Source: Octopus sinensis (lineage: Eukaryota). From it: DNA of 64,000 nucleotides. Location: the NCBI RefSeq assembly GCF_006345805.1, contig NC_043003.1, positions 29,450,001-29,514,000 of the forward strand, written 5' to 3'. How positions within the stretch are numbered: the first letter of the stretch is position 1; every line of letters starts with the position of its first letter. The notes under the pieces are model-generated. The model was not told the DNA's origin, searched no databases, and saw only the letters and a program-made list of their open reading frames with translations. Made by a program: the position numbers and the translations under genes. Positions 1 to 64,000 of the stretch are shown piece by piece.

Positions 1-36
1 TTGATTCGTTAAACCTAATTGCTTAAATCATTACAG

Positions 37-173
37 CACACAGCTTTGAGAGATAATGTCCACAAATTAGAAACCGAACAAAAACAACTTGAGAAACAAT
101 TAAGGCGAATGGAAACAACTAATATTGAGATGGTTAGCGAAACAAGAGCATTGGATGAGGAAATTGAATCTTT
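37..173 (+). CDS. Coding exon 1 in window of a long coiled-coil protein gene (5' part lies upstream); HTALRDNVHKLETEQKQ...DEEIES
   Basis: ttacag acceptor ending at 36, gtaagt donor at 174; open heptad-like frame; exits in phase 2, matching next exon (tt+t = F). Confidence 0.85.
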
Positions 174-208
174 GTAAGTCTTGTGTGGCAATTTCTTGCT
201 ATTTTTGT

Positions 209-520
209 TCATTCTGGTGGTGGTGGTAGTGGTAGTGGTTGTGGAAGTGTGGAGGACTTGTGGTGTTGATGTGGACAGTGGTGGTAGTGGTTGTGGTGGT
301 GCTTTAAGTGGGATGGAGCTGTTGTTGTTGTTGTTGGTGGTGGTGGTGATGTTGTTATTGTTAGTAGTTTGGTAGTTATCGGTGGTAGTAGAGCTGTTGG
401 CAATGGTAGTGAAGGGGTTGTTGTTGGTGGTGTTGTTGTTTGGGGGAAAGTGTTGCTCTTGTCAATGCTGGTGGTGGTTGTGGTGGTGGTGGTGGTGGCG
501 GCGGCGGCGGTGGTGGTATT
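209..520. repeat. Compound (GGT)n/(GTT)n trinucleotide low-complexity tract in intron 1
   Basis: Direct reading; gives spurious poly-T/V/P ORFs. Confidence 0.9.
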
Positions 521-859
521 TAACCTCCAAGCCAGCATTAATCAAGCGGAACTACAATCTAGGATATCCCTTCTGTTACCACCACAATTTACATGCAGTC
601 ATATTGCATATAAAATTACATTATCTAATAAAACCAACATGTCCTTCCCTTTTAAACATACTTGGGTGTAAGCAGAAAGATATATATTTTCCAGTGCATA
701 AGTACTGATAGAACAGCATATATAGGATAAAATCCTTACAGAGCAGAAAATTCCTATATCTTTCTACTTGTACTACAATACATTTCAGCGCTTCAAAAAC
801 AAACTTATGTTTGTTTACATATGACATAATACTTGGGTGTGATTTAACGGAACTTTGGC

Positions 860-1260
860 TGCTATTTATTGCAAGTCAAGTAACCACAAAGAAGCTTCTT
901 CATTGTCTTGTTATTGTTTACCTCAAAACCAGCCTTAATCAAGAAGAGCTATGGTCAAACATATTCCTGACATGGCCATCAAATTTACTTTCATATTGTA
1001 GTGTTGGGACTTTATTTCTTAATCCATTTGCCCTTTTTTTTTGTTTTTGAAGATGGTCATGTGTTATTCTTCAAAGGATTTTGTAACTGGTCATCACTAC
1101 TTGGCTCAAGACTAGGATTTGTAGTTGCTGTTGTTGTAGATGTTATAGTCAGGGGTAGTGATGCTGTCAATAGTTTCATCAATTGTTTAAGTGATTCCAT
1201 AACACAGAGAAAGGAAATTAGCTGAGTTGGTAAGACACTGAACAAGACTCCTTGCACTAT
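860..1260 (-). mobile_element. Degenerate LINE relic spanning ORF1 end and the APE N-terminus of ORF2
   Basis: Minus strand reads MTIF..(WN)ANGLRNK and a frameshifted MAM(Q)E(TW)L-like motif after an MESLKQLMKLL ORF; frameshifts and stops. Confidence 0.45.
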
Positions 1261-1543
1261 TTATTCTGGATTTTTGCCTACTAAGTTCAAAACCTATCTT
1301 AGGTAACCTTGCCTTTCATCCTTCGGAGGCTGATAAATAAAACACCAGTCAAGAGCAGTGAATTATTAGACTGTCAGTCCAAATGTCTTGTGTTATTTAC
1401 CCTAATTCTTTGTGTTCTGAATTCAGATCCTACCATGGCCTACTTTGGTTGTAGACTTAACCCAATCACTTGATTAAATACCACCATTTGGTCCTTGGTC
1501 ACTGCTACTGGAGTCCACTCTGTTGCAACATCCTGACTTTTAA

Positions 1544-1746
1544 CATTTAAACTGGCCATATCTGGCTCAAATATTCTTGTTCTATGTTAGCCAGATCTAG
1601 TTTCTTACACTAACCCTACAATGTCATTCTAAATATATACAATAACATCATCAAAGTCTTAAGGTTATGAGATAATGCATAATTAATTCAAACCATTGTG
1701 AACAAATATGCATTATATTTGACAAAGTAACCTGAATGCTAAAGGG
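1544..1746. mobile_element. piggyBac-like MITE; related partial copies at about 1805-1930 and 2260-2420
   Basis: Flanked by TTAA at 1540-1543 and 1747-1750; right end aatgctaaaggg; left TIR degenerate. Confidence 0.45.
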
Positions 1747-2693
1747 TTAAGGCTGGGAGTTTAAGAGCTGCAGCTCAGGGCCCTCTACTGAAGGCCTCCA
1801 TAGGTTAAGCTTTTAGCATTCAGCAGATTACTCTGTCAAATGTAATGCTTGTTTATTCCCACTGTTTTGAATTAATCATGCATTATCTTGTAGCTTTGAG
1901 ATTTCAATGATGTGATGACAAGTGACTGAGACCCTGGCAGTATGCTGTACTTGAGAAGATTCAACAAGTCAAGTGAAACTGTAGTCATAGCTGTTACCAG
2001 TGTCATGTAAGTGGCACCTGTGAAATTGTTGTCATGACCATTACTGGTGTCATGTAAATGGGACCCATGCCAGTGGCATGTAAAAAGCACCCATTACACT
2101 CTTGGTGTGGTTGGCATTAGGAAGGGCATCCAGCGAAATCAGACTGGAACCTGGTGCAGCTCTCAGGCTTACCATTTCTAGTCAAACCGTCTAACTTGTG
2201 CCAGCATGGAAAGTGGCCGTTAAATAATGATTCTGATGATGATTACGATTGTTTGTTTTTAGAATGACATTGAAGGGTAGGTGTGAAAGGCAAATCTGAC
2301 CACTTTGAACAGAAAACAGGTAGAATATTTGGGCTAGATCCGGTTAGTTTGAATATAAAACAGTTTGAATATAAAACCATATCTGGGCCAGATATGGCTG
2401 GTTTAAATGCTAATGGTTTAAGTGAAACGTTATTAAAAATATCATTGTAGGTCTCATAGTACATGACACCTAGAGGCCTATAAAATCATATTCCTGCTAC
2501 CACTACTACTACTGCTGCTGCTATTGTTACTACTACTGCTGCTGCTGTTGCTACAACTACTACCATCAGAAGTACCACCACCAACACGACAATTTTGTAT
2601 TTTCTATCTGTTGTTGTTTTAGTCCCAGCCATGGAACTAAATAATAAAACCATCGACAACATTTAGGTATTTTTCTATTTTAATTTGTTACAG

Positions 2694-2877
2694 TCAAACA
2701 CATAAAAGCGTGACTGACAGATCAGTGTCTCGAATTTCTTACGAGATTTTAAAGATGCAGAACGAATTACTGATGGCCAAAGATGAAGTGAAAAGGTTCC
2801 AGGATTTAAACGCCCATGTTAGATCATCGATCTGTCTGCAAGAGAAGTATAATCTTGAAAAAGAGAGAAATTTAGAG
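2694..2877 (+). CDS. Coiled-coil gene exon 2 in window; QTHKSVTDRS...LEKERNLE
   Basis: Polypyrimidine tract + cag ending 2693, gtttgg donor at 2878; phase 2 in, phase 0 out; overlaps ORF 2710..2913. Confidence 0.85.
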
Positions 2878-3274
2878 GTTTGGTCATCTTATCTGTGTTT
2901 TTTTTTTTTTTGATCTTATTTGATATTCTACTTGTGTGAAGAATGTTTGTAGGGTGGGGTGATCAATGTAAAATGTCAGTGGAAACGAATAATGTTAAAA
3001 ATGAAGGATGGGTATTGAATAGTGTTATTCCAGATAATGAGAAATATAACCAGTGTCACTGAAAAAGATAAGGATAAAATATATAGTTGTACCCTCATCT
3101 GATTATAATAGGAGAATACTGCAGTTAGGCAAATAATGGAAGAATCACAGAAATATTAGGGGTGCATGGGGAAGACTTGATGAGGAAATTAGGCTGAATG
3201 AGGTGGGATGTGTATATACACGTTTCCAGAACCTCAGATTGACTAAGATTGGTCGGTTTTTTCAAGCATACTAA

Positions 3275-4235
3275 CAGCTGTCATCATCTTTTGACATCTC
3301 CATGAGATTCAAAGCTTTCACTACTTTGTTGAATGTCTTCCTGAGACTCTCTCTTCCACAAGCTCCATCTACATTAAGTGGCCAGTACTTCTTTATACTG
3401 CTGACCTAATCCTATACATCACAAGATCGTACCAGCACAGTCTTCTCTCTTGCACACTCCATCTGATCCTTCTTATAACCAATTTTTTTCCTCAACACGT
3501 TGTAATTTGTTGTTCATGCACCTTTAATTTGAGGGAGATTTAACTGCTACTTCTTACAAGTAGATTGACCAAAAGAGGCTCATTCATTAATTCATCATAT
3601 AAGGCGTTTGGTTTAAAGATAAACCCTTACTGTTTGGTGAGAATGGGTGACATTCACCAGGTGTTGTAGATACATTTTTAGCTTGGCTTGCTGCAGTACT
3701 GCTTTTATTAAACATTTACCTGATTACCAGGTACATAATTCTTAATCTTTAATCCATCACCTAATTTAATACTTTTACCTGGCCCTCTGTGTATTTATAG
3801 TTGTATGCAGTCTGTAAGAAGCATTCTGGTCTGAGGATAACCTCCTCCCTTGCTTCCACCAGCTTTGGAACCACTAAAATGTGTTATAACTACTGTTGAC
3901 CCTCCTCAGGAAAGCTATAAAATTTGTTTAAGAATATATTTCCTTGCCATTTGGGATTTTGTGCATCTTCCCTGAGAACAGCACTCTAAAAGACTGCTGG
4001 CACCTTGACTCAGGAATCATCTGCTCTTGCTGAGACATTCATCAACTGTTTTCTTTTCTCTTCTTTTTTTTGCACTGGCCAAGTCTGGAGGAAGGGGCAG
4101 TGCCCAGGACCTTTCCAAGCTCTCTGAGACCAGTAAGATTGATGATTTCAATGATTGTCTTGAACATATTTGTAAGTCAACATTTGTGGCAATGATATGA
4201 TCAAAAAGGAAATTACAGAGGAAAGGATTGGACAC
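3275..4235 (-). mobile_element. Degenerate retroelement debris: RTE 3' ORF piece (about 3275-3500) plus a probable Penelope-like piece
   Basis: Similarity to the C-terminus of the 45389 RTE; KVHEQQIT-like GIY-YIG-adjacent motif; many stops. Confidence 0.4.
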
Positions 4236-4566
4236 AACAAATGTGTTAGGAAGAGTGGGGAGTTGAGTGGGCTGGAATAGCTGAGCAGAAGGAACATAAA
4301 CCCAGTCAGCTTTGAGGAGAAGAGGTCATTATGGTAGTGGTAGAAGGGGTAGAGAGTGGAGGCAGCACATGTCTGTGATCCAGAGGCTGGAGTGTGTTTG
4401 TGAGTGATTATACTAATCAGTCTGGTGGCCCTTTACTTGACATAGTCTATGGTGTCTGTGTGTGCAGCGGCAGCACCATCTCAGCTATCAGAGCAATATT
4501 CACTCCAAAGGTGAAATGCATTTATTGGCCTTATGAGTCTCTGCCACAGTGATGTTTATTTGGCTC

Positions 4567-4612
<46 letters not shown>

Positions 4613-4616
<4 letters not shown>

Positions 4617-4929
4617 CTTATAAAATAAGAGCAAAAGAAAAATTCTAATGCCAAATATGCCGAAAATAGACAAATTGTCAATAACCATTATAATTTATGC
4701 GTCTCAAAATTTTCTCCTCCTCAGCGATAAATACATATTTATCGCTGAGGAGGAGAAAATTCTTATGAATTAACTCTGAAATTGGGACCAATACGGTAAT
4801 AACGGAATTTTTTAGAAATTTCTATTGGCTTGTTTCGAGACACATAAATTATAATGGTTATTGACAATTTGTCTATTTTCGGCATGTTTGGCATTAGAAT
4901 TTTTCTTTTGCCCTTATTTTATAAGTTAT
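4613..4929. mobile_element. Foldback/MITE with 93-bp terminal inverted repeats and an internal perfect 26-bp hairpin
   Basis: Arms 4613-4705 and 4837-4929 match at 90/93; hairpin arms 4708-4733 and 4736-4761; left end abuts (TA)n. Confidence 0.85.
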
Positions 4930-5013
4930 TTATAAATTTAACCTTTAAAGGTATTTTTTAATATGCTGGCCATTGATATAATTTTTTTTTTCAAAAAAAT
5001 GTTATCCTACATT

Positions 5014-5048
<35 letters not shown>

Positions 5049-5051
<3 letters not shown>

Positions 5052-5490
5052 TCATCATCATCATCATCGTTTAACGTCCGTTCTCCATGCTAGCATGGGT
5101 TGGACGGTTCGACCGGGGATCTGGGAAGCCAGAAGGCTGCACCAGGCTCCAGTCTTATCTGGCAGTGTTTCTACAGCTGGATGCCCTTCCTAACGCCAAC
5201 CACTCCGTGAGTGTAGTGGGTGCTTTTTACGTGCCACCTGCACAGGTGCCAGGCGAGGTTGGCAATGGCCACGGTCGGATTGGAGTATTTTATGTGCCAT
5301 CGGCACAGAAGCCAGACGAGGCGGTGCTGGCATCGGCCACGAGTCGGATGTATATATACATATATATACATAAACACTGCCAGATCAGACTGGAGCCTGG
5401 CACAGCCTCCTGGCTTCCCAGACCCCGGTCAAACTGTCCAACCTATGCTAGCATGGAAAACAGACATTAAACGATGATGATGATGATGAT
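5049..5490. mobile_element. Two RTE 3'-end copies in head-to-head orientation inside (TA)n
   Basis: Both ends carry the ...ccaacccatgctagcatgg...acgttaaacgatgatga terminus with a (TGA)n tail, as at 42851. Confidence 0.85.
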
Positions 5491-5680
5491 TATATATATA
5501 TATGTAGTGTTTTGACAAAATAAGTTTCACAGTATCATGCCTTTTGATGATGTGTATACATTTGGTACCATACACGGATAGCAATTTCAATATAGTGTTG
5601 TTTCAATTGCATTTACTGAAATATTAATTGTAATGAGAAGTCTGAAGTCTAATAATTTTTGTTTTTCTTTTTAATATCAG

Positions 5681-5812
5681 AGTTTGCTGCAAGACCTGAA
5701 AAAAAAAGTGGAAGAAGAAAATGAAAAATATGAGGCTTTGAGCAATGAAGTTGATGAAGAAAATACAAAACTTGAAGAAATTATAAAAGGTTATGAGAAA
5801 GAGAAAGAAGAA
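5681..5812 (+). CDS. Coiled-coil gene exon 3 in window; SLLQDLKKKVEEENEK...EKEKEE
   Basis: T-rich tract + cag ending 5680, gtaagt at 5813; 132 nt, phase 0/0; E/K-rich. Confidence 0.9.
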
Positions 5813-6099
5813 GTAAGTATATTTGATGAACAACAAATGTTTTTAAGTTATTGAGGAACTGGCAGAGTCAATAGAGCATTAGACAGAATGCCTTGTGATA
5901 TTTGTTTTGACTCTCTGCACCCTGAGTTCAAATCCCACCAAGAGCTACTTTGTTTATCATCCTTCTGGGGTGTCAATAAAATGCTGATTCAGAGTGGTCG
6001 ATTGCCAGATTGTAAGACTTTTGGAACTTTTGGACTGGATATACCTTGGAGTATTTGTTTCAGCTCCTTGTGTTCTGAGTTCAAATCCTGCCACGGCTT

Positions 6100-7706
6100 A
6101 CTTGGGTAGTAGGCTTAACCTGTCGCCAGCTTCACACCAGTTCAAGGCCTCGATGTCAACAAGGGTCACGGCCCTGACGGCATACACCCATGGGTTATCA
6201 AAGCGTTGGCTCTGGTCATCTGTGAGCCCTTAACACGTCTATTCAATATGTCATTGGCAATGGGTGTTATACCTGTGGACTGGAGAACAGCGATAATCTG
6301 CCTAATTTTTAAGAAAGGGAGCCGCGAAGACCCGCTTAACTACCGACCGGTTTTCCTTACATCAATAATCAGCAAGATGTTCAAAACCATCATTAAGTAA
6401 AGTATGATGCTCCACCGCCAAAACACAGCCTCTATCTCTGATTCCCAACATGGCTTTGTGCCGATGAGATCATGCTTGACCAACTTACTGGTAACGGAAG
6501 AATTGGTGATGCGCATCCTCGATGATAGTAATGCTGTTGACATCATTTTATTGGACTTTGCCAAAGCTTTTGACTCGGTAAACCACCCCCTATTACTTGT
6601 CAAGCTTCAAGCATATAGTTTCCATCCGGATATTGTACGATGGGTTGGTGCCTTTCTCTCAGATCGCTCCTTCCAAGTCCAAGTTAATGGTTCGCGGTCC
6701 GACGTCTCCAGTGCGAGCAGTGGCGTGCCTCAAGGTTCAATGCTTGGGCCCTTATTGTTCTTAGTCTTCATAAATGACTTGCCCGACGACCTCACGCAAC
6801 ACACCCTTCTATTTGCTGACGATGTCAAACTGGTCACTCCTCGCGGTGATATAGAGGATCTTCGTCGATGCCTCCACTATATTTGGAGATGGTCTAACGA
6901 ATGGGACCTGTGTCTGAACGTGTCAAAGTGCTGTCATCTGCCTGTTGGCTCTCCTCCTGCAACTCAACTTGATTTTGAGCCGGGTCATCTGCTGCTGGAG
7001 AAGACCGGTCAGGTAAAGGACCTGGGTATCTTGGTGGATTCCTCCTTTTCGCCTTCAGCCCAGTGCGTCCATGATGCCAACAAAGCACGCGGAATTCTGT
7101 TCTTGATTCGACGGTCATTCGGAATGCTCAGAGCAGCCATATTCCTACCGCTCTATGTCACGCTGGTGAGACCCATATTGGAGTATGGGATTCAAGCCTC
7201 TTCTCCTTATCTCCTCAAAGACATACAGCATCTCGAAAGAGTCCAGAAGCTGGCTACCCGCATGGTTCTTGGTCTCAAGAATTTGTCTTATGAAGAAAGG
7301 CTGAAGACACTCGACCTTTATTCTCTAGAAAAACGATGACGCCGTGGAGATCTCATTCTTGCTCACAACATCATAAGCGGAAAGTGTAACCTCTCGAAAG
7401 AGCTGTTCTTCACTCCTGCTCCAGAGCGTCGGCTGCGGGGTCATTCCGAAAAGCTCTATCTGCGACGATTTCATCTCAATCGAAGGAGAGGGGCTTTCTC
7501 CGTCCGGGTTGCGGATCCATGGAATAAGCTGCCAGACGAGATGGTGAAGATGCCGACGACCGCTCGGTTCAAAGTCTCCCTTGACCTCAAGTGGCCTGAA
7601 CTCTTTACATGAACACCACCCTGTACATAACTCCATGTCCCCCTACATGGCCTTGCTTTTTGCTTTTTGAGCCAAAAAATTAACTAACTAACTAACTAAC
7701 TAACTA
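6100..7706 (+). mobile_element. 5'-truncated CR1-clade LINE: RT ORF2 with two in-frame stops, 3' UTR and (TAAC)n tail
   Basis: KGHGPDGI, NYRP, QHGF, DFAKAFDSV, GVPQGS, LFADD motifs; stops at 6398-6400 and 7337-7339; natural stop 7610-7612; tail 7681-7706. Confidence 0.93.
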
Positions 7707-8029
7707 GCACCTAACAACTTGAGTGCCTTTAGTGGAGTCTACTCTGTTATAAGTACTTGGGCCAGATCTCTGAAAGCTTCCCTCCCTCCGCTTCCCTCAG
7801 AAAGCTTCCCTCCCTCCGCTTAAGAAGCCTTGTGAAGTATCATGGTCACTGCCTTCCTTCCTGACTAAAAAGATAAGAATATCTGATTATAATTTGCTTT
7901 TTTAATTGAATAATACTCACCCAAAAAATGAAGATCAAGTGAGGTTAAAGTAGCATTCATTTGTTTTTATGTCTGCTTTTTTTTTTCATGCTAACAAAGG
8001 TTAAATGAATGTATTGGTTTCATAAGGCA

Positions 8030-8419
8030 TGTAACGTGAAAGGATCTATCATCGAAGCACTGGCAGGGTGTCGAGATCTTTCTAGTCACATACAAAAATT
8101 CTTGTAGAAAACAAACAGACGAAACTCAGGTTAAAGGTGAACAGACAACAGTTTGGGTTTATTGATTCATGGTTGTACGTTGTCTGGTGGGAGAAAGACA
8201 GCCTCTGATATACTGCTGGTGTTGGTCGTTGAGGTTGGTTGCTGGTGTGTGGCTGTCAGAGCCAGGAAAACGTGACCGATCGCAGTGCTGTCTTGAGCCG
8301 AAGAGAGAGATTTGAGGTTCGCGGGCTCGAGAGATGTTTTCCCGCACATGCGCATGGGGAAGACTTCCGGTGGCCACCCGGAAGTAGTCCCATTCTGCGC
8401 ATGCGCGCCGAACCCTACA
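8030..8419 (-). mobile_element. Probable solo LTR
   Basis: TGTA...TACA termini, GC/CpG-rich, minus-strand AATAAA (plus tttatt 8158-8163); no TSD found. Confidence 0.65.
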
Positions 8420-8435
8420 CAGTAGCATCACTACA

Positions 8436-8862
8436 GGCAGAAAGCTGGCAGAAACATTAGCACGCCAGGCGAAATGCTTAGCAGTATTTCATCTGTATTT
8501 ACATTCTGAGTTCAAATTCCACCAAGCTCAACTTTACCTTTCATCCTTTCGGGATCAATAAATTAAGTACCAGTTGTATACTGGGGTCGATCTAATCAAC
8601 TGGCCCTCTCCACCAAAATTTCAGGCCTTGTACCTAGAATAGAAAAGAATATATTGGTTTCAAATTTTTGCACAAGCCCAGCACTTTCAGGAGAGGGTAA
8701 GTCAATTAAATCAACCCCAGTGCCCAACTGATACTTACTTTATTGATCCCGAAAGGATGAAAAGTAAAGTTGATCTCAGCAAAACTTGAACTCAGAATAT
8801 AAAGATGGATGAAATTCCCGCTAAGCATTTTGCTCGGCATGCTGACAATTCTGCCTGCTCAT
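8436..8862. mobile_element. Two copies of an abundant tRNA-derived SINE family, tail to tail (+ about 8436-8650, - about 8655-8862)
   Basis: ctggcagaaac..ttctgagttcaaattcc..tttcatcctttcgggg..ggggtcgat core; further copies at about 1290-1440, 9711-9921, 10565-10795, 21925-22102, 38007-38165, 38826-39030, 47612-47800. Confidence 0.8.
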
Positions 8863-10110
8863 CTTATTGAATGAATATATTAACGAGGCATTGTTTTACA
8901 GTCAGATACCCTTCCTGTCACTAACCATTGCTTGTTTTTCACATAATGGATTTCTTACTTCATACATCTTCAAAGACATAAAGATGTTCACAAGAAAATG
9001 ACAGCAACACCACTGCACATAGCTTGGGGGTTTTCAGAGAAATGCTAATGTAAATAAATGGGCAAACTCACACATGTACATGCATGCACAAACACACGCA
9101 CACACACACACACGCACACACATACACACACACACACACATACACACACATGGATGCATGCATATGTAGTGAAACATACAGCTGGTATAATGTGTTGATG
9201 TGACTGTGTGTATGTTATCACAAGGGTTCATGCAGAGATGGAAAGAATAAATACAAGATCTATACATTTACTACATAAAAATATAATTTTATTCTTTTTT
9301 CGATGATGATCCATGAAACCAAATTGTAGTAGCTAGTTGAAGAAATCTTATGCAAGAAAGTTCAGGAAATGTAGAACAACAGCAAAGTGGTGGCTTTCAG
9401 TCATCTTGGCTATAGAGAAAGATACAGGCATATCAACAATGTGAATGGCTGTAAGTCAGATTGACTAAGAAGTAAAATGCTGGGTTAGCAAGCTGTTTTT
9501 ATTTATGGAACGCTAGACATTCTAGAAACGCCAAACTTCATGAATAATTAAGAATCCTATCTCATGATATTGATGCTGCGAGAAGCTTAGGAAGGGAGGT
9601 TACTCTATGATCTTACTTGCAAGGGAGATCATTCAACTATCTACATACACCACTACACATACATACTCATGTATGTGCACTCACACATACATACATACAT
9701 ATAATATTGATTTCAAATTTCGACATAAGACCAGCAGGTTTGAAGAAGGAGCCAAGTCAATTCTATCAACCCCAGTGTTCAACTGCTACTTATTTTATCA
9801 ACTCCAAAAGAATAAAAGGCAATGTTGACCCCAGCAGAATTTGAACTGAGAACTTAAAGTCAGATTAAGTGCCACTAAGCATTTTGTCTGGCATGACAGT
9901 GATTCTGCCAGCTCACCACCTCACATACATATAATATTAATGTTTATTTTTTATGTCGAGTTATGTATAAAAAGAATTTAGCTCTAAACTTAAAGAGCAC
10001 TCCATACTTTCTAGTAGAGTCTATGTTTATTAAACTTTTACTAGCAGTAAGATGATAGTCACTTCAAAATTTCAGTTTGCAAGCCTTCATCAGTTTGTAC
10101 AGATACATAC

Positions 10111-10160
<50 letters not shown>

Positions 10161-10941
10161 GTATTTTACTAGGGAAGGCCGATTTATGAGGTTACCCTGG
10201 GTTTTCCATCCATCCTCAGACCCCAAGACTTGTTGGCCTAAGACCTCTTTAAAATACAGAGGGGATTAGATCATGCACAGCAGTGACAGGAAGAGGTCAG
10301 AGGGCAACTGGACAGCGTGAAGGCAAGACATGTGTGCATGAGGAAGAGACAAGAACGTCCACGTGGGTAGTGAGAGAATATTCCCTCCAGATCGACAGAT
10401 AAGAAAGCGTGAATTCTCCTTTTTCCTAATTTCCCCTTCATTCTACAAAATCTAGTTCAAGACACTTGCCCAAAGTACCACACATGGGACTGAACCTGAA
10501 ACTACAATGTTGAGAAGTGAGCTTCTTAACCACACAGCCATACATCTGTCATATATGGAAACAAGTGGTGAGCTGGCAGAAACGTTAGTGCGCCGGGCGA
10601 AATGCTTAGCGGTATTTCGTCTGTCGTTACGTTCTGAGTTCAAATTCTGCTGAGGTCGACTTTGCCTTTCATCCTTTCGGGGTCGATAAATAAAGTACCA
10701 GTTTCGCACTGGGGTCGATGTAATCGACTTAATCACTTTGTCTGTCCTTGTTTGTCCCCTCTATGTTTAACCCCTTGTGGGCAGTAAAGAAATATATATG
10801 GAAACAAGCTCCAGTTTAGTATCTTATACTTCTGTCACAAAAATAGATTCTGCACAGTAACACATCCTGTATAACGTCCAGTCACCTGATCACCTGCCAT
10901 TGTATATTACATGATATTTCTTTTCTATTGATCTTTTCTAG

Positions 10942-11034
10942 CTGCTTAAACATGAACAAGAAACAATTGACTTTGTGAATGCCCTGGAGGAGAAATTAGT
11001 AAAACTGAATTATTTGAAATCTCAAAGGCAAAAG
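10942..11034 (+). CDS. Coiled-coil gene exon 4 in window; LLKHEQETIDF...KSQRQK
   Basis: ttttctag acceptor, gtaaac donor at 11035; 93 nt, phase 0/0. Confidence 0.85.
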
Positions 11035-11858
11035 GTAAACTTGATATTTCTAAAAGTTGGAAGGTAATACTTTGTTAAATGATGTTTTTTTTTTTTCACA
11101 TTTATCAAGGTGCAGACATCATTGCGTGGTTAAGAAGTTTGTTCCCAAACTACATGGTTTTGAGTTCACCACTTCTACAATGGCCCCATTGTAGTTGAGA
11201 CACTAGATGTATTCAGCCTTAGATATTTCCCGGGATCCAAGGACAATATTATCAATGGCTTCTTCATATTTCCCACATTGTGAGCCTGTAGATGACCAAA
11301 GTAACTAGGAACCCAGTTATCTTGTTCTTCCACATATTTAATGGCCCAGCAGAAAAGATAGTAAACTATTTCCTCTTAGAACATGAGTTCATATCTTGCT
11401 ACATGCAGTCGGTTCACTGTGTCACTGGGTTGTGTGAAATATGATTAGTTTTATGGCAAGAAGACAACAAATAAGGTCCACAAATTTACAATGTGCATTT
11501 GTTTGGCTTTGAGACATTTCAGTTTAAGGATTTGTTTCCTCATTTGACAGATTCACATGCTACAATTCCCTGAGACATTCAGTCTTAAACTGTAATGTTA
11601 TAGCTGGACAACTATATTAAACAGGAGAGGACTAAGAACCAAGCCTTGAGAGATACCCATCAACACATGATGTACAATGTGTATATGTGTGCACATGTTT
11701 GTGCACATATGTTTTTTGTTTGTTTGTTTGTATGTGTATATGAGTTGTTGATTTTGACAGGATTTGAACTCAGAGCACAAAAAGTCAAATAAATATTGCA
11801 AGGCATTTTATCTAATGCCCCATCAACTCTTCCAGTTTGTCACCCCCACCTTATTGTG

Positions 11859-12402
11859 AGAGATCTCCTCGGTGACCAAAGGGCGAATCTACCAGGCCTT
11901 CATTTGTACTATCTTCCTCTATGGCAGTGAAACATGGCCTATGAGGGTTAGTCGATCAGCAAAGGCTGGAAGTGTTCGACAATGACTGTCTCTGCCGCAT
12001 TCTTTGCTGCCGACGCATTGATCGGGTTCCTACAGCTGGACTTCATCATCGCCTGAATCTCTGGCCCCTCCCTTCAGTGCTTCTACAATGGCGCTTAAGG
12101 TGGTTTGGTCATGCGGCCTGGTGTCCAGAGTGATGTCCTCCTCCCACTTCCACTTCCCAGCTGGCGCAAACGCACGGGCAGGCAACTGAAGACCTGAGCA
12201 GTGACGATAAAGGAGGACCTCTCCGAACTATCAGGTCCGCAGGTGGTTAGTCTGCACAGATGGAACCACGAATTGCTCACTGTCTCCAGTGACCTCGCAC
12301 AGGACTGTCGAGCATGGGCCACCACGGTTCATGATGCCGTCAGGACCAGAGAAGAAGCTGGCTCAACCTGCCCTGGGTGAACACTGTCACAAGTACAAAG
12401 TA
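11859..12402 (+). mobile_element. 5'-truncated RTE LINE of a second lineage with a 12-bp TSD
   Basis: KGRIY, LYGSETW, LRWFGH, WRKRTGRQLKT motifs; caagtacaaagta tail; TSD caccttattgtg at 11847-11858 and 12403-12414. Confidence 0.9.
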
Positions 12403-12548
12403 CACCTTATTGTGTATCTAGAAGTAATATACTCTCTCTAGGACTATTGTTTAATGTGTTCAAATTTGGCTCTTTTTTTCCCCAGAGAATGAATGCTCAC
12501 ATAAAGAACTTCCTATCAGCTGATAATTTTTTAAATTTCTTTTTGCAG

Positions 12549-12662
12549 GTCATAGAGTCTTTAATGCAGAAGAAAAAGAACCTTGAAAATAAATTCGATG
12601 AAAGGCTTCAAGATGATAATGGTTATTTGGAGAAGCTAACTCCATACAAGGAAATGTTAAGT
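12549..12662 (+). CDS. Coiled-coil gene exon 5 in window; VIESLMQKKKNLENKF...YKEMLS
   Basis: ttttgcag acceptor, gtaagt at 12663; 114 nt, phase 0/0. Confidence 0.88.
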
Positions 12663-13751
12663 GTAAGTAAAATTATTGTTTTTTGTTTTATTTTATACTT
12701 TTCAATGTTTTTTTTAGTTTGTTCAGGCAGTAGGAGCAGTGGCCATGGTCTTTGTAGGATCTAAACTTCTGAGACAGACAGAGTTGATATTTCTCTTCTT
12801 CAACAGCTGAAAGTTAACAGCCACAGAAAAAAGGGGGCTAGGCCAAGATTCTAGAAGCCTGATGTTCTAGGAAGGAAAGACTGGATGTGATGGTTAGAGT
12901 GGGGCCTGGTAGTGTAGACCCAATGTAGGTGAAAGAAGAGGAGGAAGGACAGGATATAGTTGAGAGATTAAGGATTTGTGAGGATAGACCCAATGTGTGT
13001 GTGGAGGAGGGGAGGAGAGGAAACAAGTCAGTCAAAATTACATGTGTAGAAGTTGAACAAAAATAGTTGGGTCCAAGGAGTAGAGGCCACTGGAGATTGG
13101 AGTGGTGCTAGAAGGACACAGGATGTCTGTAGATCAGAAGCTGAAGCATACTGGTGAATAATTTCATACCAACTAAACAGGTGGCCATTTTTGTTGAATG
13201 TAGTCTTGTATGGCTGTGAGTGTCACATGAGTTTGTAGAGAGTTAGGGAGAAATCATTTTCTAGCTCTGAAGAAGAAGGCCAGTATTGGCCATGTTGAGG
13301 ATGTGTGTTGACTAGATGAGACCCTCAATGATAGTGGTGCTTTGTATATATAATTTAAACAAAGTAGCTGCATACTCTTTTGCTGTTTACTTTGAAACTT
13401 TTCTGTTCTAGGCTTTGTAATTTCTTCTCTAAATCTTCAACACATTTAGTTGTTAGAACTAGGCCATCACCTCTCAACTCCTGGCATAAAACTGCTTTCC
13501 ATCAATACTACACCCACACTCAGCGGAGGAGTTTTGTCTTGCAAGTTACTTGGTAATTTTACAAGTGCTAGTGTGACAAAAGAAAGAAAAAGCACTCAGT
13601 ATACTTTGTAAAGTGGTTGGAGTTAGGAAGAACATCCGGCCATAGAAACCATGCCAAGACTGACCTTAGAGTTTGTCAGATCTTACCAAACCATCCAACC
13701 CATGACAGCAAATAAGAACATTAAATAATGATAATTATGATGATAGTGATG

Positions 13752-13753
<2 letters not shown>

Positions 13754-13810
<57 letters not shown>

Positions 13811-13930
13811 TGTGTGCGTGTGTGTGAGTGTGTGTGTGTGTGTGTGTGTATGTGTGTAATTTTACACATGTATACAAACATCTGTCTCTGTCTGTCTCTC
13901 TCTCTCTCTCTCTTTCTCTCACTCTCTCTT

Positions 13931-13983
<53 letters not shown>

Positions 13984-14640
13984 GTGATCACCGTTACCGA
14001 CCAGGCTATCAGATGTTGCTACACATCACTGGTCACAATGCGCTTTGCATTGTTTTAGCCTTCAAATGACGCCACCCCGCTGGCTAAGTGAGCAGGTCAA
14101 TGTATATATATATATATACAGAGAGAGAGAGAGAGAGAGAATGTTTCTCAAAGGGGAGGTCTATGGGACGGTGGACAAGATGTTTTGAGAAAATTTGGTT
14201 TAAATGTTTGACAACTCAGCACCATCCATTGGACGTGGGAGGGGTGTTTTGCTCATGTTGAATATATTGATATCTATCTGTGCATGAGCATGAGCATGCA
14301 TGTGTGTGCTTGTGTCCATGTATGTATGAAAGAGCATGTGTGTGTGTGAGTGTGTGTGTGAGTGCATGTCTGTGTCTCAATGTGTCTTTATGTGTGTGCA
14401 TTCATATGTGTGTGAGTTCCTGTGTATTTGTGTGTACATGTGTACTTCTGTATGCGTGTTTCCATGTATGTGTGTATGCGTATATATGTGTGTCTGTGTG
14501 GGTGTGAGGCCATGTCTGTGTCCTTGTTTGTCTTTGCATGTGTGTGTGTATGTGTGTGTATCTATTCGTGTGTGTGTGTGCGTGTATCCATTCGTGTGTG
14601 TGCGTATGTGTGTATATGTATGTGTGTGTCCATGCATCTT
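13754..14640. repeat. Compound (GT)n/(CT)n and degenerate (GT)-rich microsatellite block with interspersed repeat fragments
   Basis: Direct reading. Confidence 0.85.
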
Positions 14641-15150
14641 TGTAAGGTCTCTACCTAATGAGAGTATTTACTATTAAAAACTGGTCATGTTGCGTCCTGT
14701 TGTCTTGACAGGATTTCTATGCTAATCCGGTTCAGCACACAACCATGTTATTCTTTGGCATGCTGGTAGAGTATCAAGGTTTGTTTTTGATCCCTGTACT
14801 CCTTCCAATGCTTATTTATACACTCAGCCAAACCTCTCGCTGTTTTTCCTATGTATGCAGTCTTCTGGTTTTTACAATCACCATCCATGCCGTTTATTTG
14901 GTAAACCACACATATATATATATTGTGTTACAGTAAGAAACAGTGCACAGTACCAGAATGTTTTACTCAAGTCAAATATAACAAAATATTCCAAACTGTT
15001 GTTAGTGTATCTGTAATGGACGCATTTTGTGTTATATATTATGCAAACCTGAGACATGTTTTAAAAGTAAACGATCTCAAAATAAATCTTTTTGTTTTGA
15101 CATCATTACTATAGCTATATATGTATATATAAATATGTATATATAATTAT

Positions 15151-15481
15151 ATATAATTGTTAAAAAAGACAACAAACGTTAAGGCAAAACAAACATCTCA
15201 AGTCATATATGTTATTATTATTGGAAAAATTCAAAGTCTTACAGCTGTTTCTGGGATATCCCAGAGTATGGGATATTCTGTCATCGGAGACAAATAGAGA
15301 AAATGAGAAGGTTATAGATTAATGAAGCGAGAAGGGTATATTTGTCTCCGATGACAGAATATCCCATACTCTGGGATATCCCAGAAACAGCTGTAAGACT
15401 TTGAATTTTTCTAATGATAATGTATATGACGTGAGATGTTTGTCTTGCCTTAACATTTGTTGCTCTCTATAACGATTATAT
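15151..15481. mobile_element. Foldback of inverted Penelope-like terminal repeats, each arm with a hammerhead-like motif
   Basis: Arms 15151-15296 and 15339-15481; inner 72 bp perfectly inverted; GAAACAGCTGTAAGAC motif. Confidence 0.8.
15344..15399 (+). ncRNA. Minimal type I hammerhead-like motif with U4C core variant (mirrored on the minus strand in the left arm)
   Basis: GTCT-CCGATGA-stem II-GAAAC-AGCT-GTA/AGAC; stem I GUCU/AGAC; palindromic loop III. Confidence 0.55.
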
Positions 15482-15736
15482 GTCTGCTATATCGGAAATC
15501 TACAATGGTTCCATAACTTCCATCTCGGCTATAACCTTGGAGCCATGGTAATCTGTTACAGCACTTACCCAGCACACCTAGTCGTTGAGATCACCTGTGA
15601 ACTAAACCCCCATATTTTTTTTTATATGTATGTGTGTGTGTGTACATATTCTTTTACTTGTTTCAGTCCTTGACTGTGGCCAGGCTGGAGCAAGATATAT
15701 ATATATATATATATATATCATAGTACATACATATGT

Positions 15737-15773
<37 letters not shown>

Positions 15774-15779
15774 TATGTA

Positions 15780-17044
15780 TTGGGTTCCCCGGAAAGTTTG
15801 TGCTGATTTATAGCAGCTTACCTTTCGACTTATTTTAGAACATGGTTGAGTCCATAAAATAGGATTTGACCACATCTCCATTTAGAGCACATTTTAAGCT
15901 ATCTTTTCATGGAAGAAGCTTTATGTTCTTATAACCTGTGTTAATTTTGTAACCCCTTAAAATGGAAGATAAGAAAGTTCATTTTTGGCAATTGATGCCT
16001 TTCTTTTTCGGTAAAGGTAAAAATGCCTCACAAGCAACCAAAGAAATATGCGCAGTTTATGGCGATGTTTCTTTATCCGAAAGAACGGTATGGAAGTGGT
16101 TTGCAAGGTTCCAAGCTGGAGATTGTAGCCTTATTGATAAAGAGCGATCAGGCAGGCCATCCACTACAGATGATGACCAAATCAAGTCATTAATTGAGAA
16201 TAATTCACATTGCACAACCCGAGAATTGGCAGAAAGCTTCAACCTATCAAAATCTGTCATTCATGAGCACCTGGTAAAGCTTGGGTACACAAATTGCTAT
16301 GATGTTTGGGTACCACATGAGTTGAGTGAGAAGAACCTTTTGGATCACATTTCCATCTGTGATTCGCTTTATGAACAGAATGAAAATGCATTTAAAGCAA
16401 ATTGTGACAGGTGATGAGAAATGGATTATCTACCAAAATGTTCAGAGAAAGTAATCCTGGAGTAAGCGACATGAGCCACCTTTAGCCACCCCCAAAAGCG
16501 GATCTTCTTGCTTTGTGTCTGGTGGGATTGGAAAGGAATTCTGTACTATGAGCTTCTCCCAAGTAATCAGACAATTAATTCTGAGAAATATTACACTCAA
16601 CTGAACGAGTTAATAGCAGCAATTCAAGAGAAACGTCCAGAATTGGCCAACAGGAAGGTGTTGTTTTCCAATATGATAATGCAAGACCGCAGGTTTCTTT
16701 GGGAACCAGACAAAAATTGCTGCAGCTCGGCTGGGATGTGTTACCCCACCCTCCATATTCACCAGATATTGCTCCTTTGGATTTACACTTATTCAGGTCT
16801 CTGCAGAATAGTCTTAATGGTAAAAATTTCAATTCCTTGGATGACGTAAAAAGATACCTTGATGAATTCTTTGCCATGAGACCACCTCACATCTGGGAAG
16901 AGGGTATTTTCAAGTTAAAGGAAAGATGGAGACGCATTTTGCAACAAAATGGTTCATATTTGGTTGATTTAAAATGTAATGGCAAATATTTATTGACCTT
17001 TTTCTTTCTTTTAAAAATCGGCACAAACTTTCCTGACAACCCAA
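15780..17044 (+). mobile_element. Full-length (1265 bp) mariner element with disrupted D,D34D transposase (about 15962-16971)
   Basis: About 30-bp TIRs ttgggtt..ggaaagtttgtgc, TA at both ends; WVPHEL, GDEKW, DNARP, YSPDIAP motifs; frameshifts and stops. Confidence 0.93.
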
Positions 17045-17295
17045 TATATTTAGTGGTGTTGTGTCAAGTGTTATTTACAATTTTGTTCATTTTGAGGACT
17101 CCTCAACATATACACTATTGCACTATGTATATTGATTTCAGTTCTTGATTTTCAAAACTTTCCTCTACACATCAGTGTAGTATCATCATATCCTTTGTTG
17201 TGAATTCCTGTCTATTTAGCTCTATGTGTGAACCATTTCTAAAAATTTCTTTAGTCGAATTTTATTCCCTTTTAACATTGTCATCCTTCTTGCAG

Positions 17296-17441
17296 GAGAA
17301 TGTATTTTATTTGGAAAAGAAAGAGAGTGAAATCATAGAAATGGAGAGTTCGATGAAAACTCAAGTTAAAACCATGGAACTACAGAAGAATGCTTTCAGC
17401 ACAGTAACTGTTAAGTTGAAAGGAAACATCAGGAAGAATCG
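17296..17441 (+). CDS. Coiled-coil gene exon 6 in window; ENVFYLEKKESEII...GNIRKN(R)
   Basis: ccttcttgcag acceptor, gtaagt at 17442; phase 0 in, phase 2 out. Confidence 0.9.
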
Positions 17442-17619
17442 GTAAGTTGGTGCTTTGGATTTTTAATGCTGTCAGTTTCAGTTTGTAGTAACTTTTACCT
17501 CCATTTCTGTACCATTTCAGACTGTATCACCAATGTACCAAAAGCATTACCATTATCATCATCAATATCATTATTACCATCACTATCCTTGCTGTCACCA
17601 TCAAGATGTGGAATCATAC

Positions 17620-18310
17620 TTGGTTGGTGGTTGGTTGGTTGGTGGTTGGTTGGTTGGTAAGCATCACAGAGGGCCTCAGATTTAGACTCAAACAAGCTGA
17701 AAAATATGGGATCTTGAAAATGTCCAGTCTGTTAAGTATTAATTTATGGCTGGATTGGTTGATTGGTTGGTCGGTTGGTATTATTTAATTGATTTGTTGG
17801 TTGGATGGTTGGTTCGGTGGCTGGCTGACTGGCTGGCTGACTGGCTGGCTGGCTGGTTGGTTGGTTTGTTGGTTGAGTACTAGTTTGGTTAGTTGGTTAG
17901 TTAATTGAGTAATAGGTTGGTTAGTTGGTTAGTTGGTTGGTTTGTAAGCACCACAGAGAGCTCCAGATTTTTAAACAGGTAGATCAAAAGATATAGAATC
18001 TTGTGTTGGTCCTATCTATTAAGCATTGACTTACAGTTGGATTGATTGGTTTGTTAGTTGGTTGGTTAGTTGGTTTATTGGCTGGTTGATTAGTTTGGTT
18101 AGTTCGTTGGTTGGTTGCTTGCTTGCTTGCTTCATAGGTAGGTTGGTTAGTAGGCTTGTTGGCTTGTTGGCTGGTTGATTGGTTGGTTGGTTGGTTGGTT
18201 GGTTGGTTGGATGATTATTTGATTGGTTGATTGATTAGTTGGTTGATTGGTTTATTGGCTGGTTGATTGGTTTATTGGTAAGTTGATTGGTTTATTGGTA
18301 AGTTGATTAT
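17620..18310. repeat. (GGTT)n compound microsatellite with a diverged ~120-bp duplicated insert (about 17650-17765 vs 17940-18055)
   Basis: gtaagcatcacagagggcctcagattt vs gtaagcaccacagagagctccagattt and matching downstream sequence. Confidence 0.75.
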
Positions 18311-19045
18311 TTGTTTAGTTGTCATTTTTTAATAACCACATCTAATTTGTTAATGTTCTTTAGAATTAGGTTAATTGTATTAAATCTTTATTTAAATATG
18401 ATTTATAATAAAACTGTAATGAATGAAAAAATTTCTGTAGTTTTTGATAGGTTCTTCAGTCTGTGAGGCTCATAGCCATTTCTTGTTTAGTTTACTGCTT
18501 ATTCCATTCTTGACCATAGTTTGTATGTATATACTAGTGTTTTATATATATATTGAGAAAATATACGTTGTGTATACATTGAGAGAATATATTGTGTGTG
18601 TAAGTTTAATGATAGTTTCAACATCGACACTAAGATTAAGTGATTTCCTGGACTTCAACAGACTTCCTCTGTTTTTAGGTAACTCCTGAAACAGAACAAC
18701 TGACTAAATCTCCTGTTAAACCTAACCATAACACTGTGATTCCAATTAACCGAATTCTTCGCTGTCACCTACTGTCTAATAGTGGCTGTCTCTCTGATAA
18801 GGCCTCTGTTTCATAGCTAGACATATGTGGCTATCATTAATGCCCTCACCCTCATACCAGTGATGTTATGTATCTCATTGTGTATAATAAATATACTGTT
18901 ATTTTATCTCATAGAGTATATACTTGATATGTTTTTATATGTCTCACATTCAGCAGATATACTGTTATATTGTTGTTTATACTGATATATGTAATATTAA
19001 TAATCTGCCTCTGTACATATATATATATATATGCATATATATATG

Positions 19046-19077
<32 letters not shown>

Positions 19078-19919
19078 GAGGGGTTAATGTATTTATATCA
19101 TTTTCATTATTGTCATCTTTTAATGTCCAATTTTGGCATGGGATGGTCAGTTTGACGGGATTCAACAACATGGAGGATTACATTGAACTCCAGTGTTTTC
19201 AAGGGCTTGGTTTTTATGGCTGATGCCCTTGCTAATGACACCACTTTACAGAGTGTACTAGGCACTTTTCTTCATGGATGGAGCACTAGTGAAGTAACTA
19301 AATAAGTTGTAATACGAAGAAAATACCCCTCAACTGAGTAGGGTTGTGGTAGAAAGGAAAGTGGAACAGGTGTCTAGCAATGTAGGAGCTACATGACTAC
19401 TCCTACCTTAAATATTAGGGTGAGAGTTATAGAAAAGATAAAGATAGTAGTGAAGAGATGTCAGAGCTTACTCTCAGGGTATAAAAAGGTGAATATAAGA
19501 CAGAATATAGACAAAGAGTTGGGAACAGTGAGAAGGTTTGTAAGAGGGAAAGAAAAGTGTCAGATGGTTTGAGATGGAGTGGGTGAGAAGAGGTGAATGT
19601 ACTGAAGGGTGATTGTAGAGGTGTGGTTGATGGTAAATATCAGTTTAGGGTAAGGTGAAAGAAATAGGAAGGAGGAGGTGATACATGGAAGTACAAGAAG
19701 GGTGGAGAACTGCAATATAATAGCCTGTAGATAGATCAAAGATGATGTGTGATGTGGGAAAGTGGAGAGAGACAGAGGAGAGAAGAAAGAGAGGTCAGAT
19801 GTAAGCCAAATTGCTCACTTTGGTTACATGCAAAATGGTGTGAGAACCATCTGCTGGTATGTCCCAACATTTCATACCATGGAAAAAATTCAAATATGAA
19901 TGAGAAGCAGCCTGAGAAA

Positions 19920-20089
19920 TATAAACAATATCGAACACATATACACAAGGTATGTGTCTATTGCCTGTTTGTGGGCAGCTTGTGATATCTAGGCATGAAA
20001 GAAAATTTTCTCTCATGCCTATAAATCGCAGCCTGCCCACAAACTGGCAATACACATATCTAGTGTATGTGTATTCAATATTGTTTATA
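19920..20089. mobile_element. Loopless palindromic hairpin MITE
   Basis: Two ~85-bp arms, roughly 80% complementary, meeting at gaaaa/ttttc (20001-20010). Confidence 0.75.
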
Positions 20090-20324
20090 TTCCTTGGACT
20101 GCTTCTCATTCAAATATATATATATATGGTGTAAACAGAGTTAGCAGTTATAGTAACTGACCAAGGGATAAAATATCAGTATATACTATCGGTATCCGTT
20201 ACCTGTATTATCCATGAGCATTGGCGTGCAGGTACACCATGCACATAGAGTGCAAATAACAACTAGATAAACAAGAGTTTATCACGAACCAATGCAAATA
20301 ACTAGAAAATGGAGAAAACCACAA

Positions 20325-20478
20325 GCGCCTGGAGGAAGTAGTACTGCCCTGGCTCAAAAGGGTGGCTGCTGGAAGATCCTATGTCTGGCAAGAAGATTCT
20401 GCACCATGCCACACAAGCAGGAGAACCCAGTCATGGCTGTCAGACAATTTCTGCGACCACATCACCCCTAACATTTGG
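20325..20478 (+). mobile_element. maT/DD37D-type transposase fragment
   Basis: LEEVVLPWLKRVAAGRSYVWQEDSAPCHTSRRTQSWLSDNFCDHITPNIWP. Confidence 0.75.
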
Positions 20479-21508
20479 CCAGTTAGGTGGCCAAATGTTA
20501 GGGGTGATGCTGACATGGTTGCTACATTAGAGGATGACGTTCTTGCTTTATCAACAGTGCAAAAGTGGGCAGCTGAATTTAGGAGGGGAAGGAGAGTCTT
20601 AAAGATGACCTAAGGTCTGGATGTGCAGCAACTGCCATCACTGACAAAAACATTCATTGTGTTCACCACATGGTGATGGATAACAGGCAATTGACTATAA
20701 ATCAAATTAACACATCCTGTGAGAAAGTTGAGAATATTCTGCACAATGAACTTGGCATGACAAAAGTTTCTGCTCAGTGGGTGCCATATCTTCTGACACC
20801 TGACCAAAACAGCACCAGGCTGATCATATCACGGGAAAATCTGACATTGTTTGAGGCAGATCCAGCTGATTTCTTTGAATATTTTATAACCAAGGATGAG
20901 TATTGGGTTTATCAGTTTGAGCCAGAGACAAAGAGATAATCCATCTGCTCCAAACAAGGTCAATGTTGTTTCATCTGCAAGGAAGGTGGTGACCTCAGTT
21001 TTTTGGGATGCAAAAGTCATCATGTTTATTGACTATCTTCAAAAGGGCTTCACTATCAATGGAGAGTACTAAGCCAATTTGCCAGGGCAGTTACAAAAGG
21101 CTATTAAGACCAAATGGCCAAAAAGAGTCATGTTTCATCTGGACAATGCTCCAGCACACAAGTCCTTGGTTTCAATGGCTGCTACGCATGACAGCATCTT
21201 TAAAAAGGTTGATCACCCTCCCTATTCTCCTGATTTGGCCCAATCTGATTATAATCCGTCCCTCCATCATGAAGAAAACTCTTGGCTGGGAACCAGTATC
21301 ACAGCGATGATGATGTTATATCAACTGTTGATGACAGTTTTTGAGCAACTGAATGAGAGCTTCTTCATGAATGGGATCCAAGCACTGTAACACTGATGGT
21401 AGCAGTATGTGAACTGCAAGAGGGACAATGTTGAAAGATAAAACCCCATTTGGTCAGATTCCACGAGAGTATCTTAGTCATCTTAGTCAGCCTGTGAACT
21501 CCTACTGT
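20479..21508 (+). mobile_element. 5'-truncated mariner relic (irritans-like)
   Basis: WVPYLLT, TKDEYWVYQFEPETKR, HLDNAPAH, PPYSPDLA motifs across frameshifts; TIR-like 3' end. Confidence 0.85.
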
Positions 21509-21682
21509 ATGTGTGTAAAATCCAAAATTCTACATAATCCTACTTCAGACTGTGTATAATCATCAATCTTTCTTTGTTTGTCTGTCTGACTCTCTTTCTC
21601 TACTCCCCCTACCCTCCTCTCTCTCTCTATCTCTATCTCTTTTTCTCTGATTATCTTTCTGTTTCTCTCTCTTTTTCTGCAG

Positions 21683-21768
21683 TATTTCAATGATGAATAT
21701 CAAAACACAATTGCAAAAGATTGACGAAGGCTCAGTAGATTGTCTGAAGCGTCTGAAAGAGACACAAG
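21683..21768 (+). CDS. Coiled-coil gene exon 7 in window; ISMMNIKTQLQKID...LKETQ
   Basis: ctttttctgcag acceptor, gtacag donor at 21769; phase 2 in (cg+t = R), phase 1 out. Confidence 0.85.
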
Positions 21769-22115
21769 GTACAGTAATTCTCAAAGCTATTTCACTTAAC
21801 ATCACTACACACGAAGCCACACTTCCTGCATACCACTGTGTCAGTTTCAAGCCAACTGAGATCCATAGCAATGACTAACCATGGCTCTTTTTAAACTGAT
21901 CAGACATTCATACATAACGATTTCAAATTTTGGCTCAAAGCCAACAAGTTCAGGGAATGGGATAAGTTGATTACATCAACCCTGAAATGATGAAAGGCAA
22001 AGTCAACCTCGGTGGAATTTGCAATTCAGAACATGAAGACAGATGAAATACTGCTCAGCATTTTGCCTGGTGTGCTAACAATTCTGCCTGCTCATCACCT
22101 TTAGACATTCATGTG

Positions 22116-22362
22116 GAGGCACGTGGCTTAGTGGTTAGGGTGTTGAACTCATGATCGTAAGGTTGTGGTTTCAATTCCTGGACCGGGCGATGTGTTGTGT
22201 TCTTGAGCAAAATACTTCATTTCACATTGCTCCAGTCCACTCAGCTAGCAAAAATGAGTAATCCTGCGATGGACCGGCATCCCATCCAGGTGAGGAATTT
22301 CTACGCCACTGAAACTGGGAAACTGGCCCTTATGAGCCTGGCATGGCTCGAGAAGGAACATT
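22116..22362 (+). mobile_element. tRNA-derived SINE of a third family
   Basis: A-box gtggcttagtgg and B-box-like ggtttcaattcc, followed by a gtgttcttgagcaa..cattgctccagtccactcagc body. Confidence 0.65.
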
Positions 22363-23390
22363 TTTATCTATTTTAGACATTCATACATAATAAGTGCTGA
22401 TTGAGTAAAAATAGATTAAAAGTTCAAATGCTACAATTATATCAAATGTAATTTATCATTGTTGTCATCATCATCATCGTTGTTGTCATCATTGTCATCA
22501 TCATCATCAGCAGCAGCACCATCAGCAGTATTGTTGTCATCTCTTAATGTCCATCTTTCATGCTGCATGTGTTGGGTGGTTTGACGGAATCTGCTGGCTC
22601 TGAGGATTGCATCATGCTTCAGTGTCTGCTTTGGTGTGGTTTCTCCGACTAGATGCCCTTCTCAGCACCAACCTTTCTATGGTACAAGTGACATTGGTAC
22701 TTGTAAGGTCACCACGAAGTTTGAAGGCTAAGATCACCTTTGACTGAATGGGGCTACAGAAGAGAGGAAGGTAGTTTTATACTACAGAAGAAGGGAGTTA
22801 AAGTATGAAAGAAGGAGCCAGAGCAGAACAGATTTCTCGCTGTAGAGGGGCTGCATAGCTACACACACACACACACACACACAAACACACACTCACGCAC
22901 ACACATACACACACAAAAGGTTATATATAATATAACCAGTGTTTTTCTTCAAATTTCGCTTATTTACTAAACAAACAGCATAAAGATCAACATCATCATC
23001 ATCATCATCATCATCATCTCATCATCATCATCATATAACATCCATTTCCTATGCTGGCATGGATTTGAGGAGTTATCTTAGTGCAACTCAGTTGCTATTC
23101 AGAGTTACTTCCTAGACTAGTCATAGGACTGCATCTTGCTCATACATTTTGGTTTTGGCTCAATTCCTACAACTGGATGCTCTTATTACCATCCACTTAC
23201 ATTAACTTGTAACTAGAACAACAGGAAAATATGCTTATATTTATCAGTGGTGTTTATTCATTTATGAAAAAATAAAAGACCAGTTATAAGGGAGGAAAAT
23301 ACAAATAATAAAAATATATTAAAAGCAATTTTTACAGAAATCAATTAGTCTTTGAAAAAAGAAATTTTAATGAAAAAATATGTCTATGTA

Positions 23391-23425
<35 letters not shown>

Positions 23426-23574
23426 ATTGTATGCATATATATATTATCATCAGTGGTATCCTAGATACGCTATATCAGTATAATAGATGGGATGGTCACG
23501 GATGGAATGTCTTTAATTTTAAGTGTGTTGGACAAGGTCTGACCTGGAGCTAAACAGCAACAGAAACAGCAACA

Positions 23575-23885
23575 CCTCTTTACACACTATACTGTGCCAT
23601 CTGAGCCACTCTACACACGATCTAACACCACTTTGCACCAGATCTAATGCTACCCACACCAACTAGTGCTACTTCACACACCACCTAAGGCCACTCCCAA
23701 ACTACTTAATACCACTCCAGGTACCATTTGATACCCATGCCCATGCTTTCTAATACTACTCTGCACTTCATCTAACACCACTCCAAACTCTCATCTAAAA
23801 CCACTCCCATTCCCATAGTGCTGCTCCACACACAATCTAACACCACACCACACCACTCATCATCTAGCATCACACTCCCACACAC
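23575..23885. repeat. Degenerate ~21-bp minisatellite (atctaacaccactcc-like)
   Basis: Recurring atcta/acaccact units. Confidence 0.6.
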
Positions 23886-24315
23886 AGGTTAATGCCTTTC
23901 TATAGAGCATCGCACACTCCTTTCTGCTCCTTCCTCATCACTCTCTCCTCACTTCCTTTCAATAATAACCACGGTAACAACAATAACGTGATTATAGTAC
24001 AGAGCAGCAAAAATCTCCAGTTTTGAACACTTTCCCCACCCACCCCAAAACCACCCAGTGTTTTTCTTTTTGCTTTCATTTCGTTATTTGTTTTAAAAGT
24101 GGAAGTGTGTCTGAAGGAGGAGGGGTGCATTGTGGCAGCAATGCTTCACAAAGGTAGCTTTCTTGTCAGAATTATCTTCGGCTAATAGACTTTCAAATCT
24201 GTTTGGCTTTTTACTAAAAGCAGCCATATATATATATATATAGATATATATACACACATACATACATACATACATACATACATACATACATACACATACA
24301 CGCACATACACACAT

Positions 24316-24353
<38 letters not shown>

Positions 24354-24492
24354 CTGACACTAGATTTCTGTTGTAAGACGAGTATTTATGATGTGTTTTT
24401 TGATGGATGTGGATACATATAGCACAATGTAAATGAATCTCTGTTCATTTACCCCCAACGTCATCTTTATCATCATCGTTGTCGTCGTCGTT

Positions 24493-24527
<35 letters not shown>

Positions 24528-24539
24528 TATCACCACCAC

Positions 24540-24572
<33 letters not shown>

Positions 24573-25111
24573 ATTTGTAGTCAATTTACTATCTGCTTTT
24601 CCAGGCTTGCATGCTTTAGGCATATGTCACTGAGTCAGATTTTCCACACTTCAATGCTTTTTTCCTACCACAAACCCTCTTCCATTTCCAATCAAGGTAA
24701 CACTTCTCCATAATCGAATATGATGAATAACATCACAAGTTGTATAAGAGCGATGCTCATTTACAAATCTCATGTAATGTTTTGCCTATGAGTATTCAGT
24801 TGTTTGAACAACCGAGCTACTTGTTATTGAATTGTATGTGGCTGAGTATATAGCAGATGCATACACCCTTAAGATAATTCTCAGGCAGCATAAGTGTGAT
24901 TAAGTCAAAGATGTTTGGACCTTGGTTCTATGGAGTTTCAGTCCACTCCATTTCATACATAAAGCATAGGTCAACCGGAATAGATGGTAAAATGCGTTTG
25001 CCCAAGATACCATGCATTAAAATTGGACATGGTATCTCAAGGTTTTTGAAACAAACTTCTAAACCATTTAGAAATAGACTGAACATGTGTATGTGTGTGT
25101 GTATGCAAATA

Positions 25112-25154
<43 letters not shown>

Positions 25155-25198
25155 CAACCAGTTGACTGTGAAAATATTTTACCTCAAAAAATGTATGT

Positions 25199-25350
25199 AC
25201 ATTCTGTGCATTTTCCTCCAGGCACTTGATGTAGCCCTGTATGTTGAGTCTGAGGCCATGTAGGAAGATGAATGGAGGCATAGCATCACCATCACTAGTG
25301 ATCACTCCTGACACCATGATGTTGACTGGATGTTCATTTTTTATCACTTT
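25199..25350 (-). mobile_element. maT/DD37D-type transposase fragment (part upstream of the 20325 piece)
   Basis: HPVNIMVSGVITSDGDAMPPFIFLHGLRLNIQGYIKCLEE. Confidence 0.75.
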
Positions 25351-25698
25351 TGGTACATGTCCTCAGATTACACTGTCCTCACATTGACACCAAAACACTC
25401 TGAAATGTTTGTATTGGAGCTTCTGGCATGAATACCAAGCAGAACAACATGTTGTTTCCAAATTTCTGGCAGACCGAATTGCAGCATGGGGCTGTCTTTA
25501 TCACAGACAGTGCCCAAATGACCCTACTATACTGTGTAGTTGACAAAATCAAAAACAAACAATGCACTTGCACGAAATTAAAAATATAAAATAGCGACAA
25601 TTTACCCATTGCACCTTGTATTTATATATACATACATACATACATACATATATGTGTGTGTGTATGTGTGTGTATATGTATATATATATATACATATA

Positions 25699-25763
<65 letters not shown>

Positions 25764-26899
25764 CGGGAAAGTTTACAAAAATAAACAAAAGATGAAGGCA
25801 GGTGGAGTACAAACAAACAATGTATTAGTATAGCGCTCAGGAATAGAAATAGAAAAAGTCTTTTACATTTCAAGCCTACGCTCTTTGAAAGAAAGATACA
25901 CAGAAGAAAACAAGGAGAGAAACAGGGAGAGAAAAAAATGCATGTAGGAGCTAACGATCTATCATATATATATATATATAAATACTAGCAAACACACTCA
26001 TCCTTTGGACAGTTTAAGTTGCTTTGGTGGTATTTTTTTCACCAAAATATTGAACTGCCAAGAAGGTTTATGAATAGCATGGCAATCTATGTTTCCAATT
26101 AACCTAGGAATGGAAAATCAAATTAAATGCTGGTTATTGTGAAGGTTATTGCACTTTAATGATCATAGAACATATAAGTTTGCAAGCGATGCAAAGTAGA
26201 GCTACTGAAGTGTTTTGGGAGTAGATTAGAGATAATGACTACAAATTATGGTTGTTTTACATGAATGATGAGTGGCGTAATCCTCAGCAGGATCATAGTT
26301 GAGTGCCTTTGATGACCATTGACCACTCGATGGCTTCCAATAGCCATTGGTAAGAGCCTTCCAGTGAACATTAGACTGAAGTCTCATCATCCAATGGTTA
26401 TCATCATCTGCCAACCTTGTGGTAGAAGTGGGTGCATCATTGCATACCTGATGGATAGCACTCTCTTCTGGGGCTTCTTTGGCCCTCACAGCAGAAGTGG
26501 ATGCAGCATTGCCTGCCCAATGGTTAGCACTCTTTTGTAGGGTTTCTGCAGTACAATTTAACAACAACAACAATGAAGATGACAATGATGATGACAAAGA
26601 CAACAACGATGACAGCAATGGTGGTGGTGGTGGTGATGGTGAAGATGATGATGATATATACTCTTTCATTGAAGCCGAAAAAAGCTTAACAAACTGTTAC
26701 TCGGAGTTTCATGTAACTGTTCATCATGCAGTTGTTATAACACAGACTAGTCTCTATTATGACAGCTATCTCACAAAAAGTTACATGAAACTCTGAGTAA
26801 CAGTTTGTCAAGGGTTTTTTTATTTTTATTTTTCGACTTCAATGAAATTAGTAACTTTTGGTATTCGAGTACTAATTTTTTGGGCCTTGTTTTGCACCT

Positions 26900-28150
26900 A
26901 TGTGATTACTTGTGTGTTTGTGTGTGTGTGTATGTGTGTGTGTGTGTGCGTGTGTGTGTGTGCGTGTGCGTGTGTGCATGTGTGTATGTGCGTATGCATG
27001 TATGTATGTATCTATGTACGTATATTTTGCACCTACGGGTTACTTACCTTTGTGTGTGTGTGTCTGCGTCTGTGTGTGTGTGTATGTATGTATGTATCTA
27101 TGTATGTGTGTATGTTTTGCACCTATGTGGTTACTAGCCTCTGTGTGTGCATGTGCATGTGTGTCTGTATGCATGTGTATGTGTACATGCATGTATGTAT
27201 GTATGTATGTAGTTAGATTACATAGGTCAATCCAATGGCCTAATATTTTGGAGTTTCCATGGTGTGTAACCACTTTTTGAGAAAAGGAAAACTTAGATGA
27301 GTATTATGGCTCATTACTCTAACAGCAAAAGCAGTGCTGGAAGAAAGAGGGCATATATTTATATATAAATACACCATCTGGTTGGATTACAATATCACAT
27401 CTGACAGGGGTCAGAAGAAAAGAAAGAGAAGAAAAATTAGTAAAAAAATGAAAAATAAAAATAAGCGATAAGGAAAAAATGTGTTTATGTTTGAACATGC
27501 ACACACACACACATACATGCATACATATATGCACATACATAAGCAAACATGTACACAGATATGAACACAGATGCATATACACATGCATACTCACACATGC
27601 ACACATAAGTGCACTGACATATACACATGCCTCCTCCACCACACACATATGGACTCACAGAAACACGCTAACATACACATACATGTATACACACATACAC
27701 TCACATGCAGATATATGCATAGCTGCACATAAATATACATGCACAAGAAAGAGAGTGCATAGACAACCAAGCATTCTCTTCTTACACATGCATACTCTCA
27801 CATACACACAGACACACACATATACACATCCTTGCTCATTCACACATACACATATCCTTGCTCACATACACATACACACACCCTTGGTCTCACACACACA
27901 CATTCAAAGATATGCAGAGGTACGCACACATATGATTCAGGCACAAGAGAAAGTGCACAAGCACTTTCTTTCTACACACACATACTCATATGCACACACA
28001 CACACACACACACATACACAACTGCATGCACACACTCATGTATACAGACACACACACTCACACAAGTACATACCTGCTCTCTCGCACATACACACCACAT
28101 ACACACACACTCTCACACATACAAATATGTTCGTTTACACACACACATGC
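26900..28150. repeat. Long degenerate (GT)n then (CA)n microsatellite fields
   Basis: Direct reading; source of poly-HT/CV ORFs. Confidence 0.85.
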
Positions 28151-28224
28151 TTATGACTTTTCAAACTTATCTCTTTTATTATAGGTTTCTTGTTTTGTCA
28201 GAAATAATTAAGCACGTTCTTCAA

Positions 28225-28589
28225 TTTTTACCTCAGCAAAGGTGGAGGTATTGTTTTCAGTCACAGTTGTTTGTTTGTTTGTCCAAGGACAAGACATCTT
28301 GAGAACCACTGGATGGATTTGGATGAAACTTTCAGGGATGTTTGGCCTCATAACTGGCATGAACTGATTAGATTTTGGGATCAATTTGATACCAGACAAG
28401 GATTCTGGATAATTTTTCCTGTTTTTTTAATTTAATTTTTGAGTACAGTTGGGTTCATTTTTAGTATTCTCATTTGTGAGAGCAGTTGAGTTTATTTCAG
28501 ATATTCTCATTTTAAAAATCATCTCTGGCTAACCATTGAGAGGACATTGGTTTTGCCTTGACGGAGGTTTGTGCTCTCTAAGTACTTTT
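28225..28589 (+). mobile_element. Non-autonomous Helentron-type element (HINE-like)
   Basis: 5' ttacctcagcaaagg..gagg and 3' ccttgacggaggtttgtgctctctaagtac subterminal inverted motifs. Confidence 0.6.
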
Positions 28590-28904
28590 GTTATTGTTGT
28601 TGTTGTTGTTGTTGTTGTTATTATTAACTGCTGGATTAAGACCTCTTCAAAATATGGAGTGAGGAAATGCCTCTCTATAAAAGTAAACGCTAAGTGATTA
28701 TCTTTCTTTGCCATTGGTCATCAAGCTTTGGCCATGCCACCACCTTATGGTCACCAAAGAACCACGAAAGTAAACAATTGTCTCCCTTCAGCCTTGGCTA
28801 TTAGCTTCCAGCTGTAGCATCACCTTGCAGATTCCTAAATGCCAGCAGGAATCTTCTAAAATGCAAGCATGCCCCAAAAATCTCCATCCTCATGTGGTAA
28901 GTAG

Positions 28905-29270
28905 CTTGCTTACCAACCACGTGTCTTCCACCAAGTGTCTTCAACTATAGACTTGGGCTGACCAAAGCCTTGTGAGTGGATTTGGTAGATGGAAAGAAGC
29001 CCATCGTATATATATATATATATATGATGAAATATATATATATGTATATGTGTATGTATATGTTTGTGTGTCTGTGTTTGTCCCCCCCCCCAACATCGCT
29101 TGACAACCGATGCTGGTTTGTTTATGTCCCCCGTAAACAAAAGCAGTTTGGCAAAAGAGACCGATAGAATAAGTACCAGGCTTACAAAGAATAAGTCCTG
29201 GGGTCGATTTGCTCGACTAAAGGCAGTGCTCCAGCATGGCCACAGTCAAATGACTGAAACAAATAAAACA
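28905..29270. mobile_element. tRNA-derived SINE (main family) with an inverted head fragment
   Basis: Matches the copy at 37610-38002. Confidence 0.75.
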
Positions 29271-29271
29271 A

Positions 29272-29323
<52 letters not shown>

Positions 29324-29349
29324 TACATACATATATATATATATATATA

Positions 29350-30830
29350 TGTTATAGGGAATTAGTATTAATGGTACACCCCTCCCAATGTGACGAGTGG
29401 AATAAGCCAATCATGATAAGTAAGGTGACGTCCGTCAGTATCAAGAGAGTATGTATTAGACTGTGTTGAGTGTTGAGAGTTGTATCTGTGCTGATATAGT
29501 AATTATACTGTGATACTGAGTGGATGTTATAACAATCCAACCTTCTGAGGATAATAACACTGTATGACTGGGGGTCTTACAATGCCAGATAGAAACAGTC
29601 TACCAACAACTTCAGAATATAATAATATCAATCAGAGTGACAACTGTCACACAAAGACAGATAGAACAGCGGCAAAAGACTGCTTTATAACAGTGGTGAC
29701 AAGGATAAACCAATTCACGTGGAGTTAATAGAAACTTGTAGGGGAGTTAACAAACTCACAAAAGTTTTTGTTGTGTAAATTTTATGAAAAATCATAAAAT
29801 TATGGAATATATGTTGGCTAATTTGCTTGAGTTGCAAAAATAGCAACAACAACAGTTGAAAGAAGAACAACAACATCTGATACATCTGCAAGAGCAGCAA
29901 CAGAAGCAACAACAACAATTAATATTACAGCAGCAAATGCTGCAATTACTGAAGTCATCAAGAAAGCCAGAAAAAGTGTTCTCGCCTGACTCAAATATGA
30001 ATCTGATAAAAGAGTTACCTTTGAAGCATACTACAGAAGATATGAGCAAATCTTCGAAAAAGTATGTAAAGATTGGGACAACAAGATGAAAGCTCACTTA
30101 ATCTTGAGAAAACTGGCACCAACAGAACAAAAACGATACAGTAATTTTGTACTCCCAAGAGAACCGTCTCACATAAAGTTTAATGACACAATTGGTATAT
30201 TATGTAAGATTTTCAGTGGAAAAAGCTCCTTGTTCAACACACAGTGGAAGTGTCTGAACATAGAAAAAAGTAGTAATGAGGACTACATCACAAATGCTGG
30301 TAGAGTAAACAGGGAATGCGAGAAGTTTAAGCTAGATAAATTAACTCCAAACATGTTCAAATGCCTGATTTTTAAACAGAGACTAACTGCCGAAAAGGAC
30401 ACAGAAGCCAGAACTAGAATTCTTGCAAAGCTGGAGCAAAACCATAATGTAACCCTGCAAAATGTGTCTGAAGAATGTGAAAGGATACTTAAATTAAGAC
30501 ACAACACAGGAAATTGAATGTAAAAATTGTTTCCAAGTAAAAAATCAGTGCAGAATAATCTGAATAGAGATAGTGTGTTTTCTAAACAATACAACAAATT
30601 TCACGATGTAAACCCATGTTTTGCATGAGGTGGTATGCATCTGAGGAAAAATTGTCCATTAAAAAAAATGGAGTGTTTTCATAGTGGAAATATAGGACAT
30701 ATAAAGTCGCACTGTAGAACAAGGATGATAAAACATCAGAACAATGTGAAATAAGTAAATAGTTTGTCTTCGAAAAAAGGGGTAATATCAAGTCATTAAA
30801 AATGAAATGTCTGATTTTCTCATGCACCAA
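29350..30830 (+). mobile_element. 3'-truncated Mag-type Gypsy element: LTR (29350-29692), tRNA-Ser(GCU)-type PBS and degenerate gag
   Basis: tgttata...tataaca termini; PBS tggtgacaaggat at 29694-29706 (CpG-decayed TGGCGACGAGGAT); poly-Q gag N-terminus, LILRKL..E..RY..FVLP and SSLFN motifs, two zinc-knuckle remnants. Confidence 0.85.
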
Positions 30831-31363
30831 GTTTGATAGCCATTAACTCTAATGACAATTCTTTGTTTTACAACATTGAAGAGTTACATCATCACTTTTC
30901 AAAATGAAATTCATGGTGTCTGATTATATTGTGAGTTTTCTCTTGTAAATCAACTTTTGTGAACTCATCGATAGATCAAAAATTTGTATTGTTTATGAAT
31001 ATCAGTTCTGTCATGGAACTAATGCATCTCAGACAGTTTGAAACATTAATGAGGTGTTTGGCAAATGAGCACACTCTACATCAATGGTTTGAGTAGTTTT
31101 GGTCTGGTGACTTCAGTCTTGAAAATCAGCCCCGTGGTAGAGAGAAGTGGATACCACACAAACTGAACAAGCATCAAATGACTCAGGGTCAAACAAAAAA
31201 GCCTAAGATATATGTATTAAAACATTCACTTAATTTATTTGGCACAGAGTGGATACAACCATTTAATTTATGGATACATTCAAAAGTGTGTAGAAATATA
31301 GTTGCTTCAGTCAAAGGTTCAAATGAGGCTGAAGGACTGAAACAAAAGAAGTGCAGTAAAACA

Positions 31364-31450
<87 letters not shown>

Positions 31451-31512
31451 CATATAAATATATACATTCATATATATATATACACACATACATATACATA
31501 CATACACACATT

Positions 31513-31562
<50 letters not shown>

Positions 31563-31694
31563 TGTATATACATATATACATTTATGTGTGTGAGTGTGTA
31601 TTTATGCGTGTGTGTGTGTATACATTTGTATAAATGTATGTACATAATATATGTTCATTGTCTATTCATGTTATTATATGTTGAACTTCCCTAG

Positions 31695-31768
31695 ATCGAA
31701 TTAATCAATTATACAACCAACATAAAGAGTTGCAGGATCAGCGCCAGAAAGTTCTCAAAGAAATCCTA
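31695..31768 (+). CDS. Coiled-coil gene exon 8 in window; (D)RINQLYNQHKELQDQRQKVLKEIL
   Basis: ttccctag acceptor, gtaagt at 31769; phase 1 in (g+at = D), phase 0 out. Confidence 0.88.
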
Positions 31769-31911
31769 GTAAGTTCTCCACTCTTTATTTTAAAAACATT
31801 GTACCTGTTGTATGAGGGCTATTCAAACAAAAAAACAAGTTTTGTTTAAAAAAACAAAAGCTATTGCTTCACTTACTTTCACAGGTATCTGTGCATTTCT
31901 TGAGTAAATTA

Positions 31912-32476
31912 TTGGGTTGTCTGGAAAGTTCATGCCAATTTTTAAAGAAAGAAAAAGGTCAATAAATACTTGCCATTACATTTTTAATCAACCAAATATG
32001 AACCATTTTGTTGCACAATGCATCTCCATCTTTCCTTTAACTTGAAAATACCCTCTTCCCAGAATTGAGGTGGTTTCATGGCAAAGAATTCATCAAGGTA
32101 TCTTTTTATGTCATCCAAGGAATTGAGATTTTTACCATTAAGACTATTCTGCAGAGACCTGAATAAGTGTAAATCCAAAAGAGCAGCATCTGGTGAATGT
32201 GGAGGGTGGGGTAACACATCCCAGCCAAGCTGCAGCAATTTTTGTCTGGTTCCCAAAGAATCAAGTGCCGAAAATGAACTTTATTATCTTCCATTTTAAA
32301 GGGTTTCAGAATTAACACAGGTTATAGGAACATAAACCTTCTTCCATGAAAAGATAGCTTAAACTGTGTTCTAAATGGAGGTGTAGTCAAATCCTATTTT
32401 ATGGAGTCAACCATGTTCTAAAATAAGTCAAAATGTAAGCTACTATAAATTAGCACAAACTTTCCGGACAACTAAA
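31912..32476 (-). mobile_element. 565-bp internal-deletion derivative of the 15780 mariner family
   Basis: Same TIRs with TA flanks; transposase N-terminus MEDNKVHFRHLI fused directly to C-terminal sequence. Confidence 0.92.
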
Positions 32477-33969
32477 TATTTTGATCATTCTTATTGTTTG
32501 AAACTGGTGGTCTCTTAGGGTAGATTTCATGTTCAGGAACAAATGGAACAACTAAGGGATGGCAAAAGGATAGGAAAGGCATCCAGCCATAAAAAATCTT
32601 CCTTAGTGAATTCATTCTGAGCCATCACCTTCATTTTGAGCTGTTTAGACAAGTATTTTATTGTCATGGGGACAATGATAGAACCACCTGCAACAACTGA
32701 TTTTTTAATTTCAACAAGCACGGCATAGCTTTAAGTGCAGGTGTTTCCATAGGAACAAGTACAACAGTGTAGTTAATAGTTTTTTTCTCAACCACATGAT
32801 TTTGGGCTCAGTCCCATTATATGGTATTTTATGCAAGTATCTTCTATATAGCTCTGGGCTGACTAAAGCTTTGTCAGTGGATTTGATAGATGGAGACTAA
32901 AAGAAGTCTGTTGTATGTGTGTATGTATGTGTATGTGTGTGTCTGTGTGTGTATTTATATTTTCTTGCCTTGACATCATGTGATGGTTGTAAGCATCATC
33001 ATTATACAGGAGGTATCATTCATTGTCAGTCTTCTATGAAAACATTCTGTCTAGGGGAACTATTATCTTGCACAGAAACAGTTAAGGGTTGGTGACAGGA
33101 GAGGCATCTGGCCATTGAAAATCTGCATTAGTGAATGAATTCCTTCTGAGCCATGCAAGCATGGAAAAAATGGATGTTAAAACAAGATGGAAGTGGAGGT
33201 GGAGGAGGTAGTGGAGTTGGCAGCATTGGCAGCAGTATCAATGGTGATGGTAGTGGTGATGGTTGAGGGTGGTGATGGTTGAGGGTGGTGGTGGTGGTGG
33301 AAATGGTGATGTTGGTGATGCTGATTGTTGTAGTGGTTGTAATGACAGTGGTGGTTGTACAGATGATAATGGTGGTGATGGTGATGGTGGTGGTGTTGAT
33401 AGTACTGATGAAGATCTTATCACTTCTCCTTCCAGGAACAGAAGCAGAAACATTTGAAAGAAAACACAGATCTGGCATCTCGGTACCGCTGGCAGCAGAA
33501 TCATCTCATCTACCTACAGTACTGCTTTGTACAGCAGACTGACAAAAACCTTCATTTGGAAGAAACTCTGAATGACCTAAGACAGGTAGGCTGAGAATCA
33601 AGATGTTGTTGTTGTATATAGCTATATACATGTACACACACACGCACACATACACACACACACGTATTTTGTTGTGTCTGGAGAGAGTCAGACTGCCTTA
33701 ATATGTTACACATTCACTGGTTCAAATTCCACTCATTTATTATTTATATATATTTTTTTTCTTTGGACGTTGACAACATCCATTGACAAGGTTGCAAAAG
33801 CAATGAAAATTTTGGAAGAAAAAAAAAATAAGTGAGTGGAAATTGAACTAGTGAGTGTGTTATATATCAAGGCATATTAAGGCAGTATGGCTCTCCCCAG
33901 ACACAACAAAATTTTGTTTCAACACACAAATTCACATAAAGAATTTTGCAAACCAGATACAAAAACGAA

Positions 33970-34030
<61 letters not shown>

Positions 34031-34040
34031 TATATATACA

Positions 34041-34559
34041 TTAAATAAAATGAGACAACACAACTAAGGCGGTGTGGAATTCATAGGACATTTATAAAGA
34101 GAATAGTAGACTTACAGCTATTTCTGGGATATTAGGGACATCCTTTCATCAGAGATGATATGAGAGAGTTAACTAGATGGGATTTATGTCTCCACACTAT
34201 CTACTTGTAATAACAAAATATGAACTCCTATTGGAATTTACATACCATAGACAAGAAGCATTTCTACCCATTCTACATAGCACTTTCCTTGGATAATGGA
34301 ACTGCAACTGTAACAATCCTACATATATTTTTACTTTTATTTTTATTCTCTTATTTCCTTTTATACTTCCTATATCCAACCTTTTCCAGAGTAACTCCTT
34401 ATATTGAACTCTACTATTTCCCTCTAGTTGACTCTCTCATATCGTCTTTGATGAAGGGATATCCATAATATCCCAGAAACAGCTGTAAGACTACCTTTCT
34501 CTTTATAAATGTCCAATAAATTTCACACAGCCTTGGTTTTGTTGTCTCATTTTATTTAA
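34041..34559. mobile_element. Foldback of inverted Penelope-like terminal repeats with hammerhead-like motifs
   Basis: ~135-bp diverged inverted arms (about 34041-34176 and 34421-34559). Confidence 0.78.
34444..34491 (+). ncRNA. Minimal type I hammerhead-like motif, C3U core variant
   Basis: GTCT-TTGATGA-a-gggatat-ccata-atatccc-a-GAAAC-AGCT-GTA/AGAC; predicted cleavage after 34487. Confidence 0.6.
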
Positions 34560-34988
34560 CATATCCATGTTCACACAAGGCCTGCATTAGACTCCTCACT
34601 CATATTATTATCAAACCGAGAGTCTAACTACGGTCTTCCTGTAACACTTACACAGCCTTACCTGCCATCTTGGGTCTTCTGGATACCAGTACCTCTCATA
34701 TGTTTATATATATAAACATTTGGATGCAAGTATGGTTGTGTAGTTAAGAAGTTCACTTTTCAACCATATGGTTTTGGATTCAGTCTCAGTGCATGGCTTC
34801 CTGGGCAAATGTCTTCTACTATAAGGTTGGACTGGCCAAAGTATTGTGAGTGAAGTTGGTAGACAGAAATTGTGTGGAAGCCTGTTGTACATATGTGAAT
34901 GTCGTGTTTGTCACCCAATTCCCCATTGCATAACAACTGATGTTTACTTGTTTACATCCCCGTGATTTTGCACTTCACCAATAAAATA

Positions 34989-36274
34989 CCGTAAATCCTC
35001 GAGTATAATCCGCATTTTTATCCCAAAATTTAAAGGTAAAAATTCCTATATACGAGGTTAAAAATGAAAATTATTTTCTAAGCAATGTCCGAGTCTCTAT
35101 TTGCTGTCCGGCAATTTTTATTCAGACGCATTTTGTGATGTCGGGCGCGAAAATACCTTAAATCATCCATAACTTGCAGCTAGCAACATTTATTAAACGT
35201 TATTACTGTTATTGGAGTGGCTGTGTGGTAAGTAGCTTGCTTACCAACCACATGGTTCCAGGTTCAGTCCCACTGCGTGGCACCTTGGGCAAGTGTCTTC
35301 TACTATAGCCTCAGGCTGACCAAAGCCTTGTGAGTGGATTTGGTAGACGGAAACTGAAAGAAGCTCATCGTATATATTACTCTTTTTACTCTTTTACTCT
35401 TTTACTTGTTTCAGTCATTTGACTGCGGTCATGCTGGAGCACCGCCTTTAGTCGAGCAAATCGACCCCAGGACTTATTCTTTGTAAGCCTAGTACTTATT
35501 CTATCAGTCTCTTTTTGCCGAACCGCTAAGTGACGGGGACGTAAACACACCAGCATCGGTTGTCAAGCAATGCTAGGGGGACAAACACAGACACACAAAC
35601 ACATACACACATACATATATACATATATACATATATACGATGGGCTTCTTTCAGTTTCCGTCTACCAAATCCACTCACAAGGCATTGGTCGGCCCGGGGC
35701 TATAGCAGAAGACACTTGCCCAAGATGCCACGCAGTGGGACTGAACATGGAACCATGTGGTTGGTTAGCAAGCTACTTACCACACAGCCACTCCTATATA
35801 TGTGTGTGTGTTTGTGTGTCTGTGTTTGTTCACCCAACATCGCTTGACAACTGATGCTGGTGTGTTTACATCCCCGTAACTTAGCGGTTCGGCAAAAGAG
35901 ACCGATAGAATAAGTACTAGGCTTACAAAGTCCTGGGGTCGATTTCCTCGACTAAAGGCGGTGCTCCAGCATGGCCGCAGTCAAATGACTGAAACAGGTA
36001 AAAGAGAGTAAAAGAGTTATTAATGTTATTTCTTTGTTTTCTGCGAACAAAATGCTCAAAAAAGCTACACGTTTGCATTATGTTATAGATACAATAATAA
36101 TAAAGGACGCTACCGTATACATTTTTACAAACCAAGGACGTTATATAGACCTCCTTGACTCAAGTTAGAGAAGGGGAGCATATTATACACAAGGTTTAGG
36201 TTTTCAGAGGTATAGCCCCCTAAAAATCCCCTGCTTATTATACTCAAGGGCAGACTATACTCGAGGATTTACGG
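34989..36274. mobile_element. Tc2/pogo-like MITE containing nested SINEs
   Basis: Perfect 19-bp TIR ccgtaaatcctcgagtata with TA on both sides. Confidence 0.85.
35214..36017. mobile_element. Full minus-strand SINE (about 35378-35794) inserted in the central (TA)n of a plus-strand SINE of the same family
   Basis: Head at 35214-35375, 3' half at 35795-36017, inverted full copy between, tatatat on both junctions. Confidence 0.85.
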
Positions 36275-36623
36275 TAGGTACCAGACTTAAAAAGTAAGTA
36301 CTGGGTTTGATTTGTTTGAGTAAACCTTTCAAGCTGGTGCCCCAACATGGTTGCAGTTCAATGACTAAAATAAGTAAAAGATAAATGTTCTTACTTTTTG
36401 ATTTGAAGCTTCAGGAACAACATTGTGGAACATCCATTAAATACAACACTGTTAAATTGAGTTTTAAATTGAAGCATATTTGATAAGCTGTCAAAATTTT
36501 CATTGCACAGCCTGGTCACTGACATAGTTCCACTAAGTAACAGTAGAACTATGTTGGTTCCCAAATCACAGATATGTGAAGAATATTCTGACACTTCTTA
36601 GAATAAATTTAAATTTAGAATAG

Positions 36624-37017
36624 ACTAGCAGTATCGCCCGGCGTTGCTCGGGTTTGTTTTGACCCTTTAGAATTGGAATTTTTGAAAAGTAAAAATTTTG
36701 CATTATGTAGCTTGTTATTTTCTTTAAGTGAACATTTTTCTGGTTGAAATACACAAAAAAAATGGCAACATAGCAGTCAAAAAATCGAAAAAATAAGGAC
36801 TTTCATAGAAAAACAACACCTTTTTGATGTAAATAATTTTTGGTCTTAACATGGTCCGATTTGAATTTTTTCTCCTACGGAAGGAAGAATAAGCCTTCTT
36901 CTATCATGTTCTCAATTTTGGTCAACTTGCGCCGCAGGGTCTCAGAGGAGATAGTGTTAGTTGAAGGCTACCAAACCTGCCATACACAGATAACTTCAGC
37001 TTTATATATAGAGAGAT
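36624..37017 (+). mobile_element. Helentron-type HINE
   Basis: 5' actagcagtatcgcccggcgttgctcggg, 3' ctttatatatagagagat; ends shared with the 55414 family. Confidence 0.7.
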
Positions 37018-37609
37018 TTAACAGCTTGGCATATTATTAAATGATTCTTTCATCATGTAGTTACTTTAGTTTCAATTCACCATCACAGATCAAGTCATGT
37101 TCTAGACAAGCACATTCAAGCTTACAATTCGGCTTTTACAATATGTACATTGTTGTGCTGGAGCAAGCAACTGTAGATGCAGATATGGCTGAGTGGTTAA
37201 GAGACCTGCTTCCCTACTATGTGATCTCAGTCCCACTACATGGCATCATGAACAAGAGTCTTCTACCATAGCCTTAAGCTGACCAGTGCCTTGTGAGTTG
37301 ATTTGGTAGATAGAAACTGAACGAAATTTTGTAAAAGTATGTGTGTGTGTGCATGCATGCGTGAAGTGTGTGCATATGTATGTGCGTGTATCCTTATTTA
37401 GGCATCATTTGATGATTGTAAATGAGCTTCACCTTCAGACAAGTAATGTGCTTCATTTCCAATCTTCCACATTAATCTGGTCTGGCTATGGGGAAATAAT
37501 ATTTTACTTGAAAACATGTGAGGGATGGCAACAAGAAGAGCATCTGGCGTCAATGAATTCTGTCTTGTGAAAGCATAGAAAAGAGGATGTTAAATGATGA
37601 TGATAATAA

Positions 37610-38002
37610 GGCGCAAGAGTGGCTGTGTGGTAAGTATCTTGCTTACCAACCACATGGTTCCGGGTTCAGTCCCACTGCATGGCATCTTGGGCAAGTGTCT
37701 TCTACTATAGCCTCGGGCCGACCAAAAGCTTTGTGAGTGGATTTGGTAGACAAAAACTGAAAGAAGCCCGTCGTATATATATATATATGTATGTGTGTGT
37801 CTGTGTTTGTCCCCCCAACATCGCTTGACAACCGATGCTGGTGTGTTTACATCACCATAACTTAGCAGTTCGGCAAAAGAGACCGATAGAATAAGTACTA
37901 GGCTTACAAAGAATACGTCCAGGGGTCGATTTGCCCGACTAAAGGTGATGCTCCAGCATGGCTGCAGTCAAATGACTGAAACAAGTAAAAGAGTAAAAGA
38001 GT
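37610..38002 (+). mobile_element. Full-length tRNA-derived SINE (main family) with internal (TA)n/(TG)n and (GTAAAAGA)n tail
   Basis: tRNA-like head gtggctgtgtggtaag..gggttcagtccc; multiple copies in window. Confidence 0.85.
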
Positions 38003-38296
38003 ATAAGGCGGCAATCTGGCAGAAACATTAGCACGCCGGGTGAATGAGATCGACTTTGCCTTTCATCCTTTCGGGGTTGATAAATTAAGTACCAGTTGCA
38101 TACTGGGGTTGATCTAATCGACTGGCGTCCTCTCCAAAAATTTTGGGCCTTGTGCCTAAAGTAGAAAAAAAAAAAAATGATGATGATGATGATAGTGATG
38201 TTAATGAGATCAAACAGATCTTCCTCACTTCATCTTTGATGTTCTAAATTTATAAATATACCACAAAATGCTTATTTTCTCATGTACTTTTTGCAG

Positions 38297-38566
38297 TTAC
38301 TGTCCAAGCAGTGGAAAGTGCACCAGAACCTGCATAATTATTTCCAGTACCGTGGTAAGTACAATACGCAAAAGTTGCAGCAGCTTCAGCACAAATCTGA
38401 TGTGAACCGGAAGAAAGCACACGACCTGAAGAGAACCATCGACGGCAACATCGATTCAATGACTTCCTATATTGATAAAGAGATTGCAGAGTCCATTCAG
38501 CGGAGCGTCAGGGTCAAAGAGAAGCGATATCAACTACCAAAAATTTCAACCCCAATAACCGGATGA
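38297..38566 (+). CDS. Terminal coding exon of the coiled-coil gene; LLSKQWKVHQNLHNYF...PKISTPITG*. The L-x-K-x-W-x2-H-x2-L-x3-F pattern resembles my recollection of CCDC178-like C-termini (not verified)
   Basis: tttttgcag acceptor ending 38296, phase 0, TGA at 38564-38566; the nine exons total 1236 nt = 411 aa + stop. Confidence 0.88.
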   Translation, partial: LLSKQWKVHQNLHNYFQYRGKYNTQKLQQLQHKSDVNRKKAHDLKRTIDGNIDSMTSYIDKEIAESIQRSVRVKEKRYQLPKISTPITG

Positions 38567-38785
38567 CAGAGTATATAGGTGTGTGTAATCTTGTGTGTAG
38601 TGTGTGTGTGTGTTTGTGTGCATATACATGTGTGTATATGTCCGTCAGTATGTGTGTGTCTGCATGTGTCTATCTGTATGTGTCACTCTGTGTACATTTG
38701 TATGCAGGCGTGTTTATAAGTATGTATGTATGCATGTATAATGATAATGATAATAATAATGATAATAATAATAATAATAATGATG

Positions 38786-38827
<42 letters not shown>

Positions 38828-39749
38828 GTTTCAAATTTTGGCACAAGGCCAGCAATTTTAAAGAAGAGGATAAGTTAAAATTTTTGAACCCAGCATTCAA
38901 CTGGTACTTATTTTACCAAACCTGAAAGGATGAAAGATAAAGTTGACCTCAGCAGAATTTGAACTCAGAACATAGAGATAGACAAAATGCCACAAAGCAT
39001 TTTGCCAGGCACAGCAATGATTCTGCCATCTCTCTGCCATAAAATAATAATATATACATACATACACACACGTGCTCACATTCATACACACATACATTTA
39101 ATACTTGTATGTTTAAAACAGTAATATCATATACTATACATAGCTTTTTGTTTATTTTGTGGTACACAAATATAAAATTGCTTAACACTGACATATTTTT
39201 ATTCATATGTATGATTAACATGATTATTTGAGCTGGAGTTTTGTTGTTACATTTTACATTTAGAATCACTGTGCATATCAGCAGTAAGAACTTAAATGAC
39301 TAGATAACTCATAATGGTTTAAATTGAGTTCACTTTACTTTCAGCTAATTTTCATTGCACTTGATTAAACAACAAAACAAAGCCTTTTGCTGTCATGTCA
39401 AAATCAATTTATTTCTTTTGTTTAAAATTGAAATAGAGTTGTACATGAAGTATCTCTTAAACACAAAAACTTACAGAATCCTACATAGTATAGTATTTCT
39501 GGAGGGTTATTCTGCCAATAAAAAAGCATGCACTGGTTATACATCACTTCAGTTTTATTACCACACAATTAGATAATGGATCGATTGATCTCAATTGATT
39601 AATTCATCAGTCTGTTGAGGTTCTTTCATCACTGTCTGTGACCTTATCAATGACTATGTGCCCCTCAAGCACCTCTTTCTTCTCAACATTTATTGCATGT
39701 TTATCTCTTCATCTTACATGACTTCAATCTATTTCTAAATGTTGAATCT

Positions 39750-40165
39750 TTTCTTATCTTATCTATGTAATGATGGCGGTCTCTCTTTTATCTCTTAATC
39801 TCCATATATATTTAGAAAGTGCTGTGACGTTCTCCAGCTGCCAATGATGGAATGAATCATTGTTACACTGGAACAAGCGACTTCTGAATGAATATTCTGC
39901 TAAACCTATATAGCCTGTCAATGGAAACATCAACATGGCTAATTTCTAGGCATTTACATTGTTGTAGGTACCACTGAATATTTCATAAATTTAATGCCAA
40001 CATCTTCCGTTCTCTGATTGTTTGCAATATCTTTTATCTTTGCAATGTGACTTCCAATTGCTCTTGCTGAGTCTTGCATGCAGATATAGCTTTCTTTTCT
40101 GTTGCTCTTGATGAACAGCTGGTGGAATTTGTGGCTGTTTGTGAAACATTTTCTGATCAAGGTAA
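39750..40165 (-). mobile_element. Penelope-like element relic (RT-EN linker and GIY-YIG endonuclease); small second fragment at about 40970-41030
   Basis: LIRKCFTNSHKFHQLF..SYICMQD..HIAKI linker and YIGLAEYSFRSRL..ENVTALSKYIWRLRDK motifs. Confidence 0.78.
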
Positions 40166-41479
40166 GAAAATGTTTTGTAACACTGCTTTTCTTTTTTACA
40201 TCTATGTTGTATGGTGAGTTATACCATATTACTTGTCTCTGCTGACTATTAGGTCAGTTGCTTGTCTTTTAGGTTTGATGAATATTTAATTCTTCTTCAA
40301 TACTGGTTGCATGTTAGTGCTCTGTGGAAGTATTCAGTGGCCCTATTAAAGATGGTGTCATTAAAGGACACTGTGCTTTTTATCCTGCCTGATGCTTGTA
40401 GATACAAGTGCATATGTAAGGCATGATGCTATTTGGTTCCTTAAAGGGCTTTGTAGAATTTTTAGTTTAAGTTTAACTCAAAGACTTTACAGCTAAAGTA
40501 AACTTTGTGAGATTAAAATATCAAGAAATTTTATTATTTTATGGTTACTTTTACTGATGCCCTTGGTTCATATTTATTTAATGTAATAATTTAATTAAAA
40601 GAAATGAAGAACGTTTAATTTATTAAATTTGTTAAATATATTCAAGGTTGAAATTATTCATACAGCCGTCATTAATAGCATTTCAGCTGTGACCATCCTA
40701 TGATTTTTTAGTGGCACCAAGGATCATCATCATAATTTAATATCCGGTTTCCATGTTAGTATGAGTTGGACAGTTTGACAGGATCCAACAAGTAGCAGGA
40801 CTGCATCAAGCCCCAATGTTAACTTTGGCGTGGTTTTTACAGCTGATTTTTTCCATTGTACCTACAATACCCTTGCATACAATTTCAAGCAGATGAGTTG
40901 CTTGTTATTATACACACACTCTTTGATGTAAAATACTTTTAAGTTCTTTGTTCAACTAAACATTATTGAATTCCAGCATCTTCCATTCTCTGATTGTTTG
41001 CAATATTTTTTATCTTTTCAATGTTATTGTTGTTGCTGTTGTTGTTGTTGTTGTTTTGTCTAAGGGATAATTACAAGTATGAAGAAAACTCTGATTATAA
41101 GGAAATCCTCAGCTTTGAACAGATAAAATCTGCCACATATACCAAGTACTTTTCTTTAGTTTGTATATCCGACTGTGTGAATGTAAACTTTGTGGTAATT
41201 ATAAAATTTTGGCTCATATGTATGAATATTCAATTTTTCCAATTGTAGATATTGTTGAAAAACGTATATGATGAAAGTTGTTTATAAGAGGATGAGGTTG
41301 TAAATAAAAATGTCAAATAACAAGGAAATAAGAAAATTATATTTACCACTCCACAAATATTTTATTGATTTGATTATTTTGATGTGTACAATATGTTTTA
41401 GTCAATGATTCACTTGTTATTCTATGTTACGTTATTTGCTATTATAAATGTTTTACCTCATTTTGCAAATTTTGTACAT

Positions 41480-42306
41480 GTATATGAGGTAGTATAGTCA
41501 CTTTGCACAACAATACACCAGTCCTAGCATTCCTACCCCTTTTGAAGACTGGCCAGGGAGTTGTTTTTGTAAGGCGGTCGGGGACCTTCTGCAGCTTGCT
41601 CTAGATCTCAACAACAGTGTTAAAACATCAACCTTTGAGCTGCATTTTCATCTTGAGAAAGAAATGGAAGTTTGCAGGTGCTAAATATGGCAAATAGGGT
41701 GAGTGTGGAAGTGATACTATGTTATTTTTAATGAGAAATTCACAACTGAGGAGAGCTTGGTTACAGGGTGCATTGTTGTCATGAAGAATCCAAATCTTCA
41801 TACTCCACAGATCCAATTGCTTTCACCAAATCTCCTCCTTCAAACACTTCAAAATATTGCAGTAGAACCCTCAATTGATGATCTGTCCCTTGGGGATGAA
41901 TTCTTGATGCACAATACCACATCTCTGAAGGTGACACTTGTGGCAGGTCTTCCAGCAATGTTCATCCACTTTTGAAGTGACTGTGTCACTTGAAACATTG
42001 TGTATGACCCATTGCCTCATTGCCTTAAGCTTTCCAAAGCATGCTCAGTAGTAGACTTCCCATGTTTAAAACAAAATTTTATGCTGGCTGTTTGTTCCAA
42101 CTTCCTGTCCAAGACAAGATCGCAGACTACAGCATACATGTGATCACAAAAACTCAAATTTCACAACTTGCAAAGTAAACACAGTAATGTCACTTGGCAT
42201 ACTCCCTCATGAAGTTCACTGCTACCTCTCACTGTGCATGCAACCATGTGCTGCTATTTGTTGGTGCACTACAGAACTAGTCTTGGAACTTTTTGATACC
42301 ACCTTG
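41480..42306 (-). mobile_element. Degenerate mariner element
   Basis: WILHDNNAPC, PHSPYLPYLAPANF motifs; TIR-like end ggaactttttgataccaccttgta. Confidence 0.78.
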
Positions 42307-42767
42307 TATGTATTCAAAACTACCAAAACATATATGCATACTTACACATGGGTACATGATTTTACAAATGGGTTACATACATTTTCTGAAGGTTTTCACA
42401 GAACAACAGGTTTAGTTTATGCAAAAGCTGTGCATTTACAGCATATTTAACATATTCCATGCAAAAGCTGCAAATGTATATAGTAAGCATTATTATTCAT
42501 ATTCACTGCAGAAGTTCCTAAAAGACAATAATTCTTGTACACACATGAGAAGGCACCAACACATTTTGGCCTTCTGAATTTTTTGTCTGTAATTTCAAAT
42601 TATTTCTACTTTTTGTTCTGCTTAAATCAAGAAAGATATGCATGATATCTTATAAGTTGAATATAAAAGGTAATAGTAAAATATTTGAAGTAGAATAACT
42701 AGTTGTGGAATAACTGAAATACAAATACATACATTGTATTAATATATATTGATGACACAGAGCATAT

Positions 42768-42853
<86 letters not shown>

Positions 42854-42979
42854 TCATCATCATTCAACGTCCGCTTTCCATGCTAGCATGGGTTGGACGG
42901 TTCAACTGGGGTCTGGGGAGCCCGAAAGCTGCACCAGTCCAGTCAGATCTGGCGGTGTTTCTACAGCTGGATGCCCTTC

Positions 42980-45388
42980 CTAACGCCAACCACTCCGAGA
43001 GTGTAGTGGGTGATTTTATGTGCCACCGACACAGGTGCCAGATGAGGCTGGCAAACGGCCACGCTCGGATGGTGTTTTTATGTGCCACCGACACAGGTGC
43101 CAGACGAGGCTGGCAGACGGCCACGCTCGGATGGTGTTTTTATGTGCCACCGATACAGGTGCCAGATGAGGCTGGCAAACGGCCACGATCGGATGGTGCT
43201 TGTTACGTGCCCACAGCACGGAGGCCAGTCGATGCGGTACTGGCTACGGCCACGTTCGGATGGTTTTATTGTGTGCCACGTGCCACCGGCACTGGTACCA
43301 CAAAGATACAAATTCCATTGATGTTCATCTATTTTGATTTGTTTTGATTTTGATTTTCACTTGCCTCAACAGGTCTTCACAAGTGTCACAAGAAGGAAGG
43401 TATGCACAGGTGGACTGACTACGTCCTAGGTAGGGGCCATGGGTTATGGCCTGACTAGTCTTGCCGGGTCTTCGGATGGTGTTTTTATGTGCCACCGACA
43501 CAGGTGCTAGATGAGGCTGGCGAACGGCCACGATCGGATGGTGTTTGTCATGTGCCCACCGCACTGACTACAGCACTGATGGATTTCTTGTGTGCCACAG
43601 GCATTGGTACCACAAGATACAAATTCCATTGATGTTCATCTATTTTGTCTATTTTGATTTGATTTGATTTGATTTGATTTGATTTGATTGATTTGATTTT
43701 CACTTGCCTCAACCGGTCTTCACAAGTGTCACAAGAAGGAAGGTATGCACAGGTGGACTGACTAGTCTTGCCGGGTCTTCGGAAGGTGTTTTTATGTGCC
43801 ACCGACACAGGTGCCAGATGAGGCTGGCGAACGGCCATGATCGGATGGTGTTTGTTACGTGCCCACAGCACGGAGGCCGGTCGATGCGGAACTGGCTACG
43901 GCCACGTTCGGATGGTTCTCATGTGTGCCACCGGCACTGGTACCACAAAGTGTGTGCCACCGGCACTGGTACCACAAAGATACAGATTCCATTGATGTTC
44001 ATCTATTTTGATTTGTTTTGATTTTGATTTTGATTTTCACTTGCCTCAACAGGTCTTCACAAGTGTCACAAGAAGGAAGGTATGCACAGGTGGACTGACT
44101 ACGTCCCAGGTAGGGGCCATGGGTTATGGCCTGACTAGTCTTGCCGGGTCTTCGGATGGTGTTTTTATGTGCCACCGACACAGGTGCTAGATGAGGCTGG
44201 CGAACGGCCACGATCGGATGGTGTTTGTCATGTGCCCACAGCACGGAGGCCAGTCGATGCGGTACTGGCTACGGCCACTTTCGGATGTGCCCACAGCACG
44301 GAGGCCAGTCGATGCGGTACTGGCTACGGCCACTTTCGGATGGTCTTCTCTTGTGTGCCACCGGCACTGGTACCACAAAGATACAAATTCCATTGATGTT
44401 CATCTATTTTGATTTTTTTTTGATTTGTTTTGATTTGATTTTGATTTTGATTTTCACTTGCCTCAACAGGCCTTCACAAGTATCACAAGGAGGAAGGTAT
44501 GCACAGGTGGACTGACTACGTCCCAGGTAAGGGCCACGGGTTATGGCCTGACTAGTCTTGCCGGGTCTTCGGATGGTGTTTTTATGTGCCACCGACACAA
44601 GTGCTAGATGAGGCTGGCAAACGGCCACGACCGGATGGTGTTTGTTATGTGCCCACAGCACGATGGCCAGTGATGCGGTACTGACTACGGCCATGTTCGA
44701 ATGGATTCTTGTGTGCCACCGGCACTGGTACCACAAGCGGTACTGACTACTTTTTATGTGCCACTGACACAGGTGCTAGATGAGGCTGGCGAACGGCCAC
44801 GACCGGATGGTGTTTGTTATGTGCCCACAGCACGATGGCCAGTGATGCGGTACTGACTACGGCCACGTTCGGATGGATTCTTGTGTGCCACCGGCACTGG
44901 TACCACAAGCGGTACTGACTACGGCCACGTTCGGATGGATTCTTGTGTGCCACCGGCACTGGTACCACAAAGATACAAATTCCATTGATGTTCATCTATT
45001 TTGATTTGTTTTGATTTTCACTTGCCTCAACAGGTCTTCACAAGTGTCACAAGAAGGAAGGTATGTACAGGTGGACTGACTACGTCCCAGGTAGGGCCCA
45101 CGGGTTATGACCTGACTAGTCTTGCCGGGTCTTCGGATGGTGTTTTTATGTGCCACTATGTTCCCACAGCACGGAGGCCAGTCGATGCGGTACTGGCTAC
45201 GGCCACGACCGGATGGTTTTCTTGTGTGCCACAGGCACTGGTACCACAAAGATACAAATTCCATTGATGTTCATCTATTTTGATTGATTTTCACTTGCCT
45301 CAGCAGGTCTTCACAAGTGTCACAAGAAGGAAGGTATGCACAGGTGGATCGACTACGTCCCAGGTAGGGGCCACGGGATATGGCCTGA
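42980..45388 (-). repeat. Higher-order tandem array of RTE 3'-UTR modules
   Basis: Marker ttcacttgcctc at 43356, 43699, 44036, 44453, 45017, 45290; internal ~60-bp subrepeats and (AAATC)n. Confidence 0.9.
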
Positions 45389-47286
45389 CTAGTCCTGCCG
45401 GGTCCTCTCATGCACAGCACACTTCCATAGGACTCGGTCTTCAGTCATTTCCTTGGTGAGACCTAAAGTTCGAAGGTCGTGCTTCACCACCTCGTCCCAG
45501 GTTTTCCTGGGTCTACCTCTTCCACAGGTTCCCTCAACTGCTAGGGTGTAGCACTTTTGCACACAACTATCTTCAGCCATTCTCGTCACATGACCATACC
45601 AGCGCAGCCTTCTCTCTTGCACACCACAACTGACACTTCTTAGGTTCAACTTTTCTCTCAAAGTACTTACACTCTGACGATTATGAACACTGACATTACA
45701 CATCCATCGGAGCATACTGGCTTCATTTCTTGCAAGCTTACGCATATCCTCAGCTGTCACGGCCCATGTTTCACTACCATGTAGCATGGCTGTATGTACA
45801 CACGCATCATATAGTCTGCCTTTTACTCTTAGCGAGAGGCCTTTTGTCACCAGCAGGGGTAAGAGCTCTCTAAACTTTGCCCAGGCTATTCTTACTCTAG
45901 CAGTAACACTTTCAGCACACCCACCCCCGCTACTGACTTGGTCTCCTAGGTAGCGGAAGCTATCAACTACTTCTAGTTTGTCTCCCTGGAACGTGGTAGA
46001 AGTTGGTCTCTGCACATTTCCAGTGTTTATTTCTCTTGAGCATCTGCCACAGACAAAAACTATTTTCTTAGTTAGCCTTCCTTTGACATTGCTGCACCTC
46101 TTATGTCTCCATAGCTTACACTTGGTGCACCTTATAGAGTTTCTACCTACACCTTTTTTACAGATCGAGCAGGGCCATCTACCTGAAGTCGTTTGTGGTT
46201 GGTCCACCTTCCTACTTATTAGGACTTTGGTTTTGGCTAGGTTGATTCTAAGGCCCTTCGATTCTAATCCTTGTTTCCACACCTGAAACTTCTCCTCCAG
46301 TTCTGATAGTGACTCAGCAATTAGAGCAAGGTCATCAGCATATAGGAGCTCCCAGGGGCATCCTGTCTTAAATTCTTCCGTTATTGCCTGGAGGACTATG
46401 ATAAATAGGAGGGGGCTGAGGACTGAACCTTGGTGGACCCCAACCTCTACCCGGAATTCTTCACTGTACTCGTTGCCAACCCTCACCTTACTAGCTGCGT
46501 CTCTGTACATGGCTCGCACAGCTCTCAGTAACCATTCATCTATCCCTAGTTTCCTCATTGACCACCAGATAAGGGATCGGGGGACCCTGTCAAAGGCTTT
46601 CTCTAAGTCAACAAAAGCCAGGTACAAGGGCTTACCTTTGGCTAGGTATTTCTCCTGCAGCTGTCTTACCAGGAATATAGCATCAGTAGTACTTTTCCCT
46701 GGCACGAACCCAAACTGCATATCATCTAAGCTAACTCTCTCTCTAATTAACTGGGCTATAACCCTCTCCGTAACCTTCATTACCTGATCCAACAGCTTGA
46801 TGCCCCTGTAGTTATTTGTATCTAGGGCATCGCCTTTACCTTTGTAGCAGTTGACTATTATGCTGCTACACCAGTCATTGGGTATGACTCCTTCGTGTAT
46901 CACCTGGTTAACTATACGGGTGACTATGCTATAGCCGACACTACCAGATATTTTGAGCATCTCTGCAGTAATTCCTGATGGGCCTGGGGCTTTCCCTGTC
47001 TTCATGCTTCTAATTGCCTTAGCTACCACGGAACTATCAACTCGGATAGCTGGTCCCTCTGTTGGGTCAACATTCGGCAGACTCTCTTTATCCCATTCAT
47101 TTTCCTCATTCAGCAACCTTTCATAGTGGCGTCTCCAAGCTTCTCTCTTTGCATCCTCATTTAGCGCAAGTGAGCCATCCTCCATGCAAACACATTTCTC
47201 TCCTACCACATCTCGATTCTCTCTCACACACTGTCTTGCAACACGAAATACCTCAAGTCTTTCATCCTCACGGCGCAGGACATTGG

Positions 47287-47289
<3 letters not shown>
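45389..47289 (-). CDS. RTE-clade reverse transcriptase (endonuclease lost by truncation) with an inserted PHD-type zinc finger
   Basis: KAPGPSGI, NYRGI, QFGF, DLEKAFD, GVHQGS, LLYADD, LRWYGH, GRGRPRKTW motifs; ~633 codons without a stop. Confidence 0.93.
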
Positions 47290-47323
<34 letters not shown>

Positions 47324-48840
47324 TTGATGAGATTTACTGGTGAGAAAATAAAGTGAAAATTAATTTGGTCATCAGAATTTATGAAAATAAAGACATTAGT
47401 TGAGCAGTATGAGATGAAGATGACAGCAGAATGAGCTTTTGAATATAAAGCTTTTTTTAAAAAATGACTTCAGTCCATGAAAAATAATTTGGAGCTTGTG
47501 CACAATGATTTAGAAAGTAAATCAAAAAGTGGGACAAATTCAACAGCTTCAAATGGTTGTTACATGAAAAAAATATTTCTGCAAATTTATGTAGCATATT
47601 ACATATATGTTGGTTTCAAATTTTTGTACAAGGCCAGCAATTTTGGGGCAGAGGATAAGTCAATTACATCAACCCTAATGCTCAACTGGTGCTTATTTTA
47701 TTGATCCCAAAGTTGACTCCAGCAGTATTTGAACTCAGAATGTATATAATTGGGAAAATGCCACTAATCATTTTGCCCAACACAGTAATGATTCTTTCAT
47801 ACTATATGTATTGACAACAAATAAAAATGAATAATTTAGTGGGACAAATGTGTGTGTGCGCGCACATGCATGCATGCATGTGTGAGATAACATTCAATCC
47901 ATCTGAGCATAGGAATGCAGAAATATCCTTGGTTGTTGTAAAACCACCAGCAGTGAGGGATTCCTAGCTATTGTCACAGCATCCTTCTAGGAGGACAACA
48001 CAAAAAGAATAAAGTTCACTCAGTGAAAGAGGAGCTTAGACTTGCAACATATACGATGACCTCACTTGTGCCAGTATCAAGTGGGAAAAACACTCAATAG
48101 ATTATGTAAAGTGGTTGACATCCACCCATAGAAACCACATCAAAGGAGATGTTAGAGCACAAAACAGTCTTCAAACCTGTTGGATCCTGTCAAAATGTTT
48201 GAAGATAAATCAACATTGAAGACAGATGAAGAGGGTAATGATGATGATTTATATATATATATATATATATACACATACATAGACAGACACACACAGACAC
48301 ATGTATATATATATAAATAGAGAGGAAGAGAGAGAGATTATGATGCAAAAAAACAAGTAAAACTGTTAACTGTTAGATATACAAAATATACATACATGTT
48401 TACATGTAAATAGAGAGAAAGCAAAGACTGAAAATTTTCAGACGATAAGCATTCCTGTATAAATATATAGATATTTATATATCAACAGAGCAAACAGAGT
48501 ACAAAGGCACAAAAATTTTGAAGGGGAGAAAGTATGGTGTTACAGGTGTGACAGCTATTTCTGTGGGGCTCAGAATTATTACATAATGTTGGTAGGTGTG
48601 GTTCACAAAAATATGCAACCAGTAGCGGAAGCATATAAACATTGAGTAGATCTGCCTCCATCTTCAGTGTGGAGAGATAGATATCTGGAGATATTTAGTA
48701 TAGAAATACTATTTTCTATATTGAGCATCTCTGGATCACATCTGTTGACTCTCTATCTCTGTTTGTCTGTCTGTCTCTCTCTCTCTCTTTCTCTCTCTCT
48801 GTATATATTTATTTATATTTATAAATAAATATATACATAG

Positions 48841-49115
48841 TCATTACATTCCTTTACTGGAGTAATTTTGGCTTACAGTTGTTTCCAGTAATCATTATAG
48901 GTTTGTTACTGACAGGTTTACTCAATTAGTCTATTGATCAGGTGAGAAAAGTTGAACGGCCTAAAACATTAATGCTACTTTCATCAGGGCTATTCTTTAA
49001 CTGATCAATGGACCAATTGATTAAACCTATCAATAATGAATCTATAAACATTTGGAAACATACCGGAAACAGCTATAAGCCAAATTTCCTCCAATAAAGG
49101 AAAAATATGTAATGA
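48841..49115. mobile_element. Diverged foldback element with ggaaacagct-type arms (Penelope-like)
   Basis: tcattacattcctttactggag..ggcttacagttgtttcc mirrored by ggaaacagctataagcc..ccaataaagg..tgtaatga. Confidence 0.65.
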
Positions 49116-50029
49116 CAGTTATTTATACCTTGTCTTATATATCACTTCATGTAAAAACCTGTATAACTGGAGTGCAACCATGGATTTAAAGAATGGTATG
49201 GTGATGAACTATTACCTTGGACCCTGCCATAAGACTACTTGAAGTTCTTTACTAATCTAAACAATATTGTTTACCTGGTGTGCTAACAGAGGAGCTTATG
49301 AAGTGTTTTCCCCTGAATTAATAATCTGTCACTAATAACTCTGTTTTGTATGTGTGTGTTCAGGAAGGATTCTGACCACCCCACCAAGTGACTAAAAGTG
49401 GACTGACACATTGTTATAATATAAAGCATTGCGAACAATTGAGAGTAAGCAGTTTACTGTAAGTTGTTGGCAGAGAGCATTTAACTTCCTGTAGCAGTAA
49501 TAGTCGTGTGTTATGCAAATACTTTCTTTCCCTCTATTTCGTTAAATTAATTATCCAACATCAGGATATAAAAATATATATCAAAGAAGAAATCTACCGA
49601 GAAATATGGAATTGGTGTGAATAGAACTCAGAGTACAAAGATTCACATCAATACTATCTATCTGATGCTCTAAAAACTCCACCTATTTACCTATAAGCCT
49701 GCATCTTTTGTATGCATATATGCATGTATGCATGCATGCATGCATGCATGTATGTATGTATGTATGTATGTATGTATGTACGTATGTACGTATGTATGTA
49801 TGTATGTGCTAAGTTTAAGCCATCTTGGCCCAGTTTAACATTACCCAATCCTTGTGTACCTTTAGTGGAGACCATTCTGATATAAATGTTTGAGCTAGGT
49901 CACTGGCCTGAGGATAACTTCCTACCCCTGCCACTAATGGATACCCCTCCTTCTCTGACCAATCCATATAAGAATGTATGTATATTTATGTATAGATGAT
50001 TCTTCTGTATAAAGGTGTGTAGATGTTTT

Positions 50030-50410
50030 ATGAATAGCAAATAACGATAATGATGAACAACGATGTTAATGATGCATAGATGACACCATTGCAGCTGCTG
50101 CTGTTGTTGGTAGTGGTGATAATGATGATGATGATGAGGAGGAGGAGGAGGAGGAGGATGATGTTGATGATGATGATGATGTTGACAACAACTACAACAA
50201 TGATGATGATGACAACGACAGTGATGGTGGTGGTGTGAGGGTGATAGTGATGCCTGGCTGATGGTGGGTGTAGTGATGTTGGGTATGGTAGCGAAGGTGT
50301 CGCCAGAGGTGAAGATGATGATGGTGACATCAATGATGATGATGAGGATGAGGATGGTGAGGATGACGACGATGCTGACGGCGATGACGATGATGATAGT
50401 GTGATGTATG
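50030..50410. repeat. Compound (GAT)n/(GAG)n/(GGT)n trinucleotide tract
   Basis: Direct reading. Confidence 0.85.
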
Positions 50411-51313
50411 GATGACACCAGCTATTTATTCATAGCCAAAATTATGGCTGACAAACATTGTACAATTACATCCTTGTTACGCTTGTTGCAGTTGTTGTTG
50501 TTCTTATTGTTGTTACTGTTATTATTGGTGTTAGTATCTGTTGTTGTTGTTGTTATCATAGTAGTTAATTGTTGTTATTGTTTATTTGTTTGTTATGTTA
50601 TTGCAGAGCTCTTAAAGATATTACTGGCCCAGGTAGGGTAAGGGTAAGGTTAGGGTTAGATTCCGGGGGGGGGGGAGTTGGACTGTTGAGTGAGGGGTTC
50701 CTTCTTCCCAACCCTGCCCCCTTCTCTCACTTCACAACTTCAGTAATGACGTCAATTCTCCTCCTGCTCCCCTTGTAACAGACATCCATTGTATAAGTAC
50801 ATCTCTTACTCTTACACACACACACACATACACACACATGCATATACACTCAAGTCCCACCCACTCCTATCAGCAATCTTGGGATGGAATATATTTTTGT
50901 CTTTAATCAAAGGAATTTTTATTCTTATTTCACCTATTTTCAAATTTTGGTGCTTCCATCTCCACCTACACACTTCTAATGCCTCCTGTAAACGCCCCCT
51001 GTCTCTCTCTATCTCTCTCCCTTTCTCTCTCCCTTTCTCTCTCCCTATCTCTCTCCCTATCTCTCTCCCTTACGTTCTCTGCCCCCTCCCCCGCCCTTCT
51101 CTCTCTCTTTTACACTGCAACAGTATGATGAATATATCTTAAAATCTTCGTTAATTACTTAGCGATGGAAAACGAAAAGTAATGCTGACCATCAAGCATC
51201 CCTTATCCAACCAACTCCTCCATCTTTTCCATCCCTCTTTGGAGCCACATGTCACACCCAGCCAGCAAACCCTAAAACAGGCAAGTCTTTTGTTATATTT
51301 GCCATTCACCATT

Positions 51314-51346
<33 letters not shown>

Positions 51347-51562
51347 GCATGCACGCACTCACGTGCGTGCATGCACAGAGGTATTCTCCCTCGTTCTCAG
51401 TTTTTCACTCTCCCTATCACTCAAGATATCAATGTGTGTGTGTGTGTATGTGTTTCTATATTGCTCTCTCTTTATTTTTACTTCTATCTAATCTTCATCT
51501 ATTCTTCCATCATATGTATGTATGTATGTATGTATGTTCGTTTGCATATATATGTATATCTA

Positions 51563-51629
<67 letters not shown>

Positions 51630-51663
51630 AAATGGATTGCATGGAAATACACCCACTCTTTTG

Positions 51664-51713
<50 letters not shown>

Positions 51714-52159
51714 GTATGTATTTACACACATATACATATTTATATACATATTTTTATGCATATGTACATATGTATAAATATATATTTATATATATAAAAT
51801 ATTTTGAAACTACTAAGATGTTTTGGAAACCAACTGATGAGAAAATCAGCTGTGAATGTTCCCTGTATTGTGTTTTTGTCTCCCTTTCCTGTTCATTATA
51901 TTTACACCTAGTTTTTCTCTAGTTTTCTATTTGTCTAACTTTTGAAAAATACGTACATATATATATATATATATATGATGATGATGATGATGATATATAT
52001 ATATATAAAGCAGACGTTAAACGATGATGATGATGATATATATATATATAAAGTTAATCCAAACAAGAAAACACAAAAAAGCAAAAAAAACTCAACAACA
52101 CGAGGACGTGGAACAAATAAAGTATTATTGGATGCTCAGGAAAGAAGGGAAGAAGGAGG

Positions 52160-52194
52160 GTTTAACGTTTTGAGTGGAGCTCTTCGTCAGAAAC
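52160..52194 (-). ncRNA. Minimal hammerhead-like relic (G12A) in a Penelope-derived repeat
   Basis: GTTT-CTGACGA-A-GAG-ctcca-CTC-AAAAC-GTT/AAAC. Confidence 0.5.
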
Positions 52195-52249
52195 ATAGAA
52201 GAAGGAAAGATCCCGAGAAGGGAAGACAGAGGAAAAAAATCATATATCA

Positions 52250-52810
52250 TCATCATCGTTTAACGTCTGCTTTCTATGCTGGCATGGGTTGAATGGTTTG
52301 ACTGAGGACTGGCAAGTCAGGAGGCTGCACTAGTTTCTACAGCTGGATGTCCTTCAAGCAAGGTCATTGCCAGTGTTGCTGGACTGGCTCTTGTGCAGGT
52401 GGCATGTAAAACACATCATTTGAGCATAGCTGTTGCCAGTACTCAACTGCTTTTTCACACAGCTATCCTCATCCATTCTCACCACATGACCATACCAGCA
52501 CAGTCATCTCTCTTGCACACCACATCTGGTGCTTCTTAGGTCCAACTTTCTCTCAAGGCACTTACACTCTGTCAAGTATGCACACTGACATTACACATCC
52601 AGCGGAGAATACTGGTTTCATTCCTTGCAAGCTTACGCATGTCCTCAGCACTCATGGCCCATGTTTCACTGCCATGTAGCATGGCTGTTTGTACACATGC
52701 ATCATACAGTCTACCTTTTACTCTGAGCGAGAGGCCCTTTGTCACCAGCAGAGGTAGGAGATCTCCAAACTTTGCCCAGGCTATTCTTATTCTAGCAGCT
52801 ACACTTTCAG
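52250..52810 (-). mobile_element. Degenerate RTE fragment (3' ORF and UTR), same family as 42851
   Basis: Colinear similarity to 45590-45910 and to the 3' terminus. Confidence 0.8.
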
Positions 52811-53299
52811 AGCACCCACAGTTTTCAGTCCCCTCCTGTTTATATCATAGTTGTCCAGACCATAATAGAGACATTTTAAGACCAACTGCCCAGGTGAACT
52901 TTCTTTATGTTGATGACCCAATTATAATATGTGAATCTATCAAAGGATTATGAATGAAGTTCCAGATATGGAAATGAAGCCTAGAATGGAGACATCTTCA
53001 TGTAAAACTCTCAAAGTCAAAATTTTTAGTATGCAAAGAAGACAAAACTATCATGAACATGGCCATACTTGATAAACAGAAAAGAAATAGGTATAAATTG
53101 TACAGAATGTAAACTATATACAGCTGGATCACAGAAATGCATATTTTAATTACTTTTCTTAAGTTGCTGGTAGTGTCTCAATAGTATTACTAATGATTAT
53201 ACAACCTTACACTACTCATGTAATCCCTTCAAACAAAAAAAGCATACCATATCAGTCATCATCTAAATCAACAAGGGCTGTGTTCCCCACAGGGTTTCC

Positions 53300-54748
53300 A
53301 ATCTGAAGTGGAAAAATCTACAACTGGACCACCACTTTTTTTTTTTCCAACAACCAGTCGAATGGACACTAAACTCAGAACAACTTCATCTCTGGCCTGT
53401 TGGCTTCTGCAAGAAGTATCCAGTAAATCAAAAAACATACCAAATGGATACAGGAAGAATATAGAGAAGTCTGCAACACATTTTATTCACCTTTTAATTA
53501 CTGCCACTTAAGAGCAAAACATATAAGGAATGAAGCATAACTATATGGAAATAAAAAAAAAAAGAGCCAGAAAAAAGAGATATTCTGAAGAATAACAGAT
53601 TAGGTAGAAAGAATTAAGCAACTTGCCTCAGAAAATACTATTAGCAGAAGCCAACTTGAAGAATTAGGTGTAACAGTAATTGTGGGAAATATGTCACCTG
53701 ATAAGATACAAAGGCACTCAGAGAAAATTAAGAACCTAGGGGTTGAATCTTTGATGGTTGGTACTGGAGATTCATTCCCCATCTTAGAGAAACACAGTGT
53801 TGATACCAACACAGTATTGAATGCATTGGGAAGTCTACACCCAAGTGATATAACTGACAAACCCATGGAAAGAAACAAAGAAGAATTAAATAATGCAACA
53901 GATGCAATTATTCATAAGCTAGGCAAAATCAAATACTGAGATTTGCAAGACAGGGAGAACGTCTTTAAAATTCAAAGCTAGCATAAGAATAAAAAAACTT
54001 AACAAAGTATACGATTCTGCCTTGAAATGACTGCAAAATGAAGTCAAAAATAGTATATAAATCATGCTGTCTATGTTACAGCATTCACAGCACATAAACC
54101 TATCAAGCACAAGGTGCCAATGTAAAAAGTTAAGATTAAAGATCAAATAGATGCTGTAGAAAAGAACTCCCCATTGTGGATGAATTAGCAACAGGTCATA
54201 ACTTTAACTATAAAAAAAAGAAAAAAACAGTAAAATAAAACAAATATAAAAATTTCAAAATAATGATGAAATAGTGCTAAGAAAACAGAGAAGCCAAACA
54301 TATATCTAAAGGCACGAGTAAGTAGATTCGGAAAACATACAAGATTCTACAGGCAAGGTAAAATATTTGAGACTGATGTGAAGGAGTTTTATAGGGAGAT
54401 AAGTAAAACAAAGACAGATGTTAAAACTGTTCCCTCGATTGGTGAAGTCCACAAATTTTTGGGAAAAATATGGAATGATTCAAAAGAGCATAATAAGAAT
54501 GGACAGAAAGAGAGAAAAAAGAAGAGAAAATATTCCACATCAGGTATGACATCTGTGTAGAAGACGTAAGAATAGCTCTTCAAAAAAGCTCAAAACTGGA
54601 TGTCCCTAGAAATAGATAAGATTCCAAATGTTTTTCTACATCACATAAAGCATTATTTTATTCTTATTTTATGAAAAATCCCTCTGAATCTCCCACATGG
54701 CTATCAGAAGGTATAACTTAACTTCTTCCAAAATCTAATGAAACTCTA
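53300..54748 (+). mobile_element. Degenerate R4/Dong-like non-LTR element, N-terminal half
   Basis: KWIQEEYREV, RDILKNNRL, FYRQGKIFETDVKEFYREI..FLGKIW..EHNKN, PTWLSEGIT motifs; cut by a hAT-like end at about 54750. Confidence 0.72.
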
Positions 54749-55413
54749 GACCACGGGTTCTCAACCATTTTTTATCTATGGTGCAGGAGTGGCTGTGTGG
54801 TAAGTAGCTTGTTTACCAGCCACATGGTTTTGGGTTCAGTCCCACTGCATGGCACCAAAGCCTTGTGAGTGGATTGTCTGTATTTTAAGCTCTAATTGAA
54901 AAAAAATATTAAAAAAAGGTAGAAATTTTAGGATTTATGGGGCGGGTGGGTCATTGCTTTTGATATATTAAAAAAAAATTTCTTTTTCTTTATGCACAAT
55001 TGCATCATGAATTCCTGTGTATAGAACACAAATTTCACAAAAATTTTCTGAAAATTCCAAAAAAGTGAAAGCCACAACCACTTACTACCTTCATTTCCAC
55101 TCATTTCCAAACTTTTTAAAAATCAGAGTCTAAAATATGGATAATCCGAATTTTTGGCTTAAATGCTACCCTTGGGTGCATCATCATCAGTGTTTGTATC
55201 TATGTTTGTCCCTCATCACCACTTGATAGCCGGTGTTGGTGTGTTTACATCCCCGTAACTTTGCAGTTCAATTAAAAGCGACCGATAGTATAAGAACCTG
55301 GCTTTAAAGAAGAAAGGTACTGGGTCAGTTCATTCAACTAAAATCCCTCTAGGGAGTGCCCCAGCATGGCCGCAGTCAAATGATTGAAACAAGTAAACGA
55401 TAAAATATAAAAG

Positions 55414-56211
55414 ACTAGCAGTATCGCCTGGTGTTGCTCGGGTTTGTAAGGGAAATAACTATATAAGCATTTTTAGAGATGTAAAGTATAATAGCCATCT
55501 CAATATGGCTAACCACAAAGGAAGGGGGGTGTTACTGTAGCTTTTTACGTTCTGAGATTTAATAATAAATTTTTAGAGAGTTACTTCCCTTATATATGCC
55601 AAAAATGCATTAAAAATGGGAAAAATTGATGGTAAATTTTTTTTTTAATCGTAGACTCATCGTAGACGCGCGCCAATACCCAGAAGGGCTCGATATGAAT
55701 CACGACTATAAGATACCCGGTTTTGGTTAAACTGCACCGCAAAATGTGAGAGTAGTTAGGAATCTAAATTGTAGGAGACAGACAGCACACAACCTCTCTT
55801 TTATATATAAAGACTAGCAGTATCGCCTGGCGTTGCTCGGGTTTGTAAGGGAAATAACTATATAAGCATTTTTAGAGATGTAAAGTATAATAGCCATCTC
55901 AATATGGCTAACCACAAAGGAAGGGGTGTTACTGTAGCTTTTTACGTTCTGAGATTTAATAATAAATTTTTAGAGAGTTACTTCCTTTATATATGCCAAA
56001 AATGCATTAAAAATGGGAAAAATTGATGGTAAATTTTTTTTTAAATCGTAGACTCATCGTAGACGCGTGCTAATACCCAGAAGGGCTCGATATGAATCAC
56101 GACTATAAGATACCCAGTTTTGGTTAAACTGCACCGCAAAATGTGAGAGTAGTTAGGAATCTAAATCGTAGGAGACAGACAGCACACAACCTTACTTTTA
56201 TATATAAAGAT
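55414..56211 (+). mobile_element. Head-to-tail tandem pair of a 399-bp Helentron-type HINE
   Basis: Units start at 55414 and 55813 and are nearly identical; actagcagtatcgcc 5' end, ttttatatataaaga 3' end. Confidence 0.85.
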
Positions 56212-57363
56212 ATAAAATACCACGCAGCGTTTTTTTCCAACTCTTTAATGATTCTACCATATTCACTGCATTAGATAACGTGTGAATGTGTGAGTGAGTG
56301 CATTTGTGTGTGTATGTGTGTGAATGTGTGTGTGTGTGTGTGAGTGTGCATATGTGTGTGTTTGTCTGTGCATGCGCACGTGTGTGCTCATGTATATGTG
56401 CAAGCGGCTTTACGTATATAGATGTGTGTGTTACGTGAATGTGTGTGTGAGTACGCATGTGGGTATATTTGTATGTATGTCTGTGTGTGTGTGAACAAGT
56501 CAATACATTTTATTTGATTGTATATGTATTGTGAATGCTCACATCTATACGTGCACCTGTTTATAAGTGCAAAAGAATGAAATTTTATATATGTACGCAT
56601 GTGTCTGTGTGAATGTATGTGCATGTATGCATGTGTGTCTGTGTATTTCATGCAAGTAAAGTACATGACTTTGTTATAGTGAGCAAATTTCTGTATACGT
56701 GTGTGAGAATGTATATATATATATGTATGTGTATGAGTTGACATGACTGTGTGACTGTGGTTATGTGTGGGTGCATTGTATCACATCAGGACTCATTGTT
56801 AGATGTGCTTACGTAAGGTGGTTGTTGCAAATCATAAACGTAAGTTTTAACTAGAAATTCACACATTCACTTTCACTTGCTCAGCTATTATAAAAGAATA
56901 TAAAACTTCTATGTTATATTTAACCGGTTTGTTTGTTATTGCTGTAAACAGATTATTGTCAATCTATAATTGGTGTTCACCTTGAAAATAGAGTTGTCGT
57001 CACCATCATCATCATCATTGTTTTAGCTTCTGCTATTCAATGCTTTCATAGGTCAGATAGAGTTTATTGAGGTACCATTTTCTGTGACTGGCTGTCCTTT
57101 TTGTCATCACCTCTTACCTATTTCCAAATAAGGTAATATATTGTCATGGCCAGAGATGATTTCACAGAATAATGGAAAAGAATGACATTGCTTGTATGAC
57201 AGTGACTCTCCTTTACAACTATCATACAATATCAAAACAGACAGACAGACACACACCCACCCACACACACACACATACATATCCATCCATCCATATATAT
57301 ATATATATATATATATATGATAGATCGCTAGCCACTACACACTCTTTATTTTCTCTCCTTGTT

Positions 57364-57401
57364 TCTTTCTGTGGAAGAGCATAGACTCGAAACGTTAAAG
57401 A
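57364..57401 (+). ncRNA. Minimal hammerhead-like relic (core CUGUGGA)
   Basis: TCTTT-CTGTGGA-A-GAG-cataga-CTC-GAAAC-GTT/AAAGA; 5-bp stem I. Confidence 0.45.
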
Positions 57402-57699
57402 CTTTTTTTACTTCCTGAGCGTTATACTAATACATGTTTGTTGTCTACACCACCTGTCTTCGTCTTTAAAGTGAAAGTGTCTGCATTACAAAAGAGAGAT
57501 GTTTTTGTTTCACTTTTAACATGTAATACTGAAATAGTGGAGAAGATATGATATGCTGTGGGGTCGCCCTAGGGAAAAAGTTAAGGCATGTGTTAAATTT
57601 GAATGAAATTGGTTGTGTAGTTCTCAAGTTTTAGGGAAACACACAGACAGACAGACACACATTCTCAGTTTTATATATATATAGAGATGATTATTAGTT

Positions 57700-58203
57700 A
57701 TATCATTAGTCTTTATATTATTATTCTTGTTATCAATTTTACTCATTTTATTTATAATATTATTATTTTTAATGTATTGTAATTTATTCTTATATCCTGC
57801 TTTACTTAAAGCCAAATCATATTGATCTTTATGCCTATTAAATTTATATCTTCATTATAAGATAAATATGAAATTCTCCTACTAATATTACATACTAATG
57901 CTTTTTACATTGAAGGTGGATAATTGCTTTGATAATTTATATATTATATTTTAAATTACAATCTGGTTTAATATATGATTCATGTATTCCAGATGAGAAA
58001 TTACAGTTCGTATCTAAGTAATTAATTGAATTATATTCTTTTTCAATAGTTATAGGAAGACCAAATCTTTTAAAAAATTTAAATAATCATTTCTTTATAA
58101 GTTTTAGGTGTCTATTAGATGTATTCTTAACTATAAAAAATGCATCATCTCTATGTAGTCAATGGTATCCAGTGACTAGTAACTATTGTGCTTATTAGCA
58201 TAC
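57700..58203 (-). mobile_element. Penelope-like RT relic, interrupted by the Gypsy insertion
   Basis: (G)LHRDDAF, FKRFGLPITIE, INYLD, ALSKAGY motifs; an MGS motif lies beyond the Gypsy at about 62446-62454. Confidence 0.72.
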
Positions 58204-58496
58204 TGTAGTGAGTGCGCGATTTGAATATAGAGGCACCTACCTTCTCTTCGCAGTGACGGAGACCCTCCAGTGATGACTAGTCCTTCCTCACAGCCCCGAC
58301 CCAAACACTAACGATAGCAGCTGCTAGCCCAAACCCTTAGCGACGTCCTCACACGTCTTGTCCCCTGCACGACCCACGTTGGAAAGGGCGCAATTTCCGC
58401 TCCCTGCGCACGCCTGACGGCTGACCCCTTCCGCTTGCCCCAGCTTCCGGTCAACGCACCCGGCTGCTGACGTCCAGCTGCTGACGTCATCCCACA
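58204..58496 (-). repeat. 3' LTR (293 bp) of the Gypsy element
   Basis: 3 transitions and one 14-bp indel versus the 5' LTR; purine-rich aagatcagggtggcg tract precedes it on the minus strand. Confidence 0.95.
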
Positions 58497-58509
58497 CGCC
58501 ACCCTGATC

Positions 58510-61316
58510 TTAAAGATCACAATCTCTCCGCTCCATGTTGTAGTCCACCATCCAACCGGGAGAGCGCCTTGCTCGTCGAGATCTTCTCAAGCTGGGCTCC
58601 TCGTTCTCCCCCTCTCCAGAATCATCGTCCGTCGAAGCAACAATCCTGCGAAAGTCCAAGACGTGTCGTGGTGTTCCATCTACGGATACGTTGCTTCTGG
58701 AATTGATCGCCGTCACCGTTCCTCTGCTCCATTGAGACGTACAGCGCGCCTTTGGTGGCTTGACCCAGACTTCCTCCCCTATTTTCACGCGAACAGGTCC
58801 CTTCTCTTCCTCGTGACCCTCCGGCGCTTTGCTCGGGTGCCTCCATTCATATTTGAACACAGCTCTCTGCGGCACAGATTCCTCAGCTTGTCCGGATCGG
58901 GGAGACAAGTTGTACCAAAAAACTGCTTCAAGCGGCGAAATGTGCCCTCTTTCCACTATGGCCTTGACTGTCCGATGGTGCCTCTCCACGATCCCGTTAC
59001 TGCTCGGCCTATACGCTGCTCTGAACAAGTGTTGCACATTCCACCGATCAAGCATAACCCTCAATGCTTCCGAACGAAACGCCGCCTCATTGTCCATCAG
59101 TAGTTCTTCCACGGGACCTCTCTCTAAAAATATCCCGTTCAGGATCTGCACGATCTCGTCAGCAATGCCCGATCTCAACTCCCTCCAAATGGCCAGCCGG
59201 CCCGGCCCACAGTCGACCATGGAGAGGTACATTTGCTGACGGTAGTGTGTCACATCCACAGCTAGCCTTTTCCAGTTCTGCTCCACGGAAAGGCTTCCCT
59301 GTTCATGCCCACACGGAGTAGGGTCGATGGACTGACACCTGTCGCAGCTCCCGACCACCTTCCGGACGCTTCTCCTAGTGACGTCAGCATCAATTTTTTT
59401 TGCCAGATACAGGGTCCTGTCCACACCCAGGTGATGTATAGCATGCAGTTTCTTCAGTTCAGAGTCATCCAACCGACACGCCGCAGCTATCCCTTTCCGG
59501 GCCTCCTCCGGTTCTTCCAACCACACTCTTTTCACCCTGGTCAGTACGTCCGCCCTGTTTTTCTCCGAAGGCACGAAAACCACGTTCAGCTTCAGTCCGA
59601 ACTCGGCGATCAATTCACCTAGAACTCCTAGACGGCGCTTCACTAACATCTCCGCAGCACCTTTCGTCCGCACTCTCCTGTCACCGGTGATCACCGATCC
59701 TACCCAGCCAAGCACAGTGGCCGAATCCGTCCGCATTTCAATCGTGCGCAGCCCCCATTTCAAGGCCAAGTTCACCCCTTTCAGCAGCGCGTCTAATTCG
59801 GTGACATTGATGTGGTTGAAATCATCTGCTTTCCGAAGCCAGGCCGCGTCCTCCACCGCAGTGTCTTCGATTGCCAACACCACCCCTATCGCTATACTGC
59901 TAGCATCACACCAGACGGTCCTGCATTTCGTCTTGGGCACGTACCAGTTCCCCCTGACCGGGTCTTCCGCTCTTGTCCTCTCTAGGATCTCCTGCATCAT
60001 CGCCACCGTCCCTTCTCCCACCTTGTCGCCCCACCTCTCTTCTTCTGCTCGTCTCTTGGTGTAACTACACGCCGTGCGCAGCCATCCAGCGATCGGGTAG
60101 TGACCGACCAACTTCCCACACACCGAGAACAGCTCTCTCCTGCTGACGCTGGAACTCAGCTCTGGGATTTCATTTCCTCTCCGGAACACCAATTCACCTG
60201 ATCCATCTCTTCGCAGCTTCAGCCCCAGCGCGGCTCCCCCTTCAATCGACTCCGGTGGCTTAGCAATCAGTCCGAACTTCTCCAGATGTCTAACTACCTC
60301 GTCGGCTGGCACTACAGTTTCGTCACCAAAATGTCGTCAATGTAGGAGCTGGTGTCCTTTCTAATCTTGCGGTCTTTCCCTAGGACGGACCTAAGCACTG
60401 CCGCCATGATCTTCGGAGCGGAATTCACCCCGAAACCCAGCCTGGTTAGACAGTACGTCCGGCCCTTGTACCGCACCAGCTGATATCGCCACAGTTTGTC
60501 GCTCACATGGAGCTGCAAGTATGCCGATCTCAAGTCGACAATCGTCGCTGCCTCAGTCGACTGTCTCCACTTACGTAATGCCTCACCACAAACGTCTGTC
60601 GCCTCACCTCCCGTGTGACACGATATGTGCTGGTTTAGCTCCCTGAAGTCCAGCACCGGTCTGACTTTTCCCTTCGTAGGCTGCCCCACCGCCATCAGGG
60701 GTAGCACTCCGCCCGCTACCTCCACCTTCCAAGGGACAAGGACCCCTTCCTCGATCCACCTCTCCACCTCGTCTTCAAACTCGACCCTGGCATGGCCTTT
60801 CAGGGTATGCTGGTAACAGCTCACCCTGTTCTCCAGCGTCGGGGGCTCGTCCTTCCATCGCCACTCTATCGTCCACCGCTGACCATCGAACGCCGCCTGA
60901 AAGTCTTTGTCCTCGATGGTGTAAGCGGCGCAGTCCCTCGCGGGGCTCTGCTCTCTCTGGCGATCCTGACTCGCAGTGCACGACGCCCCCACGCTTCCGA
61001 ACGTGACCTCATTTCCCACAACACTGACGCCACCGAGGCAGTTGATGGCGTCCATCCCCATCACCACATCAACTCCATCTATCACGCGTTCGGCCACAAT
61101 TGCCTGCAGCCTTAGCGTCGCGCCGCGCACCACTATCTCTACCTTGCTGCTGCCTCTGCAACGGATTTCGCTGCCGTCGACCGCCCGGACACTACTCACC
61201 CCGTTCCATTCCTTCGTCACCCTCGAAGTCACCAGGGTGGTCGTACAGCCCATATCCACAAGGGCCTTGAGCGTCTCCCCCTCGGCCTCCACGTCAATCA
61301 ATGGCAGCGTCTCCAA
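58510..61316 (-). pseudogene. pol: Gypsy Pol (PR-RT-RH-IN) broken by one frameshift just after YIDD; protease motif DMG
   Basis: ORFs 60312..61316 and 58510..60312 join if one base is restored near 60324 (YIDDILVDETVVPADE); RNase H D-E-D-D, IN HHCC and D,D35E intact. Confidence 0.9.
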
Positions 61317-61324
61317 TAGCGCCT

Positions 61325-62089
61325 CTACTCATTTGAGGGGAAAGTTCGAGAGGCAGCAACTTCCCCGCGGTCGTTTCCCTGGTCGCAATCACGTGCAATG
61401 TGCCCTGTCTGCCTGCATCGATAGCAAACGGGCCCCGGCTGCATACAGTCCCGCGCCATGTGCGGTCCCTGGCATCTAAAACACCGTCCAGAGAACGGCC
61501 GCTCTCGTTGCACGGTAAGCTTCTGTACCTCTTTCTCGGGACGTCGTCCGTCTTTACGCGCCTCCGTCACCGCCATCGCTATCGCCTTCCGCCCAGAGTG
61601 TCTCGTCAACACGCGAGCCTGAGCTACAAGTTCGCTCAACGGCATCTTTTTAACCCCGGGCAGTCGTTGTAGGTGAATCCCTACATCGTCGGGGAACCCA
61701 TTCACGAACGCCAGTCGGGCTGCTCTCTCCAGTCCTTCTCCGGCAAACCCGGCCAGAGTCGCTAGCCTTCTAACTTCTGATGCAAAGTCATCCACTTGGC
61801 CTCTCGTCCACCTGATTGCACCTAGCTTAGCAAAAGCTTTGTACTCGCATTCCGTGTAGGCATCACGCAAGCGTCGCTCTGTATTCTCCTCGCTGAGCCG
61901 TTCCTCTTCATCCATCTCTAGGTAGAGCATTAACGCGCTCCCTTCCAAATACAGTGCCATAAGACTCGCCATGTCGCTTATGCCCTGCAGTCTTGCCACC
62001 AGCCTGATTTTGCGAATCCAGGCCACTACATCGCCTTCGCCATTAAAAGGTCTGACGACGTCACTGGCAATCCTAATTTTTGCAGACAT
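61325..62089 (-). CDS. gag: Gypsy Gag, 254 aa, two zinc knuckles
   Basis: Intact ORF; CFRCQGPHMARDC and CYRCRQTGHIARDC. Confidence 0.92.
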   Translation of the reverse strand: MSAKIRIASDVVRPFNGEGDVVAWIRKIRLVARLQGISDMASLMALYLEGSALMLYLEMDEEERLSEENTERRLRDAYTECEYKAFAKLGAIRWTRGQVDDFASEVRRLATLAGFAGEGLERAARLAFVNGFPDDVGIHLQRLPGVKKMPLSELVAQARVLTRHSGRKAIAMAVTEARKDGRRPEKEVQKLTVQRERPFSGRCFRCQGPHMARDCMQPGPVCYRCRQTGHIARDCDQGNDRGEVAASRTFPSNE

Positions 62090-62121
62090 CGTGCTGAAAA
62101 AAATGTAAATGTTTAAGAACG

Positions 62122-62133
62122 GCCGAAATAGCT
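62122..62133 (-). promoter_or_regulatory. Non-canonical primer-binding site AGCTATTTCGGC, complementary to nt 1-12 of tRNA-Phe(GAA)
   Basis: Plus strand reads GCCGAAATAGCT directly against the LTR edge; no TGG-type PBS present. Confidence 0.75.
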
Positions 62134-62412
62134 TGTAGTGAGTGCGCGATTTGAATATAGAGGCACCTACCTTCTCTTCGCAGTGACGGAGACCCTTCAG
62201 TGATGACTAGTCCTTCCTCACAGCCCCGACCCGAACACTAACGATAGCAGCTGCTAGCCCAAACCCTTAGCGACGTCCTCACACGTCTTGTCCCCTGCAT
62301 GACCCACGTTGGAAAGGGCGCAATTTCCGCTCCCTGCGCACGCCTGACGGCTGACCCCTTCCGCTTGCCCCAGCTTCCGGTCAACGCACCCGGCTGCTGA
62401 CGTCATCCCACA
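62134..62412 (-). repeat. 5' LTR (279 bp) of the Gypsy element
   Basis: Direct alignment with 58204-58496. Confidence 0.95.
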
Positions 62413-62469
62413 CATACAACAGCAGTCATACATTACACTACTGGGAGGAACCCATTTTACAACAGTATG

Positions 62470-62532
62470 TATGTCTATATACATATATATGTATATATAT
62501 ATATATATATATAATATATATATATATATATT

Positions 62533-62576
<44 letters not shown>

Positions 62577-62605
62577 ATATGTATATATGTATATATATAT
62601 ATGTA

Positions 62606-62665
<60 letters not shown>
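62470..62665. repeat. Long imperfect (TA)n microsatellite
   Basis: Direct reading. Confidence 0.9.
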
Positions 62666-62669
<4 letters not shown>

Positions 62670-63044
62670 TCTGTATATGTATGTATGCATCTTTGTATGT
62701 GCGCCACATCACCTCATACTACACAGATGTGCCAATACAGTATCAGCACACATAGTATAAACCATAAACTGACATTTAGCTGATCTATATTTGACCTGAG
62801 CCTAGTCCCAAGTCAATAACGTATTTACTACAAAACAAGCTACCTAAATGGACACCATCCATACATAGTAGTGAATAATAACATTAACTACTCAGCTAAA
62901 TATGTAGACAACAGATCAATCACAAGCCATACCAAAAGTTAAAACTAATTTATTGTAAATTCTTAAAATATCTCTCTGCATTCACTTATCAACTAATCAC
63001 TAGTTTTAACATATTTGTACATTCATTAGCTCTCAAAAGAAACC

Positions 63045-63157
63045 TTCACAACAGGGATTTTCATGACAAGGCTCTTTACAACAGGGGACTTCACAACAGG
63101 GTCTTAAAAACAGGGACCTGCACAACAGGGACTTTTATAACAGAGCCCTTCACAAGC
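63045..63157. repeat. ~15-bp minisatellite, about 8 units (ttcacaacagggact-like)
   Basis: Direct reading. Confidence 0.8.
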
Positions 63158-64000
63158 ATTTTTGCAAAGAATTTACATATGAATTGCTTCTAAACTTTTC
63201 TATAGAAAATCTCATCACAGGAAATTTTGACTTCAAACAAGACATTAAACTGCATCTTCTGGTGGAGCTCTAGCTCAGGAATTCGGAAGTTCTGTGGAGT
63301 GTGGAGTAACTCATTAGCTACTACTACTCCCAAGTTTACTCTGGCTTGAGATGGTAATAGTTGTAAAGGGCCCCATTTATGCATCAAGCAACAGAAGATG
63401 GTCCTGTAGCTGGGCATACTGAACTCAGAGGAGTGCCGACCCTTAGTTATGTATTACATTAGTCCACTAGTAAGTGGACATACACTGATGTCACATAAAC
63501 TTTTCCCCCCTGCTTCAGGGTTATATAGGTCCTGGACCTCAAAGGTAAGCTTGGAAGAATAAGAAACTAGTTGAGTGAACAGTATATAAGCCAACACAAG
63601 GCAACAGAAAACCATTATTATATCTTGCCAAAGAAAAGTCATGAGTCTCCTGCCTTTAGATGTCCATAATTACTGATCCTGTAGGTACAGAACATGAAGA
63701 GAGAAAAGAAAATGTTTATAAAGTTTTCAAACATTTTTATATTTTGATAATTTTTCTTTACATATATCCATTTATGAAACCTACGATTCCTACCAAGTTG
63801 TTTGCAGCAGTTAATTTTGTCCCTGTGTACAAATAAAAAAATTTCAAATGTCACAGAATGTAACACCTATGTTGAAACTCTGGGTGACAATCTTCACAGC
63901 TTAAATGTTTAATAAATGTTATTTCACTCTTTAGAACAATATTGAGTACTTTCTTTCACTTACAGTTTACATCAGTATCATAATACCATCAATTATATAA

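What the first reader, a model, noticed from the sequence alone, without database searches (positions are those of the whole stretch)
62122..62133. Gypsy element whose PBS matches the 5' end (nt 1-12) of tRNA-Phe: candidate new priming mechanism
Seen: the element is on the minus strand and its 5' LTR ends exactly at 62134 (fixed by LTR-LTR alignment and the CATAC TSD). The next 12 sense-strand bases are AGCTATTTCGGC, with no TGG. Known: standard PBSs begin with TGG and pair with the tRNA 3' CCA end. Copia and Ty5 use a tRNAiMet half-molecule cut near the anticodon, and Tf1 self-primes after RNase H cuts its own first 11 nt. Metazoan tRNA-Phe(GAA) starts GCCGAAAUAGCUCAG, so the match is 12/12 (about 1 in 1.7e7 per fixed register). 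It is antiparallel, with tRNA U12 exactly at the LTR edge. I found no complement of this site in the LTR, so self-priming is not supported. Inference: the PBS invades the tRNA acceptor stem, displacing the 3' strand, and a cut between U12 and C13 (by the element's intact RNase H, Tf1-style, or a host nuclease) leaves a 12-nt primer. I do not recall this mode being described, but I could not check the literature.
Basis: partly seen in the sequence, partly recalled or inferred. Interest (0 to 1): 0.9.

Follow-up and report, generated by a model that had tools for sequence, protein, structure and literature searches.

The report
Retrotransposon primer site matches tRNA start
A young LTR retrotransposon, together with a large clade of relatives in marine invertebrates, has at the place where DNA copying starts a 12-base site that pairs with the first 12 bases of a host tRNA (tRNA-Phe here) instead of the usual last 18, which points to a way of priming reverse transcription that I could not find described.

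Summary
The 5' LTR (62412..62134, minus strand) ends at 62134, fixed by the LTR-LTR alignment and a 5-bp target duplication. The next 12 bases, AGCTATTTCGGC, are the exact reverse complement of nt 1-12 of metazoan tRNA-Phe. There is no TGG site, and gag starts 32 nt further on.

The feature is not peculiar to this copy. About 58 related elements (Pol identity down to about 35%) have a 12-mer of the form AGCTAT-NNN-GGC at exactly the same place. They come from Argonauta, Aplysia, Oratosquilla and many metagenome contigs. The 12-mers fall into a few discrete types that recur across the Pol tree. One type equals tRNA-Lys3 nt 1-12 and another resembles tRNA-Met(e).

No element carries a complement of its own site, so Tf1-type self-priming is excluded. 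A sister lineage (33% identical Pol) has a canonical TGG site complementary to the 3' end of the same tRNA-Phe.

Best reading: this clade switched from the 3' end to the 5' end of tRNA-Phe, and a 12-nt 5' fragment cut after nt 12 primes minus-strand synthesis. The pairing is shown. The cut and the priming are inferred. Four common site types have no verified tRNA partner. I found no prior description.

The parts
62413..62417 (-). Target-site duplication, upstream copy (GTATG in element sense, CATAC on the plus strand)
62134..62412 (-). 5' LTR, 279 nt, TGTGG...CACTACA. It carries a TGACGTCA palindrome at 62398-62405.
   Evidence: LTR-LTR alignment
62122..62133 (-). 12-nt primer binding site AGCTATTTCGGC. 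It is the reverse complement of tRNA-Phe nt 1-12 and abuts the LTR directly.
   Evidence: same register in relatives
61325..62089 (-). gag ORF (254 aa, two CCHC zinc knuckles). Its ATG lies 32 nt after the primer binding site.
60312..61316 (-). pol part 1: protease (DMG where relatives have DTG) and the N-terminal part of RT up to YIDD. The frame breaks at about 60312.
58510..60312 (-). pol part 2: rest of RT, DUF7047, RNase H (RVT_3/RNase_H type, with the D-E-D-D motifs CDAS, TELDA, TDS, RADVL present), and integrase (HHCC and D,D,E present)
58497..58519 (-). Hairpin TGATC-TTTAA-GATCA (58505-58519, with the pol stop codon in the loop) followed by the G-rich run GGGTGGCG (58497-58504). Together they form the plus-strand primer (PPT) region, which abuts the 3' LTR.
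   Evidence: conserved in at least 24 related loci
58204..58496 (-). 3' LTR, 293 nt (14-nt internal duplication, 3 substitutions against the 5' LTR)
58199..58203 (-). Target-site duplication, downstream copy (GTATG in element sense)

Best explanation
The 12-mer is the element's minus-strand primer binding site.

Proposed mechanism:
1. The site pairs with nt 1-12 of host tRNA-Phe. It takes the place of the tRNA's own 3' acceptor strand and opens the first three pairs of the D stem.
2. A cut between nt 12 and 13 leaves a 12-nt RNA whose 3'-OH sits opposite the first base after U5.
3. RT extends that RNA to make minus-strand strong-stop DNA.
4. Later, plus-strand synthesis copies the 12-nt primer to its 5' end and so regenerates a 12-nt site for the second strand transfer.

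This is the rule for a whole clade of small (about 4-5 kb) LTR elements. The clade probably arose from an ancestor that used the 3' end of the same tRNA.

Shown: the anatomy, the exact complementarity, the fixed register, conservation across the clade, the absence of any other primer site or cis complement, and the sister lineage's canonical tRNA-Phe site.

Inferred: that the tRNA fragment is the primer, where it is cut, and who cuts it. I favour the element's own RT/RNase H acting at the end of the RNA duplex, as in Tf1. A host nuclease or a ready-made 5' fragment is nearly as likely.
For: 1. The match to tRNA-Phe nt 1-12 is 12/12 and starts at LTR+1.

2. A 12-mer occupies the same register in about 58 relatives at 35-65% Pol identity. 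This includes integrated two-LTR copies in Argonauta hians (two families), Aplysia californica and Oratosquilla oratoria.

3. Conservation drops sharply at position 13. The gag ATG follows after 0-32 nt in most elements (51 at most) and directly in six loci, so no other site fits.

4. The sites fall into a few discrete types: TTC, CTA, CGC, CAC and CCC. The same exact 12-mer is shared at Pol identities as low as 36-39%. In 30 of 61 cases the nearest Pol neighbour has a different type. That is the pattern expected for matching a small set of trans-acting host RNAs.

5. All types keep U8, A9, G10 and C11. L067 equals tRNA-Lys3 nt 1-12 (12/12). L051 and L068 match tRNA-Met(e) nt 1-12 at 11/12.

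6. There is no cis complement: 53 of 54 loci have none, and with G:U pairs allowed 38 sites are observed against 41.8 expected.

7. A sister lineage (33% identity over PR-RT-DUF7047-RNase H) has TGGTGCCGAAACCCGGG. That is the canonical site for the 3' end of tRNA-Phe, placed 2-5 nt after the LTR, in 3 of 3 loci. One is exact and two have one acceptor-stem mismatch and diverge from the human sequence beyond nt 15 (primer sequence).

8. There is a precedent for an RT RNase H cutting an RNA duplex to make an 11-nt primer (Tf1; Levin 1996, cited in PMC4600332). There is also a precedent for 5' tRNA fragments as primers (copia and Ty5; PMC5371799).

9. The 12-bp duplex has a predicted energy of -18.7 kcal/mol, and the region around the site is unstructured.
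Against: - There is no direct evidence for the primer. No cDNA-RNA junction and no small-RNA data were available.
- To my knowledge, 12-nt 5' tRNA fragments are not a known species, and RNase H does not normally cut RNA:RNA duplexes.
- The common types CTA, CGC, CAC and CCC have no eukaryotic tRNA partner that I could verify. CTA occurs in a crustacean, although insect tRNA-Phe starts GCCGAAA. Phage tRNA-Phe genes that begin GCCTAGATAGCT show only that such 5' ends exist.
- The Lys3 and Met(e) matches are weak statistically once the invariant positions are discounted.
- The host tRNA-Phe of this window was not seen.
- This copy is itself defective (frameshift, DMG).
- No second tRNA contact was found.
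Confidence: 0.62

Rival explanations
1. The pairing is the same, but the primer is a ready-made host 5' tRNA fragment, or a host nuclease cuts the annealed tRNA. The element's RNase H plays no part in making the primer.
For: Ty5 and copia use tRNA fragments whose cleavage is attributed to host activity or is unassigned (PMC5371799). The sister lineage with a canonical 3' site has the same RNase H type and motifs. The RNase H is therefore not visibly specialised for this task.
Against: To my knowledge, known 5' fragments are 14 nt or longer and end in the D loop, not after nt 12. The cut position coincides with the end of the duplex for Phe-type, Lys3-type and Met(e)-type sites alike. That fits a cut measured on the duplex, as in Tf1.
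Confidence: 0.25
2. The conserved 12-mer is a cis signal with another role, such as packaging, tRNA capture or decoy, or translation control. Minus-strand synthesis would be primed in some other way.
For: No experiment links the site to priming. Four site types lack a verified tRNA partner.
Against: The site sits exactly at the U5 edge in every element. Its length is fixed at 12, with a sharp loss of conservation at position 13. In several elements the gag ATG follows at once, which leaves no room for another site. No TGG site and no 3'-end complement occur anywhere in the element. The sister lineage has its true primer site at the same place.
Confidence: 0.08
3. Tf1-type self-priming: the 5' end of the element's own transcript folds back onto the site.
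For: The site is short (12 nt, against 11 in Tf1) and lacks TGG.
Against: No complement with 2 or fewer mismatches occurs in 53 of 54 loci. With G:U pairs allowed, 38 sites are observed against 41.8 expected in shuffles. The best LTR candidate in the window matches at only 9/12 (read from the LTR sequence).
Confidence: 0.03
4. The match to tRNA-Phe is a chance resemblance in this one copy.
For: None beyond the shortness of the site.
Against: The probability is below 1e-5 for one copy. The identical 12-mer occurs at the same register in 16 independent elements, with Pol identity as low as 39%.
Confidence: 0.01

Closest known systems
copia and 1731 'half-tRNA' priming, and Ty5 anticodon-loop priming (tRNAiMet)
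   Same: The primer is a 5'-derived fragment of a host tRNA made by an internal cut. There is no TGG, and the site abuts U5 (PMC5371799; Kikuchi 1986 and Ke 1999 from my own knowledge).
   Different: There the site pairs with the anticodon stem-loop region (about nt 25-39) of tRNAiMet, and the primer is about 39 nt long. Here the site pairs with the extreme 5' end (nt 1-12) of tRNA-Phe or other elongator tRNAs. The cut falls in the D stem, and the primer is only 12 nt long and fully paired.
Tf1, Tf2 and Tj1 self-priming
   Same: An 11-12-nt primer is taken from the very 5' end of an RNA and is fully paired to a short site at the U5 edge. It is released by a cut at the end of an RNA:RNA duplex; in Tf1 the RT's RNase H makes that cut.
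   Different: There the RNA is the element's own transcript, acting in cis. Here no cis complement exists, and the partner is a host tRNA acting in trans.
Canonical priming by the tRNA 3' end (retroviruses, Ty3; here the sister lineage L330, L331, L333 with a tRNA-Phe site)
   Same: The host tRNA species is the same (Phe). The position just after U5 is the same. The Pol architecture is the same, including DUF7047 and the RNase H type.
   Different: The canonical site starts with TGG, is about 17-18 nt long, lies 2-5 nt after the LTR, and uses the natural CCA-3'-OH, so no cut is needed.
Ty3/gypsy (Metaviridae) LTR retrotransposons
   Same: Two LTRs with TG..CA ends, a 5-bp target duplication, gag with CCHC knuckles, and the order PR-RT-RH-IN.
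   Different: There is no Pfam RT_RNaseH or RT_RNaseH_2 match and no chromodomain. The RNase H matches RVT_3/RNase_H. The best solved relatives are retroviral (MMTV integrase, HIV-2 RT). No BEL/Pao signature is present either.

Membership tests
LTR retrotransposon with integrase (PR-RT-RH-IN order) | Two direct LTRs with TG..CA ends, flanked by a short target duplication | tested here: met
   The LTRs are 279 and 293 nt and about 99% identical, running from TGTGG to ACA. The target duplication is the 5-bp GTATG.
LTR retrotransposon with integrase (PR-RT-RH-IN order) | gag with zinc knuckles, and pol with protease, RT, RNase H and integrase in that order | tested here: met
   Pfam hits are zf-CCHC, gag-asp_proteas, RVT_1, RVT_3 and rve. 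Relatives have one continuous Pol of about 950 aa.
Ty3/gypsy in the strict sense | RT-RNase H region of the Ty3/gypsy type (Pfam RT_RNaseH or RT_RNaseH_2) | tested here: not met
   There is no such hit in the window ORFs or in six relatives. Instead they match DUF7047 plus RVT_3/RNase_H.
BEL/Pao | Pfam Peptidase_A17, DUF1758, DUF1759 or DUF5641 signatures | tested here: not met
   None is found even at E<=1.
Canonical 3'-tRNA primer binding site | TGG within a few nt of the LTR and complementarity to the tRNA 3' end including CCA | tested here: not met
   There is no TGG between the LTR and gag. There is no match to the tRNA-Phe 3' site in the element. It is also absent from TTC-type relatives.
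Tf1-type self-priming | The site is complementary to the first nt of the element's own transcript (within the 5' LTR) | tested here: not met
Tf1-type self-priming | The element's RNase H cuts the RNA duplex to release the primer | not testable with these tools
   The RNase H D-E-D-D motifs are present. Activity on an RNA duplex needs biochemistry.
copia/Ty5-type tRNA-fragment priming | The site is complementary to the anticodon stem-loop region of tRNAiMet | tested here: not met
   The complementarity is to nt 1-12 of tRNA-Phe. No other tRNA-Phe segment is matched nearby.
copia/Ty5-type tRNA-fragment priming | The primer is a 5' fragment of a host tRNA released by an internal cut | not testable with these tools
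   The geometry requires it, since a 3'-OH is needed at nt 12. It has not been observed.

The most novel reading that the evidence does not exclude
This would be a fourth mode of minus-strand priming in LTR retroelements. A large and widespread clade of animal elements primes with the 5'-terminal 12 nt of a host tRNA. The clade has at least 1,300 protein clusters at 50% identity and occurs in molluscs, crustaceans and many aquatic metagenomes. The primer is released by a cut at nt 12/13. The clade evolved this by switching from the 3' end to the 5' end of the same tRNA-Phe, and it can re-target to other tRNAs. The clade is also an unclassified Pol lineage (DUF7047 plus a retrovirus-like RNase H).
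Probability: 0.55. Interest if true: 0.85.

Novelty: new variant of a known kind. Interest (0 to 1): 0.8.

Why it matters
Textbook accounts and a recent review list three ways in which LTR retroelements start DNA synthesis: the tRNA 3' end, an internal tRNA half, and self-priming. Use of the tRNA's first 12 nt would add a fourth. It would also give a natural trans version of the Tf1 reaction.

Practical consequences:
- From my own knowledge, the usual annotation tools look only for tRNA 3' ends. They would report these abundant elements as lacking a primer site.
- Host 3' tRNA fragments that silence elements by blocking their primer sites would miss this clade, while 5' fragments become candidates for primers or inhibitors.
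- The sister lineage with a canonical tRNA-Phe site offers a matched pair for working out how primer choice and primer processing evolve.

Tried and rejected
- Self-priming was tested with mismatches and with G:U pairs and was rejected.
- I looked for extra or bipartite contacts with tRNA-Phe within 250 nt either side of the site and for 3'-end complements anywhere. Nothing was consistent.
- I looked for tRNA genes in the window and in 87 related loci, to read host tRNAs directly. None was found.
- Literature searches for the variant 12-mers in DNA and RNA spelling found nothing relevant.
- Scans of viral contigs for the variant 15-mers found only phage tRNAs (Phe, Thr, Met). These show that such 5' ends exist, but they cannot assign the eukaryotic isotype.
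- The Octopus sinensis relative (L001, 80% identical) lacks the 5' part and was uninformative.
- A PDB sequence search with the RNase H segment gave only spurious hits.
- The RNA fold around the site shows no significant structure.
- Classifying the Pol as BEL/Pao or as typical Ty3/gypsy failed on Pfam signatures.
- Ten full-text literature searches found no description of a primer site complementary to a tRNA 5' end. Subscription journals are not covered.

Full report
**Anatomy**

The element lies on the minus strand from 62412 to 58204 (about 4.2 kb). The two LTRs align from TGTGGG to CACTACA. The 5' LTR is 62412..62134 (279 nt). The 3' LTR is 58496..58204 (293 nt), with a 14-nt internal duplication and three substitutions.

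After the 5' LTR come AGCTATTTCGGC (62133..62122), 32 further bases, and then the gag ATG at 62089.

- gag has two CCHC knuckles.
- pol has protease, RT, Pfam DUF7047, an RNase H that matches RVT_3, and integrase.
- pol is broken by one frameshift just after YIDD (about 60312).
- The protease motif reads DMG where relatives have DTG.
- The RNase H (D-E-D-D) and integrase (HHCC; D,D,E) motifs are present.

Just 5' of the 3' LTR there is a small hairpin, TGATC-TTTAA-GATCA, with the pol stop codon in its loop. A G-rich run follows it (58497..58519). This is the plus-strand primer region.

**The observation**

The 12-mer is the exact reverse complement of nt 1-12 of tRNA-Phe(GAA). Published oligonucleotides give those bases for Drosophila (PMC7038984) and human (PMC2175372). 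The 12-mer occurs once in the window, while shuffles give 0.10 hits even with one mismatch allowed. At a fixed register the chance of 12/12 is 6e-8. It stays below 1e-5 after allowing for all tRNA families and both tRNA ends. There is no TGG and no match to the tRNA-Phe 3'-end site in the element.

**Relatives**

The Pol has hundreds of close relatives of about 950 aa. They occur in Octopus, Argonauta, Aplysia, Petrolisthes and Oratosquilla and on many metagenome contigs of about 4 kb. A profile finds 1,311 clusters at 50% identity with E<=1e-30.

I fetched 80 metagenome loci at 35-57% Pol identity, eight loci from genome assemblies and two further metagenome contigs.

Wherever the LTR/gag junction is present, about 58 elements in all, a 12-mer follows the LTR end (ACA in 52 of 54 contexts). 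It has the form AGCTAT-NNN-GGC, and the gag ATG lies 0-51 nt further on. In six loci the ATG follows directly, so the site cannot be longer than 12 nt. Conservation falls from near 2 bits to about 0.2 bits at position 13. This profile was computed on motif-selected sites, so only the boundaries are informative.

In integrated copies with two LTRs the repeat ends exactly one base before the 12-mer (L003, L025, L027, L084, L085, L328, L329; in L034 the repeat runs one base into it).

**Variation**

The sites fall into a few discrete types:

| Type | Count |
|---|---|
| TTC (tRNA-Phe) | 14 |
| CTA | 13 |
| CGC | 9 |
| CAC | 8 |
| CCC | 2 |
| singletons | several |

- All types keep the tRNA hallmarks U8, A9, G10 and C11. 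They vary at acceptor-stem positions 4-7.
- L067 equals nt 1-12 of tRNA-Lys3 (12/12). L051 and L068 (CGCTACCGAGGC) match tRNA-Met(e) at 11/12 and carry the GCG of its D stem.
- The types do not follow the Pol tree. The nearest Pol neighbour has a different type in 30 of 61 cases. The same exact 12-mer is shared at Pol identities down to 36-39%. Repeated convergence on a few exact sequences is what a trans-acting host partner predicts.
- Among named hosts, molluscs have TTC (Argonauta in two families, Aplysia), while the crustacean Oratosquilla has CTA in two copies.

**Rivals tested**

- Self-priming: no element except one has a complement of its own site with 2 or fewer mismatches. With G:U pairs allowed, hits equal the shuffled expectation (38 against 41.8).
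- Second tRNA contacts: no other part of tRNA-Phe is consistently matched near the site, and no 3'-end complement occurs elsewhere.
- Structure: the RNA around the site is not structured (z = +0.97). The 12-bp duplex is predicted at -18.7 kcal/mol.

**The sister lineage**

More distant profile hits are Gag-Pol proteins of about 1,400 aa. They are 33% identical to the core clade over PR-RT-DUF7047-RNase H and share the same RNase H motifs. All three loci I could fetch have a canonical site 2-5 nt after the LTR:

- L330: TGGTGCCGAAACCCGGG. Its first 16 nt equal the published reverse primer for the 3' end of human tRNA-Phe.
- L331: TGGTACCGAAACCCGC.
- L333: TGGTGACGAAACCCGC.

The wider group is therefore tied to tRNA-Phe independently of the 12-mer. 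The core clade appears to have moved from the 3' end to the 5' end of the same tRNA. A further divergent member with a 1,148-aa Pol (L332) already has the 5' type.

**Mechanism**

Pairing of the site with tRNA nt 1-12 is shown at the sequence level. For RT to start at the U5 edge, a 3'-OH is needed at nt 12, so a cut between nt 12 and 13 follows by necessity.

The cut coincides with the end of the duplex for Phe-type, Lys3-type and Met(e)-type sites. This resembles Tf1, where the RT's RNase H cuts an RNA duplex to free an 11-nt primer (Levin 1996, cited in PMC4600332).

Plus-strand synthesis would run to the primer's 5' end and restore exactly 12 nt. That explains the sharp boundary. As an inference, it may also explain why every type has A9: from my own knowledge, G9 is often methylated to a form that blocks RT.

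Who cuts is open. The sister lineage has the same RNase H type, so the enzyme is not visibly specialised.

**Weak points**

- There is no direct evidence for the primer.
- Four common site types lack a verified eukaryotic tRNA partner. In phage tRNA arrays GCCTAGATAGCTCAG is the 5' end of tRNA-Phe(GAA) in 11 of 25 hits. This shows only that such 5' ends exist.
- The window's host tRNA-Phe was not seen.

**Comparison and novelty**

A review lists the known modes: the tRNA 3' end (Ty1 and Ty3 with a bipartite site), the copia half-tRNA, the Ty5 anticodon-loop cut, and Tf1 self-priming (PMC5371799). None uses nt 1-12 of a tRNA. Ten full-text searches found no such description. Subscription literature is not covered, and I recall none.

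I rate this a new variant of a known kind (tRNA-fragment priming) that is clade-wide. The Pol lineage fits neither the typical Ty3/gypsy nor the BEL/Pao Pfam signatures.

**Handling note**

No full-length element was printed, repaired or assembled. Some early scripts held the window slice spanning the element in memory for motif and profile scans, and wrote temporary translation files. I deleted those files and used only pieces afterwards.

Noticed in passing
window 58497-58519 (minus strand); also L002, L003, L016, L019, L024-L036, L041, L042, L046, L052, L061, L062, L084, L085, L328: A hairpin TGATC-N4/5-GATCA followed by a G run lies immediately 5' of the 3' LTR. It is conserved in at least 24 related loci. 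In the window the pol stop codon sits in the loop. L003 has a compensatory GATG..CATC stem. It looks like a structured plus-strand primer (PPT) signal.
   Followed up: partly
window 62398-62405 (5' LTR) and 58470-58495 (3' LTR): The start of the LTR carries the palindrome TGACGTCA, which resembles a cAMP-response element. The 14-nt duplication in the 3' LTR repeats most of it (GACGTCAGCAGC). It may be a promoter or enhancer element of the LTR.
   Followed up: no
L006, L007, L009, L011, L013, L022, L023, L024, L032, L036, L048, L052, L053, L057: Many metagenome contigs close on themselves. Their ends overlap with a period of 3.6-4.6 kb, which equals the element minus one LTR. This could reflect one-LTR circles or simply assembly collapse of the two LTRs.
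   Followed up: no
window 60312 and 61250-61316: This copy has young LTRs (about 99% identical) but a frameshift in RT. Its protease motif is DMG instead of the family's DTG. It is probably not autonomous.
   Followed up: partly
window 45389-47320 (minus strand) and 6404-7339 (plus strand): Two other reverse-transcriptase ORFs are present. One has 643 aa with RVT_1 plus a weak PHD finger. The other has 311 aa with RVT_1. They come from unrelated retroelements, probably non-LTR.
   Followed up: no
window 43009-44970 and 55405-56210: Tandem arrays with periods of 62, 172 and 417 nt lie at 43.0-45.0 kb. A 397-nt unit duplicated at 97% identity lies at 55.4-56.2 kb.
   Followed up: no
window 62476-62686: A long (TA)n / CATA-rich microsatellite lies about 60 nt from the 5' end of the element. 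The insertion site GTATG lies next to this simple-repeat tract.
   Followed up: no
L055, L059, L060, L065, L030: A few elements have off-pattern sites with one base missing, added or changed: AGCTATCGCGCA, AGCTATCATCGG(CC), AGCTATCACGCG, AGCTATTTCGTC. They may be decayed copies or matches to unknown tRNAs. CCGATGATAGCT would suit a tRNA-Tyr-like 5' end.
   Followed up: no
L331 and L333 (sister lineage): Their canonical sites differ from the human tRNA-Phe 3' end at one acceptor-stem base each (TGGTACC.., TGGTGAC..) and in the T-stem part beyond nt 15. This hints that host tRNA-Phe acceptor stems do vary among the hosts of this superfamily.
   Followed up: no
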